Of a stretch of 64,000 nt of DNA, positions 1 through 64,000 are shown in pieces. The translations under genes and the position numbers were made by a program. How positions within the stretch are numbered: position 1 is the first letter of the stretch; each line of letters opens with the position of its first letter. The stretch is from contig JAZNIJ010000160.1 of NCBI GenBank assembly GCA_045577455.1, positions 9,605 through 73,604 on the forward strand. The letters are read 5' to 3'. Source of the stretch: Eubacteriales bacterium. Its GTDB lineage: Bacteria > Bacillota > Clostridia > Oscillospirales > CAG-382. The notes below the pieces were generated by a model. The model did not search any database. It was not told where the DNA came from and saw nothing but the letters and a program-made list of their open reading frames with translations.

Positions 1-160
1 TGATGATTAAATCCCTAATGGGTGAGTGTTCAGCAATAAGAATCCCCCTCTTAAATTCCTTACTCGGTTCTTTTCCAAGTGAATCCTTTCCGACGGTGGC
101 TCTGCAATCGTCCACCACCTCTCCCCAAGTGCCTTTAACTTTGATTATTTCTGTTTTCAT
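1..160 (-). CDS. hypothetical phage protein, N-terminal part only (runs off left edge)
   Basis: Hand-read minus-strand ATG at 160-158 with AGGAG upstream. Open to the window edge (MKTEIIKVKGTWGEVVDDCRATVGKDSLGKEPSKEFKRGILIAEHSPIRD...). Too short for the ORF track. Confidence 0.35.
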   Translation of the reverse strand, partial: MKTEIIKVKGTWGEVVDDCRATVGKDSLGKEPSKEFKRGILIAEHSPIRDLII

Positions 161-171
161 AAATTCTCCTA

Positions 172-324
172 TCAATATATGTAATTCTTTTTAGCGAAAA
201 ACAGTGGCACGGCAATTATGAGCATAAAGGCAAACGCTGTTGCATCGCCGTCAATGAAGGTGGTTAAATAGCCAAGAAGAACTAAAATAAGTGAAACGAG
301 TTTGTTTTTCCATGTTTTCTTCAT
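172..324 (-). CDS. small hydrophobic phage protein (50 aa)
   Basis: Hand-translated MKKTWKNKLVSLILVLLGYLTTFIDGDATAFAFMLIIAVPLFFAKKNYIY. Two hydrophobic stretches. The start overlaps the stop of the upstream gene. Confidence 0.35.
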   Translation of the reverse strand: MKKTWKNKLVSLILVLLGYLTTFIDGDATAFAFMLIIAVPLFFAKKNYIY

Positions 325-620
325 TTTATAAACCTCGCATTGTTCTTGATTTTCCTTTCCTTCGGCACTGTTCCGTTGTATCTCAGGTTGTCCGTTTCGA
401 TAACCCTACCGTCGTCCATCTTAATCTTGTGAAGTCTGCCACCGAAGCCCTTCTCACACTCTGTTTTGCCGCCGTCGTGATAACACTCTCCGTCAATGAT
501 TATTGCTTCATCGTCAAGCGTTTTGTCCCAAAAGTTATCGTAGAAGCACTTGCCCCCACAAAGCACTTCGTGTATGTAACACGATTTTTCGATTTCGTTT
601 CCACAGATTTTGCAGTTCAT
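321..620 (-). CDS. zinc-ribbon protein, phage
   Basis: Start taken at the internal Met of ORF 321..704 (MNCKICGNEIEK...CGGKC...). ATGA overlap with the stop of the methyltransferase at 617. Confidence 0.5.
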   Translation of the reverse strand: MNCKICGNEIEKSCYIHEVLCGGKCFYDNFWDKTLDDEAIIIDGECYHDGGKTECEKGFGGRLHKIKMDDGRVIETDNLRYNGTVPKERKIKNNARFIK

Positions 621-1345
621 ATTTCGTTGATCCTTTCTTTTGCAATATTGAAATAATTTTCGTCGAGTTCTATTCCGATGAAGTGTCTGTTTGTGTTTAC
701 ACAAGCGACACCCGTGCTACCGCTACCCATACAATTATCAAGAACGGTGTCGCCTTCGTTTGTGTAGGTTTTCACAAGGTATTCCAAGAGAGCAACGGGC
801 TTTTCGGTTCTGTGCAAAGCAACGCTTGGGTGCGGTTTAACAAACGTCAGTACGCTTGTGGGATATTTCTCGGTAGTGCCTGCTCTTGTGTCGTCCGTTA
901 CATCAAATTTACCGTAGTTTTGGTTTTCCGTTTCTTTCGTTTTGTATGAAAAACCTCTACTATGCAATGGCTTGCCTGCTGAAAACTGAGGATTATATGT
1001 AGGCAGTTTGCTGTAAAAAATCGCTATTTGTTCGTGTTGCCTCAAAGGCATTCGTTTGGCATTCAAAAAACCGCTCGTCAATTCTTTGTCCCAGACAAGA
1101 TCGTATCTGAACATTTTAGGATTGCTGTTTACCAAATCGACATAGAACGTGCCTTGCCCGAATAATGCTATGCAACTATTTTCTTTTGCGATTCGTTTAT
1201 ATTCGCTCCATAACATATCAAGTGGAAGGCGTATATCTTTTTCGTTTCTTGTAGTGCCATACGGCAAATCACACAAAATCATATCGACGCTACCACTCGG
1301 TATATCTTTCATCAATTCCAAGCAATCGCCATGTAACAGTTTCAT
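617..1345 (-). CDS. DNA methyltransferase, N6A/N4C type (PF01555-like)
   Basis: 242 aa. DLPYGT (DPPY-like catalytic motif) lies near the N-terminus. The DNCMGSGSTGVA SAM-binding loop lies near the C-terminus, the beta-class motif order. Confidence 0.85.
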   Translation of the reverse strand: MKLLHGDCLELMKDIPSGSVDMILCDLPYGTTRNEKDIRLPLDMLWSEYKRIAKENSCIALFGQGTFYVDLVNSNPKMFRYDLVWDKELTSGFLNAKRMPLRQHEQIAIFYSKLPTYNPQFSAGKPLHSRGFSYKTKETENQNYGKFDVTDDTRAGTTEKYPTSVLTFVKPHPSVALHRTEKPVALLEYLVKTYTNEGDTVLDNCMGSGSTGVACVNTNRHFIGIELDENYFNIAKERINEI

Positions 1346-1355
1346 TTCTTATACC

Positions 1356-1934
1356 TCAGTTAAACCACTTTATATATGTAGGACCTTTGTGTCCTTTGTG
1401 CCAGATGAACCAAGCGTAAGCCGCCATTGAGCTTCCTTCAAACACTCCGTTCTTTCTGCATTGTAATCTTGCGGAACTCACATATACAGCTTGTGGTGGA
1501 TTGTTGCGGAATAAATCTCGTCTGTTTTGCCCTTCAAGAAATGTAAGTTTCAAGAACATAGCAACCTTTTGTCCTTCTGCCACCATATCGAGTGCGTGTT
1601 CCACGAACTCTTTAGCATACTTATAGGGTGGGTTGGTAATAATGTCGCACCTCTTATCCCCATTTGCCTTTATTGCCAAAAAATCTATGCCACCTTCTCC
1701 ATATCCTCGGTCAATCAAGTCCGAGGAAATCACATCGTAGCCGTGAGCTTTAAGCACTTCTGATATGTGTCCCTCACCGCAGGCACACTCCCATATGCAT
1801 GGGGAAAATTGTTCTAATTCAAGAAGCAATTCTGTAGCTCTCGGTTCTGTGGCGTAGTAATCATTTGGTTCAGCATCTTTGCTTCGCGTGTTACATGTTC
1901 TGAAACTTGCGTTTCCTACCCAATCTTTAGGCAT
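1356..1934 (-). CDS. N6-adenine DNA methyltransferase, phage type
   Basis: 192 aa. ITNPPY catalytic motif and ECACGEG glycine-rich SAM loop. Confidence 0.7.
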   Translation of the reverse strand: MPKDWVGNASFRTCNTRSKDAEPNDYYATEPRATELLLELEQFSPCIWECACGEGHISEVLKAHGYDVISSDLIDRGYGEGGIDFLAIKANGDKRCDIITNPPYKYAKEFVEHALDMVAEGQKVAMFLKLTFLEGQNRRDLFRNNPPQAVYVSSARLQCRKNGVFEGSSMAAYAWFIWHKGHKGPTYIKWFN

Positions 1935-2406
1935 TCAATATCTCCCTCACTCTCTCAATATCGTTTCTTTCTAATGCTCGTTTTGCGCCGTCTATCAAAG
2001 TTACGAGCCGTGCGTTTCTTTCGGAGCGCTCCTTTACCAACTCTCGTAATCTATCGTTTGCTTCAACTAAGTCTGCCGGAATATCGTATCGCTCTAAGCC
2101 ATCGAACACATCCAACAGCTTCTTGCAATTTTCGCAACCACAGTTGCGGAGTTTGTATATGTTGTGTCCCATTCGCTTACGAATCGCCTTACTCTGCTCC
2201 ATGATTCTTACATCAAGCATAAGCAAATCGTAAGACTTCAAGATAAGCTGTTTCTCTCGTTTTGCACGTTCCTTGTTTACTGCACCGGATTTATAGTTCT
2301 GATACAGTAAACGGAATGTGAGAAACAGTAGTTGCTCGTGCATCGGTAAATCTTCGGGCATATCTGCATCCGATGCAGCGAGGCGTTCAATCTGTTCTGA
2401 TTTCAA
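1927..2406 (-). CDS. hypothetical phage protein
   Basis: 159-aa ORF in the co-directional, overlapping gene train. No recognisable motif. Confidence 0.5.
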   Translation of the reverse strand: MKSEQIERLAASDADMPEDLPMHEQLLFLTFRLLYQNYKSGAVNKERAKREKQLILKSYDLLMLDVRIMEQSKAIRKRMGHNIYKLRNCGCENCKKLLDVFDGLERYDIPADLVEANDRLRELVKERSERNARLVTLIDGAKRALERNDIERVREILNA

Positions 2407-2635
2407 AGGTAAACCCCCTCACTTCTTTAAGCACATTTTTTAACGCCTTTGCAACACTTTTTAGAGCTTTTGCTGCACACTTGGACGCTCTCACAAATTC
2501 GTTTTGCCCATACCACCGCCAATATGCTTTTTCGTATGGTACGTTATTCTTGTTGTATAAATTTGCCTTCGCCCTTGCTGAACGCGGTGTTTCGCCCCTC
2601 GACATAAGAAGTTTTATAAATCGTTTTCGTGTCAT
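2387..2635 (-). CDS. hypothetical phage protein
   Basis: Start taken at the internal Met (MTRKRFIKLLMSRG...), giving an ATGA overlap with the upstream stop at 2632. Confidence 0.4.
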   Translation of the reverse strand: MTRKRFIKLLMSRGETPRSARAKANLYNKNNVPYEKAYWRWYGQNEFVRASKCAAKALKSVAKALKNVLKEVRGFTFEIRTD

Positions 2636-2883
2636 TCCACAATCCCCCAATCCAAGGCTTGACCGCAATTTTCGCAACATTCAAATTTGTATTCGTTCTG
2701 ACCTAAAAAATCGCTTTTGCAATTCGGACATTTATACGATACAACGCGTCCGAACCTCATATCTATTTGCGGTAAAGGTTGTTTTTTTATCTGTTTCTCA
2801 ACCGCTTTCGTTAAAGCGATTTTAAATTCTAAATCACCTATGAACGTTTTATCAAGTTTGTCTAATACTTCTTCGTAGTTCAT
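2632..2883 (-). CDS. zinc-ribbon protein, phage
   Basis: 83 aa with CPNC...CCENC cysteine pairs. Confidence 0.5.
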   Translation of the reverse strand: MNYEEVLDKLDKTFIGDLEFKIALTKAVEKQIKKQPLPQIDMRFGRVVSYKCPNCKSDFLGQNEYKFECCENCGQALDWGIVE

Positions 2884-3065
2884 TTCTCCAACCTCTCAAT
2901 CAGCGCATACACGGTTTTTATTGCCTCGCTGTAACTCATGCTCTTTTCTGTGCTGATTTCAAGGTGAACAGCACCCACGAGTTTTCTGTTTGTGTTGCAT
3001 CCGTGAGCAACAGCTTTGAGTGCGAATAATTCTTCTTCTGTTATTTGTTGTTTTTTAGTTGCCAT
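2880..3065 (-). CDS. hypothetical phage protein
   Basis: 61-aa ORF that overlaps both neighbours by a few nt. Confidence 0.4.
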   Translation of the reverse strand: MATKKQQITEEELFALKAVAHGCNTNRKLVGAVHLEISTEKSMSYSEAIKTVYALIERLEK

Positions 3066-3393
3066 CGTTATCTCCTTTAACTATTTTTATTGCATCTTCT
3101 ACGGAACGAGCTATTCCTGCTCTGCATCCGTATTTGTTTTTCATCGTGTTTATGAAATTTAGCTGTTCAGTGGTGGGTCTGCCATGCTTTGCCTTAACCT
3201 CTACAAACGAAATGAGTCCGTCTTTGATAGCCACCAAGTCTGAAAACCCCTTCGGAACACCCACGTCAAACCACCTGCCGTCAGTCATTTTTACTTTGCC
3301 TGAGTTTATGCGGAATACACAGTAACCGAGTTCGGAGAGTGCAAGGCGTATGCTGTTTTGTATGTCGTGTTCGGTCACAATCCCATCCTCCAC
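3055..3393 (-). CDS. VRR-NUC domain nuclease
   Basis: 112 aa. GFSDLVAIKDGLISFVEVKAKHGRPT gives the D...E-x-K PD-(D/E)xK core in the VRR-NUC arrangement. Confidence 0.75.
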   Translation of the reverse strand: MEDGIVTEHDIQNSIRLALSELGYCVFRINSGKVKMTDGRWFDVGVPKGFSDLVAIKDGLISFVEVKAKHGRPTTEQLNFINTMKNKYGCRAGIARSVEDAIKIVKGDNDGN

Positions 3394-5663
3394 ATATATG
3401 CTCTATACTTTTCGGGTATCGGTATTCCATAGTTTCTTGCAAATCTGAAACACCACTGAAACTTATACCCTCTCGCTTTCTGTATCTTTATAACATCCTC
3501 CCACGTTTCCGCTTTGAGTTCGTTATAGTTTGCTTGCCTTATTTCCTCGTTCCGCTTCAACTCTACAAGGTCAACCTCAACTGTTTTTCTGTCCGTCTTT
3601 CTGATCTCGTGTGTTGCTTCTGCTCCACAGTACGGACATTTAGACAGAGTAGGGGAGTAAACCGCATAGCAAAGCTTGCACTCTCGTATTTTTACTATGT
3701 TTTCTTGCTTATGTTTCGGCTCTAAACTCCACTCTCGTTCATCATCGGGCAAGCCGTGTCTGTAACAGTTCCCAACGTGGTCTATGATTATTGCTGTCTT
3801 ATTCGGCATATATCGCATAGAACGCATTGATTGTTGGATGTGTAATGTGATGCTTTGCGTGGGGCGTAACAACACAACGCACTCACAATCCGGAACATCT
3901 AATCCCTCACCGAATAGCTCACAATTTACGAGTATAGTAATCTCACCGCTTCTAAAACGTTTCATGGCGTTCTCTCGCTCTGCCTGTGGCGTTTTTCCAT
4001 CAAGGGCAATACAACTATACCCTTCTGCTAAAAATCGCTCCGCGGTCTTTTTAGACGCTTCTACGGAAGCACAGTAAACAATGGTTTTCTTGCCCTCTGC
4101 AAGCCGCTTCCATTGCTTAACTGTGTCTCCATAGATTTCTTTGTGTTCCATAAGCTCTTTAACTTCATCTTGTTTGAACTCACCTGCCACTGTGTGCAAA
4201 GTGGATGTGTCTGCGAGTTTCACAGAGTAGTATTTATAGGTCGCAAGATAGCCGTTCTCAATTAGCCACTTTGTGCTGACGGACGTTATCAAGTCCGTGT
4301 AAATTTCACCGAGCCCCCCTTTATTCAAGCGAATGGGAGTTGCTGTGAATCCCAAGTGAATAACACCTGCATAATGGTCGTAAACCTTCTTATATGTATT
4401 TGCGGTGCTGTGGTGGCAGTTGTGTACTAAAATGCCGTTTGCGAAGTAGTTGTGGTTATCCTCGACTTCTAAATTGTAGACATAACCGTCTGTACACAAT
4501 CCTCCAAACGTTCCGTCACTTGTCGGTTGGTGAACCTCAACACGTTCCACCCTAACGAAGTTAAACAAAAATCTTTTTTCTTGTCTTGCTCCTGTCGCTC
4601 GATTGATAAATGACTTCCACCGTCTATCTCGATAGCGATCATTTTCTGTGGCAAGGCTATATCTATCTTGTAAGAAGTTGGATAGTTTGTCTCGTAAGGT
4701 TCTGCGTTTTGAGTAGGAACGGTAAACTCTGAGGCAGGGTTCAATGAACTCAACGCCATAAACATCTTTTCTTGCGGTACAGTCATACCTTTGCCGTTCC
4801 CACCTCTTATTCGAGGCTGATGCCCTATCCGTTTTAGCGTTTGTGCCATTTTCGCCCTTGTTTCTTTGCAGTGCATTGGATTGTTTCGTTTCATTCGTTG
4901 GCTTGCGTATTTCCTGTTTGTGTTTGCCATCGTTATGCTTGAAACCATAGCACAGTATTTTTTTGTACACTCGGTGCAACAATAGATTCTTCCTGTCTTT
5001 TTGTAAGCGTACAGCTTGTGCCGGATTTGATTTTTTGTCAGGTTGCTCAAATCCACCTGCTCCCCACACATCGTACAATAGTAGGTCTCTGACATAATCG
5101 CCCTCCTTTAACTCGATTGCTTCTTTATATCCGTCTCCGTGAACGTAGATAGGATGATTGAAAGTGCATTTTAAACACTTGCCGTTTGAAAGATGCACTT
5201 TTAACAAATTGCTTGGTTTCCGCTTGAAAATGTGAGTTATCCGCTTGGTTTCCACGACATCTTCTTTTTCGTTGTATGACCTTACGAGGTCTCCTTCTTT
5301 AAGAGCAGATATTGGTTTGCCATCAATCAAGGTATCTGCCGTGAAGCACTCGTCGGTAATAACGAGGTCATAGTTCGGGAGTTTCCCAAGTCTGCGTGAT
5401 ACTGTCTGCACCATTGATACATCACAGAGGTTCATATCAACTCCAACAGCTTTGAACGTGTTTGTTATCTGCTGGCACAATTCCTTGCGATGCACAAGGA
5501 AAAGAACTCTCTTGCCCTTATGTGTTACTTGCTTTGCGATGCTGCCCTGAATTACGGATTTCCCACCGCCACATCCGAGAACGGCAACAACAGAGTTATT
5601 GCCGCCACGGATAGAAGCGTATATGTCGCTGATTAGTTTTTCTTGATAGGGTCTGAGTCGCAT
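3375..5663 (-). CDS. SF2 DNA helicase (DEAD/DEAH, phage-type) interrupted by an intein
   Basis: RPYQ, Walker A GCGGGKS, motif II split as VITDE|intein|CHH, and C-terminal helicase motifs (LVNCELFGEGLDVPD, RPTQS). The extein is about 452 aa. Confidence 0.85.
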   Translation of the reverse strand: MRLRPYQEKLISDIYASIRGGNNSVVAVLGCGGGKSVIQGSIAKQVTHKGKRVLFLVHRKELCQQITNTFKAVGVDMNLCDVSMVQTVSRRLGKLPNYDLVITDECFTADTLIDGKPISALKEGDLVRSYNEKEDVVETKRITHIFKRKPSNLLKVHLSNGKCLKCTFNHPIYVHGDGYKEAIELKEGDYVRDLLLYDVWGAGGFEQPDKKSNPAQAVRLQKDRKNLLLHRVYKKILCYGFKHNDGKHKQEIRKPTNETKQSNALQRNKGENGTNAKTDRASASNKRWERQRYDCTARKDVYGVEFIEPCLRVYRSYSKRRTLRDKLSNFLQDRYSLATENDRYRDRRWKSFINRATGARQEKRFLFNFVRVERVEVHQPTSDGTFGGLCTDGYVYNLEVEDNHNYFANGILVHNCHHSTANTYKKVYDHYAGVIHLGFTATPIRLNKGGLGEIYTDLITSVSTKWLIENGYLATYKYYSVKLADTSTLHTVAGEFKQDEVKELMEHKEIYGDTVKQWKRLAEGKKTIVYCASVEASKKTAERFLAEGYSCIALDGKTPQAERENAMKRFRSGEITILVNCELFGEGLDVPDCECVVLLRPTQSITLHIQQSMRSMRYMPNKTAIIIDHVGNCYRHGLPDDEREWSLEPKHKQENIVKIRECKLCYAVYSPTLSKCPYCGAEATHEIRKTDRKTVEVDLVELKRNEEIRQANYNELKAETWEDVIKIQKARGYKFQWCFRFARNYGIPIPEKYRAYMWRMGL
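4419..5348 (-). mobile_element. intein (310 aa) inserted in helicase motif II
   Basis: Begins CFTADTLIDG (Cys1 codon at 5348-5346). Block B is CTFNHPIYV. Ends GILVHN, followed by the +1 Cys codon at 4418-4416. Excision restores DECHH. Confidence 0.75.
4469..5095 (-). CDS. DUF559/Vsr-like endonuclease nested in the intein, in a different reading frame
   Basis: 208 aa. N-terminal CTMC...CCTEC zinc ribbon. C-terminal KMIAIEIDGGSHLSIERQEQDKKKDFCLTSLGWNVLRFTNRQV, as in DUF559 endonucleases. Frame is offset from the helicase frame. Confidence 0.7.
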   Translation of the reverse strand: MSETYYCTMCGEQVDLSNLTKNQIRHKLYAYKKTGRIYCCTECTKKYCAMVSSITMANTNRKYASQRMKRNNPMHCKETRAKMAQTLKRIGHQPRIRGGNGKGMTVPQEKMFMALSSLNPASEFTVPTQNAEPYETNYPTSYKIDIALPQKMIAIEIDGGSHLSIERQEQDKKKDFCLTSLGWNVLRFTNRQVTERLEDCVQTVMSTI

Positions 5664-5905
5664 AAGTCTTTCATCCCATTCAACAAATAGGCAATTGCAA
5701 GTTTGGGGTGGACTTTTAAAATATCGCCTTTGGATTTATCTAATGCTCTCAGGGTTTCCAACACCACACCCGCTTCACACGAAAAAGTTCCGATGCAGCA
5801 CACGTCCCCTTCACCTGCGACAGCACCAATGATTGCCTTTGCGTTATCTTCGTTTATTACAACCTCGTTTGTTTTGTTGTCGATTATTATTACTTTGTAG
5901 CTCAT
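5633..5905 (-). CDS. hypothetical phage protein
   Basis: 90-aa ORF in the gene train that overlaps the helicase start. Confidence 0.45.
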   Translation of the reverse strand: MSYKVIIIDNKTNEVVINEDNAKAIIGAVAGEGDVCCIGTFSCEAGVVLETLRALDKSKGDILKVHPKLAIAYLLNGMKDLCDSDPIKKN

Positions 5906-5923
5906 TTGTTTTTACCTAACCTT

Positions 5924-6397
5924 TCAATTGAACGGAAGCTCATCATCTTCACCAACCGTTACGAAATTTCCACCCGTTACACTCGCTTTGCCTGGGCTGT
6001 CCTGCCAAGCGGGGAGTGCCTCAACCTTTGAACGAGAGAGGAAGTATGCTATTTCTTCTCTTTCTGAGTTGTTGTATGTTCTGTGCTTAACTCTTGCGCC
6101 GCCAACCTTACCAACCCACGAAGCAATGTTCATATTGCCCGGCTGTATACCAAAGCTGTCGAATACTTGTCCGAGCTTTTGGTTTGTCATTGTGGGATTG
6201 TCGGGCATAAATACTATGTAATGCCAAAGTGAACCGCTATGTCCGCTTACTTCAAGAGTGAGCTTAATCATATCGTTGCCTGCGTTTGATTTTGTTTCTT
6301 CTGCGCTTTTAATCCTTACTCTGTGATCGCCTGTAGGGATAAGTGAGAAAGATTGTTCTTGATAGTCGTTGCTGTTGTAATTCCAGTTAATAGCCAT
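5924..6397 (-). CDS. DUF669-like phage protein
   Basis: Start taken at MAINWNY, which has AAGGAG upstream. The FSLIPTGDHRVRIKSAEETKSNAGNDMIKLTLEV pattern resembles DUF669. Confidence 0.55.
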   Translation of the reverse strand: MAINWNYNSNDYQEQSFSLIPTGDHRVRIKSAEETKSNAGNDMIKLTLEVSGHSGSLWHYIVFMPDNPTMTNQKLGQVFDSFGIQPGNMNIASWVGKVGGARVKHRTYNNSEREEIAYFLSRSKVEALPAWQDSPGKASVTGGNFVTVGEDDELPFN

Positions 6398-6416
6398 TGT
6401 TTTGTCTCCTTGATTT

Positions 6417-6965
6417 TTATTTATTTTCATCTATGTAAGATGCTTGCAAATCAGCACAGTGCAAGAGAACACCCAATGGGTATTTCTCCCACGCACCGTT
6501 GATGGCATAGCTGCCGCCCTTGACAGATTCATCGAACGCCCCCATATGCCAACGGATAGCCATAGCTTCTTCTTCTGTGAGTTTTATAAATTGAGATATT
6601 ATGTATACAGATTTTTCTCCGTGTCCGTATGGGAACTTATCGTCGATGGTGTAATAGGGAACTTTCTCCCACACGCCATATTCATTCTTTACGTTTCGAT
6701 AGCTGACCGTATAGATGTTCGCTTTGCATATATCGTGGAGCAGAGAAACGATAGCAACTGTTTCCGGGTCTGTATCAACAGCCATTGCCGATAATCGCTT
6801 ACACACGTTTACACTATGCTCTACCAAGCCACCTGCAAATGCTCCGTGAAATCTCGTGGAAGCAGGAGCAGTGAAGAAATCTGTACTTTCAAGCCATTCC
6901 ATGAGCTTGTCTGAACCCTCGCGTTTTATGTAGGTTTGATACAAAGATTTAAACGTTTCCTTCAT
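6417..6965 (-). CDS. HD-domain phosphohydrolase
   Basis: 182 aa with H...LLHDICK (HD motif) and downstream His/Asp residues. Confidence 0.75.
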   Translation of the reverse strand: MKETFKSLYQTYIKREGSDKLMEWLESTDFFTAPASTRFHGAFAGGLVEHSVNVCKRLSAMAVDTDPETVAIVSLLHDICKANIYTVSYRNVKNEYGVWEKVPYYTIDDKFPYGHGEKSVYIISQFIKLTEEEAMAIRWHMGAFDESVKGGSYAINGAWEKYPLGVLLHCADLQASYIDENK

Positions 6966-7638
6966 TCACAACCTCCGTGAATATATCTTCGGGCATACAG
7001 TTTCTTCTACAGAAAAGCTGGTCTTTTGCGTAAAGTGTTTCTGAACCCGTCAGGTGGTAATACCATCTCTTGTTGCCCTCCTTATCGTTTGCCGTCTGTA
7101 TGTATGCCACGATGTTGCACAAGCCGAGGAAATTGTCTAAAATCTTCATCGGGAGTTTGGGGGCTATACGCATTTTTTTCTCCCCCTCGGTTGTGGTGAT
7201 TTCGTCTATCGTGTGCCACGCTGTGAAGATTACGTTACAATCAACTTGTCCCGCCTTGCGTACAAGCCGTTTGAGATTTTGATACACAAGCTGATATGCT
7301 TGTCTCATATCCTTGTATCTGCCCGATTCATCAAGCTCTAAAATTGCAAGGTCGAACAGATCCGAAACATTGTCAATGATGATAGTGTCATACTTCTGCG
7401 AGTCAACGGCATCCTCAAACTGTTTGTTGAAGTTTTTCTGCGATTTCCCCGAAGTGTCTTTATCCACCCAATGCTCAATGATTTGGGTATCAAGGTTTGG
7501 TCGTTCAAAATTATTGAGAACAACCTGTGAATTGTCGGAGCAGAGTAAAAGATTTCTGCCCCTTTTGCCCGTTTTTACGAGAGTGGAGTTCACCGTTTTT
7601 CCACCGCCTGATTGACAGTAAACTAATGCGTTTGCCAT
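6949..7638 (-). CDS. AAA_24 / Sak4-like recombination ATPase
   Basis: Start taken at MANALVYCQSGGGKT (Walker A). Walker B is TIIIDNVSD. The start lies 3 nt after the upstream stop. Confidence 0.65.
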   Translation of the reverse strand: MANALVYCQSGGGKTVNSTLVKTGKRGRNLLLCSDNSQVVLNNFERPNLDTQIIEHWVDKDTSGKSQKNFNKQFEDAVDSQKYDTIIIDNVSDLFDLAILELDESGRYKDMRQAYQLVYQNLKRLVRKAGQVDCNVIFTAWHTIDEITTTEGEKKMRIAPKLPMKILDNFLGLCNIVAYIQTANDKEGNKRWYYHLTGSETLYAKDQLFCRRNCMPEDIFTEVVNEGNV

Positions 7639-7640
7639 AG

Positions 7641-9287
7641 TTAAATTTTCCTTTCGTTTTTGTTTATTGCATCTTGAATCCCTTGCATAACGTACAACGC
7701 ACAAGGAAGTGCAATCCCATTTCCGTACATCTTATACTCCGCGCTGTCTGTATGTAGCTTGTTGTACCAAGTAAGCATTTGTTTCTTGGTGTAGTCTTTA
7801 ACTTGTTTGCCGTTTATTTCTGCGTGAGTATTGCGAACATTCAGCCAAAACTCATATTCTTCGTCTGTGAAATCGTCCTTGTGGTCGATGTGTCCCCAAG
7901 TGTCGGGGAAGCCTTGCAACCTTGCACATTCCGTAGGTGTGAGTCTGCGGACGATGTAGTTGGGCTTTGTATGTAATACGCAGTTGAAATTCTCTTTGTC
8001 TGGCATACGTTGGCTTCCGCCCGCATTGTTTGCGGTGAGTGTTCCTGCGGTTTGAGAGCCATCCCAATAACACACCGCACTCGGTCCTTTAGCTACCAAC
8101 GTAGGGTTTGTCCCATCCTTATAGGTCTGCGGTTCATACTTTGCGTTCTGCCCTTGGTTGAAGAAAGCTCGGTCAACAGCGATGGGTTCTTCATAAGCAA
8201 CGCCATGCACTTCTGCCGTATTCAATGTATAGCTCTTATCTGTTTCGGCATATCCGTTTCCTTTGTGCGAAGGTCTTTGTCCGTTGCCTTCGAGTGCAAT
8301 GGTTTCCATCACCATCGGCACATTGCCACCGCCTGTTCCCATTCGACCTGTCAGGGCTTGTACTTTGCCTTCATCGTCAATCTTGACACGGCTATCGTTG
8401 GGGTGGTTTTCAATAGAATATGCAACACAAGGCGTGTGGTCTGCATCGGCTCGCATTGCTGTTAATGTTTTGGATTTATCTCCCGTAATTGTTTGGTTGT
8501 AGCCGTCGCCCAGAAATACATTTTCTGGTCGAAAACCTAACGGGAATCCATAGCACGTTCTATCATCTGCTCCAACGCTTCCTTCAACATCGGTGGAAGT
8601 TCCTTGCCCCTCTTTTCTGCTCTCCGAAGAATACCCTCGCAGGCTTTGGCGCTCAAATAATATTTCCCTGGCGCATTGACCTCTAAGATCGAGGACAAGA
8701 TATATCCTTCTTCTTCGTTGAGCCGTTCTGATGTATTGAGCATCAAGAACTCTGTAAGCAAGACTCCATCCGTCTCCGCAGTAGTGGTCTGCGTAAGCCC
8801 ATCCTTTCGTTGGAACTTCAGGCATAACGGCTGTCGGCTCTGTGATTTTGATAAGTTCTTCGAGGACGATTTTGAAATCCTCACCTTTGTTGGAGCTGAA
8901 TGCTCCTGGGACGTTTTCCCACACGGCAAACCTTGGATATTTGCCATTTGTTGCACCTCTCATTTCTTTAATTATTCTTACGGCTTCCATAAACAGACCG
9001 CTTCGGGTTGTTTCATCGTCGCCATTGGTTTCGTGTTTCAATCCCGCCTGTTTGCCTGCCACAGATAAATCTTGGCAAGGTGAACCAAACGTGATTATGT
9101 CAGCGGGTTCAATCTCTGCTCCGTTGATTTTTGCTATATCCCCCAAATGCTTCATATTAGGGAAACGTGATTTTGTAACGGCTATCGGATATGGCTCAAC
9201 CTCTGAAGCGGCTATGGGCGTAATGCCGCACAGAACACCTGCGAGTGGAAAACCACCGCTACCGTCAAATAGACTTAATAATTTCAA
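7641..9287 (-). CDS. DNA (cytosine-5)-methyltransferase
   Basis: LFDGSGG (motif I), GSPCQDLS (motif IV), WENVPG (motif VI), QRRRR (motif VIII), GNGIALP (motif X). Long variable target-recognition region. Confidence 0.9.
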   Translation of the reverse strand: MKLLSLFDGSGGFPLAGVLCGITPIAASEVEPYPIAVTKSRFPNMKHLGDIAKINGAEIEPADIITFGSPCQDLSVAGKQAGLKHETNGDDETTRSGLFMEAVRIIKEMRGATNGKYPRFAVWENVPGAFSSNKGEDFKIVLEELIKITEPTAVMPEVPTKGWAYADHYCGDGWSLAYRVLDAQYIRTAQRRRRIYLVLDLRGQCAREILFERQSLRGYSSESRKEGQGTSTDVEGSVGADDRTCYGFPLGFRPENVFLGDGYNQTITGDKSKTLTAMRADADHTPCVAYSIENHPNDSRVKIDDEGKVQALTGRMGTGGGNVPMVMETIALEGNGQRPSHKGNGYAETDKSYTLNTAEVHGVAYEEPIAVDRAFFNQGQNAKYEPQTYKDGTNPTLVAKGPSAVCYWDGSQTAGTLTANNAGGSQRMPDKENFNCVLHTKPNYIVRRLTPTECARLQGFPDTWGHIDHKDDFTDEEYEFWLNVRNTHAEINGKQVKDYTKKQMLTWYNKLHTDSAEYKMYGNGIALPCALYVMQGIQDAINKNERKI

Positions 9288-10093
9288 AATATCCTCCCCT
9301 CCATAAGTGCAATATCTTTATTACTCAGCCCGACCATTTCAAAGTCTATCGGGGCTTTGAGTTTCTTCACGCTCTTGCAGTAGTCACAGACACCACAGCC
9401 GGGAGCTTCAACTTTCCCGCTTTTGTATGCTATGAAAAGAGGCATATTTTTCTCTACTTCGGCAAGGCACTCTTGGTGTCGCCAATGGGGAATATGTATT
9501 ATTTCGAGGTTCGTTACATCCTCCTTTGTTGCTACCGCAAGATATGTTGGTAAACGCTCTTTTTTCTTCTTTCGGTTGGCTTTATATTCCACTTCAGAAT
9601 AAATAGCCGTTTGGAGATCGTACATCCAGTGTTCAACAAAAGATTTTCCCATAATACGTTCAAGGGAACGCATCACCTTGAGGTCTACAATCTTTTCACA
9701 CGGATGGTAGGCATCAATCTTGATTTTCCATGGTGCGCCAAACAGTTTTGCTGTTTTGATAACCTGCTTCTTGCCTGACATATACTCCATAAAAAGCTCA
9801 TCTTCTTCAATGCGTTGAATAATCGACTCCGCTTGAACAAAGTCGGCTTTTAATTCACCGTTCTTCTTGAATATTTCAGGATGTAAGGTAACAAAACTTT
9901 CAAGAGTTCCTTCAAAATATGCATCCACATAAGAGCCAACGAGCAAAGCCGTTGTCATGGGCTGTTTGTATTCGTCTCTTATCTCTGCCATAGCTCTTGC
10001 GGGACAATCGAGGAAAGTTTTGTACTGCGAAACGCTGAAATATTTCTTGCTCATTTCAGGCGAATAGTAATTACTCGCTGTTAACCTTGTCAT
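9284..10093 (-). CDS. PD-(D/E)XK exonuclease, Cas4-like cysteine cluster
   Basis: IDAYHP...IVDLKV nuclease core. One N-terminal Cys (DCP) plus C-terminal CGVCDYC, the 4-Cys pattern of Cas4/RecB-type phage exonucleases. Confidence 0.6.
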   Translation of the reverse strand: MTRLTASNYYSPEMSKKYFSVSQYKTFLDCPARAMAEIRDEYKQPMTTALLVGSYVDAYFEGTLESFVTLHPEIFKKNGELKADFVQAESIIQRIEEDELFMEYMSGKKQVIKTAKLFGAPWKIKIDAYHPCEKIVDLKVMRSLERIMGKSFVEHWMYDLQTAIYSEVEYKANRKKKKERLPTYLAVATKEDVTNLEIIHIPHWRHQECLAEVEKNMPLFIAYKSGKVEAPGCGVCDYCKSVKKLKAPIDFEMVGLSNKDIALMEGRIF

Positions 10094-10281
10094 TATTTTT
10101 TCTCCTCGTATTTTTTACCTAATGGGTGTTCAGGGTAAAATCCGTATCGTTCGTAGTGCCATTTTCTATATCCCTCAACGTTCTTTGGGTCCTTGTAATA
10201 ATCAATGATACGGTCATACATCCCTACGAAATACATGGCAAGATTTTCCGCTTGCCATTCTGTTATGATTCTTTCTTCCAT
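10093..10281 (-). CDS. hypothetical phage protein
   Basis: 62-aa ORF, translationally coupled to the downstream gene. Confidence 0.4.
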   Translation of the reverse strand: MEERIITEWQAENLAMYFVGMYDRIIDYYKDPKNVEGYRKWHYERYGFYPEHPLGKKYEEKK

Positions 10282-10309
10282 GGGGGTCTCCTTTGTTTGG
10301 TTAAGTCAA

Positions 10310-10337
10310 AGCGAACTTACGTATTGCGTAAGCTGAC
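10310..10337. promoter_or_regulatory. operator-like inverted repeat CTTACG-N5-CGTAAG (copy 1)
   Basis: agcgaaCTTACGtattgCGTAAGctga. Near-identical to the copy at 10568-10595. Overlaps the stop codon of the cro-like gene. Confidence 0.5.
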
Positions 10338-10550
10338 AGCAAAAAAAATTTCTCCAGCCTTTTTTGACGGCAGATTAAGACAAGATGCTATGTTATACAT
10401 AATCGATGTGGAAGGGGTAATCTTGCCATTCAAGATGCCGTTAACGGTTTTAACACTTATGTTAGCTTTTTGCGAAAGCTCGATTTGAGTTGATATACCT
10501 TCATCAATCATCGCTTTTTTTAGTGCCTTAGTATCAACGGAATATTTCAT
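10317..10550 (-). CDS. Cro-like XRE-family HTH protein
   Basis: 77 aa. STQIELSQKANISVKTVNGILNG helix-turn-helix. Divergent from the CI-like repressor. Confidence 0.7.
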   Translation of the reverse strand: MKYSVDTKALKKAMIDEGISTQIELSQKANISVKTVNGILNGKITPSTSIMYNIASCLNLPSKKAGEIFFAVSLRNT

Positions 10551-10567
10551 TTGTCAACCTCCTCTCT

Positions 10568-10595
10568 AAGCGTACTTACGTATTACGTAAGCTGA
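10568..10595. promoter_or_regulatory. operator-like inverted repeat CTTACG-N5-CGTAAG (copy 2)
   Basis: agcgtaCTTACGtattaCGTAAGctga, immediately downstream of the cro-side -10 box. A degenerate third copy, ACGTtttaTGTAAG, lies at about 10624-10640. Confidence 0.55.
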
Positions 10596-10623
10596 TTATA
10601 GCACGCTACCTCTTATTTGTCAA
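10595..10623 (-). promoter_or_regulatory. sigma-A promoter of the cro-like early operon
   Basis: On the minus strand: TTGACA (10623-10618), 17-nt spacer, TATAAT (10600-10595). Confidence 0.65.
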
Positions 10624-10664
10624 TACGTTTTATGTAAGTTTTTTTATTTTTTTTAAAAAAAATG

Positions 10665-10693
10665 TTGCATATTGAGAAAGTATATGCTATAAT
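10665..10693 (+). promoter_or_regulatory. sigma-A promoter of the CI-like repressor gene
   Basis: TTGCAT (10665-10670), 17-nt spacer ending in TGC, TATAAT (10688-10693). Confidence 0.6.
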
Positions 10694-10723
10694 AAACAAA
10701 AATGAAGTGAGAGGAAACAAATC

Positions 10724-11365
10724 GTGGGAATTTTGCAAGACCGAATAAAAGAATCTCGATTAAGTCGAAACATGACATTAAAAGAGATAGCTGAAAAGCT
10801 CAATGTAAAAGAAGCAACAATGCAAAGATATGAAAGTGGAGAAATAAAAAATATCAAACACGAAACGATAGTATCTCTCGCTGAGATACTTGGCGTAACC
10901 CCCGCATATTTAATGGGGTGGGAAGATGAAAAAGCACCAGAGCACGCTACTACTCTCCCATCCAACGTTCATCCAATTAAAATAAAACGTTTTCCTGTTC
11001 TCGGAGAGATAGCCTGCGGAACGCCAATATTCGCTTCTGAAGATCACGAAACGTATATAGACGCTTCTGCGGACATCAAAGCTGACTTCTGTCTTATAGC
11101 AAAGGGCGATAGTATGACAGGGGCAAGAATCAATAACGGTGACGTGGTTTTTATTCGTGAGCAACCAACCGTAGAAAACGGAGAGATTGCCGCTGTCATC
11201 ATAGGCGAAGAAGCTACATTAAAGCGTTGGTACTTCTACCCAGAAAAAAAGAAACTCATCCTCAGCCCCGAAAACCCATCGTTTGAACCTCTCGTATATA
11301 TTGGCGAAGAACTCAACGAAGTTCGATGTCTCGGCAAAGCAGTTTCATTTATGAGTAAATTGTAA
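10724..11365 (+). CDS. CI/LexA-like repressor (XRE HTH + S24 peptidase)
   Basis: GTG start after GAGAGGA. N-terminal HTH (MTLKEIAEKLNVKEATMQRYESG). C-terminal AKGDSM...LKRW Ser/Lys autoprotease dyad. Confidence 0.85.
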   Translation: MGILQDRIKESRLSRNMTLKEIAEKLNVKEATMQRYESGEIKNIKHETIVSLAEILGVTPAYLMGWEDEKAPEHATTLPSNVHPIKIKRFPVLGEIACGTPIFASEDHETYIDASADIKADFCLIAKGDSMTGARINNGDVVFIREQPTVENGEIAAVIIGEEATLKRWYFYPEKKKLILSPENPSFEPLVYIGEELNEVRCLGKAVSFMSKL

Positions 11366-11632
11366 AAAATGGAAGCATAGGAACAAAATTATAAGTGAAA
11401 TTTCCATTTATAGCGAACAAACATTTGAAAGTATAAAACAAATAGAACGAGAGAGCGAAAAGAAAAAGCTGACTAAAAAAATTAAACTCGTGCTTTTTTT
11501 TGCACAAGTTGACAGTATTTTGGAAAAAAAGAACCTATCCTAATCGGATATGTTTTGAATTTTAAAGAAGCTCCAACGTTTCAATGTTTGAGAGTAGTGT
11601 AAGATTTTAGGTATAAAAAAGGGAAATTCAAA

Positions 11633-13180
11633 ATGAAAAAAGCAGTAATATACGCCCGATACTCCAGCCATAGTCAAAGAGAAGAATCCATAGAAGGACA
11701 ATTGAGAAAATGCTATGAGTTTGCAGAAAAAAACGAATTAACCGTTGTCGGAGAATATGTCGATAGAGCTATTTCGGGTAAAACCGATAACAGAGCCGAT
11801 TTTCAACGAATGATAAAGGACTCTGAAAAAGGTCTTTTTTCTGTTGTAATAATGTATACACTTGACCGTTTTGCAAGAAACAGATACGATTCTGCGATAT
11901 ATAAAGCAAAACTAAAAAAGAATGGTGTAAAAATCTTTTATACAGAACAATCGATAACAGATGAACCCGAAGGAATCATTCTTGAATCCCTTCTTGAAGG
12001 TATGGCGGAGTATTATTCAGAAAACCTTTCAAGAGGTGTAAAACGAGGTATGAAAGAAAACGCTTTAAAATGTATGATAACGGGTGGATATATGCCGTTG
12101 GGTTATCGAAAAACTGCCGACAAAAAATACGAAATAGACCCACGTACAGCACCTATCGTTAAGGAGATTTTTGAGCTTTATGTCAACGGAAAATCACAAA
12201 GGCAAATAGTAGATATCCTTAACGAAAAAGGATATCGAACGGCAATAGGGAAGCCCTTCAGAGTCGGAAGTATGACCTCAATTCTTACCAATAAAAAATA
12301 TATCGGTATATATGAATTTGACGATGTAGTTATCGAAAATGGCGTCCCTTCAATCGTAAGCAAAGAAACATTCTATAGGGTTCAGTCTATGCTCAAACAT
12401 AATAAGCGTTCTTCGGGAAGAATGAAAGGACCAATGCAATACTTGTTAACGGGGAAACTATTTTGTGGCAAATGCGGAAGCCAAATGGTGGGTGAAAGCG
12501 GAACGAGTAAAAACGGAACAATACACAACTATTACACTTGTGTTGACCGCAAAAGAAAGAAAACGTGTGATAAACGAAACGAAAGAAAAGAAATCCTCGA
12601 AAAAGCCGTTGTCACCACAACCATTGAAAATATTCTCAGACCCGAAACAATAGAATATATAGCAGAAAAAATAGTTGAAATAACAGAAAGAGAATTCAAC
12701 GATAAAAGCAGGGTGGAAGCATTAAACGCTCAATTAAAAGAAACTCAGTTATCAATCTCAAATTTATTAAAGCTTGTTGAAAAAGGAATCACAACAGACG
12801 ATATAAGCTCACGTTTGATGGAATTAAGTTCCGAAAAAAGCGACTTGCAAAAACAGATATATGTAGAAGAAATAAAAAAAACGTCAATAACAAAGGAAAG
12901 CATAATATATTGGCTCACAAACTTCATTAAAGACGGGTCAGTAGACGAAGAAGATTATCAACAAAGAATTATAGATACCCTCGTCAACAGAGTATATGTG
13001 TTTGATAACGATGACGGAAGCCGCAAACTTGTTATTACATATAATACAAGTGCTAAAAATTCTTCCACCATCACACTAAAAGATGCTGAATCCCTCTCTT
13101 CGTGTTCGGATGGTGCTGGTTTTGGTCCACCAAATAAAAAACAGCACTATGCGGGAGCATGGTGCTGTTTTTTGTTCTGA
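11633..13180 (+). CDS. large serine recombinase (integrase)
   Basis: AVIYARYSSHSQ catalytic-Ser resolvase domain, a recombinase domain, a CGKCG...YYTC zinc ribbon and a coiled-coil tail. The last ~13 codons run through a terminator hairpin. Confidence 0.9.
   Translation: MKKAVIYARYSSHSQREESIEGQLRKCYEFAEKNELTVVGEYVDRAISGKTDNRADFQRMIKDSEKGLFSVVIMYTLDRFARNRYDSAIYKAKLKKNGVKIFYTEQSITDEPEGIILESLLEGMAEYYSENLSRGVKRGMKENALKCMITGGYMPLGYRKTADKKYEIDPRTAPIVKEIFELYVNGKSQRQIVDILNEKGYRTAIGKPFRVGSMTSILTNKKYIGIYEFDDVVIENGVPSIVSKETFYRVQSMLKHNKRSSGRMKGPMQYLLTGKLFCGKCGSQMVGESGTSKNGTIHNYYTCVDRKRKKTCDKRNERKEILEKAVVTTTIENILRPETIEYIAEKIVEITEREFNDKSRVEALNAQLKETQLSISNLLKLVEKGITTDDISSRLMELSSEKSDLQKQIYVEEIKKTSITKESIIYWLTNFIKDGSVDEEDYQQRIIDTLVNRVYVFDNDDGSRKLVITYNTSAKNSSTITLKDAESLSSCSDGAGFGPPNKKQHYAGAWCCFLF
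13141..13174. terminator. intrinsic terminator (bidirectional) inside the 3' end of the recombinase ORF
   Basis: 12-bp stem ACAGCACTATGC/GCATGGTGCTGT with a GGGA tetraloop, then TTTTTT. An A-run on the left side makes it usable on both strands. Confidence 0.7.
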
Positions 13181-13186
13181 AGGTGA

Positions 13187-13274
13187 GGGGAGTCGAACGG
13201 GTTGGTAGTGAATGACAGTCCGGTGGACTGTCAGAGCCAACCCTGACCGAGCCCGCAGGCGAGACCGACTCCCC
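13187..13274. ncRNA. unclassified structured element, copy 1 (RNA or folded ssDNA; strand unresolved)
   Basis: Outer helix GGGGAGTCG/CGACTCCCC, helix GGGTTGG/CCAACCC, hairpin GACAGTC/GACTGTC. Covaries with copy 2. Confidence 0.5.
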
Positions 13275-13319
13275 ATTACTCGTCCTTTTCGCTTTCTCGA
13301 TATAGGGTGCTGTTCATAA

Positions 13320-13444
13320 GGGAGTCGAACGGGTGCGTGTAAGAAAAGTGCCCGGTGGACACTTTTCCCGCACCCTGACCGAGCAATTCGGGGTCCCCGC
13401 AAAACGGAGTTTTGTGGGGTGTGTTCAGGCGAGACCGACTCCCC
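13320..13444. ncRNA. unclassified structured element, copy 2
   Basis: Same skeleton as copy 1, with helix GGGTGCG/CGCACCC and hairpin AAAAGTG/CACTTTT. Carries an extra 11-bp hairpin at 13395-13419. Confidence 0.5.
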
Positions 13445-13463
13445 TCACTTCCACCAAAAAAGG

Positions 13464-13505
13464 TTGACAATTTGCCGTTTCAAAGGCAAGTTGTCAATTG
13501 TTTTA
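13464..13505. terminator. intrinsic terminator (bidirectional)
   Basis: TTGACAAtTTGCC / GGCAAgTTGTCAA stem, followed by TTGTTTTAT on the plus strand and by CCTTTTTTGG on the minus strand. Confidence 0.65.
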
Positions 13506-14136
13506 TATAAATTTTATAACAAAACAAAGGCGGTGTTGTAATTGAAAGAACCTTTTTTATTCCCTCGGAACGTTAATTCAAAAGAAATTCACGGAACAGA
13601 ATTACTGAAGCTTTCTGACAGCAATCATTATTGTTATTGAATTTATAATTTGTGTATTTATAATAATAAATATTTCGATTATTCATACATTAGCCCCTTT
13701 AGAATTATGTATTACCATAATATGCTTGCCCACTATATTTGACAAAGAGATATATAAAGCTGCATTATATGAGCATCAAATATGATTAAGGGGCTTGATA
13801 TATGAATTTTTGGAGAGTTTTTTATATAATAACATATTATTTTCCAAAAGTATTAGCCGGCAGCATAGAAAACCGATTTTTAAAAAACTTTTCAACAACA
13901 AAAAACACATTTTTTCAGTTAAATGGCGTTTATGGGAGTATAATTTTAATTTTTCCCCCCAATACACTTGACTTTCGGAAAGAAATTTTAAGCAGAAAAT
14001 GAGGTTTTCAAAAAACGGCATATGTAAATTATGAAACTTTTCCGAATGGTATTTATCATAAATAATGAGAAGAAATGCCCCATTATAAAACTTTAATAAT
14101 TCAAAGGTAACTTGACATAAATACAAAAAATTGGTA

Positions 14137-14165
14137 TTGACTTTAAATATAAAAGGTGATATAAT
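14137..14165 (+). promoter_or_regulatory. consensus sigma-A promoter of scfA
   Basis: TTGACT (14137-14142), 17-nt spacer ending in TGA, TATAAT (14160-14165). This is an extended -10. Confidence 0.75.
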
Positions 14166-14199
14166 AAAAATGCAAATAAAGGATACGGAGGAGATTTTT

Positions 14200-14370
14200 A
14201 TGAAGCATATCAAAACTTTAGCAACTCGCAATCTTTGCAAGAGTGCAAAAAACGGTGGCTGTGGCGAATGTCAGACATCTTGCCAATCCGCTTGTAAAAC
14301 AAGCTGCGGTATCGCAAACCAGAAATGCGAAAACGCAAAAGCTGTTAAAGCAGTTAAAGAATCCAAATAG
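14200..14370 (+). CDS. scfA: SCIFF (six-cysteines-in-forty-five) ranthipeptide precursor
   Basis: Start at the internal ATG 14200 after GGAGGAG. MKHIKTLATRNLCKSAKNGGCGECQTSCQSACKTSCGIANQKCEN matches the SCIFF consensus GGCGECQTSCQSACKTSC. Confidence 0.9.
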   Translation: MKHIKTLATRNLCKSAKNGGCGECQTSCQSACKTSCGIANQKCENAKAVKAVKESK

Positions 14371-14382
14371 TAAAGCAGAAAT

Positions 14383-14409
14383 ACCGCCACAAAACGGCGG
14401 TGTTTTTAC
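14383..14409 (+). terminator. hairpin/attenuator between scfA and scfB
   Basis: ACCGCC-acaaaac-GGCGGT followed by GTTTTTAC. This is a typical partial terminator after a precursor-peptide gene. Confidence 0.55.
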
Positions 14410-14543
14410 TAATAGTAAATTCTGTTTGGATAAATGCTTAAGTTTTGCTTTTAGTTTTGAATTTAAATGATATTGGCTTTGATAATTTAAAACAGAAAAC
14501 GAAAAAATTTTGAACGGTTTAAAACCGAATTGAATGAGGAAAA

Positions 14544-15911
14544 ATGATACATCAATATAAATTCGACAATTTGAATATTGTTCTTGACATATGCTCCGGC
14601 TCCGTTCATGTTGTTGATGAGGTTGCATATGATATAATTTCCATGTACGAAACCGCATCAAAAGAAGAAATAATTAAAAATATATCTGCAAGATACCCTG
14701 ATGTTACAGAAGGGGATATTCTTGAATGTTTAGAGCAGATAGAGGAACTGAAAGCGGAAGAGCTTCTTTTCGCGCCTGACACATTTGAAAATATGGCAGG
14801 TGAGCTTAAGCAAAAAACTTCGGGAGTTGTTAAGGCACTTTGCCTTCATGTTGCCCACACCTGCAACCTTAACTGTGCATACTGTTTTGCAAGTCAGGGT
14901 AAATACAAGGGCGAAAGGGCAATAATGTCCCTTGAAGTTGGAAAGCGTGCTTTGGATTTTCTTATCGAAAATTCGGGAACAAGGCATAACCTTGAAGTTG
15001 ACTTTTTTGGCGGTGAGCCACTTATGAATTTTGATATGCTGAAAGAGCTTGTTGCATACGCTCGCTCCATAGAAAAACAGCATAACAAAAATTTCAGATT
15101 CACATTAACAACAAACGGTTTGAATATCAATGACGAGGTTATAGAGTTTGCCAATAAGGAAATGTCCAATGTTGTTCTCAGCTTAGACGGACGAAAAGAG
15201 ATTCACGACAGATTCCGTGTTGACTACAACGGAAAGGGTAGCTGGGAAAGAATTGTTCCAAAATTCCAGAAGCTGGTTCAGGCAAGGGGCGGTAAGGATT
15301 ACTATATGCGTGGCACATTTACCCACGCTAACCCCGATTTTTTAAAGGACATAAGGGAAATGTTAAGGTTGGGGTTCAACGAGCTTAGCATGGAACCTGT
15401 TGTCTGTGCATCGGGCGACCCGTCGGAGCTTACTGCAGAGGATATGCCAATTGTTATGAAGCAGTATGAAGATTTGGCAAGATTGATGATAGAACGCAGA
15501 AAAGAGGGTAGACCCTTCACATTCTATCATTATATGATTGACCTCAAAGCAGGCCCTTGCATTTATAAACGCATATCGGGTTGCGGTTCGGGTACAGAAT
15601 ATATGGCTGTTACACCTTGGGGCGACCTTTACCCATGCCATCAGTTTGTTGGTGATGAAAAATTCAAATTGGGCGATATCTGGAACGGTGTTACCAACGG
15701 TGGAATAAGAAACGAATTTATGTCCTGTAATGTTTATGCAAGGGAAGAATGTAAGGACTGCTGGGCAAAGCTCTATTGTTCAGGCGGCTGTGCCGCAAAT
15801 GCATACCACGCAACCGGCTCTGTTAAAGGGGTTTACAAATACGGCTGTGAGCTTTTCAAAAAGCGTATGGAATGTGCCATAGCGGTTGCCGCTTCCGAGG
15901 AAGAAGAATAA
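14544..15911 (+). CDS. scfB: SCIFF radical SAM maturase (SPASM domain)
   Basis: CNLNCAYC (CX3CX2C) radical-SAM cluster. C-terminal CKDCWAKLYCSGGCAANAYH SPASM cysteines. Adjacent to scfA. Confidence 0.9.
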   Translation: MIHQYKFDNLNIVLDICSGSVHVVDEVAYDIISMYETASKEEIIKNISARYPDVTEGDILECLEQIEELKAEELLFAPDTFENMAGELKQKTSGVVKALCLHVAHTCNLNCAYCFASQGKYKGERAIMSLEVGKRALDFLIENSGTRHNLEVDFFGGEPLMNFDMLKELVAYARSIEKQHNKNFRFTLTTNGLNINDEVIEFANKEMSNVVLSLDGRKEIHDRFRVDYNGKGSWERIVPKFQKLVQARGGKDYYMRGTFTHANPDFLKDIREMLRLGFNELSMEPVVCASGDPSELTAEDMPIVMKQYEDLARLMIERRKEGRPFTFYHYMIDLKAGPCIYKRISGCGSGTEYMAVTPWGDLYPCHQFVGDEKFKLGDIWNGVTNGGIRNEFMSCNVYAREECKDCWAKLYCSGGCAANAYHATGSVKGVYKYGCELFKKRMECAIAVAASEEEE

Positions 15912-17355
15912 AGGCGGTGTTTTTATCAACACACCAATACATGATTTTTTAATTGAATACGAAAAAAACAACCCTGTAAGGTTACATATGCCGGGTCATA
16001 AAGGGGTTGATTTCACAGGATTTGAAAAATATGACATAACGGAGATATGCGGTGCAGATTCTCTTTTTGAGGCAGAGGGAATAATTGCAAGGAGCGAGGA
16101 AAACGCAAGCGGACTTTTTGGTTGCCACACCTTTTATTCCACAGAGGGTTCGTCTTTGTCAATCCGTTCAATGCTGTATCTTGCAACGAGGGGAGTAAAA
16201 AATCCCTTGATTCTTGCAGGGAGAAACGCTCATAAAACTTTTTTAACTGCATCGGCTCTCGTTGGCTTTGATGTGAGATGGATTTATCCCACAGATGATG
16301 GGAGTTATCTTGCTTGCAATGTTACATCAAGTGATATTGAGAGGGAAATATTGTCCCTTGCAGAAAAACCAACTGCCGTTTATCTCACAAGCCCCGATTA
16401 TTTGGGAAACATACTTGATATAAAAAGCATATCCGAAGTTTGCAGAAAATATGGTGTGCTTTTACTTGTTGACAATGCTCACGGTGGGTATCTTAAATTT
16501 TTGTCTACCTCCCTTCATCCAATGGATTTGGGTGCGGATATGTGTTGCGATTCAGCGCATAAAACCTTGCCAACCCTTACAGGTGGTGGGTATTTGCATA
16601 TATCAGAAGGGTTTGCAGAGAAAAATCTCCTTTTTGGTAATGCATCAGAATCAGAAAAAAGAAGATACATATCCGGAATAGTAAAAGAGGGAATGTCAAT
16701 TTTTGCTTCAACAAGTCCATCATATCTTATTTTACATTCTCTTGATTTAACAAATAAATATTTAACTAAGCTCCCCGAATTGCTGTCTTTGTATATACCA
16801 AAGGTTGAGCAGTTTAAAAAATACCTTTTGGAAAAAGGTTTTTCCCTTGTTGGAAAAGAACCGTTAAAGGTAACAATAAGCGGAAAAAATTTTGGTTATT
16901 CAGGAGCTTGGCTTGGTAAACTTTTGGAAAAAAACAATATTTTCCCCGAATTTTACGATGATGACTTTTTGGTTCTTATGTTCACACCACAAACAGATTG
17001 TTTTGATGAGCTGAAAAACATTTTTGACAGTGTGGATTTAAACAGTGTGGAGTGTGGAGTTGACAATTCAGACAGTGGGGAGTGCGGAGAGTGGAGTTGT
17101 CAATTGCGAATTGCCGGCAGTAAGCATCCGCAAAGGGCTATGACACCAAGAGAAGCGTTGCTTTCCAAAAAAGAGCTTATTGATGTGAGGGATGCAAAGG
17201 GGCGTATACTTGCGTCTCCGTCGGTTGGCTGTCCTCCTGCTGTGCCAATTGCCGTATGCGGTGAATTGATGGACGAAGAAACGGTAAAACTTTTCTTGAA
17301 ATATGGCGTTGAAGCTGTATTTGTTGTTTGTAAGCAAGATAATAGCTATATATAA
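15886..17355 (+). CDS. Orn/Lys/Arg decarboxylase-family PLP enzyme
   Basis: HMPGHKG N-terminal signature, DSAHKTL (PLP lysine), and the C-terminal domain ...PPAVPIAVCGE. The TTG start at 15886 overlaps the scfB end, so the start is uncertain. Confidence 0.75.
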   Translation: MPLPRKKNKGGVFINTPIHDFLIEYEKNNPVRLHMPGHKGVDFTGFEKYDITEICGADSLFEAEGIIARSEENASGLFGCHTFYSTEGSSLSIRSMLYLATRGVKNPLILAGRNAHKTFLTASALVGFDVRWIYPTDDGSYLACNVTSSDIEREILSLAEKPTAVYLTSPDYLGNILDIKSISEVCRKYGVLLLVDNAHGGYLKFLSTSLHPMDLGADMCCDSAHKTLPTLTGGGYLHISEGFAEKNLLFGNASESEKRRYISGIVKEGMSIFASTSPSYLILHSLDLTNKYLTKLPELLSLYIPKVEQFKKYLLEKGFSLVGKEPLKVTISGKNFGYSGAWLGKLLEKNNIFPEFYDDDFLVLMFTPQTDCFDELKNIFDSVDLNSVECGVDNSDSGECGEWSCQLRIAGSKHPQRAMTPREALLSKKELIDVRDAKGRILASPSVGCPPAVPIAVCGELMDEETVKLFLKYGVEAVFVVCKQDNSYI

Positions 17356-17376
17356 AAAATATATGAGGAAAAATAT

Positions 17377-19116
17377 ATGAAAAATTCAAAACATTTGTTT
17401 CATAGCAAGTCGAAAGAGTTGGAAAATCATAACGAAGAATTGGTTGATGCCAATTCCCATACCCATATGCATAAAGAACATAATTTTTCAAAGTCTGCCC
17501 TTGCTCTTGCCCTTGCAATGGCAATTCCGCTTAGTGGATGCGGTGGAGATAACACCGATGATTCGTCGAGCGAGCAACCTGCAATTTCAGAAGAAATTTC
17601 TGATGAAGTTAATGTTTCCGAAGATGCAACTGCTTCTGAAGATGCAACTGCTTCTGAAGATGTAACTGCTTCTGAGGATGTAACCGTTTCTGAGGATGTA
17701 ACTGTTTCTGAGGATGTAACTGTTTCTGAAGATGTTTCCGAAGAAGTGAGCGACGAGCCGTCAGTAGGTACAGGTATCACCCTCAGTGAGAAAAACGGCA
17801 GTGTAACTCTTGAACCGACGGAGATAACTCTTGATAAATCAACTCTTTCACTCTCTGTAGGTGGAAAGGGGACATTAAGCACAACCGTTAAATACGAAAC
17901 AGCAACAGTGACCTTTACGGCAACAACTCAGAACGGTGAAGCGGTAACCGTTATAACGGATAACGAAAATGTTGCAACTGCTGTTGTGAAAGCAAACGGA
18001 AATGTAAACGAAATAACCGTAACCGCAAAAAGCAAGGGAAAAGCAACAATTAAAGTAACATCGGGTGGAGCGACTGCAAAATACATTCTTACAGTTAGTG
18101 AAAATAATGCTGTTGAGTGGACAAGCTCGTCGGCATCCGTTGCAACGGTTTCAAACGGTTCAGTGAGTGGAAAATCAAGTGGCAGTGCAGTGATTACCGC
18201 AAAAACCAAAAACGGAAAAACGGCAAGTTGCAATGTTACAGTTACAGCAGAAGAAAAAAGCTTTGAGCTTGGTGACGGTGTTAACGCTAAAATCACAGGC
18301 ACTACCTTGACAATAAGCGGAAACGGATCAATGCCCGACTATTCCAAATGGGCAAAAACCCCTTGGAAGGATGCAAAAATCAAGAATATCGTTATTGACA
18401 GCGGAGTAACGGGAATCGGTGACAGAGCGTTTATGGGATGCACAACGCTGGAAAGCGTAACGATACCCGAAACTGTAACAAAAATAGGGTGGCACGCGTT
18501 CAGCGATTGTTCTTCCCTTAAGAGTATACTTATACCCAAAAGTGTAACAAGTATCGGTTCTTCCTGCTTTGAATATTGCAGTGGACTTGAAAGCATAACC
18601 GTAGACAAGGGTAACCCTGTATATTGCAGTGAGGGTAACTGCTTGTATATTTTAGCAACAAAAATTTTGATTTACGGTTGTAAAAACAGCGTTATACCGT
18701 CAAATGGAAATGTAACGAGAATAGGTGATGACTCTTTCCGTGGTTGTTCGTCCCTTAAGAGCATAACTATCCCCGAAACAATTGAGAGTATCGGCTGGTA
18801 TGCGTTTTGCGACTGTACGTCACTTTCAAAAATAACGCTTCCTCAATCCCTTGAGAGTATAGACGATAGTGCGTTTTACGGTTGTACGGCGCTTAAAAGT
18901 ATTACCATACCAAAAAATGTGTCAACAATTATGTTCGGAGCGTTCTGGGGCTGTTCGGCACTTGAATCCGTAACATTTGAGAATACGGAAAATTGGTATG
19001 TGACCAAAACGGAACATTCCAAAAAGGGCGAGGATATAGCTGTTGAAGATAAATCCAAAATGGCTAAATGGCTTACAGATACATATTTTGAATATTATTG
19101 GTACAGAAAAAAATAA
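17377..19116 (+). CDS. lipoprotein with Big_2-like domains and a BspA-type leucine-rich-repeat (LRR_5) module
   Basis: Lipobox LSGC after a hydrophobic stretch. (SEDxTx)n repeat. Repeated ...SVTIPxxVTxIGxxAFxxCxxL... units. Ends with the WYVTKT...YYWYRKK module tail. Confidence 0.8.
   Translation: MKNSKHLFHSKSKELENHNEELVDANSHTHMHKEHNFSKSALALALAMAIPLSGCGGDNTDDSSSEQPAISEEISDEVNVSEDATASEDATASEDVTASEDVTVSEDVTVSEDVTVSEDVSEEVSDEPSVGTGITLSEKNGSVTLEPTEITLDKSTLSLSVGGKGTLSTTVKYETATVTFTATTQNGEAVTVITDNENVATAVVKANGNVNEITVTAKSKGKATIKVTSGGATAKYILTVSENNAVEWTSSSASVATVSNGSVSGKSSGSAVITAKTKNGKTASCNVTVTAEEKSFELGDGVNAKITGTTLTISGNGSMPDYSKWAKTPWKDAKIKNIVIDSGVTGIGDRAFMGCTTLESVTIPETVTKIGWHAFSDCSSLKSILIPKSVTSIGSSCFEYCSGLESITVDKGNPVYCSEGNCLYILATKILIYGCKNSVIPSNGNVTRIGDDSFRGCSSLKSITIPETIESIGWYAFCDCTSLSKITLPQSLESIDDSAFYGCTALKSITIPKNVSTIMFGAFWGCSALESVTFENTENWYVTKTEHSKKGEDIAVEDKSKMAKWLTDTYFEYYWYRKK
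17617..17739 (+). repeat. 18-bp coding tandem repeat (SEDATA/SEDVTV), about 6.8 units
   Basis: tccgaagatgcaactgct and its variants, repeated head to tail. Confidence 0.85.
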
Positions 19117-19117
19117 T

Positions 19118-19150
19118 CAGGCAGAGCAAGCGGGCTTTGCCTGCTTTTCT
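19118..19150 (+). terminator. intrinsic terminator
   Basis: CAGGCAGAGC-aagcgg-GCTTTGCCTG followed by CTTTTCTG. Confidence 0.7.
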
Positions 19151-19178
19151 GTGATAAATAAATATAAAAGAGGTAAAA

Positions 19179-20444
19179 ATGAACAGTTTTTTTGAATTTG
19201 GAATAAGCGATAAAGTATATAAAATGGGAGAAGTGGCTTTAGATAGATTAAAGACACGCTTTGACGAAATAGACAGGATAGCGGAAACAAATCAGGCAAA
19301 GGTAATAAGGGCAATGCAGGATGCAAAGGTGGGAGCCCATTGCTTTGTGCCGTCAACGGGTTACGGTTATGATGATTTGGGCAGAGATACCCTTGAAGCG
19401 GTATATGCCAACTGCTTTAGAACAGAAGCCGCCCTTGTGCGCCCTCAGATTACCTGCGGAACCCACGCAATAGCAACGGCGCTTTCCGCAAATCTTCTCC
19501 CTGGTGACGAGCTTTTCTCACCCGTTGGCAGACCTTATGACACATTGGAATCGGTTATAGGGCTTCGTCCGTCTCCTTGTTCACTTATGGAAAACGGTGT
19601 TACATACAGAGAGGCAGAGCTGTTGCCCGACGGTAGCTTTGATTATGATGCAATTCGTAAATGTATAAACGAAAAAACAAAGGTTGTAACTATTCAGCGT
19701 TCAAAGGGGTATAAAATGCGCCCCACATTTTCCGTTGAGCAGATAGGGGAGCTTATTGCTTTTATTAAAAGTATAAAGTCGGATGTTATATGCTTTGTTG
19801 ATAACTGCTACGGTGAATTTGTTGAGCTGAAAGAGCCAACTGAGGTTGGTGCAGATATTATGGCAGGTTCACTTATTAAAAACCCTGGCGGCGGTCTTGC
19901 TGCAAGCGGTGGATATATCTGCGGTAAGAAAGAGCTTATAGAGAGATGCGGCTATCGTCTTAATGCCCCCGGGTTAGGGTTAGAGGTAGGTATAAACTTC
20001 GGTATACTTCAGTCCCTTTATCAGGGCTTGTTTTTCGCTCCAACAGTGGTTGCTTCTGCGGTTAAGGGTGCTATATTTGCCGCAAATGTGTTTGAACCGT
20101 TGGGGTATGAATCTGTTCCGAATATGACAGAATCAAGGCACGATATTGTTCAGTCCATAAGGTTGGGAACACCTGAAAAGGTTATCGCTTTCTGTCAGGG
20201 AATACAGGCAGCAGCCGCAGTTGATAGCTATGCTTCACCAATCCCTGGCCCTATGCCGGGGTACGATAGCGAAGTAATAATGGCGGCAGGAGCGTGTATA
20301 CAGGGCTCGTCTATTGAGTTGACCGCCGACGCTCCAATGCGTGAGCCGTATGCAGTGTATTTCCAAGGCGGACTCACATTTGCCCACGCAAAATTGGGCA
20401 TACTTATGGCTTTGCAAAAGGTTTTGGAAATAGATGAGAAGTAA
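19179..20444 (+). CDS. methionine gamma-lyase-family PLP protein (YnbB / aluminium-resistance family)
   Basis: N-terminal EIDRIAETNQAKVIRAMQDAKVGAHCFVPSTGYGYDDLGRDTLEAVYA and ...IQRSKGY... are typical of this family. Confidence 0.8.
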   Translation: MNSFFEFGISDKVYKMGEVALDRLKTRFDEIDRIAETNQAKVIRAMQDAKVGAHCFVPSTGYGYDDLGRDTLEAVYANCFRTEAALVRPQITCGTHAIATALSANLLPGDELFSPVGRPYDTLESVIGLRPSPCSLMENGVTYREAELLPDGSFDYDAIRKCINEKTKVVTIQRSKGYKMRPTFSVEQIGELIAFIKSIKSDVICFVDNCYGEFVELKEPTEVGADIMAGSLIKNPGGGLAASGGYICGKKELIERCGYRLNAPGLGLEVGINFGILQSLYQGLFFAPTVVASAVKGAIFAANVFEPLGYESVPNMTESRHDIVQSIRLGTPEKVIAFCQGIQAAAAVDSYASPIPGPMPGYDSEVIMAAGACIQGSSIELTADAPMREPYAVYFQGGLTFAHAKLGILMALQKVLEIDEK

Positions 20445-20549
20445 GTGATGGGTGATAGGTGATAAGTGATAAGTGGTAAGTGGTAAGTGATAAGTGATAA
20501 GTGGTAAGTGGTAAGTGGTAAGTGATAAGTGATAAGTGATAAGTGTTGA
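20445..20549 (+). repeat. GTGATAA/GTGGTAA heptamer array, 15 units
   Basis: Starts immediately after the TAA stop at 20442-20444. Units are gtgatgg gtgatag gtgataa gtgataa gtggtaa ... Confidence 0.95.
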
Positions 20550-20634
20550 GCTTGAAGCTGACAAGCACAGAAGTTACCAAGCTACAGTACAACGCATAGC
20601 GAAATAAAGTTTTTGGGTGTGGGTGTGCTGGCAA
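20550..20634 (+). repeat. composite intergenic repeat, short copy (E1)
   Basis: ...gcagaagttacc...acgcatagcgaaataaagtttttgggtgtgggtgtgctggca. Shares its core with E2-E6. Confidence 0.75.
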
Positions 20635-20691
20635 GTGATAAGTGATAAGTGATAGGTGATAAGTGGTAAGTGATAAGTGGGAAGCTGATAA
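20635..20691 (+). repeat. GTGATAA heptamer array, about 8 units
   Basis: gtgataa gtgataa gtgatag gtgataa gtggtaa gtgataa gtgggaa gctgata. Confidence 0.9.
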
Positions 20692-20924
20692 GTGCAGAAG
20701 TTACCTTTATTTCGTTGCTATTTTGAACGAGATATATGTCTCAAACCCACTTTTGGCAGTTTCGGACGATATTATACCAAGTTGCAACACAACGCATAGC
20801 GAATAAAAGTTTTTGGGTGTGGGTGTTTTTTCAAAAACACCCACGAAGCTCTCGTTGAGTCGAACACCCACGAAACCCACACTTTGATACCCACGAAACT
20901 ATCGTTAAGTCGAAAAACTAAAAA
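20692..20924 (+). repeat. composite intergenic repeat, full copy (E2)
   Basis: gttacctttatttcg...cccacttttggcagtttcggacgatattatacc...acgcatagcgaataaaagtttttGGGTGTGGGTGTTTTTTCAAAAACACCCAC, followed by CACCCACGAAA subrepeats. Confidence 0.8.
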
Positions 20925-20942
20925 ATGGAGGAATGTACATTT

Positions 20943-23900
20943 ATGCAAAGGAAAAACATGAAAAAAATATCTGTTCTGTTGCTTTTCAGCATTTTAATTT
21001 CCTTGTTTTCCAATGTTGTTTCAGCGTTAAAAGTAAACGGTGAAGCCGTGGAAAGCGTTGGACAAGCTACGCAACAGGATGTGACAATTGGTGAGATTTC
21101 GCAAGATGAAACCCTTGAAACGGGTGATAATGCTGAAGGATTTTTAGCAAACAGCACCTTTAGGTATGGAGTAACACCTGAAAATGATGTTACCTTGTTG
21201 ATGAGTGAAAAAACGGTTTTTTCTGAGTTTAAACAAAAACTCGGTTCAGATAAGGTGCTGAATATCACAAGAGACGGCAGTGAAATACCGTCAGACGATA
21301 TTATCAGAACAGGAGATATTATTTCAATTAACGGTGAAGAATCCATAGCCGAGGTTATTGGGGACGTTGACGGAGACGGCATTATAACTTCAACGGATTA
21401 TCTTCAGATAAAAAAATACTTTCTTAAAACCTTCGACCTTGAAGGTGCGTATTTTTCGGCAGGAGATACGGACAATAACGGTAATATAAATTCAACCGAC
21501 TATATTCAGGTTAAATCATACTTTTTAAAGATTTATAACTTTTTTGAGGTTGAAACAGAGATTGAGGAAACATTGGCAGAAGAAATGTTTCTTCCCAAAT
21601 GTGGCAATGATTTTTCGTTCCTCGTGAATTTCAACGGCAGTTTGTCGGAGCTTTTGGAAAATGTAAAAGTATATCATGTTGTTGATGATGTAAATATACC
21701 TGTAAATTACTCTGTGGCTGTTGACGGTGAATCTGTTTATAGAATCTCACCTGAAACTACATATGAAAATTATGAGATATATACGGTAGAATTGTCGGGA
21801 GACGCTTCTTTTGTCGATTACAAAGCCAAAAGTATAACTTTTGAAGTTGGCGGCCCCGATAAAGAAAATATTGACTTCGAAAATAATATAATCTTTTTGA
21901 AGAATTTAGAGAGTTTAAGCCCGGGTTATTATCCTTATACAATAAGCTTTGACGAAGAAAAAGAGCTGTATACCCTCACTCTTTCCAAGGGGGACGGATT
22001 TACAGACGAGCTTATAGGAAAAATATTAGCCGTTGGAGATTATTCATCTGAAGCAGAGGTGTTGGCTGATTCTTCAAAGGAGCTTTACTTTGGTAAAATT
22101 CAAAAAATATATCAGTCAGGCAAAAGCACAATTGTTGAAATGACAGCTCCTGAACTTGACGAGCTTTTTGCAACCCTTGATGTGTTTACAAATCAGTATT
22201 CGGGTGATATGGCAATTGAGTTTAATGAAGATTTAGAAAACGAAATTGTTGGAGCAATTCAGGAAAGTGATGCATTTGTTGAGCATATCGCAGCAGCAAA
22301 CCTTGCGGCTAAAGATTATGCACTTGAACATGGCGTTGTTGCCGTGGATTTGGTTGGAAAATCCTTTAAGGATTATTTCGATTTTGAATTAACAAAAAAA
22401 GAGTTCATGCATCATGACGGTGGATATTGTACAGTGGATATTGAAGGGAAGCTCACTTGTACTATTCCTTTGAAAACAACAGGCGGTACGGATGTAGGCA
22501 GTATAAAAATCACTTGCACCGCAGGTATAAAGTCTGATATCTGGTTTTACGGTCATTGTAATACCAAAGATATGCATTTGGGAGTTACAACCAAAACAAC
22601 CGTAACTCTTGGTTTTAACTTAACGATTAAAGCAGAAGCATCTTTAAATGATGAGATGCACTATTATGTAAACAGAACAACGAAAACCATACATACATCA
22701 ACTTGCCGTTATGTTGAGAAAGTGATAGATGTATCTCATATGGATGTATACACAGCAAAGGCATTGCTGAATCTATACCCCGATATGGATGCAATGAAAA
22801 AAGACGAGTGTAAAGTATGTAAGGCAGTATCGGGACTTGATGGCACAGCGTATGTTCTTAATATCAGCTCAAATACATTGCATTGCCTGAACTGTATACA
22901 TGTCACCACCATAGCAAACCACAATGTTTTTGAAATATATCCCGAGCACGTAGACGGTTATAATCTTTGCGAGGATTGCAAGCCGCAGGAAAGAGAAGCA
23001 AAAGACTTTGAACAGAGAATGCTTAACAGAATGCAGGGCGGCGATTGGGCGGCAGAGGTGGAAAAGCTCCGTTCGTTAATGCAAAACAGCGGAAACGCAT
23101 CTAACGGAAACGGCAAAGGAATGGATATAGGCGAAGTGCCGTTTAAGTTCTTAGGTGTTTTCGATTTCAGATTAACGTTAGAGCTTGTTTGTAACTTTGA
23201 CCTTGAAGCAACTATCGATTGTTCTTTTACCTTCTATTCGGAAGACCAATTTGGCGTCAGAGTAGACCATAAAAATTCAAGTACATATCATAATCAGGTT
23301 GATAAATGGGATAAAAAAACAATTGATGTAACGGGCAAGGTTGACCTTGAATTAGGGTTGAATATCCATATAAACGCAAGTATAATAGGTCTCAAGGATT
23401 GCATAAGCGTATATTTGGATGCAGGAACAGGTGTGTATGCAATGCTTTCGGGCGTTTTGCATTTTGAAAGCGGAACTGCGGAAAACTTGGATAATTATTA
23501 TGCCGCTTATTTTGAAATGGGATTCTATTATGATATTAGTGGCGGTTTCAAGCTCTTTAAATGGGGTAAAGAAATAACTATCATAGAAGGCAGAGTTCCT
23601 ATTTTGCAACGTGGTTATGAGAGAGCATATTATTCTTTTGAAAATTATGCTCCAACTTTGGATATCACTTTTAATTATACCCATTTGGGAAATACCGATG
23701 TTTTAGGCGTTGAATACTTCAATGTAAAAGAGTTGAAAAAAGAAACAGCAAAGTTAAACCCCGAAGGCGACGCACAGTATTATGTGAAATACGCTTTCAA
23801 AAATGCAGACGGAACAATAAATCCATATTTCAGTTACGGTCAGGGTGGTATCAAGATTTCCGACGATGCACCCAAAACATTTACCGCATATATGGAAATT

Positions 23901-26036
23901 ACAGTTGTTCCAAAGTATGCACCTGTTTCAAGTATGTCAGAGTTTTTGTCGCAAGATTATAAAAACGGCTCTTCCGTTTTCTTCCTCGATACTTTGACAG
24001 TGGAATTGAATGTGAAAGATGTAGGTTTAAGAGTAGATTATTATTTAGATCCATTAAAGGCAAATCTGACAGACGGCGTTTTGACAATCTGGGGCAAAGG
24101 TGATATGCCCGATTATTCGTCTTATTCTGATGTGCCGTGGTATAATGAAAGAGAGAAAATTACTAAGGTTGTTATAAAAAAAGGAGTAACAAGTATCGGA
24201 GATTGTGCTTTTGCTCTTTGCTCATACCTTGCGAGCATAACCATCCCAGACAGCGTAACAAGTATAGGGGATTATGCTTTCTGTTGGCGCGACTCTCTTG
24301 CGAGCATAACCATCCCTGACAGCGTAACAAGTATAGGGGATTATGCTTTCTTTAGTTGCGACTCCCTTGTAAGCGTAACCATCCCCGACAGCGTAACAAG
24401 TATAGGGGATTATGCTTTCGCTAATTGTTCCTCCCTTGCAAGCATAGTAGTATCAAGTGGAAATAAGGTATATCACAGTAAGAATAACTGTTTGATTGAA
24501 ACCAAAACCAAAATCTTAATAAAAGGTTGTAAAAACAGTATTATTCCAACAGACGGCAGCGTAACAAGTATAGGGGATTCGGCTTTCTATAGTTGCGACT
24601 CCCTTGTAAGCATAAACATCCCCGACAGCGTAACAAGTATAGGGGATGGTGCTTTCGGCTGGTGCGACGCTCTTGCAAGCATAACCATACCCGACAGCGT
24701 AGCAAGTATTGGGAGCGACGCTTTTTCTGGTTGCACGTCTCTTGCAAGCATAACCATACCGAAAAGCGTAATGAGTATAGGGTGGGGTGCTTTCGATGAT
24801 TGCGTTTCTCTTGAAAGTGTAATATTTGAAAATCCAAACGGATGGTATGTAACAAAAACAAATGGCGAATCAAGCGGAACAAAGGTTACAGTAACAAATA
24901 AATCCACCGCTGCGGATTATTTAACCGATACATACGAGTTCTACTATTGGTATCGCAATAGTGATTCGGGAAAAAATTATGATTTAGCTCCATTAAAGGC
25001 AAATCTGACAGACGGCGTTTTGACAATCTGGGGTGAAGGTGATATGCCTGATTATTCGTCTAATATTGATGTGCCGTGGTATAATGAAAGAGATAAAATT
25101 ACTGAGGTTGTAATTATGAATGGGGTTACAAGTATAGGGGATTATGCTTTTTATAGTTGCGACTCCCTTGAAAGCATAACCAGCGGAGACAGCGTAACAA
25201 GTATAGGGGATAGTGCTTTCGAGGATTGCTACTCCCTTGAAAGCATAACCATCGGAGACAGCGTAACAAGTATAGGGGATAGTGCTTTCGCTGGTTGCGT
25301 CTCTCTTGTAAGCGTAACCATCCCCGACAGCGTAAACAGTATAGGGGATAGAGCTTTCGCTTGTTGCGCCTCACTTGCAAGCGTAACCATCCCCGACGGT
25401 GTAACAAGTATAGGGGATTGTGCTTTCGACTGTTGCTACTCTCTTGAAAACATAGTAGTATCAAGTGGAAATAAGGTGTATCACAGTACAAATAACTGTT
25501 TGATTGAAACATCAACCAAAACCTTAATATTAGGGTGTAAAAACAGCGTTATTCCAACAGACGGTAGCGTAACAAGTATAGGGGATAGTGCTTTCTGTGG
25601 TTGCGACTCCATTACAAGCATAATCATACCCGAAGGCGTAACGAGTATAGGGGATAATGCTTTCACTTATTGCTTCTCCCTTGTCAGCATAACCATCCCT
25701 GACAGCGTAACAAGTATAGGGGATTGGGTTTTCGCTTATTGTTCCTCCCTTGTAAGCATAAACATCCCCGACAGCGTAACAAGTATAGGGGATGGTGCTT
25801 TCGGCTGGTGCGACGCTCTTGCAAGCATAACCATACCCAACAGCGTAACAAGTATAGGATATGGCGCTTTCTATGGTTGCTCTTATCTTGAAAGTGTAAT
25901 ATTTGAAGATCCTTACGGATGGTATGTAACAAATACAAAGGGCGTATCAAGCGGGGTTACCGTAACAAACAAATCCACTGCTGCGGATTATTTAACCAAT
26001 ACATACTGCTGGTACTACTACTGGGATCGCAAATAA
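20943..26036 (+). CDS. giant secreted protein (about 1697 aa): dockerin + large central region + two BspA-type LRR_5 modules
   Basis: GGAGG lies 12 nt before ATG 20943; ATG 20958 is an alternative start. Signal peptide MKKISVLLLFSILISLFSNVVSA. Carries a dockerin and two modules LKANLTDGVLTIWG...YYWYR/YYWDRK. Confidence 0.85.
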   Translation: MQRKNMKKISVLLLFSILISLFSNVVSALKVNGEAVESVGQATQQDVTIGEISQDETLETGDNAEGFLANSTFRYGVTPENDVTLLMSEKTVFSEFKQKLGSDKVLNITRDGSEIPSDDIIRTGDIISINGEESIAEVIGDVDGDGIITSTDYLQIKKYFLKTFDLEGAYFSAGDTDNNGNINSTDYIQVKSYFLKIYNFFEVETEIEETLAEEMFLPKCGNDFSFLVNFNGSLSELLENVKVYHVVDDVNIPVNYSVAVDGESVYRISPETTYENYEIYTVELSGDASFVDYKAKSITFEVGGPDKENIDFENNIIFLKNLESLSPGYYPYTISFDEEKELYTLTLSKGDGFTDELIGKILAVGDYSSEAEVLADSSKELYFGKIQKIYQSGKSTIVEMTAPELDELFATLDVFTNQYSGDMAIEFNEDLENEIVGAIQESDAFVEHIAAANLAAKDYALEHGVVAVDLVGKSFKDYFDFELTKKEFMHHDGGYCTVDIEGKLTCTIPLKTTGGTDVGSIKITCTAGIKSDIWFYGHCNTKDMHLGVTTKTTVTLGFNLTIKAEASLNDEMHYYVNRTTKTIHTSTCRYVEKVIDVSHMDVYTAKALLNLYPDMDAMKKDECKVCKAVSGLDGTAYVLNISSNTLHCLNCIHVTTIANHNVFEIYPEHVDGYNLCEDCKPQEREAKDFEQRMLNRMQGGDWAAEVEKLRSLMQNSGNASNGNGKGMDIGEVPFKFLGVFDFRLTLELVCNFDLEATIDCSFTFYSEDQFGVRVDHKNSSTYHNQVDKWDKKTIDVTGKVDLELGLNIHINASIIGLKDCISVYLDAGTGVYAMLSGVLHFESGTAENLDNYYAAYFEMGFYYDISGGFKLFKWGKEITIIEGRVPILQRGYERAYYSFENYAPTLDITFNYTHLGNTDVLGVEYFNVKELKKETAKLNPEGDAQYYVKYAFKNADGTINPYFSYGQGGIKISDDAPKTFTAYMEITVVPKYAPVSSMSEFLSQDYKNGSSVFFLDTLTVELNVKDVGLRVDYYLDPLKANLTDGVLTIWGKGDMPDYSSYSDVPWYNEREKITKVVIKKGVTSIGDCAFALCSYLASITIPDSVTSIGDYAFCWRDSLASITIPDSVTSIGDYAFFSCDSLVSVTIPDSVTSIGDYAFANCSSLASIVVSSGNKVYHSKNNCLIETKTKILIKGCKNSIIPTDGSVTSIGDSAFYSCDSLVSINIPDSVTSIGDGAFGWCDALASITIPDSVASIGSDAFSGCTSLASITIPKSVMSIGWGAFDDCVSLESVIFENPNGWYVTKTNGESSGTKVTVTNKSTAADYLTDTYEFYYWYRNSDSGKNYDLAPLKANLTDGVLTIWGEGDMPDYSSNIDVPWYNERDKITEVVIMNGVTSIGDYAFYSCDSLESITSGDSVTSIGDSAFEDCYSLESITIGDSVTSIGDSAFAGCVSLVSVTIPDSVNSIGDRAFACCASLASVTIPDGVTSIGDCAFDCCYSLENIVVSSGNKVYHSTNNCLIETSTKTLILGCKNSVIPTDGSVTSIGDSAFCGCDSITSIIIPEGVTSIGDNAFTYCFSLVSITIPDSVTSIGDWVFAYCSSLVSINIPDSVTSIGDGAFGWCDALASITIPNSVTSIGYGAFYGCSYLESVIFEDPYGWYVTNTKGVSSGVTVTNKSTAADYLTNTYCWYYYWDRK
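21360..21536 (+). other. dockerin type I module inside the giant protein
   Basis: Duplicated Ca-binding loops DVDGDGIITSTDYLQIKKYF and DTDNNGNINSTDYIQVKSYF. Confidence 0.8.
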
Positions 26037-26039
26037 AAA

Positions 26040-26360
26040 GCTTTATTGGTGATATGTGATAAGATTGAAGTGTGAAGTGTGGAGTTTGGAGCTTGCAAGT
26101 GAAAAAGTTATCTTTGTTCCACCAAATATGGATAATGATACAACTACACAGCATACCCCCACTTTTAGCATTTTCGGACTATTATACTAATCCTCAACAT
26201 AACGCATAGCGGATTAAAAGTTTTTGGGTGTGGGTGTTTTTTCAAAAACACCCACAAAACCTTCGTTAAAGAAAACCAAAGTTGAAGCAACCCCGCGTCT
26301 GACACCCACGAAAACTATCGTTAAAGCAAACACCCACGAAAACAAAAGTTAATGCAAATA
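26040..26360 (+). repeat. composite intergenic repeat, full copy (E3)
   Basis: A degenerate gtgata/gtggag simple repeat, then gtgaaaaagttatc...acgcatagcggattaaaagtttttGGGTGTGGGTGTTTTTTCAAAAACACCCAC and CACCCACGAAAA subrepeats. Confidence 0.8.
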
Positions 26361-26388
26361 AAAAAATCTGCACCATTTTTGATGCAGA
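26360..26388 (-). terminator. intrinsic terminator of the XRE gene
   Basis: On the minus strand: TCTGCA-tcaaaaatgg-TGCAGA followed by TTTTTTT. Confidence 0.65.
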
Positions 26389-26397
26389 CTTAATATG

Positions 26398-26730
26398 TTA
26401 ATTCTTCTTGTGGCTATGATTTATCATTGTATCAATGACATCGTAGATACGAAGTCGGTCTTCTTCTGACAGCTTTTCAATTTGTTCGGTGAGCTTTGAG
26501 CTTTTAACTTTATAACCCGTTGTAATAACATCAGCAAGCAATAAATCAGCCGAAACTTCTAATGCGTTGGCTATTTCTATAAACTTATCCAAGCGAGGAA
26601 GCCGTTCGCCTCGTTCAATCATTCCGATATATGTTACGCTTAAATTAGTTTTTTCCGCAAGGTCATCTTGACGCATATATTTCGCTTCTCTATATTGGCG
26701 TATTCTTTTTCCAATGGATGTTTTTGACAT
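26398..26730 (-). CDS. XRE-family HTH transcriptional regulator
   Basis: 110 aa. MRQDDLAEKTNLSVTYIGMIERGERLP HTH. Confidence 0.8.
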   Translation of the reverse strand: MSKTSIGKRIRQYREAKYMRQDDLAEKTNLSVTYIGMIERGERLPRLDKFIEIANALEVSADLLLADVITTGYKVKSSKLTEQIEKLSEEDRLRIYDVIDTMINHSHKKN

Positions 26731-26881
26731 CGTGTATTCCTGCTTTCAATTTTTGTGTAACTAACAGTATAAGTATACAACATTTAGTTTTGATTATACA
26801 GAAACATAGCGTATTAAAACATAACACTCTGTTGCTTTTTTAGCTAAAATATGTTATTATCTAAAAACACGGAGGAAATTT

Positions 26882-27331
26882 GTGAAAAAAACAACCGCTA
26901 TGTTTATAGGACACAGGGACATTCACGAAGAAAATGAAACAGCAATAAGGGATTATATAATAACGCTGATAAATAGTGGCATAACAGATTTTCTTTGCGG
27001 AGGAATGGGAAACTTTGATTGGATGTGTGCAAGAATGGTTTATGAGTTGAAGAAAGAGTATAAATATATTCGTTGTTTTTTAGTCATACCCTATCTTACA
27101 TTTAACATAAAAGAGCGCATTTATTTTGATGATGTTATTTATCCCGAAGGATTGGAAAAATATCACTTCAAATCGGCAATTATTGCTCGGAATAAATATA
27201 TGATTGAGAATTCTTCACACGCTGTATGTTTCGTTTCATATACTTTCGGTGGAGCAATTCAAACATATAAAAAAGCTGTGAAAAAAGGATTGATAATCAA
27301 AAATTTCGGTTCTTTGTCAGCATCGTTGTAG
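26882..27331 (+). CDS. DUF1273 / YpsA-like SLOG-family protein
   Basis: GTG start 6 nt after GGAGGA. MFIGHRD...ITDFLCGGMGNFDWMCARMV...AIIARNKYMIENSSHAVCF resembles the YpsA/DUF1273 pattern. Confidence 0.6.
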   Translation: MKKTTAMFIGHRDIHEENETAIRDYIITLINSGITDFLCGGMGNFDWMCARMVYELKKEYKYIRCFLVIPYLTFNIKERIYFDDVIYPEGLEKYHFKSAIIARNKYMIENSSHAVCFVSYTFGGAIQTYKKAVKKGLIIKNFGSLSASL

Positions 27332-27334
27332 TGA

Positions 27335-27620
27335 TTGAAAATTGAAAAGTAGAGGGTGGAGTTTGGAGTGTTGAGCGTGGAGCGTGGAGCTGACGTGTGA
27401 AAAAGTTACCTTTATTTCGTTTTTATAGATAATGATGCAAATCTATAGTTAACCCCCACTTTAGCAGTTTCGGACGATATTATACCAAGTTGCAACATAA
27501 CGCATAGCGAAATAAAGTTTTTGGGTGTGGGTGTGCTGGCAAGTGATAAGTGATAAGTGATAGGTGATAAGTGATAAGCGAAGCAAACACCCACAAAACC
27601 TTCGTTAAAGCGATGAGCAA
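27335..27620 (+). repeat. composite intergenic repeat (E4) with a heptamer array inserted in its palindrome
   Basis: A gtggag-type simple repeat, then gtgaaaaagttacctttatttcg...acgcatagcgaaataaagtttttgggtgtgggtgt. GTGATAA x5 at 27543-27577 precedes ...acacccacaaaacc. Confidence 0.8.
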
Positions 27621-27826
27621 CTAAATAATACAGATTAAGGTGCGGTTCTTTAGTCGAGAACCGTACTTTTCCTTTCGCAATAATTGTGAATTTGAAAGGT
27701 AATTATGATATTGAAAGATTTATATGGTGATTAAATTAGTGTTTTGGAAATAATAGTAAGTAATGATTTGTTTAGTTGAAAATATGATGTTGTCCAAAAA
27801 ATAAAATCTCAGATGTAATTTAAAAG

Positions 27827-28807
27827 CTATATCATATTGCTTTTTTTTAGTGCCGCCGCAAAGAATTCGTCTGTATCAAAAGAAGAAAAGTATTCATCGT
27901 CGGGGACATCTTCCCATCTTCGGTTAATTATCCAATTACTGCAAAGTGGGATGTATTTTCCTCGTTCTTTAGTCCAATTTTCACTCACTTTATCCCGTTT
28001 CAATGATGAAATTATCTTCTTTCTCAACTCGCTGTCGGGCTTTAACTTAAGGTATTCTTTTCTTGCTGATTCTTTGTTTAACCTCTTGGGATAAAGCCCC
28101 CAGAATTCTTCAAAGCAGGCGTTCAGGTCTGCATTGTTATCAACAACTGTATCAGATTTTGTTTTTTTTATAGGCGTAGAGTCATTTAATGATGCATCCT
28201 TATGTATGGGGGTATCGCTGTTTTGTGATATGCTATTGTTTACAGTTGTATTGTTGTTTGATGATGCGTTGTTATTCGTATGGGGAATGTGGTTTAATGA
28301 TATATCATTGTTTATATGGGTATTGTTGTTTGATGCTATATCGTTGTTTATAGGGGTATTGTTGTTTGATGCTATATCGTTGTTTACAGGTTTATTGTTG
28401 TTTGATGATGCATTGTTATCTACGGGTGTATTGTTGTTTGTGGTTGTATCATTCTTAGGCGTTGCCTTATTTGCAGGTGTAACGCAGTTTGGAGATGCGC
28501 AATTATTTCCGTTTTGAGCAAGATTTTCTGACGGCTCAGAGGCGGGTGTATTTGCTCTCACTTCTCCGCTTCTTTTGCCGGCGGCACGCCTTTTTTCCAC
28601 AATTTCCTCGTATTTTTTCATATCTCGTTCCATATGTTGAGAGATAAAACTGAACGCAACAAGTAATTTTTCGGAGAGAGTTGGGGGTGTTCTGTTTATG
28701 GCGTATTCAAATACAGCTTTGTACAGCTTGCCGAATTCCTCGTCTGAAAAGTTGTTCACAAGACGGTATTCATCGATATAAAATATAACGCTGCCTTTGT
28801 TACTCAT
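27827..28807 (-). CDS. phage/plasmid replication-associated protein with an Asn-rich repeat linker
   Basis: N-terminal FYIDEYRLVNNFSDEEFGKLYKAVFEYA (DUF6291-like). C-terminal FEEFWGLYPKR...NWIINRRWEDV motif, common in mobile-element replication-organiser proteins. The middle is (NNNTPxNNDIAS)n. Confidence 0.55.
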   Translation of the reverse strand: MSNKGSVIFYIDEYRLVNNFSDEEFGKLYKAVFEYAINRTPPTLSEKLLVAFSFISQHMERDMKKYEEIVEKRRAAGKRSGEVRANTPASEPSENLAQNGNNCASPNCVTPANKATPKNDTTTNNNTPVDNNASSNNNKPVNNDIASNNNTPINNDIASNNNTHINNDISLNHIPHTNNNASSNNNTTVNNSISQNSDTPIHKDASLNDSTPIKKTKSDTVVDNNADLNACFEEFWGLYPKRLNKESARKEYLKLKPDSELRKKIISSLKRDKVSENWTKERGKYIPLCSNWIINRRWEDVPDDEYFSSFDTDEFFAAALKKSNMI

Positions 28808-29058
28808 TCTCCGTCCTCTTCTTTGGGGTAATCTTTGATTTCAAACAGAACAACGGAATAATCTTTATATTCCTTACCGTTGTTTTCTATAATGAAGTTA
28901 AATATTCCTTTTTCTTCCTTGGAAAGTTCGGGAATAGGTTGTTTTAAATAATGCATACATAAGCTATGGTATATAGCTAAAAATGATTCCAATGGGAGAG
29001 AGTGCAAAAGTTTCATCAAAATAGTGTCAATTCTCAAACGGAGTTTTACGTTTTTCAT
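28804..29058 (-). CDS. hypothetical protein
   Basis: 84-aa ORF coupled to the downstream gene. No motif recognised. Confidence 0.4.
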   Translation of the reverse strand: MKNVKLRLRIDTILMKLLHSLPLESFLAIYHSLCMHYLKQPIPELSKEEKGIFNFIIENNGKEYKDYSVVLFEIKDYPKEEDGE

Positions 29059-29122
29059 AAAAATGTCCTTTCTTTATATGTTTTTTATTTTTTGTTTCTT
29101 TTCTGTATTTTACATCTTTTTA

Positions 29123-29320
29123 CCCGTCAGTTATCACGCGGTTTGCGTTTCTGAAGTGATTTTATCATAATCAGGGTGTCAGTTATCACACAGTTTGCAG
29201 ATTATTTCTTGAAACAATCTTATCACTGCAAGGGTGTCAGTTATCACACAATTTGCGTTTCTGAAGTGATTTTATCATAATCAGGGTGTCAGTTATCACA
29301 CAATTTGCAGATTGTATTTA
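29123..29320. repeat. iteron-like array: four GGGTGTCAGTTATCACACARTTTGC repeats (a two-fold 110-bp duplication)
   Basis: Copies at 29123-29146, 29174-29198, 29232-29256 and 29284-29308, spaced 52/58/52 bp. Directly upstream of the replication-associated operon. Confidence 0.8.
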
Positions 29321-29464
29321 ATAAACTTTGCTTTTTTGTGCAAAATGGCTTCAATAAACTTTGCGTTTTCGTGCATAATATTGATATCCACGCTTGCTTT
29401 TTCGGAAAAACTGTGTTATAATCAGATAAAATGAGAAAACTGAACTATGAAATGAGGAACAGCA

Positions 29465-30805
29465 ATGCTTAAAAGAAAGATATATAATTTGCTCGCCGAG
29501 TGGAAGAAACGCTCAAACGGCACATCTGCATTGTTAATTGACGGTGCTCGCCGTGTTGGGAAAAGTTATGTCGTTAAGAAATTTGCAGAAAATGAATACA
29601 AAAGTCATATTATTATAGATTTTGGTATTGCTCCCAAAGACATACTTGACCTTTTTATCCACGACAGCTCTGACATTGATTTGTTTTTTGCAAAGCTCTC
29701 TGTTTTTTATGGAACTACTCTCCATAAGCGAGAATCGGTTATTGTATTTGATGAGGTGCAACAGTTTCCTCGTGCAAGACAGCTTATTAAATATCTTGTT
29801 GCTGACGGACGGTATGACTATATTGAAACAGGTTCTTTAATTCGTCTGAAGAAAAATGTCAGTGATATAATAATTCCATCGGAAGAAGACCATATAGAAA
29901 TGTTTCCTTTGGACTTTGAAGAATTCCTCTGGGCTATGGGAGATGAGGCGACAGTACCCCTTATTCGCTCTTGCTTTGAAAACAAAAAGCCCCTTGGTCA
30001 GGGGGTTCATAGAAAAATTATGAACGATTTCCGCCAATATGTTCTTGTTGGCGGTATGCCTCAATCAGTTTTAGCGTATCTTGAAGGGAAAAATTTTGAA
30101 GCATCGGATATGGCAAAGAGAAGAATTCTTAAGCTATACAGAGATGATGTTTCAAAATTTGCATCGGGATATGAAGACAAAGTTTTTGCTGTGTTTGATA
30201 ATATCCCGGGTCAGCTTTCCAAAAAAGAGAAAAAATACACCCTTTCTTCCATAAGCAAGGATGCAAGATTCAGAACCTTTGAAGATTCTTTTATATGGTT
30301 GAACGAGGCAATGATAACGAACAACTGCTACAATTCCACTGACCCAAGTGTGGGACTTGCACTCAGCGCAGACAATTCAACGCAGAAATGTTATATGGCA
30401 GATACAGGGCTTCTTGTAACCCAAACTTTTATGGATGGTTCATTCACCGATAATGAGCTTTATCGTGCTATTCTGTTTGATAAGCTCAATATAAACGAAG
30501 GAATGATAATGGAAAATGCGGTTGCCCAAATGCTTCGCACCAACGGACATAAGCTCTATTTTTATTCTCGTTGCGACAACGAAAACCGAGAAAACCATAT
30601 GGAAATAGACTTTCTTATAACCGAAAAAAAGAAAATTTCTCCAATAGAAGTCAAATCGGGAAATTATTCTTCACATTCATCTCTTAATAAATTTAAAAAC
30701 AAATTTTCTTCCAAAATCGGAAACTCATATATTCTCTATTCCAAAGATGTTTCAGTTAAAGACGGAATAATTCATTTGCCCTTTTATATGGCTATGTTTC
30801 TCTGA
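29465..30805 (+). CDS. AAA_14 ATPase - DUF4143 (PD-(D/E)xK-like) protein, paralogue 1
   Basis: Walker A GARRVGKSY, Walker B VIVFDEVQ, C-terminal MEIDFLITEKKKISPIEVKSG (D...E-x-K). Confidence 0.8.
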   Translation: MLKRKIYNLLAEWKKRSNGTSALLIDGARRVGKSYVVKKFAENEYKSHIIIDFGIAPKDILDLFIHDSSDIDLFFAKLSVFYGTTLHKRESVIVFDEVQQFPRARQLIKYLVADGRYDYIETGSLIRLKKNVSDIIIPSEEDHIEMFPLDFEEFLWAMGDEATVPLIRSCFENKKPLGQGVHRKIMNDFRQYVLVGGMPQSVLAYLEGKNFEASDMAKRRILKLYRDDVSKFASGYEDKVFAVFDNIPGQLSKKEKKYTLSSISKDARFRTFEDSFIWLNEAMITNNCYNSTDPSVGLALSADNSTQKCYMADTGLLVTQTFMDGSFTDNELYRAILFDKLNINEGMIMENAVAQMLRTNGHKLYFYSRCDNENRENHMEIDFLITEKKKISPIEVKSGNYSSHSSLNKFKNKFSSKIGNSYILYSKDVSVKDGIIHLPFYMAMFL

Positions 30806-30812
30806 TTCCGTG

Positions 30813-30860
30813 GAGCTGTTATAAATGTAAAACGCATTTGTAACAGCTTCTTTTGTTTTT
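30813..30860 (+). terminator. intrinsic terminator
   Basis: AGCTGTTAtAAATG-loop-CATTTgTAACAGCT followed by TCTTTTGTTTTTT. Confidence 0.7.
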
Positions 30861-31046
30861 TGCAGAGGATAGTATTATAGTATTCTTTATCTTTTAATAA
30901 CAATTCATTGCCCTTGCGTTTGCAAAATAAGCCAACCGAAAACCCAAAAACTGTATTTTAAAATCATTGCCCTTGCGCTGGCGAAGTGAAGATTTCAAAA
31001 AACAATGTGCAGGGTGGGGAAGAAATGTTTTTATGGGTTGGTAATG

Positions 31047-31165
31047 CACAAGAGCAAGTACAAGTACAAGTACAAGAGCAAGTACAAGTACAAGTACAAG
31101 AGCAAGTACAAGAACAAGTACAAGTACAAGTACAAGTACAAGTACAAGTACAAGTACAAGTACAC
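31047..31165. repeat. (GTACAA)n hexamer microsatellite, about 20 units with GAGCAA variants
   Basis: ...caagagcaagtacaagtacaagtacaagag...gtacaagtacaagtacac. Confidence 0.95.
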
Positions 31166-31292
31166 TGAACACTTTTTAACAGGATTAACAAGTGTTAAAT
31201 CAAGAGTTTAAAAAATGCTACCGTTAGGGTAAATAATTATGAAAAAAACTCTTGAAAAGGGGGATAAAAGGGTAAAAAACAGCGTAAAGTGA

Positions 31293-31321
31293 TTGACAAA
31301 CAGTTAAAAAAATGATAAAAT
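31293..31321 (+). promoter_or_regulatory. sigma-A promoter of the tviB-like operon
   Basis: TTGACA (31293-31298), 17-nt spacer ending in TGA, TAAAAT (31316-31321). Confidence 0.65.
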
Positions 31322-31357
31322 GAAAATGGTATGTAATATAGTTACGGGAGATAAAAA

Positions 31358-32668
31358 ATGTCATTATATAGAAAACTAACAAATGGTGAGGAGAAGCTCT
31401 CTATAATCGGTTTGGGTTATGTTGGAATGCCTCTTGCTGTTGCATTTTCAAAAAAGGTATCTGTTATTGGGTACGATTTAAACAAAGACAAAATTGAACT
31501 ATACAAGTGTGGGATAGACCCAACAAACGAGGTTGGCAACGAAGAAATAAAGGCAAGCAAAGTTTTATTCACCTCAGACGAAAACGAGCTGAAGAATGCC
31601 AAATTTCACATTGTTGCAGTTCCCACCCTTTTGAATTACGACAACACCCCTGACCTTTCGCCTGTTTTAGAGGCAAGCAGGATAGTTGGGCGAAACATCA
31701 CTAAAGGGAGCATTGTTGTTTACGAGTCAACTGTATACCCGGGTGTAACCGAGGAATTATGTGTGCCAATACTTGAAAAAGAATCGGGGCTTATGTGCGG
31801 AATTGATTTCAAGGTTGGGTATTCACCTGAACGAATTAACCCAGGTGATAAGCTGCATCGTCTTGAAAATATTAAAAAAGTTGTATCTGGTATGGATAAA
31901 GAAACGCTGGAGCTTATAGCAAGTGTTTATGAGCTGATAATCGAAGTTGGGGTGCATCGCTCACCTTCAATAAAGGTTGCAGAAGCGGCAAAGGTTGTTG
32001 AAAATGCTCAAAGAGATATGAACATTGCTTTTATGAACGAGCTTTCAATAATCTTGAATAAAATGGATATAGACACCAAGTCGGTTCTTGAAGCGGCAAA
32101 AACAAAGTGGAATTTCATAGATTTTCACCCGGGTCTTGTTGGTGGTCATTGTGTTGGAGTTGCACCGTACTATCTCACCTACAAAGCAGAACGGCTTGGA
32201 TACCAGAGCAGGGTTATTCTTGCGGGCAGACGAATCAATAACGAGATGGGGAAATATGTTGCCGAAAACATAGTCAAGAGCTTAATCAAGGCAGAAAAGG
32301 CGGTTAAGGGTTCAAGAGTTGCAATTTTCGGTTTTGCTTTCAAGGAAAACTGTCCCGATGTTAGAAACAGCAAGGTATACGACATTGTTTGCGAGCTTAA
32401 GGAATATGGAATTAACCCGATGATAATTGACCCGATTGCAGATTCCACCGAGGTTAAAATGCATTATAATCTCAGCTTTTCTCCTCGCTCTGAGCTTGTT
32501 GATTTAGATGCAGTTGTTTTTGCTGTTGCGCACAAAGAGTTTCTTACATATAGCATCGGTGATATAGACGCAATGTACAGAGACGGTGAGCGTGTTTTGG
32601 TTGACATAAATGGACTGTTTTCAAGAGAAGATTTCGAGAAAAGGGGCTATGTATATTGGAGAATGTAG
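31358..32668 (+). CDS. nucleotide-sugar 6-dehydrogenase, TviB/WbpO-like (UDP-GlcNAc dehydrogenase family)
   Basis: IIGLGYVGMPLAVAF Rossmann loop, ...GYSPERINPGD..., GGHCVGV catalytic Cys, and overall TviB-like length and order. Confidence 0.8.
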   Translation: MSLYRKLTNGEEKLSIIGLGYVGMPLAVAFSKKVSVIGYDLNKDKIELYKCGIDPTNEVGNEEIKASKVLFTSDENELKNAKFHIVAVPTLLNYDNTPDLSPVLEASRIVGRNITKGSIVVYESTVYPGVTEELCVPILEKESGLMCGIDFKVGYSPERINPGDKLHRLENIKKVVSGMDKETLELIASVYELIIEVGVHRSPSIKVAEAAKVVENAQRDMNIAFMNELSIILNKMDIDTKSVLEAAKTKWNFIDFHPGLVGGHCVGVAPYYLTYKAERLGYQSRVILAGRRINNEMGKYVAENIVKSLIKAEKAVKGSRVAIFGFAFKENCPDVRNSKVYDIVCELKEYGINPMIIDPIADSTEVKMHYNLSFSPRSELVDLDAVVFAVAHKEFLTYSIGDIDAMYRDGERVLVDINGLFSREDFEKRGYVYWRM

Positions 32669-32704
32669 TTTCCCTTTTGAAAAAGATAAATAAGGCGGTA
32701 GAAA

Positions 32705-33691
32705 ATGAGCTATAAGGAGTTAAGATTTCCTGAAAATTCAACATTTCTTGTAACGGGCGGAGCTGGTTTTATTGGCTCTAACCTTTGCGAAGCAATTTTG
32801 AATATGGGATACATCGTGCATTGCCTTGATGATTTATCAACAGGAAAAATGGAAAATATATCAGAATTCTTTAAAAATCCTCGTTTTGAGTTTATAAAAG
32901 GGGATATAAAGGATTACGAAACCTGCCTTAAGGCAACGGAGGGCGTTGATTTTGTTTTACATCAGGCAGGATGGGGAAGTGTGCCAAGGTCAATTGAAAT
33001 GCCGTTGTTTTATTGTCAGAATAATATCTTCGGCACAGTAAATATGATGGATGCCTCTGTGAAAAATAATGTAAAAAAGTTTGTTTATGCTTCAAGCTCA
33101 TCGGTTTACGGTGATGAACAAACTTTACCTAAGCGTGAGGGATGCGAGAAAAACCTACTCTCACCGTATGCACTCACCAAACGGTGCATCGAAGAATGGG
33201 GCAGACAGTATAGTATCCATTATGGGCTGGACACATACGGCTTGCGTTATTTTAATGTGTTTGGAAAGCGTCAGAACCCAAAGGGGGAATATGCCGCAGT
33301 TATTCCAAAATTCATAAATCAACTGAAAAATAACGAACAGCCCACAATTAACGGTGACGGATATCAAAGCAGAGATTTTACCTATATTGAAAATGTTATA
33401 GAAGCAAATTTGAAAGCGTGCCTTGCACCGTCTGAGTATGCAGGTCAGTCCTTTAATATCGGTTGCGGTGATAGGGAGTATCTCATTGATGTTTATCGTA
33501 CTATCAGTGTAATTATGGGTAAGGATATACAGCCCATATATGCACCCGACAGGGCAGGGGATATAAAACATTCAAATGCGGATATATCAAAGGCGAGAAA
33601 TTGTCTTAACTATTCCCCTGAATACAATTTCAGACGAGGCATTGAAGAAGCAATAGGTTGGTATATGGAGCAGGAGGTAAATTATGGATAA
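32705..33691 (+). CDS. SDR-family nucleotide-sugar 4-epimerase, TviC/WbpP-like
   Basis: VTGGAGFIGSNL, SSSSVYG, YALTK (YxxxK), and a C-terminal RAGDIKHSNADISKA motif. Confidence 0.8.
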   Translation: MSYKELRFPENSTFLVTGGAGFIGSNLCEAILNMGYIVHCLDDLSTGKMENISEFFKNPRFEFIKGDIKDYETCLKATEGVDFVLHQAGWGSVPRSIEMPLFYCQNNIFGTVNMMDASVKNNVKKFVYASSSSVYGDEQTLPKREGCEKNLLSPYALTKRCIEEWGRQYSIHYGLDTYGLRYFNVFGKRQNPKGEYAAVIPKFINQLKNNEQPTINGDGYQSRDFTYIENVIEANLKACLAPSEYAGQSFNIGCGDREYLIDVYRTISVIMGKDIQPIYAPDRAGDIKHSNADISKARNCLNYSPEYNFRRGIEEAIGWYMEQEVNYG

Positions 33692-34670
33692 CGAAATGAC
33701 AAACACCACCAAAATGGAGGAGACAATCAACAAAAGCAACAAAACAAAGAAAGTCATAATTATATCTGCTATTTTCCTTGTACTTTGTGCAATTGGAGTG
33801 GCGGTGTATCTGGGCTTTATTGATGATAAATATTATATGGGGCCATTAAGGGCAGAATTGTCTGACGGCACATTAACAATAAGCGGTAAAGGTGATATGC
33901 CCGATGATATTCCATGGATAGACGAAAAAGACAAAATTACCAAGGTTGTAATTAAAGATGGTGTAACAAGTGTAGGAGACTGTGTTTTCCTTAGTTGCGA
34001 CTCCCTTGCAAGTGTAACCATCCCCGACAGCGTAACAAGTATAGGAAGATATGCTTTTGCTTATTGCAACTCTCTTAAAAGCATAACTATACCCGACAGC
34101 GTAAATAGTATAGGAACTTATGCTTTTTATGGTTGTGGCTTCCTTGAAAGCGTAACCATTGGAGATGGATTGAATAGTATAGGTGAGTGTGCTTTCAATT
34201 CTTGCCCATCCCTTGCAAGCATAGTTGTATCAAGTGGAAATAAGGTATATCACAGTGAAAATAACTGTTTGATTGAAACTGCAACCAAAACCTTAATAGT
34301 TGGCTGTAAAAATAGCGTAATTCCAACAGACGGCAGCGTAACAAGTATAGGGGATTATGCTTTCCATAATTGCTACTCCCTTGCAAGCATAACAATCCCC
34401 GACAGCGTAAATAGCATAGGGGATAGGGTTTTCGAGAATTGCTCCTTCCTTGAAAGCGTAACCATCCCTGACAGCGTAAATAGCATAGGGGACGGTGCTT
34501 TCTCCGGTTGTGACACCCTTGCAAGCGTAACATTCAAAGACCCTAACGGATGGTATGTTACAGAAACAGAAGGTGCATCAAGTGGAATTGATGTAGATGT
34601 TACAGACAAATCCACCATTACAGATTATTTAACTGCTGAATATACTTTTTACTATTGGTACAAAAAATAA
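33684..34670 (+). CDS. membrane-anchored BspA-type LRR_5 protein (328 aa)
   Basis: MDNEMTNT..., then KKVIIISAIFLVLCAIGVAVYLGF as an N-terminal TM anchor, then one LRAELSDGTLTISG...YYWYKK module. The start overlaps the tviC-like stop. Confidence 0.8.
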   Translation: MDNEMTNTTKMEETINKSNKTKKVIIISAIFLVLCAIGVAVYLGFIDDKYYMGPLRAELSDGTLTISGKGDMPDDIPWIDEKDKITKVVIKDGVTSVGDCVFLSCDSLASVTIPDSVTSIGRYAFAYCNSLKSITIPDSVNSIGTYAFYGCGFLESVTIGDGLNSIGECAFNSCPSLASIVVSSGNKVYHSENNCLIETATKTLIVGCKNSVIPTDGSVTSIGDYAFHNCYSLASITIPDSVNSIGDRVFENCSFLESVTIPDSVNSIGDGAFSGCDTLASVTFKDPNGWYVTETEGASSGIDVDVTDKSTITDYLTAEYTFYYWYKK

Positions 34671-34736
34671 CATCAGGCACATTTATTTCAATTTATTGAA
34701 ACTTAAAAAAGGATGAAAGAAATTGGGAGGTAAATT

Positions 34737-37466
34737 ATGGATAACGAAATGACCAACACCCAAACACAGGGCAACAACCCCACACAGGGCAACAACCCCA
34801 CAGAGGGAAACAATCCCACAGAGGGAAACAATCCCACAATGGGCAACAACCCCACAGAGGGCAACAACCCCACAGAGGGCAACAATCCCACAATGGGCAA
34901 CAGTCCCACAGAGGGCAACAACCCCATACAGGGCAACAACCCCACAGAGGGCAACAACCCCATACAGGGCATCAATCCCACAATGAGCAACAACCCCACA
35001 GAGGGAAACAATCCCACAGAGGGCAACAATCCCACAATGGGCAACAACCCCATACAGGGCAACAATACCACAATGGGCAACAATCCCACAGAGGGCAACA
35101 ATCCCACAATGGGCAACAACCCCACACAGGGAAACAACCCCACAACGGAGAATAAAAAAGGCAAAACAAAGAAAGTCATAATTATATCTGCTATTTTCCT
35201 TGTACTTTGTGCAATTGGAGTGGGTTTATATTTCTTTCTCGCCACCGACAACATCCACGAAGAATATGAGCTTGGAGAGTTGAAGGCAGAATTGTCACGT
35301 GGAAAGCTGACAATAAGCGGTGAAGGTGAGATACCCGATTATTCACCTACAGAGATTCCTTGGTACAAAGAACGAGACGAAATAAAAAAGGTTATAATTA
35401 AAAACGGTGTAACCGCAATAGGTAAAAACAGCTTTAACTCCTGTTTGTCTCTTAAAAGCGTAACCATTGGAGATGATGTTACAAGAATTGGCGAAAACGC
35501 TTTTTACTATTGCGTATCCCTTAAAACTGTAACAACAGGAGAAAATGTTGATGACATAATGGACTCTGCGTTTTCTCGTTGCACCGCCCTTAAACGCATA
35601 ACCATTAACGGTGCTGAAAATATTGGTAAAGATGCATTTTCCTATTGTTCGTCCCTTGAAAGTGCAACCCTTGATGCCGTAAATATAAATGATAACGCTT
35701 TTGAAAAATGCTACTCCCTTAAGAATATAGAGCTTTCCCAAAGGGTAAAAACCATTGGTAACAGCACATTCAAGGATTGCACATCCCTTGAAGTTATAAC
35801 CATACCCGATAACGCAACAGATATTGGTGATTATGCGTTTTCCTATTGCCGTTCACTTGACGGCATAACATTCTCAAACAGTGTTAAAAACATTGGAAAC
35901 GGTGCTTTTCGTGAATGTTCGTCTCTTGAAAGCGTAAATCTAGGGGCAGGAATTAACATTATTGGCAAAAGAGCGTTTCGTGGTTGCACATCCCTTAACG
36001 ATGTTACATTTGAAAACCCATACGGATGGTATCTTGCACAGTTCAAGGGAGCAACTGATGGCACAGCCATAACCGTAACCGACCAAATGGCTTCTAACCT
36101 CACAGACACATACGCAAATTACTATTTGCTCAGAACAGCCAACGCAACCAAAGACGGTATAGAATACAAAATTGGCGAACTTACAGCAACATTTATTGAT
36201 GGAACGCTTACCATAAAAGGCAACGGTGATATGCCCGATTTTTGGAACGCAAACTCCCTCCCTTGGAAAGATAAGGTTGATGTTTTAACAAAGGTTATTG
36301 TTGAAAACGGTGTAACAAGGATAGGGAACAGTGCTTTTGAAAAATGCTACTATATTGAAAGCGTAACCTTGCCAAACAGCGTTACAAGTATTGGAAAAAG
36401 GGCTTTCAGTTATGTCCAGTCCCTTAAAGAAATAACAATACCAAGCAGCGTTAATAAAATTGAAAACGGTGCTTTTCAGGAATGTACAGGGCTTAAAAAA
36501 GCTATATTTGAAAATCCAAACGGATGGTTTATTGATGTTGTGAATATTGAAATGCACGACGAGGAAAACGCCGCATGGTATCTCACAAGAAGCCACTCAA
36601 ACAGCAAATGGATAAATATAGCAGATTATGTTGCAGAATTCAACTACACCCTTGGCAAATTGTCTGCTACCTTGCGTGAAGGCATTCTCACAATAAAGGG
36701 TAATGGTGTGATTCCCGATTATTCAGCAAAAGGCACACCTTGGTACAATGAGAAAAACAGAATCCGCAATGTTATTATCGAAAACGGAGTTACCTGCATT
36801 GGAGACTATGCATTTTCAGACTGTGTTTCTCTTAAAAGTATAACTATTCCAAACAGTGTAAATAGTATTGGAGACAGTTCTTTCCTCAATTGCTCATCAC
36901 TTAAAGAGGTAACAATTCCAAACAGCGTTGAGAAAATTTATGAATATGCATTTTACGAATGTCAATCCCTCGAAAGGGTAACCATTGGAAACAGCGTAAC
37001 AAAAATAGGGGACAGTTGCTTTGAAAAATGCAAATCCCTTAAGGAAGTAACAATTCCGGGTAGCGTTGAAACTATTGAAAAATCAGCGTTTTCAGAGTGC
37101 AGATCCCTTGAAAAGGTAACTATTGAAAACGGCGTTAAAAATATTGATAATAACGCTTTCTATTATTGCTCAGCCCTTACTGATGTAACTTTTGGTAACA
37201 GCGTTACCCATATTGGCAGCCGCGTATTTGTCGGTTGTGGCAAGCTTGGGAGCATAACAATTCCCGATAGCGTTAAAACCATTGGAAACTATGCGTTTTA
37301 TGATTGCTGGTCCCTTGAAAGCATTGTGTTTGAAAACCCCGACGGATGGCATATGACACGAACAGAGGGCGGTACAAACGGAAGAAAAATTCCTGTAATG
37401 GATTCCAAGAAAATTGTGAAATATTTTCAATTCCCATACGAAGATTATTTTTGGTATTTTGAATAA
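34737..37466 (+). CDS. membrane-anchored BspA-type LRR_5 protein (909 aa), three modules, N-terminal NNPTxG repeat
   Basis: Same MDNEMTNT start and TM anchor as the upstream paralogue. Carries 21 hexapeptide repeats before the anchor. Three modules end in YYLLR, in SKWI, and in YFWYFE. Confidence 0.8.
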   Translation: MDNEMTNTQTQGNNPTQGNNPTEGNNPTEGNNPTMGNNPTEGNNPTEGNNPTMGNSPTEGNNPIQGNNPTEGNNPIQGINPTMSNNPTEGNNPTEGNNPTMGNNPIQGNNTTMGNNPTEGNNPTMGNNPTQGNNPTTENKKGKTKKVIIISAIFLVLCAIGVGLYFFLATDNIHEEYELGELKAELSRGKLTISGEGEIPDYSPTEIPWYKERDEIKKVIIKNGVTAIGKNSFNSCLSLKSVTIGDDVTRIGENAFYYCVSLKTVTTGENVDDIMDSAFSRCTALKRITINGAENIGKDAFSYCSSLESATLDAVNINDNAFEKCYSLKNIELSQRVKTIGNSTFKDCTSLEVITIPDNATDIGDYAFSYCRSLDGITFSNSVKNIGNGAFRECSSLESVNLGAGINIIGKRAFRGCTSLNDVTFENPYGWYLAQFKGATDGTAITVTDQMASNLTDTYANYYLLRTANATKDGIEYKIGELTATFIDGTLTIKGNGDMPDFWNANSLPWKDKVDVLTKVIVENGVTRIGNSAFEKCYYIESVTLPNSVTSIGKRAFSYVQSLKEITIPSSVNKIENGAFQECTGLKKAIFENPNGWFIDVVNIEMHDEENAAWYLTRSHSNSKWINIADYVAEFNYTLGKLSATLREGILTIKGNGVIPDYSAKGTPWYNEKNRIRNVIIENGVTCIGDYAFSDCVSLKSITIPNSVNSIGDSSFLNCSSLKEVTIPNSVEKIYEYAFYECQSLERVTIGNSVTKIGDSCFEKCKSLKEVTIPGSVETIEKSAFSECRSLEKVTIENGVKNIDNNAFYYCSALTDVTFGNSVTHIGSRVFVGCGKLGSITIPDSVKTIGNYAFYDCWSLESIVFENPDGWHMTRTEGGTNGRKIPVMDSKKIVKYFQFPYEDYFWYFE
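34767..35144 (+). repeat. 18-bp coding tandem repeat, 21 units ((Q/E/M)GNNPT)
   Basis: cagggcaacaaccccaca and variants. 378 nt equals exactly 21 x 18. Confidence 0.95.
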
Positions 37467-37478
37467 GGTTTGTAATCT

Positions 37479-38858
37479 ATGAAACTGAAAAAGCTATACG
37501 ATGCAACACCCATATTTATACAGAATATAATGATATCCATCAAAGGGTGGAGAAACTCCAAAAGGCGTTATGGTAAGCATTATTATGAGCATTTGCAGTT
37601 TCTTTTGGAGTTTGAAAAGTTGTCTCTTGCTCAAAAAAAGGAGTATCAACTTTTGAAACTTACAGAGCTTATAAAGTTTGCATATGAAAACAGCAAGTTT
37701 TACAGAGAGTTTTACAAAGATGTTGATATTTCTTCCATAAAAACCGTAGAGGATTTGGAAAAATTACCCATATTAACAAAAGAGCTTCTTCGTGAAAACA
37801 TCGATTTAATTGCGATAAAAAAAGGTTGCTCCACTTCTCACACAGGAGGCACAACGGGAAAATCCCTCACCATATGGCGTACTGACCGAGATTTAATGGA
37901 GCGTATGGCAACTCTGGACTATTTCAAAAGCAAGGTTGGGTTTATCAGTCTTAAAATGAGAAGGGCAACCTTTAACGGAAAACATATAGTGCCGAATAAA
38001 CAAAAAAAGAAGGTTTTCTGGCGGTATAACCCTTCCTGCAAGCAGATGATTTTTTCATCCTTCCATATAACCGAGGATAATTTGAAATATTATGTTTCAG
38101 AGCTTAACCGTTTTAAGCCACAGGCAATTGACGGATTTTTCACATCAATGTGCGATGTGGCAAGCTATATTGAGCGTAATAACTTGAAGTTGGAATTTAC
38201 CCCAATTGCAATTTTCCCAACATCGGAAACACTAACAGCAGAGGGAAGAGCGCTTCTTGAGAGGGTTTTCCGTTGCAAGGTGTATAATCAATACGCATCA
38301 AGCGAGGGTGCGCCATTTGTTTATGAATGTGAAAATCAGGTATTGCATATGGATTTGTCAAGCGGTGTTTTTGAAAGCTTGAACGATGCTTCACCTTGCC
38401 CCGAAGTTCTTGTGAGTAGCTTTACAAGTCATGGAACGCCCTTGATTCGATACAGAATCGGAGACAGGATGTCTTTTGCAAATCCCGACGCTGTTTGCTC
38501 CTGCGGTTGCAATTTGCCAATAGTAACATCGATTGAAGGGAGAAGTTTAGACTTTTTGTATAATGCAGATGGTGTAAAAATCAATGCAGGGAATGTTTCA
38601 AATATATTGAAATATATCCCCAACGCTGTAATCCGCTGTCAGTTTGTGCAAAGGGAAAAAAGCGTTGTTACTCTGCTTATGCAGGTTGATGAAGCATTGT
38701 ATAAACCCACATACGATAAGCAGATAACAGAAGAATTTGCCTGCAAATTCGGAGACAAAACAAAGCTGATTATAACCCATGTTAAAGATATCCCAAGGGA
38801 AAAAAGCGGAAAATTCAGAATGATAAAAAATCTTGTTGATGAACAGGAGAGAAAATGA
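37479..38858 (+). CDS. phenylacetate-CoA ligase-family adenylate-forming enzyme (CapK / F390-synthetase-like)
   Basis: 459 aa. SHTGGTTGKS AMP-binding P-loop, SSEG, and a C-terminal ...EKSGKFRMI lysine motif. Confidence 0.75.
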   Translation: MKLKKLYDATPIFIQNIMISIKGWRNSKRRYGKHYYEHLQFLLEFEKLSLAQKKEYQLLKLTELIKFAYENSKFYREFYKDVDISSIKTVEDLEKLPILTKELLRENIDLIAIKKGCSTSHTGGTTGKSLTIWRTDRDLMERMATLDYFKSKVGFISLKMRRATFNGKHIVPNKQKKKVFWRYNPSCKQMIFSSFHITEDNLKYYVSELNRFKPQAIDGFFTSMCDVASYIERNNLKLEFTPIAIFPTSETLTAEGRALLERVFRCKVYNQYASSEGAPFVYECENQVLHMDLSSGVFESLNDASPCPEVLVSSFTSHGTPLIRYRIGDRMSFANPDAVCSCGCNLPIVTSIEGRSLDFLYNADGVKINAGNVSNILKYIPNAVIRCQFVQREKSVVTLLMQVDEALYKPTYDKQITEEFACKFGDKTKLIITHVKDIPREKSGKFRMIKNLVDEQERK

Positions 38859-39856
38859 GATTATCAAACGAAGCTATTAAAAGGGTTGCTTTTGGCTATC
38901 TCCAAACAAAAGAGGACGAGAGGGGAATACATTTTTACCGTCATACAGATAAGCAAACTTTAGCGTTGTACGAAGCTGAGTATTTTTACGGTGATTGGTC
39001 AAAGGCAACAACAGGGGTTTTGCTTGATTTTTATACAGATTCCAAAAACCTCACCTTTAATGCGGTTTTGGGAGACAGCTTTGAAGTTCTGATAAACGGA
39101 TTGCCTCGGTATAAATTTTCTTTTATGGAAATGTACGAAAACCCCGAAAGTTGCAAATATGCCATTAAAGAGGGTGAAAATCTAAAAGGGGTTTCTGTTC
39201 CCCTTGAAAATGGGGAGCGTGTTCGTGTAACCATAGTTTACCCAGCCAGAAACGCTCCTGGGGTTATTGAATATGTTGAGCTTGACGATGGTGCAGAGCT
39301 TACACCATATACATACAGTGGTAAGATTCTCTTTTTGGGAGACAGCATAACCCAAGGTTTCTATGCATCCCACGATTCACTTTCCTATGCATACAGAGTT
39401 GCAAGGTTTTTCGATGCCGAAATGCTCAATCAGGGTGTTGGTGGTACGGTTTACAACGAAGAATTTCTGGATGATTTTGATTTTGACCCCGACAGAGTTA
39501 TTATCGGATATGGTACAAACGATTTCAGTATTTGTCCGTCAATGAATGTTTTTAAATACAATTTAGATGCTTATATGGAAAAAATCCGCCTTCGTTACGG
39601 TGATAAAAAGGTGTATATTATAACCCCCGTATGGAAGGGTACTATTGGAATTCAACCAATGGGAACATTTGAAGATTGCAGAAATGCAATTGCGGAAATG
39701 GGAAAATCAAAGGGTTTTACAGTTATAGACGGGTTTAAGTTAGTTCCTCATAGCAGTGAATATTTCAGTGATGCGGTTCTTCATCCAAACGATTTGGGGT
39801 TTGGTCTTTATGCGGAAAATCTGATTAAAGAAATTTTAATTGCAGAAATGAAATAA
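38855..39856 (+). CDS. SGNH/GDSL-family hydrolase or acyltransferase
   Basis: C-terminal half has FLGDSITQG (block I), GVGG (block II), GTNDF (block III) and DAVLHPN (block V). Confidence 0.75.
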   Translation: MRLSNEAIKRVAFGYLQTKEDERGIHFYRHTDKQTLALYEAEYFYGDWSKATTGVLLDFYTDSKNLTFNAVLGDSFEVLINGLPRYKFSFMEMYENPESCKYAIKEGENLKGVSVPLENGERVRVTIVYPARNAPGVIEYVELDDGAELTPYTYSGKILFLGDSITQGFYASHDSLSYAYRVARFFDAEMLNQGVGGTVYNEEFLDDFDFDPDRVIIGYGTNDFSICPSMNVFKYNLDAYMEKIRLRYGDKKVYIITPVWKGTIGIQPMGTFEDCRNAIAEMGKSKGFTVIDGFKLVPHSSEYFSDAVLHPNDLGFGLYAENLIKEILIAEMK

Positions 39857-39860
39857 AAGT

Positions 39861-40022
39861 TTGGAGAAAACAATAGATAAGAAAAAAGAGATAATTCCCT
39901 GTTGGGAAGTTGTGGAACAGTTGGGCTCGGGTGGCTTTAGCACAGTTTATGATAATGAAATACTTAAACAAATAGGGGATGCAGATTTTGCATCCCCCTG
40001 TTTGGTTATAAAAACGATTTGA
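39861..40022 (+). pseudogene. remnant of a Hanks-type protein kinase N-terminus (53 codons)
   Basis: Hand-read ...WEVVEQLGSGGFSTVYDNE..., a glycine-rich ATP loop with nothing downstream. The reading frame runs through a terminator hairpin. Confidence 0.3.
39975..39997 (+). terminator. hairpin ending the tviB-like operon
   Basis: GGGGATGCA-gattt-TGCATCCCC followed by a weak T tract (CTGTTTGG). Confidence 0.5.
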
Positions 40023-40202
40023 AAGAAAAAAATTCTTATGATTATTTATGAGAAAAATGTAGTGTTTTACATTTTTCGTAGGAAAAAGTGTGGTGTATTA
40101 CATTTTTTCGTAGGAAAAAGTGTGATTATATCATAAAAATCCGTTGCATTTATTATAATTCTGTGGTATACTATATTTGAAAATAGAAATGGAGGTGTGT
40201 TT

Positions 40203-41507
40203 ATGTATCGAATTGCTATAGAAAATTTATTAAAATGGAAGCAGAGCAAGCGTCGCAAACCGTTAATTATTGAAGGAGCAAGACAGGTTGGCAAGACTTG
40301 GTTAATGAAAGAATTTGGCAAGCAGGCGTATGAAGATACTGTATATATCAATTTTGACTCCAATTCAAGAATGGCAGAGTTATTTGCTTCGGATTTGGAC
40401 ACAGAACGCCTTATTGTTGGGTTAGAGTTGTATATTGGACGGAAAATTGATTCTGAAAAAACTTTGCTGATTTTTGACGAAGTACAGGAAGTTCCCCGTG
40501 CATTGGCATCTCTTAAATACTTTTACGAAAATGCACCCCAGTATCACATTGTATGTGCTGGTTCTTTGCTTGGAATTGCTTTGCATCAGGGTACATCTTT
40601 CCCTGTTGGCAAGGTTGATTTTTTAAAATTACATCCTCTTTCCTTTAAGGAGTTTTTAATGGCAACAGGCAAAGAGCAGTTTGCAAAATTGCTCGATGGC
40701 GGTGATTTTCAAATGATTAACGGGTTCAGGGAAACATATATTGATGCTTTAAAGCAGTATTACTTTGTTGGAGGTATGCCCGAAGCTGTGCTGAGCTTCT
40801 CCGAAAACAAGGATTTTAACGAGGTTCGACAAATTCAAAAGCAAATTCTTTCTGCTTACGAACAGGATTTTTCAAAACACGCTCCAAACGAAATCGTTCC
40901 CAGGTTGCGTATGCTCTGGAACAGCATACCTTCACAGCTGGCAAAAGAAAACAAAAAGTTTTTATATGGTCTTGTTCGTGAAGGTGCTCGTGCAAAAGAA
41001 TATGAAACAGCAATTATGTGGCTTGGCGACTGCGGACTCGTTAATAAGGTCAGCAGAGTCAACGGGGCAGGAATTCCTTTGCGTGCGTATGAAGATTTAA
41101 AAGCGTTTAAGCTGTTTGTTGTTGATGTTGGGCTTCTTGGATGTATGACGGGGCTTCATCAAAGCACCCTTATTGAGGGTAATTCTCTTTTTGTTGAGTT
41201 CAAGGGGGCATTAACTGAACAGTATGTTTGTCAGCAATTGAAAACAATAAAGGACATAGATATTTACTATTACACAAACGACAAAGGTTCTTGCGAAATT
41301 GACTTTATTGTTGATACAGGAGAGCTTATTGTTCCTCTTGAAGTAAAGGCAGAATTGAACCTTAAGGCAAAGAGTCTTAAAGCTTACAGAGATAAGTTTT
41401 CTCCAAAGGTTTCTGTGCGTACATCTATGGCGGACTACAAAAGGGAAGAATGGCTTGTCAATCTTCCCCTGTATGCAATAGACCAAATTGTAAAAATAGA
41501 GCAATGA
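40203..41507 (+). CDS. AAA_14 ATPase - DUF4143 protein, paralogue 2
   Basis: ATG 7 nt after GGAGG. GARQVGKTW, LLIFDEVQ, C-terminal CEIDFIVDTGELIVPLEVKAE. Confidence 0.8.
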   Translation: MYRIAIENLLKWKQSKRRKPLIIEGARQVGKTWLMKEFGKQAYEDTVYINFDSNSRMAELFASDLDTERLIVGLELYIGRKIDSEKTLLIFDEVQEVPRALASLKYFYENAPQYHIVCAGSLLGIALHQGTSFPVGKVDFLKLHPLSFKEFLMATGKEQFAKLLDGGDFQMINGFRETYIDALKQYYFVGGMPEAVLSFSENKDFNEVRQIQKQILSAYEQDFSKHAPNEIVPRLRMLWNSIPSQLAKENKKFLYGLVREGARAKEYETAIMWLGDCGLVNKVSRVNGAGIPLRAYEDLKAFKLFVVDVGLLGCMTGLHQSTLIEGNSLFVEFKGALTEQYVCQQLKTIKDIDIYYYTNDKGSCEIDFIVDTGELIVPLEVKAELNLKAKSLKAYRDKFSPKVSVRTSMADYKREEWLVNLPLYAIDQIVKIEQ

Positions 41508-42587
41508 TTATTTAATACCCTTGATTATTTCCTTCATTTGCGGTAATGCGTTTTCCATACATTTAACAAGGGCGAACTGGTTTCTTGCTCTGTCAAGGTT
41601 ATGCTTCGGACGGTGGGTTTTGAAGTATACATCCCCGTCAAGATAATCCGTAAGGAAGCGAAGTCCACATTCCAAAGTCATCATAATTGCACCTTCGGGC
41701 AAGAGTTCAAGCTCAGTTTCGTTGAGTGAACCCTCACAGCCCTTGATAAATCCCCTTGCGTAAGTTTCAAAAAGTGAAATGTCAAATTTCACCTTGGAAA
41801 GGTCGGTTTCGTCTTCTGAAGCAGTATTTGCACCAAAACGGATGGAGTCTCCAAAATCGCAAAGCACATATCCGGGCATAACCGTATCAAGGTCAATAAC
41901 GCAAATTGCTTCTCCGCTTTTGCTGTCGAAAAGAATATTGTTCAGCTTCGTGTCGTTGTGAGTTACCTTTAAGGGGAGTTTGCCCTCAATTCGGGCGTTT
42001 TCAAACAGGTTGCAAAATTCTCTCCTTGCCATTGCAAACTCAATTTCACTTTCAACCTCGTTTCGTCTTCCGCAAGCGTCCTTCTCTATGGATTTTAAAA
42101 GATTTTCAAATCTTACAGGGGTGTTGTGGAAATTTGGCAATGTTTCGGTAAGCAAAGTTGCATCCATATCCGAAAGTAACTGCCCAAACTGACCAAATGC
42201 ATATCCACAGCTATAGAAGTCGTTTGGATTTTCAACCGCTTCACGGGTTACTGTTCCCTCGGTAAACTCATACAAACGCCAGCTTTGTTCCAATGGGTCG
42301 GTGTAATACATTTCACCCGAAAGAGTTGGAACAACTAAAAGGGTGCATCTTGCTTCGTCGCCACCGTTTGCAATTGCTTTGTTTCGGATATGGTTTGTAA
42401 CAGTGAGAATGTTTTTCATCAGCCCTGAAACATCTTTAAAAATGCTCGTGTTCATCCGTTGAAGAATGTATCTTTTATTGCAAACAACTAAAAAAGTATC
42501 GTTTATATGTCCGTTTCCGTATGGCTCACAATAGGAAACACTGTCTTTAAAATACGCTTTTAATGCGTAGCTTGTATCTGTTTTCAT
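41508..42587 (-). CDS. aminoglycoside-phosphotransferase-fold kinase, N-acetylhexosamine 1-kinase (NahK)-like
   Basis: YGNGHINDTF..., VTHNDTKLNNILFD (catalytic loop) and VIDLDTVMPG (DxD). Its stop abuts the stop of the convergent gene. Confidence 0.65.
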   Translation of the reverse strand: MKTDTSYALKAYFKDSVSYCEPYGNGHINDTFLVVCNKRYILQRMNTSIFKDVSGLMKNILTVTNHIRNKAIANGGDEARCTLLVVPTLSGEMYYTDPLEQSWRLYEFTEGTVTREAVENPNDFYSCGYAFGQFGQLLSDMDATLLTETLPNFHNTPVRFENLLKSIEKDACGRRNEVESEIEFAMARREFCNLFENARIEGKLPLKVTHNDTKLNNILFDSKSGEAICVIDLDTVMPGYVLCDFGDSIRFGANTASEDETDLSKVKFDISLFETYARGFIKGCEGSLNETELELLPEGAIMMTLECGLRFLTDYLDGDVYFKTHRPKHNLDRARNQFALVKCMENALPQMKEIIKGIK

Positions 42588-42793
42588 TTATTTTACCTCC
42601 AATTGATTGCTTTTATTATATACTCACAGTAAAAAAAAGTCAATCCCATTAAACGGTATTTTGGAAAAACTGTAAAATTGCAAAAAATGTGCAAAAACGG
42701 TCAAAAAAACTTGTAAAAATGTGTGAAAATCACCTTGAAAAACCTGCAAAAATGTGTTATTATGTTTTTGAAGTGTTAGTGAGGTGATTTTTT

Positions 42794-44086
42794 ATGCAAA
42801 GAAACGCAATGGAAAAGTTGATAAAATGGAAAAATGATGAAGAACGAAAGCCGATGATTTTAAGAGGGGCGCGTCAGGTTGGAAAAACATGGATTATGAA
42901 GGAGTTTGGAAAAAACCACTACGCAAACTATGTTTATTTCAACTTTGATGAGGAAGATGAGCTTAAATCAATTTTTGAATCAAACAAAAATCCCCATCGC
43001 ATTATTGAGCTACTTTCCATAATTTCGGGAGAAGTTATTTCTGCGGAAAATACACTTATTATTTTTGATGAGATTCAGGAATGCCCGACGGCTCTCAATT
43101 CTTTAAAATATTTCAAGGAAAAAGCAGGGGAGTATCATGTAATTTGTGCGGGTAGTTTGCTTGGAACATTGCTTGCGCAACCCAAATCATATCCCGTTGG
43201 AATGGTTAATATTCTTGATATTGCCCCATTGACTTTTGATGAATTCCTTTCTGCAATTGACCCTAATTTATATGTTTACTATCAAAGTATAACAAAAGAA
43301 CAGCAAATTGAAGAAGTTTTTCACAACCGTTTGCTTGAAATGTATAATTATTACTTGATTATCGGTGGTATGCCCGAATGTGTTGCTTCCTGGTTAAAAT
43401 ACAAAGACCCTTCAAGGGTTGCCGAAATCCAAAAAGAGCTTGTTCAGATATACGAAAATGATTTTTCAAAGCATAATGGCAAAGTCAACAGTGGAAGGAT
43501 TTTAATGGTTTTTCGTAGTATAGTAACTCAACTTGCAAAACCAAATGAAAAATTTGTATACGGTGCAGTGAGAGAAGGCGGCAGAGCAAGAGATTTTGAA
43601 GAAGCGATAGAATGGCTTGTTTCTGCAGGAATGTTAAAGCGTGTTTACAATGTTTCAAAATTGGAGCATCCTTTAGCTGCGTTCAGAAAATTGGAGCAGT
43701 TCAAATTGTTTGTTTTTGATACGGGCTTGTTGAAGCATATGGCAGGCATTGACAACAAGGCAATTCTTTTGAAAACAGACTATCAATTCAAAGGACCTCT
43801 TACAGAAAATTTTGTTCTGCAACAGCTTTGCGGGCAATATGATGTTGCACCTCATTATTACTCTGAACGAAACGGAGAGATAGATTTTGTTGTTCAGCAC
43901 GAAACAGAAATAGTTCCAATCGAAGCAAAGGGTGGTGAAGATAAATCTGCACCAACCTTCAAAAAATATGTGTCAGAAAAACGCCCTTTGTTCGCTGTTC
44001 GGTTTTCAAAGCGCGGCTATCGTAAAGACGGATATATTACCAATATGCCCCTTTATCTTGCTGTGAAAATGAAAGAGTTATTGTGA
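42794..44086 (+). CDS. AAA_14 ATPase - DUF4143 protein, paralogue 3
   Basis: GARQVGKTW, LIIFDEIQ, C-terminal GEIDFVVQHETEIVPIEAKGG. Confidence 0.8.
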   Translation: MQRNAMEKLIKWKNDEERKPMILRGARQVGKTWIMKEFGKNHYANYVYFNFDEEDELKSIFESNKNPHRIIELLSIISGEVISAENTLIIFDEIQECPTALNSLKYFKEKAGEYHVICAGSLLGTLLAQPKSYPVGMVNILDIAPLTFDEFLSAIDPNLYVYYQSITKEQQIEEVFHNRLLEMYNYYLIIGGMPECVASWLKYKDPSRVAEIQKELVQIYENDFSKHNGKVNSGRILMVFRSIVTQLAKPNEKFVYGAVREGGRARDFEEAIEWLVSAGMLKRVYNVSKLEHPLAAFRKLEQFKLFVFDTGLLKHMAGIDNKAILLKTDYQFKGPLTENFVLQQLCGQYDVAPHYYSERNGEIDFVVQHETEIVPIEAKGGEDKSAPTFKKYVSEKRPLFAVRFSKRGYRKDGYITNMPLYLAVKMKELL

Positions 44087-44237
44087 TGCTTCCTTTATAA
44101 AAAAAGTTATGCATTTTGCATTATTTACCAAATTTTACAATAAAAACTTGAAAAGTGTATTTTTTTCTCTGTAAAATATATTGAAAAGTGTGTTTTTATG
44201 TGGTATAATATACTTGAAAAATGTAATGGAGGGTATT

Positions 44238-45587
44238 ATGCTTTATAGGAAGATAGAATCATACATTCAAAACTATTTCAAAAAAGACAGCAACAAGGTT
44301 TTGGTAATAGACGGAGCTCGTCAGGTTGGGAAATCGTATATCATAAGAAAAGTAGGTATTGAGCTTTTTGAAAACTATATAGAGTTGAATTTTGTTGAAG
44401 ATTTTCAAGGAGAGCAGCTTTTTAAGAATGTTAATTCTGCCAAAGATTTTTATTTCATTCTCAGCACTGTTTATGGCGATAAAATGAAGGACAAAGAAAA
44501 TACCCTTATTTTCCTTGATGAAATTCAAGTATATCCTCAATTTATCACTCTACTTAAATTTTTAAAGCAAGATGACAAATATACCTATATTGCAAGCGGT
44601 TCATTACTTGGAGTTGCTCTTGCAAACACAAGCTCGCTTCCCGTTGGATTTATAGAGCTGAAAAGAATGTATCAGCTTGATTTTGAAGAATTTTTATTTG
44701 CTAACGGATTTTCAAAAGAGGCAATTTCAATTCTTGAAAAAAAATTCATAGATAAAGAGACATTGGATGATGCAACCCATAATAAACTTCTTGACCTTTT
44801 TAAAAAATACTTAATAGTTGGTGGACTTCCGGACTGCGTTAATGAATTTATCAAAACCCGAAATGTTGCAAATATCAGAAAAATTCAGGAAGATATTATT
44901 CGCTTTTACGGTGAGGATGCAAGCAAATACGATGTTGAAAAGAAGCTGAAAATCAAGAGAATATACGATATGCTCCCATCAGTAATGCAAAATACAAAAA
45001 AACGGATTGTTGCTAAAAGTATTGAGGAGACAAATGGAAAGAGATATTCAAATTATGCAGATGAATTTGATTATTTGATAAGTAGCGGTATTGCTCATGA
45101 TGTTAAAGCAATTTCAAACCCTGTTTTTCCGTTGCGTCAATCTGAGGACAAAAATTTATTGAAGCTGTATATGAATGATGTAGGGTTGCTTTCAGGACTT
45201 TTGTTTCAGAATAATATTAAGCCAATTCTTGATACCGTTCCTTCTGTTAACCTTGGTTCACTTTATGAAACTGCGGTTGCAGGGCAGTTAAAAGCTTTAG
45301 GACATAAGCTCTTTTATTATGATAACAGAAAAAACGGTGAAGTTGATTTTTTAATTGATAATTATAACACCCTTTCCGTTGTTCCTGTTGAGGTTAAAAG
45401 TGGAAGGGATTATACAATTCACAGTGCTTTAACCCATTTTATAAATAATGAAAGCTATCCTGTAAGTGAAGGCGTTGTTTTGTCTAATGAGCAAACAATA
45501 AGGACAAAGGGAAAAATAACATATTTACCAATATATTTCGTCATGTTTTTGAAACCGCAAGAAGCAGAGGAAGACATATTATTATAA
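44238..45587 (+). CDS. AAA_14 ATPase - DUF4143 protein, paralogue 4
   Basis: Start at internal ATG 44238 after GGAGGG (MLYRKIESY...). GARQVGKSY, LIFLDEIQ, GEVDFLIDNYNTLSVVPVEVKSG. Confidence 0.8.
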   Translation: MLYRKIESYIQNYFKKDSNKVLVIDGARQVGKSYIIRKVGIELFENYIELNFVEDFQGEQLFKNVNSAKDFYFILSTVYGDKMKDKENTLIFLDEIQVYPQFITLLKFLKQDDKYTYIASGSLLGVALANTSSLPVGFIELKRMYQLDFEEFLFANGFSKEAISILEKKFIDKETLDDATHNKLLDLFKKYLIVGGLPDCVNEFIKTRNVANIRKIQEDIIRFYGEDASKYDVEKKLKIKRIYDMLPSVMQNTKKRIVAKSIEETNGKRYSNYADEFDYLISSGIAHDVKAISNPVFPLRQSEDKNLLKLYMNDVGLLSGLLFQNNIKPILDTVPSVNLGSLYETAVAGQLKALGHKLFYYDNRKNGEVDFLIDNYNTLSVVPVEVKSGRDYTIHSALTHFINNESYPVSEGVVLSNEQTIRTKGKITYLPIYFVMFLKPQEAEEDILL

Positions 45588-45604
45588 ATCGGTGTCATAT
45601 TAAA

Positions 45605-45647
45605 ATACCCTTAAAAGCCAGCAGAAAAGCTGATTTTTAAGGGTATT
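45605..45647. terminator. bidirectional terminator between convergent genes
   Basis: TACCCTTAAAAgcCAGC-agaaaa-GCTGatTTTTAAGGGTA, with A/T runs on both sides. Confidence 0.7.
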
Positions 45648-45677
45648 ATTTATGGTTTTGGAAGCTAAAATTGAAAT

Positions 45678-47171
45678 TTATGCGTTGCTTGCATCTGTGC
45701 TTGTATTGTTGCTTGAATCGTTACTTGCATCGTTGCTTGTATCTGTGCTTGAAGTGTTGGTTGTATCTTCGCTTGTATCTGTGCTTACTTCTTCGCTTGT
45801 ATTGTTGCTTGAATCGTTACTTGCATCGTTGCTTGTATCTGTGCTTACATCTGTGCCGGCTTCAACACATTCAATTTCAATTGATTCTATAATTGGCTGA
45901 TTTGGGCGTGGAATAGTGCCGTTGCTATCTGTTGGAATTGCTTCTGTGCAAATCTTATCAACAATATCCATACCTTTAACAACATAACCAAATGCGGCAT
46001 ACTGTCCGTCTAAATGGGGGCTGTCTTTATGAACAATAAAGAACTGAGAGCTTCCGCTGTTATATGGAGTTGCACGAGCCATGGAAACAACACCTGCTTT
46101 ATGTGAAAGTGGGTTTTCATGCCCATTCAGTTTGAATTCGCCAACAATATCTTTGTCAGCGCCACCTGTGCCGTTGCCAAGCGGGTCTCCGCCTTGCATC
46201 ATAAATCCATCCATAATTCTGTGGAAAGTGAGTCCGTTATAAAAATCTTTTTCAGCAAGGTTAACAAAGTTGGAAACTGTAACAGGAGCATATTTCGGCT
46301 CTAACTTGATTCTGACTGTTCCGTGATTCTTTATGTTGATGTTTGCATAATAATCGTGGTTTTCAAGGAGCTTTTGGGGTGGCTCATAAAGCACATTTTC
46401 GGAATCACTTCCTGATTGGTTGCCGTTGCCTGATGTTGATGATGTAAACTTAAACTTTGGCAAAAGGGCAAATCCAACTGCAACAATTACCGCAACAATG
46501 CATAAAACGGAAGCAATGGTAAAAATAACCTTTTTCTTGTCGGTTGTTTTTGCAAAAGATGAAACCTTTTTGTCAACCGCAGAGTTTATACTCGACGGAA
46601 AATCACTCGTTTCTGCTGTGGTTAAACGGAAAAAATCTTCAACGGTTTTACTGCTGTTTTGTTGCTTTAAAACTTTTTGGATGTTTTCTTCTTCTGCCTC
46701 AAAAGCTAATTCAATTGTTTTACGGTCTGTAACCAACGCTTTTGCAATCTGCTCCGATGAAAAATCGCAACATTTGTGGAGAACTAAAACAAATCTTTGA
46801 AACGAGGGAAGCATATTCAATACATTTAAAACAGTGTTATCTGTGCTTTCCGCAGAGTCTTCTCCTTCAGAAATTAAAAAGTTTCTGTTTGGGGGAATAC
46901 GAAACGCTTTGTTGTTTTTATTTAAAATTGATTTTTTGCAAAATTCACTTGCTTTGCAAATTGCAAGAAAAAGAAAATCTTCCTCGGTTTTAATTCCCTT
47001 TAAAACGCTTTCGAGAGCGTTTGAAAATGAATGTATCGTTGCATTTTCTGCAATTGTTTCGCTTCCCGAAAGTAAAAAAGAAATATTGTAAACATTCGCT
47101 TTATACTTTTCGTAAAGTTGAATTAACGCTTTCTTGTTTCCGCTTTTTGCTTTTTCTGAAATTGGAATCAT
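45678..47171 (-). CDS. sigma-70-like N-terminal domain - TM helix - cyclophilin-type peptidyl-prolyl isomerase - Ser/Thr/Asp/Asn-rich tail
   Basis: The N-terminus resembles sigma regions 2 and 4 (KKALIQLYEKYKANVYNISF...; LPSFQRFVLVLHKCCDFSSEQIAKAL). TM helix VIFTIASVLCIVAVIVAVGFALL. PPIase core FHRIMDGFMMQGGDP...SMARA...NSGSSQFFI. Confidence 0.7.
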   Translation of the reverse strand: MIPISEKAKSGNKKALIQLYEKYKANVYNISFLLSGSETIAENATIHSFSNALESVLKGIKTEEDFLFLAICKASEFCKKSILNKNNKAFRIPPNRNFLISEGEDSAESTDNTVLNVLNMLPSFQRFVLVLHKCCDFSSEQIAKALVTDRKTIELAFEAEEENIQKVLKQQNSSKTVEDFFRLTTAETSDFPSSINSAVDKKVSSFAKTTDKKKVIFTIASVLCIVAVIVAVGFALLPKFKFTSSTSGNGNQSGSDSENVLYEPPQKLLENHDYYANINIKNHGTVRIKLEPKYAPVTVSNFVNLAEKDFYNGLTFHRIMDGFMMQGGDPLGNGTGGADKDIVGEFKLNGHENPLSHKAGVVSMARATPYNSGSSQFFIVHKDSPHLDGQYAAFGYVVKGMDIVDKICTEAIPTDSNGTIPRPNQPIIESIEIECVEAGTDVSTDTSNDASNDSSNNTSEEVSTDTSEDTTNTSSTDTSNDASNDSSNNTSTDASNA

Positions 47172-47430
47172 AAGCTGTCCTTTCTATAAATCAATATAAT
47201 TTACTTTAACATAGAATAATATACCATATTAAAATGCAAATATAAAGAATATTTTTGAAAAAATTACAAACTTTTATCTGTATGCCTAAAAAATGTTGTT
47301 CTTAAAAAAAGAGTGAGATTTTTGCGGAATATATATTGACAAATAATGAAAAAAATGTATAATTTATAATATAGTGAGACATAGATTTTATGTTTCTCGC
47401 TGAAAAATGATGAAATGAGGAGAAAAATAT

Positions 47431-48201
47431 ATGACTTGTAGAAACTGTGGTTTTGAAGTTGCTGATGAATTGTCTTCTTGTCCAAGGTGTAATGCCCCTG
47501 TTAGCAGTCAACAACCAATTGGAGGTGCAGGAGAACAGTACCAAAATAACGAACAGTACCAAAATAACGGACAGCCCCAGAATGGTGGTGTTGTTAAGCC
47601 GGTAAAATCCAAAATGGCGATGATTTCCAGCATCTTGTTGGCATTCGTGTTTGGCTTTTCTATTGCAACAAATATTTTTACCTGTAAAATGGAAGCATAT
47701 ATACCCGGCTACGAAAGTCTTGCCGAAGAACAAACAACAGAAAATTTTGGCGTCTTTGGGTTTTTTAACTTTGAAAAAGATATCAGAGAAGAAAATAATG
47801 GTGAAGCAGTTATCTTAACTGGCCTTGAAGCTGAAAAATTTAACCTTTTCGCCGTGCTGTCTGTGGTACTTTGCTTGGGTGCAGGGCTTCTGATGGAAAA
47901 AGCAGGCAAAGAAAAGAAGAAAATGTTTGCCATTATTTCTTTGATTATGGGCGTTGTTGCCATTGCTTTGTTCTTTGTGCTTCCTTCCATTGCAGAGACA
48001 GCGTTTCCTGACACTGTAACTTTCCCCAATCAAAGCCCACTTGCGGTTCATTTCAATTATACTGCATCATTCTCAGCAATGGGAATACCTGTTATTATTG
48101 CTCTTGTTGGCGGTTTGATTTTTGGTATTCTTTATATTGTTGAATTAACTAAGGAAGAAAATGCTTCAAACAACGATTTGAATAACAATTTAAACTATTG
48201 A
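47431..48201 (+). CDS. zinc-ribbon membrane protein
   Basis: MTCRNCGFEV...CPRCNAPV, a Q/N-rich linker, then several hydrophobic helices. Confidence 0.6.
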   Translation: MTCRNCGFEVADELSSCPRCNAPVSSQQPIGGAGEQYQNNEQYQNNGQPQNGGVVKPVKSKMAMISSILLAFVFGFSIATNIFTCKMEAYIPGYESLAEEQTTENFGVFGFFNFEKDIREENNGEAVILTGLEAEKFNLFAVLSVVLCLGAGLLMEKAGKEKKKMFAIISLIMGVVAIALFFVLPSIAETAFPDTVTFPNQSPLAVHFNYTASFSAMGIPVIIALVGGLIFGILYIVELTKEENASNNDLNNNLNY

Positions 48202-48211
48202 TACATATAAG

Positions 48212-48247
48212 CTGTTGCAGATGTGAAAGCGTTTGCAACAGTTTTTA
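48212..48247 (+). terminator. intrinsic terminator
   Basis: CTGTTGCA-loop-TGCAACAG followed by TTTTTAC. Confidence 0.7.
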
Positions 48248-48359
48248 CTATATATAAAATATACTTTTCCTGTTTTGAAAAATTTATTGACAACGAGAAA
48301 AAGATGTAATATAATAAAAACACTCGGGTATTCAAGAAAAATGTATAAAGGGGAATAAA

Positions 48360-48806
48360 ATGGCAAAAACAATAAGGGATTTGGGGAAAGACGAAAAGGC
48401 GTTTTTTCTTACGGGAATTGTGCTTTTGATTCTTACATTGATGGATGTAGTTAATATGGTTGTTGGTAATGTTAAAGCAACGCTTGAAGCGCAGATAGAA
48501 GCAATGAATTTTACGGATGAACAGCTTGAGCTTGTTGACCTCGTAATTTGGATAGGAATATTTGCAATTATTATTTCGGTTCTGTTTCGCGTTCTCCTTG
48601 CTATTAAAGCAATACAGATAAGTAAAAAGCCAACTAAGGAGAGCTTGCATATAGTTATTGCCGTTATTTATCTTGTTATCAGCGTTTATACCCTTCTTGA
48701 CGGGTTTTCCAACTCATCTGTTACCGATATATTAACTTCAATATCAAACACAGTAATTATTGCTTTTTATGTATTCATTGCAAATAAGGTTCGTGCTTCG
48801 GTGTAG
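48360..48806 (+). CDS. membrane protein, unknown function
   Basis: 148 aa with four predicted hydrophobic helices. AAAGGGG RBS. Confidence 0.55.
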   Translation: MAKTIRDLGKDEKAFFLTGIVLLILTLMDVVNMVVGNVKATLEAQIEAMNFTDEQLELVDLVIWIGIFAIIISVLFRVLLAIKAIQISKKPTKESLHIVIAVIYLVISVYTLLDGFSNSSVTDILTSISNTVIIAFYVFIANKVRASV

Positions 48807-48818
48807 AACATAATAAAA

Positions 48819-48866
48819 AAGAGCAGACAAATAGAGCTTTGTGCCTTGCAAGTCTGCTCTTTATGT
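48819..48866 (+). terminator. intrinsic terminator
   Basis: AAGAGCAGAC-loop-GTCTGCTCTT followed by TATGTTTG. Confidence 0.6.
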
Positions 48867-48965
48867 TTGCTATTATATCGTTTTTGCTTGCATCTCAAAA
48901 TGATGGTCTTTTTGAGACCAACTAAAAATCGGAGTTGTTTTATAAATTAAAAAAAATTTTCCAAA

Positions 48966-48980
48966 TGTAACAAAGTTACA
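48966..48980. promoter_or_regulatory. perfect palindrome TGTAAC-AAA-GTTACA at the -35 position of the trxA promoter
   Basis: Sits 22 nt upstream of TGTGGATATAAT (the -10 box is at 49002-49007). Confidence 0.4.
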
Positions 48981-49038
48981 GAAAACAGGGTTATTTGTGG
49001 ATATAATAAAGGTACAGAAAACAAAGGAGGACAGAAAA

Positions 49039-49344
49039 ATGTCAGCAATAAATGTAACAAAAACAAATTTTGAAGAAATAATAAAAAGTGAAAAACCCGT
49101 TTTGCTGGATTTCTACGCTTCTTGGTGTGGCCCTTGTAGAATGGTACTTCCTATAGTTGATGAAATTGCAAGGGAAAATCCACAATTCACTGTGGTTAAG
49201 GTTAATGTGGATGAACATCCACAGCTTGCAGAACAGTTTGATGTAATGAGTGTGCCAACACTTATTGTTATGAAAAACGGTCAAATCACAAACAGAGCAA
49301 CGGGAGCAAGACCAAAGGCAAGAATACTTGAATTGCTTGCTTGA
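49039..49344 (+). CDS. trxA: thioredoxin
   Basis: Start at the internal ATG after AAAGGAGG. WCGPC active site. 101 aa. Confidence 0.9.
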   Translation: MSAINVTKTNFEEIIKSEKPVLLDFYASWCGPCRMVLPIVDEIARENPQFTVVKVNVDEHPQLAEQFDVMSVPTLIVMKNGQITNRATGARPKARILELLA

Positions 49345-49406
49345 TAAGTTGTAAAGAAAGTATAGTATAAATTGGATATAACTTTGCATAATCCAAAAAA
49401 ACAGAG

Positions 49407-49620
49407 TGCAAAGCGGATGCAACTCTGCAAAGCGGATGCAACTCTGTAAAGTGGATGCAACTCTGTAAAGCGGATACAACTCTGTAAAGTGGATGCAACT
49501 CTGCAAAGCGGATGCAACTCTGCAAAGCAGATGCAACTCTGTAAAGTGGATGCAACTCTGTAAATCAGATGCAACTCTGCAAAGCGGATGCAACTCTGCA
49601 AAGCGGATGCAACTCTGCGT
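49407..49620. repeat. 19-bp tandem repeat TGCAAAGCGGATGCAACTC, 11 units plus a partial one
   Basis: Head-to-tail units at 49407, 49426, 49445 ... 49597. Variants include TGTAAAGTGGATGCAACTC. The period is not divisible by 3. Confidence 0.95.
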
Positions 49621-49671
49621 AAGCCAAATTAAACCAACAAATCTATTTTGAATAAAATTGCTTTGACAAAA

Positions 49672-49711
49672 AAGCATATCCCCTGTGCATTTTCGCATAG
49701 GGGATATGCTT
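49672..49711 (-). terminator. intrinsic terminator downstream of deoC
   Basis: 13-bp stem AAGCATATCCCCT/AGGGGATATGCTT. A T-run follows on the minus strand (the reverse complement of acaaaaaa at 49666-49673). Confidence 0.65.
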
Positions 49712-49834
49712 ATGTAAATCTCTTTATATTGTCTATAGGGACACTTGGGTTATTCGGATTACGATATACAAACTTGCTTTTTGTCTATAGGAACACTTTC
49801 CTCGATTTGTTGCCAACAACACCTATAACAAAAA

Positions 49835-50482
49835 TTATTTCTCTGCAGCAACAATTGCAACGCCTGCTGATGCGCCAATGCGGTTTGCACCTGCGTTAAT
49901 CATAGCGATTGCAGTTTCGTAATCTCTTACACCGCCCGATGCTTTTATAAAGCTCTGGTCTCCAACTGTTGCTTTGATAAGTGCAATATCTTCAACTGTT
50001 GCAGAACCCTTTGCAAAGCCGGTGCAGGTTTTAACAAAGTCTGCTTTTGCTTCAAGGCAGAGCTTGGAAACAGCAACTTTTTCAGAATCTTCAAGAAGTC
50101 CGGTTTCAATAATAACCTTTAATGTTTTATCACCAATTGCCTTTTTAACTGCCGCAATGTCAGAACGAACAAAGTCATAATCTCCGTCTTTCAGCTTGCC
50201 AATGTTGATAACCATATCAAATTCGTCGCAACCGTCTTTCAATGCTTCCATTGCTTCAAAAACTTTTGTTTCTGTTTTGTTTGCGCCCAAAGGAAAGCCG
50301 ATAACTGTGCAGATTTTAACGCTTGTACCTTCAAGAAGTGCTTTTGCAGCAGCAACATTGCAAGGGTTAACGCAAACAGATGCAAAGGAATATTCTCTTG
50401 CTTCGTCGCAGAGCTTTTTAAGTTCTTCTGCTGTTGCGGTGGGTTTTAAAAGTGTATGGTCAATGTATGATGCTATTTTCAT
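49835..50482 (-). CDS. deoC: deoxyribose-phosphate aldolase
   Basis: MKIASYIDHTLLKPTAT..., with the catalytic-Lys context ADFVKTCTGF and IKASGGVR. Confidence 0.9.
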   Translation of the reverse strand: MKIASYIDHTLLKPTATAEELKKLCDEAREYSFASVCVNPCNVAAAKALLEGTSVKICTVIGFPLGANKTETKVFEAMEALKDGCDEFDMVINIGKLKDGDYDFVRSDIAAVKKAIGDKTLKVIIETGLLEDSEKVAVSKLCLEAKADFVKTCTGFAKGSATVEDIALIKATVGDQSFIKASGGVRDYETAIAMINAGANRIGASAGVAIVAAEK

Positions 50483-50497
50483 GTTTTTACCTCTCTA

Positions 50498-50530
50498 TTC
50501 ACTTATCACTTATCATTTATCACTTATCAC
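50498..50530 (-). repeat. GTGATAA heptamer array (about 5 units) filling the ilvE-deoC spacer
   Basis: The minus strand reads aagTGAtaagtgataaatgataagtgataagtgaa. The first unit contains the ilvE TGA stop, and the array ends at the deoC RBS. Confidence 0.9.
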
Positions 50531-51552
50531 TTAATTCTTACAATCCATCCTTCGGGAGCTTCTATTCTGCCCATCTGGATTCCTGTAAGAGTGTCATAGA
50601 GCTTCTTTGTTATTGGGCCCATTTCGGTTTGGCTGTCTTTGAAAACAATTTCCTTGCCGTGGTCGTTAATTCTTCCAACAGGGGAGATAACTGCTGCTGT
50701 CCCGCAGAGACCACATTCAACAAAGTCAGAAAGTTCTTCTTTGTAAATTTCTCTTTCTTCTGTTTCAAGTCCAAGATAATCTTTGGCAACTGCAAGAAGT
50801 GAGCGTCTTGTGATTGAAGGGAGAATAGTTTCGGATTTAGGAGTTACAACCTTACCGTCTTTTGTTATAAAGATAATGTTTGCTCCGCCTGTTTCTTCAA
50901 TCTTTGTTTTTGTTGCAGCATCGAGATAAAGGTTTTCGTCAAACCCTAAATCGTGTGCTTCAACAATGTTGTATAAGCTCATTGCATAGTTAAGACCTGC
51001 TTTGATATGACCTGTTCCCTTTGGAGCTGCTCTGTCAAGGTCAGAAAGACGGATGTTAAGAGGACGAACACCACCCTTGAAATATGGGCCAACAGGTGTT
51101 GCAAACATTCTGAACTGGTATTCCTCTGCCGGCTTAACACCAATAACAGGACTGCTTCCAAACATATATGGTCTCAGGTAAAGAGTTGCTCCTGAGCCGT
51201 ATGGAGGAACATAATCTTCGTTAGCAGCAACAACTTGTTTAACTGCATCAACAAACATTCCTTCCGGAAGTGTTGGTATACGGAGCTTGAGTGCAGAATC
51301 GTGAATTCTCTGTGCGTTAAGGTCGGGGCGGAATGTAACAATATGTCCGTCTTCGGTTGTGTATGCCTTCAAGCCCTCAAAACAAGTCTGAGCGTATTGA
51401 AGTACACCTGCACATTCGCTGATAACAACATTTGCATCTTCTGTAAGGCATCCGTTGTCCCATTCTCCGTTTTTATAGTTGGCAACAAATCTTTTTGCGG
51501 TTTTGATATATCCAAACCCAAGGTTGCCCCAATCAATGTTTTGCTTTGCCAT
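50527..51552 (-). CDS. ilvE: branched-chain amino acid aminotransferase
   Basis: 341 aa. The NIDWGNLGFGYIKT N-terminus and the overall class IV aminotransferase pattern. Confidence 0.85.
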   Translation of the reverse strand: MAKQNIDWGNLGFGYIKTAKRFVANYKNGEWDNGCLTEDANVVISECAGVLQYAQTCFEGLKAYTTEDGHIVTFRPDLNAQRIHDSALKLRIPTLPEGMFVDAVKQVVAANEDYVPPYGSGATLYLRPYMFGSSPVIGVKPAEEYQFRMFATPVGPYFKGGVRPLNIRLSDLDRAAPKGTGHIKAGLNYAMSLYNIVEAHDLGFDENLYLDAATKTKIEETGGANIIFITKDGKVVTPKSETILPSITRRSLLAVAKDYLGLETEEREIYKEELSDFVECGLCGTAAVISPVGRINDHGKEIVFKDSQTEMGPITKKLYDTLTGIQMGRIEAPEGWIVRIK

Positions 51553-51595
51553 ATTTTTTCCTCCAAGCGTATAAATTGAAAATTGATAATTGAAA

Positions 51596-51637
51596 GTTGA
51601 AAAATTCAGAAATGTTGCGATAAGTAAAACATTTCTG
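51596..51637 (-). promoter_or_regulatory. terminator-like hairpin in the ilvE 5' leader
   Basis: On the minus strand: TGGTATAAT (-10, 51660-51652), then CAGAAATGTT-loop-AACATTTCTG, then AATTTTTC, then TTCAATT-type heptamers and GGAGG. Confidence 0.45.
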
Positions 51638-51857
51638 CAATTTACATCTATTATACCACTTTATTTTTCAGTATGCAATATATTTTTTGATATTTTTAAA
51701 GAAAAATTGATTTTTTTCTCCTTTTTTGTTCAATTAAGTTGGTATTAAAGGGTAAAATTAAATATGCTCTTGAAATGTAACTTTAATTATAGTAATATAG
51801 TAAAAAACATAGTAATGTGGTGAAATTTTTAAAACCAAGATTAAAATGGAGTAAATT

Positions 51858-52628
51858 ATGTTTATATATGAAAACGGAGTTTTTAAATCGTCATTGCTCA
51901 TAGAGCAAAATGTTCCCCATGGATTCTCAACAAGGGCAGGGGGAATAAGCACAGCCGAAAACACAAAAACGATGAATGTGGGCTTTAATAGAGGAGACGA
52001 TGACGAAACAGTTATTGCCAATATTGAAATATTGAAAAAACTGTCGGGAGCAGAAAAAACAAAAACTGTTTATTTCCCTCAGATACATTCAAACATCGTA
52101 AGGAGAATTGAAACTACATCATTCGCATCCCCCATAGAGCCGTGCGATGGTGCTATAACTAATCAGAAAGGTGTTTCTATTTTAGCAAGGATGGCAGATT
52201 GTACACCAATACTTTTTTACGGTAACGGTGTTGTTGCCGCTGTTCACGCTGGCTGGAGGGGGACTGTTTCCAGAATTTGTGAAAGTGCTGTTACCGCTTT
52301 TAATGAATACGGTGTTAAAAGCAGTGATATAACCGTTGCCATAGGTCATTGTATACATTCCTGTTGCTTTGAGGTTAAGGAAGATTTTGTTGAAGCTGTA
52401 ACATCCCTTTGCGGAAGCGGTTTTGCAAACAGACATATTTGTAAAAATGATAAGGGATTGTTTGCAAATATGGTCTCTATGAATGTGGAAATTCTCAATG
52501 AATGTGGAGTTGCAAATATAGATGTTTCAAGCCATTGTACATCTTGTAACCCTTCTTTGTTTCATTCCCATAGAAAAACAAACGGAAACAGAGGAACAAT
52601 GGGCGCTTTGATTTCACTTCCTGAATGA
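51858..52628 (+). CDS. pgeF: peptidoglycan editing factor PgeF (YfiH/DUF152 laccase-domain family)
   Basis: PHGFSTRAGGIS, ...ADCTPILF..., AVHAGWRGT, HCIHSCCFEV. Confidence 0.85.
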   Translation: MFIYENGVFKSSLLIEQNVPHGFSTRAGGISTAENTKTMNVGFNRGDDDETVIANIEILKKLSGAEKTKTVYFPQIHSNIVRRIETTSFASPIEPCDGAITNQKGVSILARMADCTPILFYGNGVVAAVHAGWRGTVSRICESAVTAFNEYGVKSSDITVAIGHCIHSCCFEVKEDFVEAVTSLCGSGFANRHICKNDKGLFANMVSMNVEILNECGVANIDVSSHCTSCNPSLFHSHRKTNGNRGTMGALISLPE

Positions 52629-52664
52629 GTAACAATGGGCGCTTTGATTTCACTTTTTGAATAA
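52595..52664 (+). repeat. 34-bp tandem duplication of the pgeF 3' end
   Basis: aacaatgggcgctttgatttcacttcctgaatga at 52595-52628 recurs at 52631-52664 with 3 mismatches. Confidence 0.85.
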
Positions 52665-52676
52665 TGCAAATAATTG

Positions 52677-52733
52677 GAGAAATACGGATGCAGAAATGTA
52701 TCCGTGTTTTTGTACAATAAGGGAGATATTTTT
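52677..52733 (+). repeat. 57-bp direct repeat containing a terminator hairpin (copy B1)
   Basis: gagaaatACGGATgcagaaatgtATCCGTgtttttgtacaataagggagatatttt. Identical to B2 except for one extra A. Confidence 0.85.
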
Positions 52734-52846
52734 ATAAATCAGAGAGCATTGCAGAATTCCACAAGGATTATTACGCTACAAAAATATATTGAATCCAATA
52801 TATCTAAAGGACGGCAGCAAATTTGAGCAACCGTCCTTTTGATTTT

Positions 52847-53185
52847 TTAATTTGTCTTATATTTTTCCATTTCAAGCAAAATCTTATAAAGCTGCTCTTG
52901 CTCCTCTTTGGATTTGGTAGAGATGAACTCATAGCAGGTAAGTGGAATGTTTTCTGCTTCATTCTCTTGACCGCCTAACTTTTCAAACAATTTTGAAAGA
53001 GTAATGCCAAGGGCGTTGGCTATTCGTTCTATGCTTTCAAGCGTTGCATTCTTTTCGCCTCGTTCAAGTTGCCCAATGTAGGTTGGATGACAACCCGAAA
53101 GCTCAGCTAACTTTTCCTGACTCAGCCCCTTTTGTGTTCTGTAGTTTCTGATGCGCTGTCCAACAGCTTTTGCGATATCGCTCAT
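52847..53185 (-). CDS. XRE-family HTH transcriptional regulator
   Basis: 112 aa. LSQEKLAELSGCHPTYIGQLERGEKNA HTH. Same architecture as the regulator at 26398-26730. Confidence 0.8.
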   Translation of the reverse strand: MSDIAKAVGQRIRNYRTQKGLSQEKLAELSGCHPTYIGQLERGEKNATLESIERIANALGITLSKLFEKLGGQENEAENIPLTCYEFISTKSKEEQEQLYKILLEMEKYKTN

Positions 53186-53512
53186 AATCTCATACCTTCC
53201 TTTTACATATATAGTCTATAAGTATTAAAACAAATATTCCACAGACTATTGATATTATATGCCGAATGTGGTATACTATAAATATATATATCGATGAAAA
53301 CTGTGCTTATAGTGTTAGTATGTGTTTTGTTATTAAAACATCAGTTTTAAATAAACATTATATGTATTGATAATGAGAGGGATGAATTATTGGAATAAGA
53401 AATAAACGGTTTGGCGGTATTTTCATAAAGGAGCAAAAAAATTTTGATGCCCTATGGGTTAAGTGGGGAATATAAAACATAATCAAAGAGTAAATAAACA
53501 GAAAAACATTGT

Positions 53513-53569
53513 GAGAAAATACGGATGCAGAAATGTATCCGTGTTTTTGTACAATAAGGGAGATATTTT
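53513..53569 (+). repeat. 57-bp direct repeat containing a terminator hairpin (copy B2)
   Basis: gagaaaatACGGATgcagaaatgtATCCGTgtttttgtacaataagggagatatttt. Confidence 0.85.
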
Positions 53570-53654
53570 GCTAAAACTATTGACATATTTTTATTTTGCT
53601 GTAAAATGTAAATTATAAGGTAAAGTTTTGCTTTATGGCAGAGGGGGTGCAATT

Positions 53655-54437
53655 ATGATAAAATATTCCGACTTTCATATACATACGGAATTTTCCTTTG
53701 ACAGCAAAGAAAAAATTGACAGAATATGCGAAAACGCAATAAATGTTGGGCTTTCTGCGATTGCCGTTACTAATCACTATGACCACGATGGAATTGAAGA
53801 AGGGATATATGAAGAATACCTTTTTGAAAAAGACAGAGAGGATATACTTAAAGCCAAAGAACGGTGGAATGGTAAAATAAAAATATATTACGGCTTGGAA
53901 ATCGGGCAACCTCACACAATGAATGACAAGAAGATAAAAAAAATCGAAAGTATGGGTTACGAATTCATAATTGGCTCGTTGCACAATCTTAAAAACTGTT
54001 TTGATTTTTATTATCTCAACTATTCAAAAACATCACCTATGTATGACAGAGGGATTTTCAAAAAATATATAAACGAGCTTAAGGAAATTGCAAGCTGTGG
54101 GTTTATCAACACCGTAGGGCATATAACATACCCTGAAAGGTATATGAACGAAGCGGGAAAAAAGCTGTCGTATTCAGAATTTGAAGAAGATTTTGCAACC
54201 CTTTTTCAGATAATTGCAAAAAACAACCTTGCTCTTGAAATAAACACATCGGGATTAAGGCAGGGATTATTCACAACAATGCCCAAAACCGATATTCTTA
54301 CCCTTTATAAAGCAAACGGCGGTAAAAAAATCACCGTTGGCTCGGATGCTCATATTGCAAGCCACATTGGAATGGGTATCATTGAAACCATTGATAAAAT
54401 AAAATCCATTGGTTTTGAAAGCATAAACCAAATATAA
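53655..54437 (+). CDS. histidinol-phosphatase HisJ-family PHP-domain protein
   Basis: Start at the internal ATG after GAGGGGG. DFHIHTEFSFDS, ...NHYD..., GSLH, GHITYP, SDAH metal-binding motifs. Confidence 0.75.
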   Translation: MIKYSDFHIHTEFSFDSKEKIDRICENAINVGLSAIAVTNHYDHDGIEEGIYEEYLFEKDREDILKAKERWNGKIKIYYGLEIGQPHTMNDKKIKKIESMGYEFIIGSLHNLKNCFDFYYLNYSKTSPMYDRGIFKKYINELKEIASCGFINTVGHITYPERYMNEAGKKLSYSEFEEDFATLFQIIAKNNLALEINTSGLRQGLFTTMPKTDILTLYKANGGKKITVGSDAHIASHIGMGIIETIDKIKSIGFESINQI

Positions 54438-54603
54438 AGCGAAAGTTTTGCAGTAAATTAAAATCAACCAATAAGAAGCATATTTGATACAAAAAGCGAA
54501 AAAAATCATTTTTTGTTAGAAAAGATTATAAGTATACTATCAATTATTCTTGACAAAAATTGATTTTTGGGCTATAATATGTGAAAAGGAGCGTGATGAA
54601 TTT

Positions 54604-56052
54604 ATGTCTATAACTTCTAAAGAGGGAATTTTAAAAGTGCTTTCAGCATATAACCCTTGGTGGAAAACCGGTGTTGTTAATCCAAAAATGTCAAAGACAT
54701 ACAAAAGATTTGCTTTTTATGAAGCAATGAAAAAACTGAATAAAACGGATATACGCAGAACGGTTGTATTGACAGGAACACGCAGAGTTGGCAAGACTAC
54801 CATACAATATCAGATGATTGAAGCATTGTTGTCAGAAGGAGTTGCACCACAGAAGATAGTTTTCATTTCAATGGATCATCCTATGTTAAAGCTCAGCGAG
54901 TTTCAGGATATTATGGAATGTTATCACGAAAACATATATGCCGAGCAGGATGTATATTACTTTTTTGATGAGATTCAATATGCGAAAGATTGGGATCGTT
55001 GGCTGAAAATAATTTATGATACCCAACCTGATACTCATGTTGTGGCAACAGGTTCAGCAAGTCCTGCTCTTATAAAGGGCAGTCGTGAAAGCGGAGCAGG
55101 GAGATGGTCTGTAATTCAAGTTCCAACATTGTCTTTCTATGAATATTGTGAACTAATCGGGGTTGAACGCCCTGACATACCAAAAGATTTGAAAGTAACA
55201 TCATTGCTTAATAAAACTCAGATTGAACGCACACAAATTATGCTGCAACTATCAAAAGTGCAAAATCATTTTATGAGGTATTTGCAAGTTGGGGGATTTC
55301 CCGAGCTTGCATTGGCGGATAATGATTTGATGGCACAGCAAGTTTTGCGAGAGGATGTTGTTGATAAGGTACTTAAACGAGACCTTCCGTCCCTCTATAA
55401 CATTCGCAACTCAACGGAGTTAGAGCGTATTTTCCTGTATTTATGCAATGTTTCTTCTGAAATTGTTTCCATTGAGGCAATCACAAAAGAATTAAATGGT
55501 GTATCTCGTACAACGGTGGAAAATTATATTCAATTTTTAGAAAGTGCTAACCTGATATATCAAAGCTGGCCTGTTGATATGGCAGGTAAGAAAATATTGA
55601 AGTCAAGACCGAAAATATATATTGCAGATGCGGCTATACGAAACGCAGTATTGATGGACGATTCCATTATAACTGATTCCGTTGGTATGGGAAAAATAGT
55701 GGAAACTGCTGTTTATAAGCATGTTGCCGCATTTTATTGTCAATTTGCAACTTCTGTTGGATATTTCAGAGGTGGCAAAAAGAATAAAGAAATCGATGTG
55801 GTTGTAGATTATCCCAATATTCAGAATATTCTTATTGAGGTAAAATACCGCGAAGGCGCACCTATAGCAGATGATGATGCAATTGTGGAATTATGTGAAG
55901 AATCATCGGCTGCAATTGTTGTAACAAAAACAGCTAATGATTTCGGTGTTCATAACACAGCAAGCGGTAAGAATTTACTGCGAATCCCCGCATTTGCATT
56001 TTTGTATTTGTTAGGGAATGCCGAAAAACACGGCTATCGTGGAATTGAATAA
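54604..56052 (+). CDS. AAA_14 ATPase - DUF4143 protein, paralogue 5 (divergent)
   Basis: Start at internal ATG 54604 (MSITSKEG). GTRRVGKTT, YYFFDEIQ, C-terminal KEIDVVVDYPNIQNILIEVKYR. Confidence 0.75.
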   Translation: MSITSKEGILKVLSAYNPWWKTGVVNPKMSKTYKRFAFYEAMKKLNKTDIRRTVVLTGTRRVGKTTIQYQMIEALLSEGVAPQKIVFISMDHPMLKLSEFQDIMECYHENIYAEQDVYYFFDEIQYAKDWDRWLKIIYDTQPDTHVVATGSASPALIKGSRESGAGRWSVIQVPTLSFYEYCELIGVERPDIPKDLKVTSLLNKTQIERTQIMLQLSKVQNHFMRYLQVGGFPELALADNDLMAQQVLREDVVDKVLKRDLPSLYNIRNSTELERIFLYLCNVSSEIVSIEAITKELNGVSRTTVENYIQFLESANLIYQSWPVDMAGKKILKSRPKIYIADAAIRNAVLMDDSIITDSVGMGKIVETAVYKHVAAFYCQFATSVGYFRGGKKNKEIDVVVDYPNIQNILIEVKYREGAPIADDDAIVELCEESSAAIVVTKTANDFGVHNTASGKNLLRIPAFAFLYLLGNAEKHGYRGIE

Positions 56053-56118
56053 TATATAAGTTTGAAAAAACATCCGATAATACAATCCATTCTTGAAACA
56101 TAAAGGAGAATAAACATT

Positions 56119-56607
56119 ATGAACAAAAAATTTGAGCTTTTGGAATTTTTAGAAAACACAGGTATACAGGATGTTGAACAGATAGCGGCGATGCTTGATT
56201 CATCACCCGAAGTTATAAGAAAAGAAATAAAAGCGTTTGAAAAAGAAGGGGTTATTCTCGGTTATCATACCTTGATAGACTGGGACAAGGCAGGAAAAGA
56301 GTATGTAAGTGCATTTATCGAGCTTAAAGTATCACCACAGATAGACGAGGGATTTGATGCAATTGCAGGTAAGATTTATGAATACCCCGAAGTTAAAAGC
56401 GTTTATCTTATGTCATCTGCAAAATACGATTTGCTTCTCAACATAGAGGGGAGAACCTTCCGTGATGTTGCATATTTTGTTGCATACAAGTTAGCACCAC
56501 TTGAAAATATCGTTTCAACGGCAACCCATTTTGTATTGAAGAAATACAAGGATAAGGGAGTTATTTTCGGTGAATCACTTGTGGATGAAAGGGAGAATGT
56601 TCTCTGA
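56119..56607 (+). CDS. Lrp/AsnC-family transcriptional regulator
   Basis: 162 aa. N-terminal HTH plus a C-terminal RAM-like domain (VSAFIELKV...VKSVYLMSSAKYDLLL). Confidence 0.8.
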   Translation: MNKKFELLEFLENTGIQDVEQIAAMLDSSPEVIRKEIKAFEKEGVILGYHTLIDWDKAGKEYVSAFIELKVSPQIDEGFDAIAGKIYEYPEVKSVYLMSSAKYDLLLNIEGRTFRDVAYFVAYKLAPLENIVSTATHFVLKKYKDKGVIFGESLVDERENVL

Positions 56608-57767
56608 TGGATTACAGTAAACTTTTATCAACAAAGGCGCGCGATATAAAGCCGTCGGGTATCAGAAAATTTTTCGACCTTTTAAACGGCAGAAACGATA
56701 TTGTTGCACTTACCGTTGGTCAGCCCGACTTCAAAACCCCTTGGCATATAAGAGAAGCAGGTATTGAGAGCTTAAACAAGGGAAAAACATATTATACAGC
56801 AAACAGCGGACTCTCTGAGCTGAGATTTGAAATTTCAAACTATCTCAACAGAAGGTTTCAGCTTTCATACAATCCCAACGACGAAATAATTGTAACCGTT
56901 GGGGGCAGTGAAGCGATTGACATTGCCGTCCGTGCCTTGGTTAATGTTGGTGACGAGGTTATTATTCCAACACCTTCCTTTGTTTGTTATGAGCCGATAG
57001 TTGCCCTTGCAGGCGGTGTTCCTGTTATTATGGAAACAAAGCGTGAGGACGAGTTCAAAATCAACCCTGAACGGCTTAAGAACTTGATAACCCCAAAAAC
57101 AAAGCTCCTTATTCTGCCGTTTCCCAATAACCCAACAGGTGCTGTGCTTGACAGACAGAATTTAGAAGAAATTGCGTCTATACTGAGAGACACAAATATT
57201 GCCATACTTTCAGACGAAATATATGCAGAGCTTACATATGACGAAACCCATGTTTCCATCGCCTCAATTGAGGGTATGAAGGAACGCACCATAATTGCAA
57301 GCGGGTTTTCAAAGGCATATGCAATGACGGGCTGGAGAATGGGTTACTGCGTTGCTCCAAAGGAAATAACGGAGCAGATGTATAAAATCCATCAATACGC
57401 CATAATGTGTGCTCCAACAGTGAGCCAATATGCTTCAATTGAAGCAATGAAAAACGGTGATGACGATATCGAAATGATGAAAAGGGAATATAACCGCAGA
57501 AGAAAATACATCATAAGCGGACTTCGCAATATTGGTATTGATTGTTTCGAGGCAAAGGGTGCTTTTTATGTGTTCCCCAAAATCGGTGATTTTGGAATGA
57601 GCAGTGATGAGTTTTGTAACCGACTTTTAGAAGAAGGCGGAGTTGCAATTGTTCCCGGTACGGCTTTCGGTGAGTGCGGAGAGGGCTTTGCAAGAATCTC
57701 CTATGCCTATTCCGTAAAGCATATTGCAGAAGCACTTGAACGCATTGAGATGTTTATCAAGAAGTGA
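56607..57767 (+). CDS. class I/II pyridoxal-phosphate aminotransferase
   Basis: IKPSGIRKFF, GQPDF, NPTG, SGFSKAYAMTGWR (PLP lysine). ATGA-type coupling with the Lrp gene. Confidence 0.85.
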   Translation: MDYSKLLSTKARDIKPSGIRKFFDLLNGRNDIVALTVGQPDFKTPWHIREAGIESLNKGKTYYTANSGLSELRFEISNYLNRRFQLSYNPNDEIIVTVGGSEAIDIAVRALVNVGDEVIIPTPSFVCYEPIVALAGGVPVIMETKREDEFKINPERLKNLITPKTKLLILPFPNNPTGAVLDRQNLEEIASILRDTNIAILSDEIYAELTYDETHVSIASIEGMKERTIIASGFSKAYAMTGWRMGYCVAPKEITEQMYKIHQYAIMCAPTVSQYASIEAMKNGDDDIEMMKREYNRRRKYIISGLRNIGIDCFEAKGAFYVFPKIGDFGMSSDEFCNRLLEEGGVAIVPGTAFGECGEGFARISYAYSVKHIAEALERIEMFIKK

Positions 57768-57819
57768 TAAGTGATAAGCGATAGGTGATAGGTGATAAGT
57801 GATAAGTGATAAGTGATAT
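57764..57819 (+). repeat. GTGATAA heptamer array (8 units) filling the aminotransferase-proC spacer
   Basis: The first unit contains the TGA stop (57765-57767). The last unit abuts the proC GGAGGA at 57820. Confidence 0.95.
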
Positions 57820-57829
57820 GGAGGATAGA

Positions 57830-58639
57830 ATGAAAAGAGAAAAGATATGCTTTATCGGTGGCGGAAACATGGGCGAAGCCATCATAAGGGGGCTTATTGA
57901 CAAGAAGCTCTGCGAAAAAGAGAACATATGGCTTTATGAAATAGACAAGGCGAAGCAGGAAAAATTCAGCCGTATTGGGGTTAATATTGCAAAGACACCA
58001 ACTGACGGAATAAGTGAAAGCGACTTTGTGCTTTTAGCGTTGAAGCCGGGGGTTATCAGAGGGTTTTTAACTGAAAACAAAGAAGCGTTACAGGGCAAGG
58101 TCATTATTTCCATTGCCGCATCTGTGCCAATCAGCTTGATTTGTGAGGTTTTGGGTGATAGCACTCCTGCAATCCGCATAATGCCAAACACACCAATGCT
58201 TGTAGGTAAGGGCGCTTCTGCAATCTCTGCAAACGATAATGTAACAAAGAAGGATTTTCAGTATATCTGCCGTCTGTTTTCGGGTATTTCCCTCGTTTCC
58301 GTACTTGAAGAAGAAAATATGAACAGGGTTATTTCCGTCAACGGGTCATCACCTGCGTATGTTTACGCTTTTATTCGTGGGATGTTAAACGGTGCAATTG
58401 AACAGGGGATAGACGAAAAACAGGCGTTGCCACTTATCCTTCGCACAATCGAGGGTGCGGTGAAGATGGTTGAGAAATCCGATGTTTCCATTGACACACT
58501 TATTGAGCGTGTATGCTCACCGGGCGGCACAACTCTCGAAGCAATGAAGGTTTTCTCTGAAAAGGATTTTGAAAAAATCATTGCCGAAGCTATGACCGCT
58601 TGCACAAACAGAGCCGACGAGATAACAGAAATGCTCTAA
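57830..58639 (+). CDS. proC: pyrroline-5-carboxylate reductase
   Basis: Start at the internal ATG after GGAGGA. ICFIGGGNMGEAI Rossmann loop. C-terminal SPGGTTLEA motif. Confidence 0.9.
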   Translation: MKREKICFIGGGNMGEAIIRGLIDKKLCEKENIWLYEIDKAKQEKFSRIGVNIAKTPTDGISESDFVLLALKPGVIRGFLTENKEALQGKVIISIAASVPISLICEVLGDSTPAIRIMPNTPMLVGKGASAISANDNVTKKDFQYICRLFSGISLVSVLEEENMNRVISVNGSSPAYVYAFIRGMLNGAIEQGIDEKQALPLILRTIEGAVKMVEKSDVSIDTLIERVCSPGGTTLEAMKVFSEKDFEKIIAEAMTACTNRADEITEML

Positions 58640-58642
58640 TTG

Positions 58643-58668
58643 TTGGGTGCTTTTGAAAAAGCACCCAA
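58643..58668. repeat. perfect 12-bp-arm palindrome TTGGGTGCTTTT-GA-AAAAGCACCCAA
   Basis: Just after the proC stop. Same architecture as the GTGGGTGTTTTT-TC-AAAAACACCCAC core of the composite repeat. Confidence 0.7.
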
Positions 58669-58815
58669 ACCCGAAAACTTTAATGTGCTACGCAATGTTT
58701 AGTGCTTATTTGTTGTAGGGTGGTATGGGGATGTGATTTTGAAGTTGGAAGTCAAAATAAAGCTCTAAAACCAAACAAATCCCGAAAATGGACATTTTAT
58801 AAAAACTCAATAAAA

Positions 58816-58857
58816 GAAAAACGGTGTTTCACTTTAATAGTAGAATCACCGTTTTTT
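58816..58857 (+). terminator. terminator-like hairpin (left copy of a ~42-bp direct repeat)
   Basis: AAAAACGGTG-20 nt-CACCGTTTTTT. Confidence 0.55.
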
Positions 58858-58937
58858 GCGCATAGCGAATAAAAGTTTTTGGGGTGTGGGGTGTTTTTTC
58901 AAAAACACCCCATAAAACCCTCGTAAATCTTCGTAAA
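58858..58937 (+). repeat. composite intergenic repeat, short GGGGTG subtype (E5)
   Basis: gcgcatagcgaataaaagtttttGGGGTGTGGGGTGTTTTTTCAAAAACACCCCATaaaaccctcgtaaa. Confidence 0.8.
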
Positions 58938-58940
58938 AAG

Positions 58941-58980
58941 AAAAACGGTGTCTCACTTAATTGTGAAAGCACCGTTTTTT
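58941..58980 (+). terminator. terminator-like hairpin (right copy of the direct repeat)
   Basis: AAAAACGGTG-19 nt-CACCGTTTTTT. About 85% identical to 58816-58857. Confidence 0.55.
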
Positions 58981-59090
58981 ATATCGGATTAAAATAGTTG
59001 TTTCCGTAAGTTTGACGCTATACTTTCCAACTTTCACATATTGTGCGATTATAGTGTAAATAATAATAAAAATTACAAGGAGGAGATAAA

Positions 59091-61040
59091 TTGAGTAACC
59101 GTTTACAATATGAAACAAGTCCCTATCTTTTACAGCACAAAGAGAATCCTGTTGATTGGTATCCTTGGTGTGATGAAGCGTTTGAGCGTGCAAAGCAAGA
59201 GGACAAGCCCATCTTTTTAAGCATTGGGTATAGCGCTTGTCATTGGTGCCATGTGTTAGCGCATGAAAGTTTTGAGGATGACGAAATAGCAGAGATTTTA
59301 AACCGTGATTTTATTTCTATAAAGGTTGATAAGGAAGAACGCCCCGACATTGACAGCGTGTATATGGCAGTTTGTCAGGCATTTACCGGAAGCGGCGGTT
59401 GGCCAACAAGCATTTTTATGACGGCTGATCAAAAACCGTTTTTTGCAGGAACTTATTTCCCGAAAACTTCTCGGGGCGGAATGATTGGATTTAAAGAGCT
59501 TCTTATGTCTATAAGCAAGGTTTGGGAAAATGACAGGGCTTCGCTACTTGAACAATCAGAAGAGATTATCAATCATTTAAATCGAACCGAAGTTTCCAAT
59601 GATAATGCAGAAATTGAATTAACGCATTCTGCTGTATCGGTATATAACAAAATCTATGATGAAAAATACGGTGGGTTCGGTCATGCGCCAAAGTTCCCAA
59701 CACCGCATAATATTCTGTTCTTACTTTCCTATTACGAGCGATATAAAGATAAAAGCTGTCTTCAAATGGCGGAACATACACTTACACAAATGTACCGAGG
59801 CGGTATGTTTGACCATATCGGTTTTGGCTTTTGTCGTTATTCAACAGATAAAAAGTTTCTTGTGCCCCATTTTGAAAAGATGCTATATGACAACGCTTTG
59901 CTTATACTTGCTTACTGCAGGGCATACTGTGTAACAAATAACGGTTTATACCTTGAAATTGCCGAGAAAACAGCAGATTATATTTTGCGTGAAATGGCAT
60001 CAAAGAACGGTGGTTTTTTCAGTGCGCAGGATGCAGACAGCGATGGCGAGGAGGGAAAATATTATCTATTCACACCCGATGAAATTATTAAAGTTTTGGG
60101 TAGAGAGAACGGAGAAAAGTTCAACCGCCATTTTGATATAACAAGTACAGGGTGTTTTGAGGGAAAAAGTATTCCAAATCTGCTACACAGTGATCCGACA
60201 GATAAATCATTTGAGGCATTTTTACCAAAACTACAACAATTCAGAAAAAATCGGTATTCCCTTCATTTAGATGATAAGATTTTAACCTCGTGGAACTCAC
60301 TTATGATAGCTGCGATGTGCGAATTATATCTGATAAGCAAAAACGAGGTTTATCTGAATGCGGCTCAAAAAGCCGATGAATTTATAGGAAAACATCTTTG
60401 TGAAGATAATACGCTATTTGTCAGCTTTAGGGATGGAAAACGGGGAGTAAAAGGATTTTTAGATGATTATGCAAGCTATATATTTGCCGAACTTTCATTA
60501 TATAGAGCAACTTTGGATAACAGTTATTTAAACCGTGCAAAGCAGATTTGCGATAAGGTTGTAAATGATTTTGGTGATGACACAGGTGGATTTTATTTGT
60601 ATAGCAAACAAAGCGAAGAATTGATACTACGCCCCAAAGATGCCTATGATGGTGCAATTCCCAGCGGAAATTCACTAATGACATATAACTTTGTGAAGCT
60701 ATATCATTTGACGTTGGATGATAAATATAAAGCCCTTGCAGAAAAGCAGTTGGATTTTATTTCTGCTGCGGCTAATTCTTATCCGAGCAATCACGCAATG
60801 TTTTTAACAGCACTTTTAGAATATAACGAACCGCCAATGAAGGTTACTGTTGTTGATGATAATGCAAATATAAACAACTTTGCCTTGAATTTACCTGCAA
60901 ATGCAATGATTATTCTCTTGGAAAAACCCACCAAAGAACATTCGTTAAAGGATGGTAAGACTACCTATTATGTATGTAAGGGGCGTAGTTGTATGCCACC
61001 TACGAATGATTTGAATGAATTATTAAATGCACTCACCTGA
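59091..61040 (+). CDS. thioredoxin-domain protein, DUF255/YyaL family
   Basis: TTG start after [33 protein letters not shown]...[12 protein letters not shown] signature, plus an (alpha/alpha)6-like C-terminal domain. Confidence 0.85.
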
Positions 61041-61047
61041 TGGTATA

Positions 61048-61135
61048 ACCACCGTTTTTTGCGCATAGCGAATAAAAGTTTTTAGGGCATGGGGTGTTTT
61101 TTCAAAAACACCCCATAAAACCCTCGTAAACCTTC
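61048..61135 (+). repeat. composite intergenic repeat, short GGGGTG subtype (E6)
   Basis: caccgttttttgcgcatagcgaataaaagtttttagggcatGGGGTGTTTTTTCAAAAACACCCCATaaaaccctcgtaaa. Confidence 0.8.
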
Positions 61136-61140
61136 AAATA

Positions 61141-61180
61141 AAAAAAGTCGTTTGGCAATAGCACCAAACGACTTTAATTT
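61141..61180. terminator. bidirectional terminator between convergent genes
   Basis: AAAGTCGTTTGG-caatagca-CCAAACGACTTT, flanked by A- and T-runs. Confidence 0.7.
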
Positions 61181-61234
61181 TCTTATTCAACGGCTTTTTT
61201 TACTGTTTGCGGCTTTTTTACCGCTTGCGGCTTT

Positions 61235-61633
61235 TTATTCTTCGTGGTGGCAGCAACCGCAATCGCAACCATCGTCTTCGCAATCGCAATCGCATTCTCC
61301 GTCTTCGCAATCACAATCGCAACCACAGCCACAACCGCAACCGTCGCCCATTGCTTCAACGAAAAGGTCAAAAACTGCTTTAAGTGTTTCTTCGTCTTCA
61401 ACAGATGAGAAAACTTCGTTTTCGCCTTCTTCGGTGTACTTAAGAATAACAACGCTGTCTGGTTCTTCTTCAGTTGCTAAAACTGCATACTGTTCGTCTT
61501 TGTAGTCAACGCTATCGATAAAGAAGAATTTCTGTTCGTTTCCGTCTTCATCGGTGAGCATAATGGCGCAATCGTCCATTTCTTCGTCGAGTTCTTCATC
61601 AAGGAAATCGTTTTGATTTTTTTCTGTGCTCAT
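61235..61633 (-). CDS. DUF1292-family protein with a Cys/Asp/Gly-rich C-terminal tail
   Basis: Start at the internal ATG (MSTEKNQ) after GGAG. ...IMLTDEDGNEQKFFFIDSVDYKDEQYAVL...VVILKY... is DUF1292-like. The tail is GDGCGCGCGCDCDCEDGECDCDCEDDGCDCGCCHHEE. Confidence 0.7.
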   Translation of the reverse strand: MSTEKNQNDFLDEELDEEMDDCAIMLTDEDGNEQKFFFIDSVDYKDEQYAVLATEEEPDSVVILKYTEEGENEVFSSVEDEETLKAVFDLFVEAMGDGCGCGCGCDCDCEDGECDCDCEDDGCDCGCCHHEE

Positions 61634-61814
61634 GGTAATTCTCCGTTTCATAGTTTTGTTATTTTTTGTTTTTTTTATTAGATGTGATGTTCAGCCAAGT
61701 TGTTTAACATAAAAATGTTTCAACTGACTGTATTTAGCTGATATATTGGTTAACTGCCCTTATTATAAACAAAGTTTCGTTAATTCAATATAAACAAAGT
61801 TTCATAAACCGAAC

Positions 61815-63626
61815 TTAAAGTTTTTTAAGAAGCTCAATATTCATTTCCATATATTCCTTAAGCTCTGCGGCACTGAGCTGTCTGGAAGCAACAACTGCAA
61901 GCATATAAGCGTGTTTTGCAATAAGCTCTGCATCCTCTTTGTTACCATCATCTGAGAGCTTTTTAATTTTCTCGCAAACAGGGGATGCGGCATTGATAAC
62001 AACCTCGTCTTTGCCATCGAGTGCATCTGAATCCATACCATACATTTTCATCATTTCGTACATTCTTCTGGAGTCCTCTGTTTTCTTAATAAGAACAGGA
62101 GCATCGTTTTCAGAAAGCGAAACAACGGAAATATCGGTTTCTTCCTTGCAAACTGCTTTAAATACTTCGCAAAGAACATCGCTTTCAGCATTTTCGCTAA
62201 GCTCGGAAAGGTCGGCATCAACTCTAAGGAACTTCAGCTTTGGATTCTTGCTTTCAACAAATGAAGCAAACTGTGAATCTATAACCTTATCAAAGCTGTA
62301 AACCGTTATACCCTTTTGTTCAAAAAGTGAAATATAATAGCTCTGCTGTTTTTCCTCTGTGAAATAATAGATTTTCTTTTCGCTGATTTCCTCGAAAGAA
62401 GCAAGGTTTTCTTCGCTCATTCCGATAACTTCACCAAGAGTTGCATATGTTTTGTCTGCCTTCTTGAAAAGCACAGCGGGTTTTATTCTTGCATAGAACT
62501 TTTCATCCCTGAGACAAGCATATTGCATATATGGTCTGATGGATTCCCAAGTTTTTTCGTAGCTTTCACGCTCAAGATTGAACATAGAGGTGATTTTATC
62601 TGCTATCTTTTTGGTAATATGTGCGCTGAGCTTCTTAACATAAGTGTTGTTCTGCAAATAGCTTCTTGAAACATTGAGAGGAAGCTCGGGGCAATCAAGC
62701 ACTGCCTTTATATTGAGAAGGTAATCGGGGATAACATCCTCAATATTGTCTGCAACGAAAACAGAGTTATAAAACAGCTTTGCTTCGGGTTTTGGTGCTT
62801 CCATACCGTGCTTTATTGCAGGGAAGAAGATAACGCCCTTGAAGTTAAGGGGATAATCTGCATTTATGTGGATATAGAACAAGGGGTCTTGATAATCAAG
62901 GAACACCTTGCGGTAAAACTCGTTATAATCCTTTGCTTCAAGCTCAGATGGGTTGCGTTGCCAGATTGGCTGTGTATCGTTGATAAGCTCTGCTTCTTTA
63001 TCGTCAACAGTGAGATAAATCTCAACAGGCATAAATGCACAGTAACGGTTGAGTATCTCTTTTATTTTTTCGCCGTCAAGATATGAAACCTCGTCGTCGG
63101 AAACATGAAGAATAATTTCCGTACCCTTGGTTTTCTTCTTGCCTTCTTTCATAGAATACTTGCCGTCGCTGTCGCACTTCCAAAGCACCGCAGGCGCATC
63201 GGTGTATGACTTTGTGTTCATCTCAACGGTGTCTGAAACCATAAATGCAGAGTAGAAACCTAAGCCGAAATGACCGATTATACCCGATGAAGCCCCTTCT
63301 TCGCCTTCGTATTTGGCAATGAAGTCAAGCGCGCCTGAAAGAGCTATCTGGTTTATATATTTTGAAACTTCTTCTTCAGACATACCAATTCCGTTATCGG
63401 TAACGGTTATTGTTTTCTTGTCTTTATTTATGTTAACATCAATTCTGTATGGTGTCTCGTCATCTGTAGCTTCGGAAAGAGAAACAAGACGCTTATGCTT
63501 TGTTATAGCATCGCAAGCGTTGGAAACAAGCTCTCTTATAAAAATATCCTTGTCTGAATAAAGCCATTTTTTGATAACGGGAAAAATATGCTCTGTTTGT
63601 ACGGAAATACCGCCTTTTTCTGCCAT
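61815..63626 (-). CDS. htpG: molecular chaperone HtpG (Hsp90)
   Basis: 603 aa. FIRELVSNACDA (GHKL N box), GIIGHFGLGFYSAF and the overall Hsp90 layout. Confidence 0.9.
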   Translation of the reverse strand: MAEKGGISVQTEHIFPVIKKWLYSDKDIFIRELVSNACDAITKHKRLVSLSEATDDETPYRIDVNINKDKKTITVTDNGIGMSEEEVSKYINQIALSGALDFIAKYEGEEGASSGIIGHFGLGFYSAFMVSDTVEMNTKSYTDAPAVLWKCDSDGKYSMKEGKKKTKGTEIILHVSDDEVSYLDGEKIKEILNRYCAFMPVEIYLTVDDKEAELINDTQPIWQRNPSELEAKDYNEFYRKVFLDYQDPLFYIHINADYPLNFKGVIFFPAIKHGMEAPKPEAKLFYNSVFVADNIEDVIPDYLLNIKAVLDCPELPLNVSRSYLQNNTYVKKLSAHITKKIADKITSMFNLERESYEKTWESIRPYMQYACLRDEKFYARIKPAVLFKKADKTYATLGEVIGMSEENLASFEEISEKKIYYFTEEKQQSYYISLFEQKGITVYSFDKVIDSQFASFVESKNPKLKFLRVDADLSELSENAESDVLCEVFKAVCKEETDISVVSLSENDAPVLIKKTEDSRRMYEMMKMYGMDSDALDGKDEVVINAASPVCEKIKKLSDDGNKEDAELIAKHAYMLAVVASRQLSAAELKEYMEMNIELLKKL

Positions 63627-63932
63627 TGTTTAAAACCTCCGTGAACTGTTTTGCATTTATGCCCTGTGGCATACCTAATGGATTTGTGTTATTGAAATAG
63701 GGTAATGGGGGATAGCCCCATATCTCTCTGAAAAGTAAAAAAACAAAAAATTCATCGCCCCAACGGTTGAAATATGAAATTAAATTCACCACAGAAACCG
63801 CATTAAAGCGTTTGTTCTTAAAGTGAAATAACCCAAATGATTGAATTGTTAAATGAAATTTACCACATTTGCGAAGCAAATATTTCACATTTCGCAGAAA
63901 TGTTTCACTTGCCCGAAGGGAAAATTTTACTG

Positions 63933-63966
63933 AAAAAAGCCATACGCATAAGCGAATGGCTTTTTT
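63933..63966 (-). terminator. intrinsic terminator downstream of the tRNA gene(s)
   Basis: AAAAAAGCCAT-12 nt-ATGGCTTTTTT. A perfect stem with runs on both sides. Confidence 0.7.
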
Positions 63967-63970
63967 CTGT

Positions 63971-64000
63971 TGGTGGAGCATACGGGACTCGAACCCGTGA
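63971..64000 (-). tRNA. tRNA gene, 3' part only (identity undetermined)
   Basis: The reverse complement reads ...CACGGGTTCGAGTCCCGTATGCTCCACCA. That gives T-stem ACGGG/CCCGT, T-loop TTCGAGT, a 7-nt acceptor strand, a discriminator A and an encoded CCA. The anticodon lies outside the window. Confidence 0.75.

Follow-up and report, generated by a model that had tools for sequence, protein, structure and literature searches.

A prophage SF2 helicase intein with a DUF559/Vsr-like endonuclease gene in its +1 frame

The helicase gene, its intein and the nested gene

Within the window (the whole stretch of DNA analysed, 64,000 nt), a prophage replication module contains the precursor gene of an SF2 helicase (ResIII + Helicase_C; positions 3375-5663, on the minus strand as are all features below), which encodes 762 aa including an intein. 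The ORF matches Pfam ResIII (3.1e-21), Pfam Helicase_C (4.7e-22) and PHROG 16 ‘DNA helicase’ (1.5e-97), and 1459 homologues were found. In alignment A1 with intein-less homologues, the N-extein (5349-5663) comprises helicase residues 1-105 and ends in ...VITDE, the first half of motif II. The C-extein (3375-4418), placed likewise by alignment with intein-less homologues, starts with the second half, CHHSTANTY; Helicase_C and a zinc-ribbon region at the C-terminus follow before the stop codon. Hundreds of homologues of ~452 aa lack the 310-aa insert between DE and CHH and read ...ITDE-[A/C]HHSTANTY at this point, showing an in-frame insertion at a conserved host site. When the insert is taken out of the window's ORF, a 452-aa helicase with DECHH restored is obtained. 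Among the intein-less alleles the closest is P0005, with 92% identity to the window's helicase over the BLASTP-aligned part (46% of the query), and this near identity over the aligned part suggests a recent gain or loss.

The insert (4419-5348, 310 aa) is a class-1 intein. It has Cys1, a block B of CTFNHPIYV with the TxxH signature (T62/H65 in CTFNHP) and a C-terminal end, ...GILVHN (His309-Asn310), followed by CHH, whose Cys is the +1 residue of the C-extein. C1, T62-x-x-H65, H309-N310 and the +1 Cys are invariant in alignment A4. Searches with splicing profiles placed all three above their cut-offs: PF14890 Intein_splicing (4.9e-18, 65.8 bits, cut-off 35.8), TIGR01443 at residues 289-310 (2.5e-9, 37.1 bits, cut-off 15.6) and TIGR01445 (1.2e-5, 26.2 bits, cut-off 24.5). 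A first-pass annotation, made from the letters of the DNA, had proposed an intein inserted exactly between the DE and CHH of motif II; the profile matches and catalytic residues confirm the intein, and the alignment with the ~452-aa proteins confirms its insertion point. Its coordinates and motifs were all correct when the ORFs at 3375-5663 and 4469-5095 and the insert were re-checked.

Nested wholly inside the intein (residues 85-293) is a predicted homing-endonuclease gene of 208 aa (4469-5095), which is read in the +1 frame of the helicase ORF. A canonical intein with an in-frame endonuclease domain was rejected, the nuclease being in the +1 frame. The encoded protein begins with a zinc ribbon (C7, C10 ... 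C39/C40, C43; 4967-5077), of which C7, C10 and C43 are invariant among 26 family members and C39 nearly so; against PDB it gave weak zinc-finger matches. The conserved middle region (SSxTMAxTNRKYASxRMKxNNPM...R.KM..TLK.IGH.P.IRGGNG; 4793-4942) forms helices in the AF2 model, and M56, N60, A64, S65, R67, M68, N72, P73, M74, H92, P94, G99, N100 and G101 are invariant in the same 26 members. By eye, its ...NNPM...R.KM..TLK.IGH.P... stretch resembles NUMOD3-type DNA-binding motifs; NUMOD motifs are described in Vsr-like homing endonucleases in two earlier papers (PMC2677866, PMC3239194).

The C-terminal part is a DUF559/Vsr-like nuclease domain (YKIDIA...IAIEIDGGSH...QDKKK...GWNVLRFTN; 4478-4675). 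Residues 141-206 match PF04480 DUF559 (8.8e-11, 42.1 bits, gathering cut-off 20.6), and K143, D145, E156, D158, H162 and D171, among them residues of catalytic type, are invariant in the 26 members. Profile matches in PDB were 3hrl (DUF559 protein NGO0050, 6.2e-10) and 3r3p (2.3e-3), the E-x-D/N-G block aligning with the latter. The AF2 model has a mean pLDDT of 87.8, with the nuclease domain mostly at ~90 or more (10-residue block means 78-97), and the top Foldseek matches of this model were 3R3P (I-Bth0305I, rank 1) and 3HRL, with a probability of 1.00 and a target-normalised TM of ~0.62. Pfam, PDB-profile and Foldseek results thus agree with the initial description of the ORF as a DUF559/Vsr-like nuclease, the predicted fold being closest to I-Bth0305I.

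The N-terminal splicing (HINT) segment covers intein residues 1-96 (5061-5348) and is conserved both in the mini-intein P0006/L005 and in the conservation profile of 78 inteins; its last ~12 codons double, in the +1 frame, as the endonuclease N-terminus. The C-terminal HINT segment, residues 257-310 (EKRFLFNFVRVERVEV...YVYNLEVEDNHNYFANGILVHN; 4419-4580), is also kept in the mini-intein and carries the TIGR01443 match; its first ~37 codons double as the endonuclease C-terminus, again in the +1 frame. Between them, the host-frame linker (residues 97-256; 4581-5060) is basic (25% K+R), poorly conserved and stop-free, with no domain matched in Pfam, NCBIfam or PHROG. The first description of a basic linker lacking a recognisable domain stands, while its limits of residues 95-270 are revised to about 97-256 by comparison with the mini-intein. 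Modelled by AF2 in the host frame on a five-sequence alignment, the intein gives a model that is poor overall (mean pLDDT 38.6), the C-terminal HINT segment being of low confidence as well; in this same model pLDDT is 55-77 at residues 10-90 and 20-46 over the linker, so that a disordered linker is not cleanly separable from a bad model.

Two open frames and the selection acting on them

Over the length of the 208-aa ORF the helicase frame has no stop codon, compared with an expected mean of 12.5 after shuffling of codon order or 10.5 after synonymous resampling, and none of 20,000 shuffled/resampled replicates was stop-free in that frame. The third frame contains 18 stops. The original suggestion that ~627 nt open in two frames is unlikely by chance is therefore correct. 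In the window, T-ending codons precede codons starting with AA, AG or GA in 0 of 59 cases, versus 43 of 148 (29%) elsewhere; family-wide, T is found in 0 of 5120 such risk contexts, versus 24% elsewhere and 11-37% in free-standing copies. The helicase frame would stay open because an essential replication gene would be lost with any stop codon, and this openness would act on the endonuclease gene as a synonymous constraint, under which a T-ending codon may not come before one that starts with AA, AG or GA.

We also looked for the layout among relatives of the endonuclease gene, of which viral and genome collections supplied 92 distinct ones. In 88 of them it is the same, with the gene in the +1 frame of a DE|C…HN|CHH intein and no host-frame stops (mean expectation 9.7), while the four non-nested, free-standing copies have 4-29 stops. 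The DE|C...HN|CHH junctions were seen in 82 host ORFs, and all hosts are SF2 helicases. Most described inteins have an in-frame endonuclease, and in-frame DUF559 inteins exist in distant relatives only (L108-L114: archaeal radical-SAM proteins and a Mu-F-like protein), which would favour an assembly or sequencing artefact in which two compensating indels shift what is really an in-frame intein domain. Such indels do not account for a helicase frame that is stop-free over 209 codons. Moreover, HINT segments that show host-frame conservation, and that the mini-intein keeps, share their DNA with 12 codons at the start of the endonuclease gene and 37 at its end. Because the two-frame layout, with the gene's own ATG, recurs in 88 distinct loci from independent assemblies that are strongly diverged (40-75% protein identity), we exclude this explanation and give it practically no chance of being right.

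Pairwise differences at endonuclease codon positions 1, 2 and 3 were 0.14-0.42, 0.14-0.34 and 0.35-0.62, and nucleotide diversity over the 88 sequences was 0.48, 0.43 and 0.62, respectively. When the same DNA is read in the two ways, identity is 52-74% in the endonuclease frame versus 27-52% in the host frame. These substitution patterns indicate purifying selection on the nested ORF and relaxed constraint, at the protein level, on the host frame over the same DNA. Since substitutions concentrate at endonuclease third codon positions, the middle of the host frame is for the most part kept open and not conserved. Where the gene overlaps the C-terminal HINT segment, endonuclease third-position diversity is down to 0.43-0.47, and its 3′ end is under dual constraint. 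Selection on both frames, as the first-pass annotation had proposed, is thus supported by stop avoidance together with the codon-position pattern.

The linker is consistently basic, and a few host-frame positions are moderately conserved across the 78 inteins, as would be expected if selection acted on it as a domain in its own right, with a role such as tuning of splicing or binding of nucleic acid. However, host-frame conservation is lowest exactly at the linker, and the conserved positions coincide with endonuclease motifs; the first codon positions of the host frame, which are the wobble positions of the endonuclease gene, are the most variable. With no domain matches in the linker, and with a mini-intein devoid of the entire linker found in an intact helicase ORF, we consider a double function of this kind very unlikely.

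Expression, relatives and a proposed working of the element

A Shine-Dalgarno sequence, AGGAGG (5102-5107), lies 6 nt 5′ of the endonuclease ATG (5093-5095), and its bases also encode the conserved K-E-G of the intein's ELKEGDYV. The pair of Shine-Dalgarno sequence and ATG is identical in L001, L003, L004, L007 and the mini-intein L005. Of 82 loci across the family, 77 have an ATG just 5′ of the zinc ribbon and only 47 a Shine-Dalgarno-like motif, many of those loci being from lineages that may not rely on such motifs. No promoter of the endonuclease gene's own was detected, and no regulatory hairpin or structured RNA at its start. A programmed +1 ribosomal frameshift, which would make a fusion of N-extein, N-intein and endonuclease with no internal initiation, could explain why the relative frame is +1 at every locus, and one natural fusion of that type exists: in L028 the endonuclease continues the N-extein and N-intein in one frame, and a stop comes after it. 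But common descent of an intein-endonuclease unit would explain the constant frame equally well, and the conserved ATG, the perfect AGGAGG, spaced by 6 nt, of the window's clade, the finding of no structured RNA at the site and the fact that free-standing members begin at the same position as nested ones make frameshifting highly improbable.

The endonuclease family is large: 57 full-length homologues of 40-59% identity were found, 728 clusters at 50% identity (E<=1e-30), and 362 tblastn-confirmed stretches in IMG/VR. Besides the intein-less alleles, its members include free-standing copies directly upstream of intein-less helicases, a copy with a single nonsense codon (L001/L002, close relatives), and the mini-intein of L005/L006, likewise close relatives. 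In P0006/L005 a 480-nt in-frame deletion inside the endonuclease gene keeps both gene ends and removes exactly the linker. These relatives appear to represent stages in the life cycle of the element. The homing-cycle model predicts decay after fixation, and the nonsense codon and mini-intein of the close relatives are what it predicts; the window's endonuclease could itself be a relic, inactive or unexpressed, within an intein that splices and is inherited only vertically. Against this, the window's ORF is full-length with all invariant family residues, its Shine-Dalgarno sequence and ATG are intact, its fold is predicted confidently, substitution patterns in the family are those of purifying selection, and the P0005 allele suggests recent gain or loss. 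We regard a relic as unlikely.

The reading that we consider probable is that the element is a mobile composite, a cis-splicing class-1 intein in motif II of a prophage SF2 helicase that carries a homing endonuclease gene of the free-standing type in the +1 frame. The helicase mRNA would be translated straight through the intein, and the N- and C-terminal HINT segments would fold together across a basic, probably unstructured linker of ~160 residues, which would be the helicase-frame reading of the endonuclease gene and nothing more. Self-excision of the intein would then restore DECHH and yield an active 452-aa helicase. On the same mRNA, ribosomes would start independently at the internal AGGAGG-6 nt-ATG, and the product would be a protein of 24 kDa in its own right, combining a zinc ribbon with helical DNA-binding motifs and a nuclease domain of the Vsr-like/DUF559 type. 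We infer that this nuclease cuts intein-less helicase alleles, at a putative target site assumed to be like that of other homing endonucleases, and that during repair the intein and the endonuclease gene are jointly copied in (homing).

A broader proposal, which we offer as a possibility and hold tentatively, is that overprinting, far from being an uncommon accident or a transient intermediate, is a long-lived, evolutionarily stable way for an intein and a Vsr-like/DUF559 endonuclease gene to form one mobile unit. A single ancestral +1-frame fusion, in which HINT coding sequence came to hold both ends of the endonuclease gene, may have radiated through the SF2 helicases of phages and bacteria in many phyla, with free-standing copies, mini-inteins and N-terminal fusions as derivatives. 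If so, the family would be a natural record of self-splicing elements and endonuclease genes uniting, and an arbitrary linker of 160 residues would be compatible with efficient cis-splicing. Tolerance of an unrelated linker of ~160 residues, assuming that the intein splices, is in any case of interest for engineered inteins. The family also offers many independent sequences for studies of selection in overlapping genes, with a stop-avoidance rule that is clean and fully penetrant (0/5120). The related set includes free-standing genes beside an uninterrupted target, nested, nonsense-decayed and deletion (mini-intein) forms, an N-terminal fusion and distant in-frame forms; it makes the model ‘splicing domain first, endonuclease gene invades later’ for the origin of inteins directly testable. 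Gene callers called only the helicase in L001-L004, and in L007-L010 the endonuclease was called and the helicase split into two pieces. As such programs recognise just one gene of the pair, probably hundreds of these loci carry wrong annotations.

Comparison with known systems

The best structural match of the predicted nuclease is I-Bth0305I of the EDxHD family (Taylor et al. 2011, PMC3239194; PDB 3R3P). As that paper describes, I-Bth0305I is also bipartite, with an N-terminal DNA-binding region and a C-terminal Vsr-like catalytic domain, and the family is tied to self-splicing elements in phage DNA-repair and replication genes. In sequence the two are only weakly similar (16-19% identity when aligned by structure), and the window's family scores far better against DUF559 (PF04480; 3HRL 6.2e-10) than against I-Bth0305I. 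Unlike the window's endonuclease, I-Bth0305I is reported there to sit in a recA group I intron, and the N-terminal zinc ribbon is not mentioned for its family in the passages of the paper that were read.

In a ShiLan-type insert, an HNH endonuclease that is out of frame lies inside a phage methylase gene (PMC11855218). As in the window, an endonuclease ORF is hidden on the same strand in an insert that is stop-free in the frame of the phage host gene. No splicing domain is detectable in that insert, which is believed to remain in the host protein as a loop, whereas the insert described here is flanked by a complete intein, which would remove it.

Fractured genes pair a split intein and a Vsr-like or GIY-YIG endonuclease gene that is free-standing (Dassa et al. 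2009, PMC2677866). They share with the window phage DNA-metabolism hosts, the order N-intein, endonuclease gene, C-intein on one strand, a Vsr-like nuclease with N-terminal DNA-binding motifs, related free-standing copies and an endonuclease 3′ end that overlaps the C-intein coding region. On such a reading the window would encode two trans-splicing helicase polypeptides with the endonuclease as a separate cistron between them. Besides the shared superfamily, gene order and 3′ overlap, the gene calls that split L007 and L009 in just that way, and L028, where the N-terminal fusion ends in a stop, speak for it. However, fractured genes as described there have a stop after the N-intein, a spacer of 27-51 nt, often a hairpin, a start of their own for C-intein and C-extein, and obligatory trans-splicing. 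In the window no stop follows the N-intein, there is no non-coding spacer and no hairpin in the continuous 762-aa ORF, and the endonuclease 5′ end overlaps the N-intein too. The full ORFs of L007 (762 aa) and L009 (782 aa) are open, and selection keeps the helicase frame continuous in the window and in 88 relatives, which would be needless under trans-splicing. A fractured gene is accordingly extremely improbable here. The model of Dassa et al. has the outcomes ‘fracture’ and ‘in-frame insertion’; the window represents a third, out of frame but read through.

The organisation had at first been thought not to be a described one. This is not so: endonuclease genes out of frame or antisense within inteins have already been reported, by Gorbalenya 1998 for a cyanobacterial dnaX intein (as cited in two preprints) and by those preprints themselves for actinobacteriophage inteins (bioRxiv 10.1101/2025.01.02.630785) and dnaX (bioRxiv 10.64898/2026.09.14.751524). 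Both call the layout rare and propose that a free-standing endonuclease gene invades a mini-intein. Their cases resemble the window in having the endonuclease ORF between the splicing blocks in another frame, with the host frame stop-free; a Shine-Dalgarno sequence before the nested start; mini-intein alleles that coexist; and purifying selection in the nested frame with relaxed constraint on the host-frame protein. The in-frame segment of those cases has no recognisable or confident structure; that of the window matched no domain and has low pLDDT in an AF2 model that is poor throughout. The endonucleases in the preprints are LAGLIDADG (+2 frame or antisense), Endo VII-like (frame 3) or VSR-like antisense, and the hosts are dnaX, terminase, DNA polymerase, minor capsid protein and thymidylate synthase. 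In contrast, the DUF559/Vsr-like gene of the window has a zinc ribbon, is on the same strand and in the +1 frame, and lies in motif II of an SF2 helicase. Set against those cases, both ends of the endonuclease gene in the window's family are truly dual-coding with conserved HINT segments, and the layout, called rare in the preprints, is dominant (88 of 92 sampled distinct ORFs), so that an entire endonuclease lineage can have overprinting as its rule. The window's case is an unusually large member of the already known out-of-frame endonuclease inteins.

An intein within motif II of a probable prophage helicase

The 762-aa SF2 helicase ORF (3375-5663, minus strand; Pfam ResIII and Helicase_C) contains a 310-residue insert (5348-4419, minus strand) that matches the intein profiles PF14890 (4.9e-18), TIGR01443 (2.5e-9) and TIGR01445 (1.2e-5). 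The junctions read ...VITDE | CFTADTLIDG ... NGILVHN | CHHSTAN; the insert starts with Cys, carries CTFNHP (TxxH) and ends with His-Asn, and Cys is the next helicase residue. Taking it out leaves a 452-aa protein with a whole DECHH motif II. The coordinates, junctions and intein call of the first-pass annotation were thus borne out by the ORFs, motifs and profile matches. A search with the full protein returned 1459 homologues, nearly all of which are ~452 aa long and read ...ITDE-AHH... or ...ITDE-CHH... uninterrupted; their continuity across DE / [A/C]HH confirms the insertion point in motif II. P0005, the closest intein-less helicase, shows 92% identity within the stretch that BLASTP aligns (46% of the query). 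The same ~310-aa insert is found in P0002, P0003 and P0004, with overall identities of 73-56%, while P0006 has a 150-aa mini-intein in which the middle is missing. Named sources of the relatives are Clostridia and Ruminococcus. Megablast of the helicase gene against phage GenBank records produced no match, and so no annotated close relative. An AF2 model of the intein read in the host frame was poor (mean pLDDT 38.6, from five sequences only), with values of 55-77 in the N-terminal portion of the HINT splicing domain, 20-46 in the linker and low values in the C-terminal part too; it weakly suggests that the linker is disordered.

The gene content of positions 1 to ~10,100 (minus strand) is that of a phage replication module: N6/N4 methylase, VRR-NUC, the intein helicase, DUF669, HD protein, AAA_24, C5 methylase and DUF3799 nuclease. 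Between ~10100 and 13180 gene orientation flips and G+C falls from ~0.43-0.46 to ~0.37, and a large serine recombinase gene (11633-13180, plus strand) lies beyond the module. This region is probably a prophage boundary with its integrase, and a prophage is also the likeliest identity of the element carrying the helicase. In the 548-aa C5 cytosine methylase (7641-9287, minus strand) the Pfam profile matches two stretches that lie apart, leaving the middle unmatched. A 139-aa ORF (8537-8956, minus strand), ending ...YYLSAKACEGILRRAEKRGKELP..., overlaps this gene on the same strand in a different frame. Examined as a possible second hidden endonuclease, it had no Pfam match, and the unmatched methylase middle may be a variable target-recognition region of the ordinary sort.

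A DUF559 endonuclease gene in the +1 frame

The 208-aa ORF (4469-5095, minus strand) lies wholly within the helicase ORF in the +1 frame and matches DUF559 (8.8e-11, above the Pfam cut-off). It has 57 full-length homologues of ~200 aa with 40-59% identity, and a profile of its family picks up 728 clusters (50% identity, E<=1e-30) out of 1.84 billion representatives. Common to the family are a zinc ribbon at the N-terminus, a helical middle that is conserved and a nuclease block at the C-terminus; K143, D145, E156, D158, H162 and D171 are invariant. The AF2 model of the 208-aa protein is confident (mean pLDDT 87.8), and its top structural matches, the I-Bth0305I catalytic domain (3R3P) and the DUF559 protein NGO0050 (3HRL), each have a probability of 1.00. 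Both structures were also matched by the sequence profile. Pfam, PDB profile and predicted fold therefore agree with the DUF559/Vsr-like assignment proposed earlier.

Nested copies of the gene, that is, those overprinted in an intein, differ pairwise by 0.35-0.62 at third codon positions versus 0.14-0.42 at positions 1 + 2; across 88 sequences, nucleotide diversity at endonuclease positions 1/2/3 is 0.48/0.43/0.62. Read in the endonuclease frame, this DNA shows 52-74% identity; read in the helicase frame, 27-52%. By this third-position bias and these identities, conservation in the intein's middle lies in the endonuclease frame, and the helicase frame is essentially kept open and no more. On this evidence the nested ORF is a real gene under selection. 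The loci L003 and L004 keep an unbroken +1 ORF, and every helicase relative carrying the insert or mini-intein has an open helicase frame. In L001 (3569-4195) and L002 the nested ORF has one nonsense codon, TAA at codon 169 where the window has GAG, with the remainder of that frame and the helicase frame intact. The helicase of the L001/L002 type, P0002, is present on eight contigs.

A perfect AGGAGG lies 6 nt upstream of the endonuclease ATG in the window and near relatives. Among 82 loci, 77 have an ATG no more than 24 codons ahead of the first zinc-ribbon Cys and 47 have a Shine-Dalgarno-like motif. No sigma-70-like minus-strand promoter site was found within the gene, nor was there a hairpin at the endonuclease start of the kind found in fractured genes, the fold there being no better than that of shuffled sequence (z = +1.5). 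The endonuclease would be translated off the helicase mRNA through internal initiation. Splicing, internal initiation, cleavage and homing are what we infer for this element.

Conservation of the two-frame layout

Over the window's nested ORF, the expected number of helicase-frame stops is 12.5 on average by codon shuffling or 10.5 by synonymous resampling, and the third frame contains 18 stops. The helicase frame itself is open throughout, a state reached in 0 of 20,000 replicates, so the openness of two frames is indeed beyond chance, as the first-pass annotation had held. The same layout was looked for in relatives, drawn from a scan of IMG/VR (362 confirmed relatives, 80 of them kept) and a scan in which each species was represented by a single genome (26 endonuclease relatives), the latter supplying the locus L094 of the Ktedonobacter protein P0132. 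It was found in 88 of 92 distinct endonuclease ORFs, which have zero host-frame stops where 9.7 are expected on average and 3.4 at the least; third-frame stops number 4-35 across this set. In nested copies, none of 5120 codons preceding one that starts with AA, AG or GA ends in T, compared with 24% elsewhere, and in the window's gene the counts are 0/59 versus 43/148. Stop avoidance is thus absolute in nested copies. The four non-nested copies have 11-37% T in the same contexts and 4-29 host-frame stops. A stop-poor composition inherent to the family would also leave the host frame open, but by synonymous resampling each gene should have 3-15 stops, and stops are indeed present in free-standing relatives. 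These comparisons exclude intrinsic composition and also a sequencing artefact.

At nested loci the open host frame is always part of a 500-1500-aa ORF. The N-terminal junction is xDE|CF... in 82 hosts, and the other end is ...VHN|CHH or a near variant. Every host examined with Pfam proved to be an SF2 helicase, and some carry an additional canonical LAGLIDADG intein elsewhere in the protein. In three larger two-intein hosts (L015:1281-5792, L016:1302-4457 and L044:1269-5069) the in-frame LAGLIDADG intein lies upstream of the DE|CHH intein, and the latter carries the overprinted endonuclease. In L062, L074, L105 and L106 the intein ends with Ser-Asn, not His-Asn (…AVSN|CHH), and the host frame is open across the endonuclease gene. 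In three cyanobacterial MAGs (L095, L099 and L100) the stop that usually closes the nested ORF is missing, so that the ORF extends ~70 codons further into the C-extein region and reaches 277 aa, with a normal GILVHN|CHH junction. In the closest called homologues (L007-L010) the endonuclease gene is annotated with a 'truncated' helicase just downstream; helicase ORFs of 762 and 782 aa are nevertheless open there over their whole length. Gene callers reported only the helicase in L001-L004, missing the endonuclease, and cut the helicase to its C-terminal part in L007-L010; in this comparison the two genes were never annotated together.

The 150-aa mini-intein is found in two helicase loci (L005:1648-3459 and L006:463-2274). 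That of L005 aligns with the window intein on either side of a 480-nt gap and keeps the Shine-Dalgarno sequence, the ATG, endonuclease codons 1-12 (MSGKYYCTTCGK) and the last ~37 codons (KKEYCLNTLGWRVLRFTNKQ...TI*). The remnant ORF in both loci has 48 codons, with the Shine-Dalgarno sequence, ATG and both endonuclease ends. Since both ends flank the gap, the mini-intein is an in-frame deletion within the endonuclease gene, and these ends are written over HINT segments indispensable to the intein, residues ~85-96 and 257-293. Endonuclease third-position diversity is down to 0.43-0.47 where the genes overlap at the 3' side, as expected if both frames constrain. AAGGAGG serves as the Shine-Dalgarno sequence and, in the intein frame, as codons of a conserved K-E-G.

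Other states of the element were also found. In L011 (4001-6036) and L027 (2995-5263) a free-standing endonuclease gene, whose other frames have stops in the expected number, lies just upstream of an intein-less SF2 helicase gene and overlaps its start; these helicases have a DEAHH / DEAHR motif. A free-standing copy in L075 is flanked by unrelated genes. In L028 (2350-3507) a 385-aa ORF joins N-extein and N-intein in-frame with an endonuclease part missing the first zinc knuckle, and the endonuclease stop closes it; this fusion is possibly a pseudogene, a split/fractured derivative or the result of an indel in the assembly. Nuclease relatives at a greater distance (25-32% identity) occur in the canonical way, as DUF559 domains in frame within inteins (archaeal MAGs L108, L109, L112 and L114; Bacteroidota MAG L110), hosted by archaeal radical-SAM proteins and one phage Mu-F-like protein. 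A rough neighbour-joining tree without support values, made from the endonuclease domains, places the in-frame copies outside and gives a hint that free-standing copies are interspersed with nested ones.

Comparison with fractured genes and out-of-frame inteins

In fractured genes, as described by Dassa et al. 2009 (PMC2677866), a Vsr-like or GIY-YIG endonuclease gene lies between split-intein halves. They also have a stop codon, a spacer of 27-51 nt and, in many cases, a hairpin, and the endonuclease gene overlaps the C-intein at its 3' end. Gene order and nuclease superfamily are alike in the window element. However, its host frame is continuous and selection keeps it open, so the element does not belong to the fractured genes.

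Endonuclease genes that lie out of frame with their intein, or antisense to it, were reported by Gorbalenya 1998, as cited in two preprints. Actinobacteriophage inteins include antisense LAGLIDADG, antisense VSR-like and frame 3 Endo VII-like genes (bioRxiv 10.1101/2025.01.02.630785), a cyanobacterial dnaX intein has a +2 LAGLIDADG ORF with a Shine-Dalgarno sequence and frame-dependent dN/dS (bioRxiv 10.64898/2026.09.14.751524), and an insert in a phage methylase hides an out-of-frame HNH gene (PMC11855218). Out-of-frame endonuclease inteins, an architecture called rare in that literature, are thus already described, although the first-pass annotation was aware of no such organisation. Neither these papers nor the further ones found list an SF2-helicase intein with a DUF559/Vsr-like gene on the same strand. 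Overall, the original observation is confirmed and its biological interpretation supported. Among out-of-frame endonuclease inteins, a kind already known, this new member stands out by its size, by the perfect conservation of its two-frame layout and by true dual coding at both HINT junctions.

Follow-up and report, generated by a model that had tools for sequence, protein, structure and literature searches.

Two neighbouring segments of the window (the whole 64,000-nt stretch of DNA analysed here), termed unit A and unit B, belong to an undescribed multi-copy family of gut Clostridia. With a genome scan and a covariance model, we retrieved more than 55 additional full-length copies from metagenome-assembled genomes (MAGs) of gut and rumen Clostridia; the family numbers at least 60 copies, spread over about 40 species-level genomes. 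The module is a three-way junction of about 86 nt, longer where stem II is expanded; it follows a tRNA or tmRNA gene and closes with a copy of that gene's 3′ end. We tentatively favour the explanation, which stops somewhat short of being probable, that the modules mark the distal ends of small, usually ORF-less cassettes integrated at the T-loops of tRNA and tmRNA genes.

A sequence-only reading of the window had described both segments as sharing one three-way-junction skeleton, and sequence comparison and folding agree with it (Table 1). Units A and B have the blocks GGGAGTCGAACGGGT, CCGGTGGAC, CCCTGACCGAGC, and CAGGCGAGACCGACTCCCC in common, and comparison of these blocks confirms the compensatory changes in P2 and P3 that had been noticed between the copies. 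The plus-strand folds have energies of −47.9 kcal/mol (unit A) and −60.1 kcal/mol (unit B), with z values of −5.4 and −4.0, respectively; the minus-strand values are z = −4.5 and −5.6, and none of 200 shuffles folded as well as the real units. A 19-mer shared by the two units occurs nowhere else in the window, where 0 occurrences are expected. The third arm, initially described as variable, is a covarying stem with a conserved closing block (CGAG...CGAG, pairing as C-G, G.A, A.G, and G-C).

Table 1 Features of the locus in the window (PS, paired strands).
Feature	Position	Strand	Basis or remark
Large serine recombinase (prophage integrase)	11633–13180	+	Pfam Resolvase, Recombinase, and Zn_ribbon_recom
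TCCACCA, candidate attR crossover core	13126–13132	+	Mimics the last bases of the tmRNA/tRNA-Ala 3′ end
Hairpin and T-run with A-run flank, apparently bidirectional	13136–13173	+	Read by eye
Unit A 5′ arm, GAAGGTGA + GGGGAGTCG	13179–13195	+	Inverted copy of a tmRNA-type 3′ end
Unit A (copy 1, type A)	13187–13274	+	Fold, coordinates; 110.1 bits against family model R1
Unit A P1	13187–13195 / 13266–13274		PS
Unit A junction AAC	13196–13198		
Unit A P2	13199–13206 / 13236–13243		PS
Unit A internal loop			UAGUGAAU/AGAG
Unit A P3	13214–13221 / 13225–13232		PS
Unit A junction UGACCGAG	13244–13251		
Unit A stem II	13251–13260		Followed by GAGAC, 13261–13265
Unit A 3′ arm and degenerate tail, CGACTCCCC ATTACTCGTCC...	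13266–13290	+	Compared by eye with 13436–13456
Unit B (copy 2, type B)	13320–13444	+	Fold, coordinates; 69.6 bits against R1
Unit B P1	13320–13327 / 13436–13443		PS
Unit B P2	13331–13337 / 13369–13375		PS
Unit B internal loop			UGUAAG/CC
Unit B P3	13344–13353 / 13357–13366		PS
Unit B junction UGACCGAG	13376–13383		
Unit B stem II arm, enlarged			Includes hairpin 13390–13422; GAGAC at 13431–13435
Unit B P1 3′ strand and tail, CGACTCCCCTCACTTCCACCA	13436–13456	+	Direct copy of a tmRNA (or tRNA-Ala) 3′ end
Second hairpin and T-run, terminator-like, closing the locus	13462–13504	+	Terminator scan: 15 pairs, tail GTTTTATATA

Homologues and covariation extend well past these two copies, and the proposal that the fold is under selection holds for the family as a whole. 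In an alignment of 38 homologous sequences, 94.8% of the cells are paired and both sides have changed in 14 of the 27 pairs; none of 500 shuffles equalled the observed covariation, and slid controls were 23–50% paired. Part of the conservation reflects ascertainment because the search pattern fixed TCGAACGGG and CCCTGACCGAG. Type B arms like that of unit B recur at loci L017, L034, L070, L075, L089, L104, and L114. The sense strand had been left undecided on the basis of wobble pairs, and by that measure it stays so in the family (26 G.U against 11 A.C, with a single column supplying 17 of the G.U). Gene orientation, on the other hand, identifies plus as the sense strand of the locus, since all family members are co-oriented with the upstream tRNA or tmRNA gene.

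At 35 loci we could relate a unit to the gene before it on the same strand, i.e. tmRNA (10 loci) or a tRNA for Ser (10), Glu (6), Gln (5), Ala (2), Val (1), or Arg (1). The units sit behind the terminator of that gene, and the gap between gene end and unit is 36–63 nt in 34 of the 35 loci, with a median of 52 nt. At these 35 loci, an intact target gene is followed by a distant direct repeat of its 3′ segment: the P1 3′ strand and the tail together repeat the 3′ end of the upstream gene from C56/G57 to CCA, exactly so in most first units, and at some loci the copy continues through the terminator. The sequence of P1 varies with the target gene (GGGATTCG, GGGAATCG, GGGAGTCG, GGGGATCG, GGGGCTCG). 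The original description of the outer helix had overlooked this key feature, although it is present in the window, where the P1 3′ strand and tail of unit B copy a tmRNA-type 3′ end from T-loop position ~56 through CCA. An exact-match scan of metagenomes with this 21-mer retrieved 40 stretches, in which ARAGORN called a tmRNA gene ending exactly on the 21-mer in 20 cases and a tRNA-Ala in 1; units were absent from all 40 of these loci.

The 5′ arm is related to the same gene end in inverted orientation. In unit A, it inverts part of the acceptor strand together with the 3′ half of the T-loop and the 3′ strand of the T-stem. Reverse-complemented, the arm reads CGACTCCCCTCAC(C)TTC and agrees with the canonical tail over 13 nt, but with the unit's own 3′ flank over only 9 nt. 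The degenerate tail of unit A may represent a tmRNA 3′ end copy that has decayed. When the 12-nt 5′ arm was compared with the present 3′ end of the gene and with the unit's own tail, the gene was the better match at 11 loci, the worse at 2, and equal at 16. Clear cases besides unit A are L081, where arm and tail disagree (GATT against GACT), L114, where the arm is a 13-nt perfect complement to the tRNA-Gln gene, and L068, whose tail is of another specificity. A better match to the gene than to the tail is expected if the crossover falls between core and tail, as between R′ and R′′ of integron attC, but such an excess could also be attained by neutral decay of the tails. About 40% of the units have truncated or degenerate tails behind intact cores, so that a tRNA-like CCA end is dispensable. 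Additional tRNA fragments occur close by at L007 and L120.

The units adjoin a prophage in the window and had been placed at its junction. That they are a feature of the prophage is not borne out by the family: in other genomes, the units follow a tRNA or tmRNA gene directly, and no phage is found there. Judging from the sequence, the prophage is incidental and the units are host-chromosomal DNA, the serine integrase having presumably recombined at TCCACCA. To the left of this core the DNA would be that of the phage and to the right that of the host, and the hairpin that follows it is probably the terminator normally found behind the tmRNA gene. This region of the window aligns with the ssrA 3′ end, terminator, and spacer at five other loci, and the 54 nt from 13132 to 13187 are close to the family median. 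The integrase ORF reads through to the att core without a stop codon and extends 17 codons into the host terminator. At L075, where a prophage likewise lies between target gene and units, an integrase homologue (44% identity over 499 aa) occupies the equivalent position relative to a unit, and its ORF terminates in TCACCAAA, which matches the L075 tail. The order in the window would be tmRNA (or tRNA-Ala) gene, prophage, terminator, unit A, unit B, tail, and terminator, with the units next to the prophage because it also targets the tmRNA gene. Two further observations made on the window find an explanation here. The GTCCACC at 13125–13131, noted as complementary to a unit loop, is the presumed integrase crossover core mimicking a tmRNA-type 3′ end (its TCCACCA also closes the tail of unit B at 13450–13456) and does not serve as partner of that loop. 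The complementarity between the 5′ flank of unit A and the 3′ flank of unit B reflects the 5′ arm of unit A being an inverted copy of a tmRNA-type 3′ end.

Units are also found in arrays of 2–5 copies (five at L043), of which the last and most distal is clearly degraded; at L017, the terminators carried by successive units differ. Within one MAG, units of the same type located at different tRNA genes show identities of 0.73–0.93 in variable columns, compared with a mean of 0.61 for pairs from different MAGs. At the orthologous loci L034 and L057, synteny is lost exactly past the tail. Some loci carry genes near the units, e.g. an HTH gene as cargo between tail copies at L083, and, at L001, a unit that directly follows genes for a methylase, an MjaI-like endonuclease, and an AAA_21 ATPase. 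All-against-all BLAST clustering of the ORFs within 4 kb of the units at 44 loci revealed no recurrent recombinase, integrase, or reverse transcriptase; integrases were confined to the separate prophages of the window and L075. The recurrent families were HTH proteins (Pfam-confirmed only in L075) and, upstream of tmRNA, proteins of SmpB size, and the nearest downstream ORFs look by eye like ordinary host genes.

Database searches did not assign the units to any known family. In agreement with the sequence-only reading, no Rfam family matches them: a scan of the whole window with Rfam 15 at gathering thresholds returned only Gut-1, 50 kb away, a scan of 13050–13550 at E ≤ 10 yielded nothing besides noise of the microRNA type, located outside the units or across them, and at E ≤ 5 seven homologous loci showed no above-threshold family on the units. 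A phage-borne attP element was rejected since BLAST against 50,697 phage records was empty. In IMG/VR (2.9 million viral contigs), a strict three-block pattern gave 0 matches and the family pattern gave 4 chance-like matches, the best with 20.8 bits against R1, and none was a convincing copy. A plasmid or ICE origin was discarded as well, PLSDB containing no match. A T-box-like pairing of the loop CCGGUGG with an NCCA end was also considered and rejected, because the loop variants GGU, GGG, and AGU are independent of discriminator and tail type. Exact look-up of three window proteins found nothing on record. A search with the SCIFF maturase yielded one relative with 97% protein identity, whose contig has an AAA_14 gene within the aligned stretch and ends before the unit region, and relatives with 85% identity lacked synteny. 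Neither an empty site nor a circular junction nor a presence/absence polymorphism was encountered. We found no description of the family in the literature; an 84-bp motif labelled 'novel tmRNA', HMP2_734 (PMC8040213), might overlap it.

The arrays, the matching units at different tRNA genes, and the 5′ arm mismatches favour ORF-less cassettes inserted at T-loops. The constant linkage to tRNA/tmRNA genes, the direct and inverted repeats, the cargo, the loss of synteny at L034 and L057, the poor fit with a promoter (see below), and the lack of convincing copies in phage, IMG/VR, and plasmid sequences were counted in the same direction. Each cassette would bring a terminator and a short purine-rich spacer behind a replacement for the gene's 3′ end (T-loop to CCA), followed by the P1 5′ arm as an inverted copy of the T-loop and T-stem 3′ strand and by the conserved core composed of the P2-P3 arm, UGACCGAG, stem II, and GAGA. 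Insertion would occur by recombination at the boundary ...GAGAS|CGA(N)TCCC and would displace the original 3′ end of the gene, which would become the tail, and tandem arrays would form through recurrent events or through unequal crossing-over. A putative recombinase acting in trans probably recognises the junction as its site in the form of folded single-stranded DNA, and P1 would rebuild the T-arm half-site as a duplex. The explanation is close to one option of the sequence-only reading, a folded ssDNA or att-related site. We infer the mobility of the cassettes, the function at the DNA level, and the recombinase from these patterns. Going further, it is conceivable, but rather doubtful, that gut and rumen Clostridia possess an integron-like system without a known integrase, and with it a new class of miniature site-specific mobile elements and a novel sort of attachment site made of folded DNA; cassettes that are ORF-less or carry small cargo would then serially enter the T-loops of non-essential tRNA genes and of ssrA, through recognition of a folded three-way-junction DNA site mimicking half a T-arm, and each would supply a terminator and a substitute 3′ end. 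Several points weigh against cassettes, among them the ascertainment and the possible neutral decay of tails noted above: no recurrent recombinase gene adjoins the units within the 4 kb considered; neither empty sites nor circular junctions nor polymorphic alleles were encountered; the ~35–40 conserved junction nucleotides, the K-turn-like loop, and the tandem G.A pairs look more like an RNA than like a recombination site; and a jump to a new tRNA would demand that the cassette carry that tRNA's own 3′ end.

These features bring us to the main rival, i.e. that the units are host structured non-coding RNAs produced by read-through of the tRNA/tmRNA terminators, which we consider possible though not likely. 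Strong covariation combined with conserved unpaired strands, the P1 pairing of 97.7% over 8 core pairs, and a GC content of ~60–70% in a ~38% GC genome, as in stable RNAs, are in line with this proposal, and so is the constant sense-strand position behind highly expressed genes with a second terminator after the units. On inspection, moreover, the internal loop of type A fits the K-turn consensus (C-stem, 3-nt bulge, and G.A/A.G, in the pattern GG(U) AGU GA AU ... A GA (G)CC), and a tandem G.A block forms the base of stem II. Nevertheless, the K-turn-like loop is missing in types B and C, the hairpin loops are not of the GNRA or UNCG types common in structured RNAs, and no bias of G.U over A.C remains once one column is set aside. 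The promoter is absent too. Both terminators described around the window pair were found (Table 1), and the conclusion that they leave no space for a promoter is correct family-wide: a counterpart hairpin with its T-run at most 45 nt upstream precedes 45 of 53 units, which argues against an independent RNA gene. The truncated tails behind intact cores are likewise unfavourable, and an RNA by itself leaves the tie of each direct and inverted repeat to its target gene unaccounted for. Should the units act as RNA, they might serve as a protein-binding module or as a processing or decoy element, with a closing helix made of T-arm sequence and a tail that is a by-product of the origin of the locus.

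The units could otherwise be inert relics, namely decayed attR remnants (integrase arm and tRNA fragment) of former islands or prophages. Such an origin is improbable, even though tRNA and tmRNA genes are well-known hot-spots of integration, tRNA fragments are seen near L007 and L120, and a prophage separates target gene and units in the window and at L075. Random deletion is unlikely to produce the equal spacing of 36–63 nt and the same left boundary at 34 of 35 loci, the compensatory changes (14 of 27 pairs) imply selection on pairing, and none of the 2.9 million viral contigs has a convincing copy.

A hammerhead-like ribozyme variant, cutting read-through or array transcripts at ...UCGAAC|GGGU into unit-length RNAs, appears very improbable. 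Topology and strand order do mimic type III hammerheads (stem I made of P2-P3 and the internal loop, CUGAcCGAG, stem II, CGAgA, stem III corresponding to P1, AAC, and stem I again), member L093 reads CGAAAC, and tandem arrays recall satellite hammerheads. However, inspection of the alignment showed that, of the hammerhead core, CUGA, GA, and GA are present while the other rules fail: C3 is not free, as the corresponding C closes P2, an additional C-G pair lies between the N7/A14 and G8.A13 layers, the A15.1-U16.1 pair is missing, three junction nucleotides replace the one of hammerheads, and the equivalent of C17 is a G (AAG, not AAC) in 4 of the 5 L043 copies. Since no Hammerhead model matched either, at E ≤ 10 or E ≤ 5, the assignment was rejected.

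Finally, it is hardly credible that the units are unusual tRNA- or tmRNA-like genes, pseudogenes, or fragments (e.g. part of a tmRNA that is split or permuted, or a minihelix serving as a substrate for aminoacylation or for RNase P). Their 3′ end is identical to that of a tRNA or tmRNA through CCA (it comprises the 3′ strand of the T-stem, the 7-nt acceptor strand, and the discriminator, a fragment that confers no membership), the 5′ flank in the window extends P1 to ~15 bp with a CACCA overhang, and tmRNA_permuted gives sub-threshold hits across tmRNA 3′ end and unit (32.7 bits against a gathering value of 47). However, ARAGORN found no tRNA or tmRNA in the window and called the upstream genes and never the units at 43 loci, the Rfam tRNA (RF00005) and tmRNA (RF00023) models likewise matched only the upstream genes, most loci lack an acceptor 5′ strand, a D arm, and an anticodon arm, and many units keep the core without the acceptor/CCA part.

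If the units are cassettes, they would represent a new kind of miniature integrative element and, with Firmicutes as hosts, a second natural example of fold-defined recombination sites after integron attC and CTX-phi; they would account for the repeated breaking of gut MAG assemblies behind tRNA genes and flag hot-spots for defence islands and prophages. If they are RNAs, they constitute a widespread unannotated structured RNA whose tie to tRNA/tmRNA 3′ ends has no precedent that we found in the literature. In both cases, a covariance model is warranted and the units should not be annotated as prophage att features.

Several known systems resemble the family in part. Group I introns occur in the tmRNA T-loop, mainly in Bacillota (PMC11915505), and there also a foreign structured sequence breaks the T-loop context of a tmRNA-type sequence. 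In contrast, the units interrupt a duplicated 3′ fragment instead of a functional gene, are 70 nt and not more than 200 nt long, and show neither a group I core nor a match to Rfam Intron_gpI. The likeness to type III hammerheads lies in the three-way junction, the junction words CUGA..GAG and CGA.A, the tandem G.A base of stem II, and a short stem II opposite a long stem I that contains an internal loop. In CTX-phi attP(+), two inverted segments of one strand anneal into a duplex recombinase site with the intervening sequence at the tip, which is comparable to P1; here, the duplex of 8–15 bp corresponds to one T-arm half-site, lacks a link to XerCD/dif, and would require a hypothetical ssDNA stage.

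The direct repeats left by islands and prophages at tRNA and tmRNA genes are closer. In both cases the distal repeat of the gene 3′ end starts in the T-loop, the targets are single-copy minor tRNAs and ssrA, elements accrete in tandem, and the target gene remains intact because the incoming element provides a replacement 3′ end. The window prophage, with its serine integrase and use of a 3′ end, is an ordinary case, and precedents include the serine-recombinase islands at ssrA of Dehalococcoides (PMC3146451) and the attB of mycobacteriophage Ms6 in a T-loop (PMC1762012). The family differs in that the 'element' is ~150 bp long and without integrase, that the att-proximal arm is a conserved, covarying fold containing an inverted T-arm half, and that no phage or plasmid copies were found.

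The comparison with integrons is formal, the folded junction standing for attC and the tRNA T-loop for attI. Integrons are not known in Firmicutes. No IntI-type integrase was found within 4 kb of the units at the 44 loci, and the attC consensus RYYYAAC/GTTRRRY is not followed, as the 5′ arm ends in NTCGAAC and the 3′ arm, GAGAS-CGANTCCC, has no GTT. Furthermore, the attachment site is the T-loop of a tRNA or tmRNA, the cassettes, most of them ORF-less, contain a tRNA 3′ end and a terminator, and the core is a three-way junction with ~35 conserved nucleotides. The likeness, as a formal analogy only, is in the array architecture (2–5 units, a direct repeat from T-loop to CCA, and 5′ arms matching the gene better at 11 loci and worse at 2). 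In attC as in the family, an imperfect inverted-repeat module (57–141 nt in attC) ends each cassette distally, the structure of the arms is kept more than their sequence, and cassettes stack at one site. In both, the last bases of the site directly repeat the attachment core while the 5′ inverse core travels with the cassette, so that the 5′ arm may mismatch its adjacent 3′ partner, as at L081, L114, L068, and in unit A.

The two segments that a sequence-only reading had called structured, units A and B, are present as it stated, sharing the blocks GGGAGTCGAACGGGT, CCGGTGGAC, CCCTGACCGAGC, and CAGGCGAGACCGACTCCCC and differing by compensatory changes in helices P2 and P3, and the structural call was right. 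Both fold better than shuffled sequences on both strands (z of -4.0 to -5.6; 0/200 shuffles as good), and the window holds two copies of a 19-mer for which none is expected. At Rfam gathering thresholds the only match in the whole window was an unrelated Gut-1 RNA 50 kb away, and a permissive scan of 13050-13550 returned noise only. Neither a tRNA nor a tmRNA was called by ARAGORN anywhere in the window, and no description of the units was found in the literature or Rfam.

Features in the window and at loci from other genomes or metagenomes (L-numbers)
Source	Feature	Position	Strand	Remark
Window	SNF2/DEAD-type helicase	3375-5663	-	prophage; intein, with Intein_splicing and PT-HINT domains between helicase motifs
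Window	large serine recombinase, 515 aa	11633-13180	+	prophage integrase
Window	unit A	13187-13274		type A arm
Window	unit B	13320-13444		type B arm
Window	SCIFF (six-cysteines-in-forty-five) peptide locus	14100-15911	+	radical-SAM gene 14544-15911
Window	BspA-type leucine-rich-repeat surface protein	17377-19116	+	
Window	BspA-type leucine-rich-repeat surface protein, 1703 aa	20925-26036	+	type I dockerin
Window	Gut-1 RNA (RF01706)	63853-63932	-	53.7 bits
L016	Gut-1-like	1556-1637	+	39.4 bits, below gathering; 60-250 nt from unit
L016	Gut-1-like	1678-1752	-	33.6 bits, below gathering; 60-250 nt from unit
L081	RF04321 match	168-438	+	sub-threshold
L116	RF04321 match	1926-2044	-	sub-threshold
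L004	RF04321 match	656-767	-	sub-threshold
L007	extra partial tRNA-Ser copies	160-290		
L120	extra partial tRNA-Ser copies	1713-1890		anticodon arm to 3' end
L001	defence-type island	1827-5280	+	directly 5' of unit 5370-5455
L068	miniature unit	6560-6640	+	lacks P3 and most of P2
L164	20 tRNA genes in 3 kb	121-3082	-	metagenome contig

Searching one genome per GTDB species with the pattern TCGAACGGG-N25-55-CCCTGACCGAG gave at least 120 matches; among the matches listed, about 75 were chance occurrences in high-GC genomes, and at least 48 units from 44 sources (43 MAG loci and the window) passed a helix filter. The MAG loci belong to Clostridia, 'Eubacteriales', Oscillospiraceae, Ruminococcus, or Lachnospiraceae, from the guts of humans, deer, sheep, goats, and others. 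R1, a covariance model built from 38 of the filtered units, yielded 62 matches over these 44 sources, 55 of them above 60 bits, and including arrays of up to five units. Three arm types were distinguished: A, with internal loop UAGUGAAU/AGAG; B, with UGUAAG/CC; and a divergent type C (L017 and L083). In the family alignment 94.8% of cells are standard pairs and both-sided changes affect 14 of 27 pairs (7/8 within P3); none of 500 shuffles equalled the observed covariation, and slid-partner controls left 23-50% of cells paired. Ascertainment makes the words set by the search pattern invariant; that pattern left GAGA past stem II free, along with the P3 apex CC-GGU/GGG/AGU-GG and the helices. 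Homologues and strong covariation extend beyond the two initial copies.

With ARAGORN, run on the 43 loci, we found a tRNA or tmRNA gene just 5' of the unit on the same strand, separated from it by 36-63 nt in 34 of 35 loci (median 52). The upstream genes in these 35 loci encode tmRNA (10) or tRNAs for Ser (10), Glu (6), Gln (5), Ala (2), Val (1), and Arg (1), the tRNAs being minor isoacceptors in nearly every case, most with C34. The gap contains a terminator-like hairpin and T-run, and a T-run lies within 45 nt 5' of 45 of 53 units. The 3' strand of closing helix P1 and the next bases (the tail) exactly repeat the 3' end of the gene upstream, starting at T-loop position ~56 and reaching CCA (continuing through the terminator in L034, L086, and L120), and the P1 5' strand reverse-complements the 3' half of the T-loop together with the T-stem 3' strand; P1 is therefore an inverted and a direct copy of the target T-arm, and its 5' strand varies with the target gene because of this complementarity. 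Matches to the new Rfam permuted-tmRNA model RF04321 across the tmRNA 3' end and the unit reach at most 32.7 bits against a gathering threshold of 47, and annotation pipelines could mis-flag these three loci. The partial tRNA-Ser copies adjoining units in L007 and L120 lack the three-way junction; these loci have therefore been struck repeatedly by other integrating elements.

The units had been tied to the prophage, an attribution that was not right. The integrase is preceded by an S24/HTH repressor, a PDDEXK protein, methylases, an intein-bearing helicase, and other phage replication genes. Its ORF has no stop ahead of TCCACCA (13126-13132) and continues into the hairpin at 13136-13173, its last 17 codons being host terminator sequence; the L075 integrase (44% identity) likewise lacks a stop, ends in TCACCAAA, which matches the L075 tail, and its ORF continues through the unit. 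The free-phage and prophage proteins should therefore differ at the C-terminus. From 13126 onward the window aligns with the tmRNA 3' end, terminator, spacer, and unit of five other loci, and the distance from 13132 to 13187 (54 nt) matches the family spacing; GTCCACC (13125-13131), first noted as complementary to a loop, is explained as the att core. Forty metagenome stretches contain the unit B tail CGACTCCCCTCACTTCCACCA (13436-13456); in 20 of them an ARAGORN tmRNA gene ends exactly there, in one a tRNA-Ala, and no unit was found in any of the 40. We conclude that the prophage inserted at the 3' terminus of ssrA or, with lower likelihood, of tRNA-Ala, the target lying beyond the window's left edge, and that the DNA rightward from ~13133 is host. 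In L164, a tRNA-Ala(cgc) has a 21-nt 3' end identical to that of the tmRNA genes and the window tail, so tRNA-Ala, and not ssrA, may have been the target. The complementarity behind a proposed long-range helix around both units does exist, because the unit A 5' arm (13179-13195) inversely copies the canonical ssrA 3' end, with a 13-nt perfect match to that end, whereas the degenerate sequence flanking unit A on its 3' side matches the arm over only 9 nt. Further right, homologues of the radical-SAM gene are named thioether cross-link-forming SCIFF maturase, and in relatives a 54-aa SCIFF precursor is encoded immediately 5' of it; in a 97%-identical relative (L165) an AAA_14/DUF4143 ATPase gene, absent from the window, is inserted upstream. 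The BspA-type proteins and the dockerin, taken with ~38-40% GC, point to a Ruminococcus-like host that bears a cellulosome or amylosome.

Neither GenBank phages nor plasmids yielded a unit, and in IMG/VR the pattern matched just four times, each in a chance-like way (best 20.8 bits against R1). By eye, the nearest downstream ORFs resemble ordinary host genes, and no recombinase was found to recur among the flanking ORFs. In 11 loci the 12-nt 5' arm is closer to the gene's present 3' end than to the tail; the reverse holds in 2, and both match equally well in 16. For example, the L081 gene has GATT, to which the arm is complementary, and the tail has GACT; the L114 arm is a 13-nt perfect complement of the tRNA-Gln gene and not of the tail; and the L068 tails CGACGACCCGAGACACCA have another specificity, their cognate arm GGTCGTCG lying 2.4 kb off. 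Within arrays, the most distal L043 copy is clearly degraded, L068 scores drop with distance from the tmRNA gene, and consecutive L017 units have unrelated terminators. As cargo, an HTH gene lies between two L083 tails, and the small L001 island encodes an N6/N4 DNA methylase with an SNase domain, an MjaI-like restriction endonuclease, and an AAA_21/AbiEii-like ATPase; the tail there is a tRNA-Ser 3' end, and no tRNA gene was found in the 5.3 kb upstream. Within a single MAG, units of one type that sit at different tRNA genes show 0.73-0.93 identity in variable columns, compared with a mean of 0.61 for unrelated pairs. In the orthologous loci L034 and L057 the P2-P3 arm is exchanged (types B and A), P1, junctions, and stem II are common, and synteny stops exactly at the tail. 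Arm mismatches, arrays, cargo, within-genome similarity, and this last pair point to small, putatively mobile cassettes joined at the core-tail boundary. The L068 miniature unit has a tRNA-minihelix-like closing stem, its 5' flank GTCTCGG being complementary to the tail acceptor strand CCGAGAC, followed by ACCA, and a 7-nt linker, ATATGGA.

Some features of the core are RNA-like, namely ~35 conserved nucleotides in its junctions, the type A loop that resembles a K-turn, and a tandem G.A block; they speak against cassettes. The main rival, a read-through structured RNA, is held somewhat less likely than cassettes and is weakened by the missing promoter, the terminators upstream of units, the dispensable CCA tail, and the absence of GNRA/UNCG loops. 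Inert att relics fit poorly and are very improbable. The layout P2-CUGAcCGAG-stem II-CGAgA-P1-AAC-P2 recalls a hammerhead-like ribozyme, but core rules are violated, Rfam gives no match, and the cleavage-site equivalent is G in 4/5 L043 copies, making this very improbable. A tRNA-like gene, also a poor fit, is hardly credible.

Our best reading, held tentatively, is that the units belong to T-loop-recombining cassettes with the folded junction as recognition site. Each cassette would comprise a replacement 3' end, terminator, spacer, 5' arm, and core, and would recombine inside the T-loop; P1 would mimic the duplex T-arm half, and the folded junction would probably act as single-stranded DNA, with a recombinase supplied in trans. 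The data demonstrate the linkage with tRNA and tmRNA genes, the repeat architecture, covariation, array formation, and the likeness of units inside one genome; mobility, a role at the DNA level, and the enzyme are inferred. Against this reading, no recombinase was identified near the units, no empty site or circular form was seen at the loci examined, and the model does not account for how a cassette would gain a new target's 3' end. On this reading the family would be a form of tRNA-gene-targeted integrative DNA with structure-defined sites, and the odds of its being something more distinct are considerable. An 84-bp 'novel tmRNA' motif in PMC8040213 may overlap the family. The formal parallel is with integron cassettes, in which attI would correspond to the T-loop, attC to the unit, the exchanged core to the tail, and the inverse core to the 5' arm travelling with the cassette.
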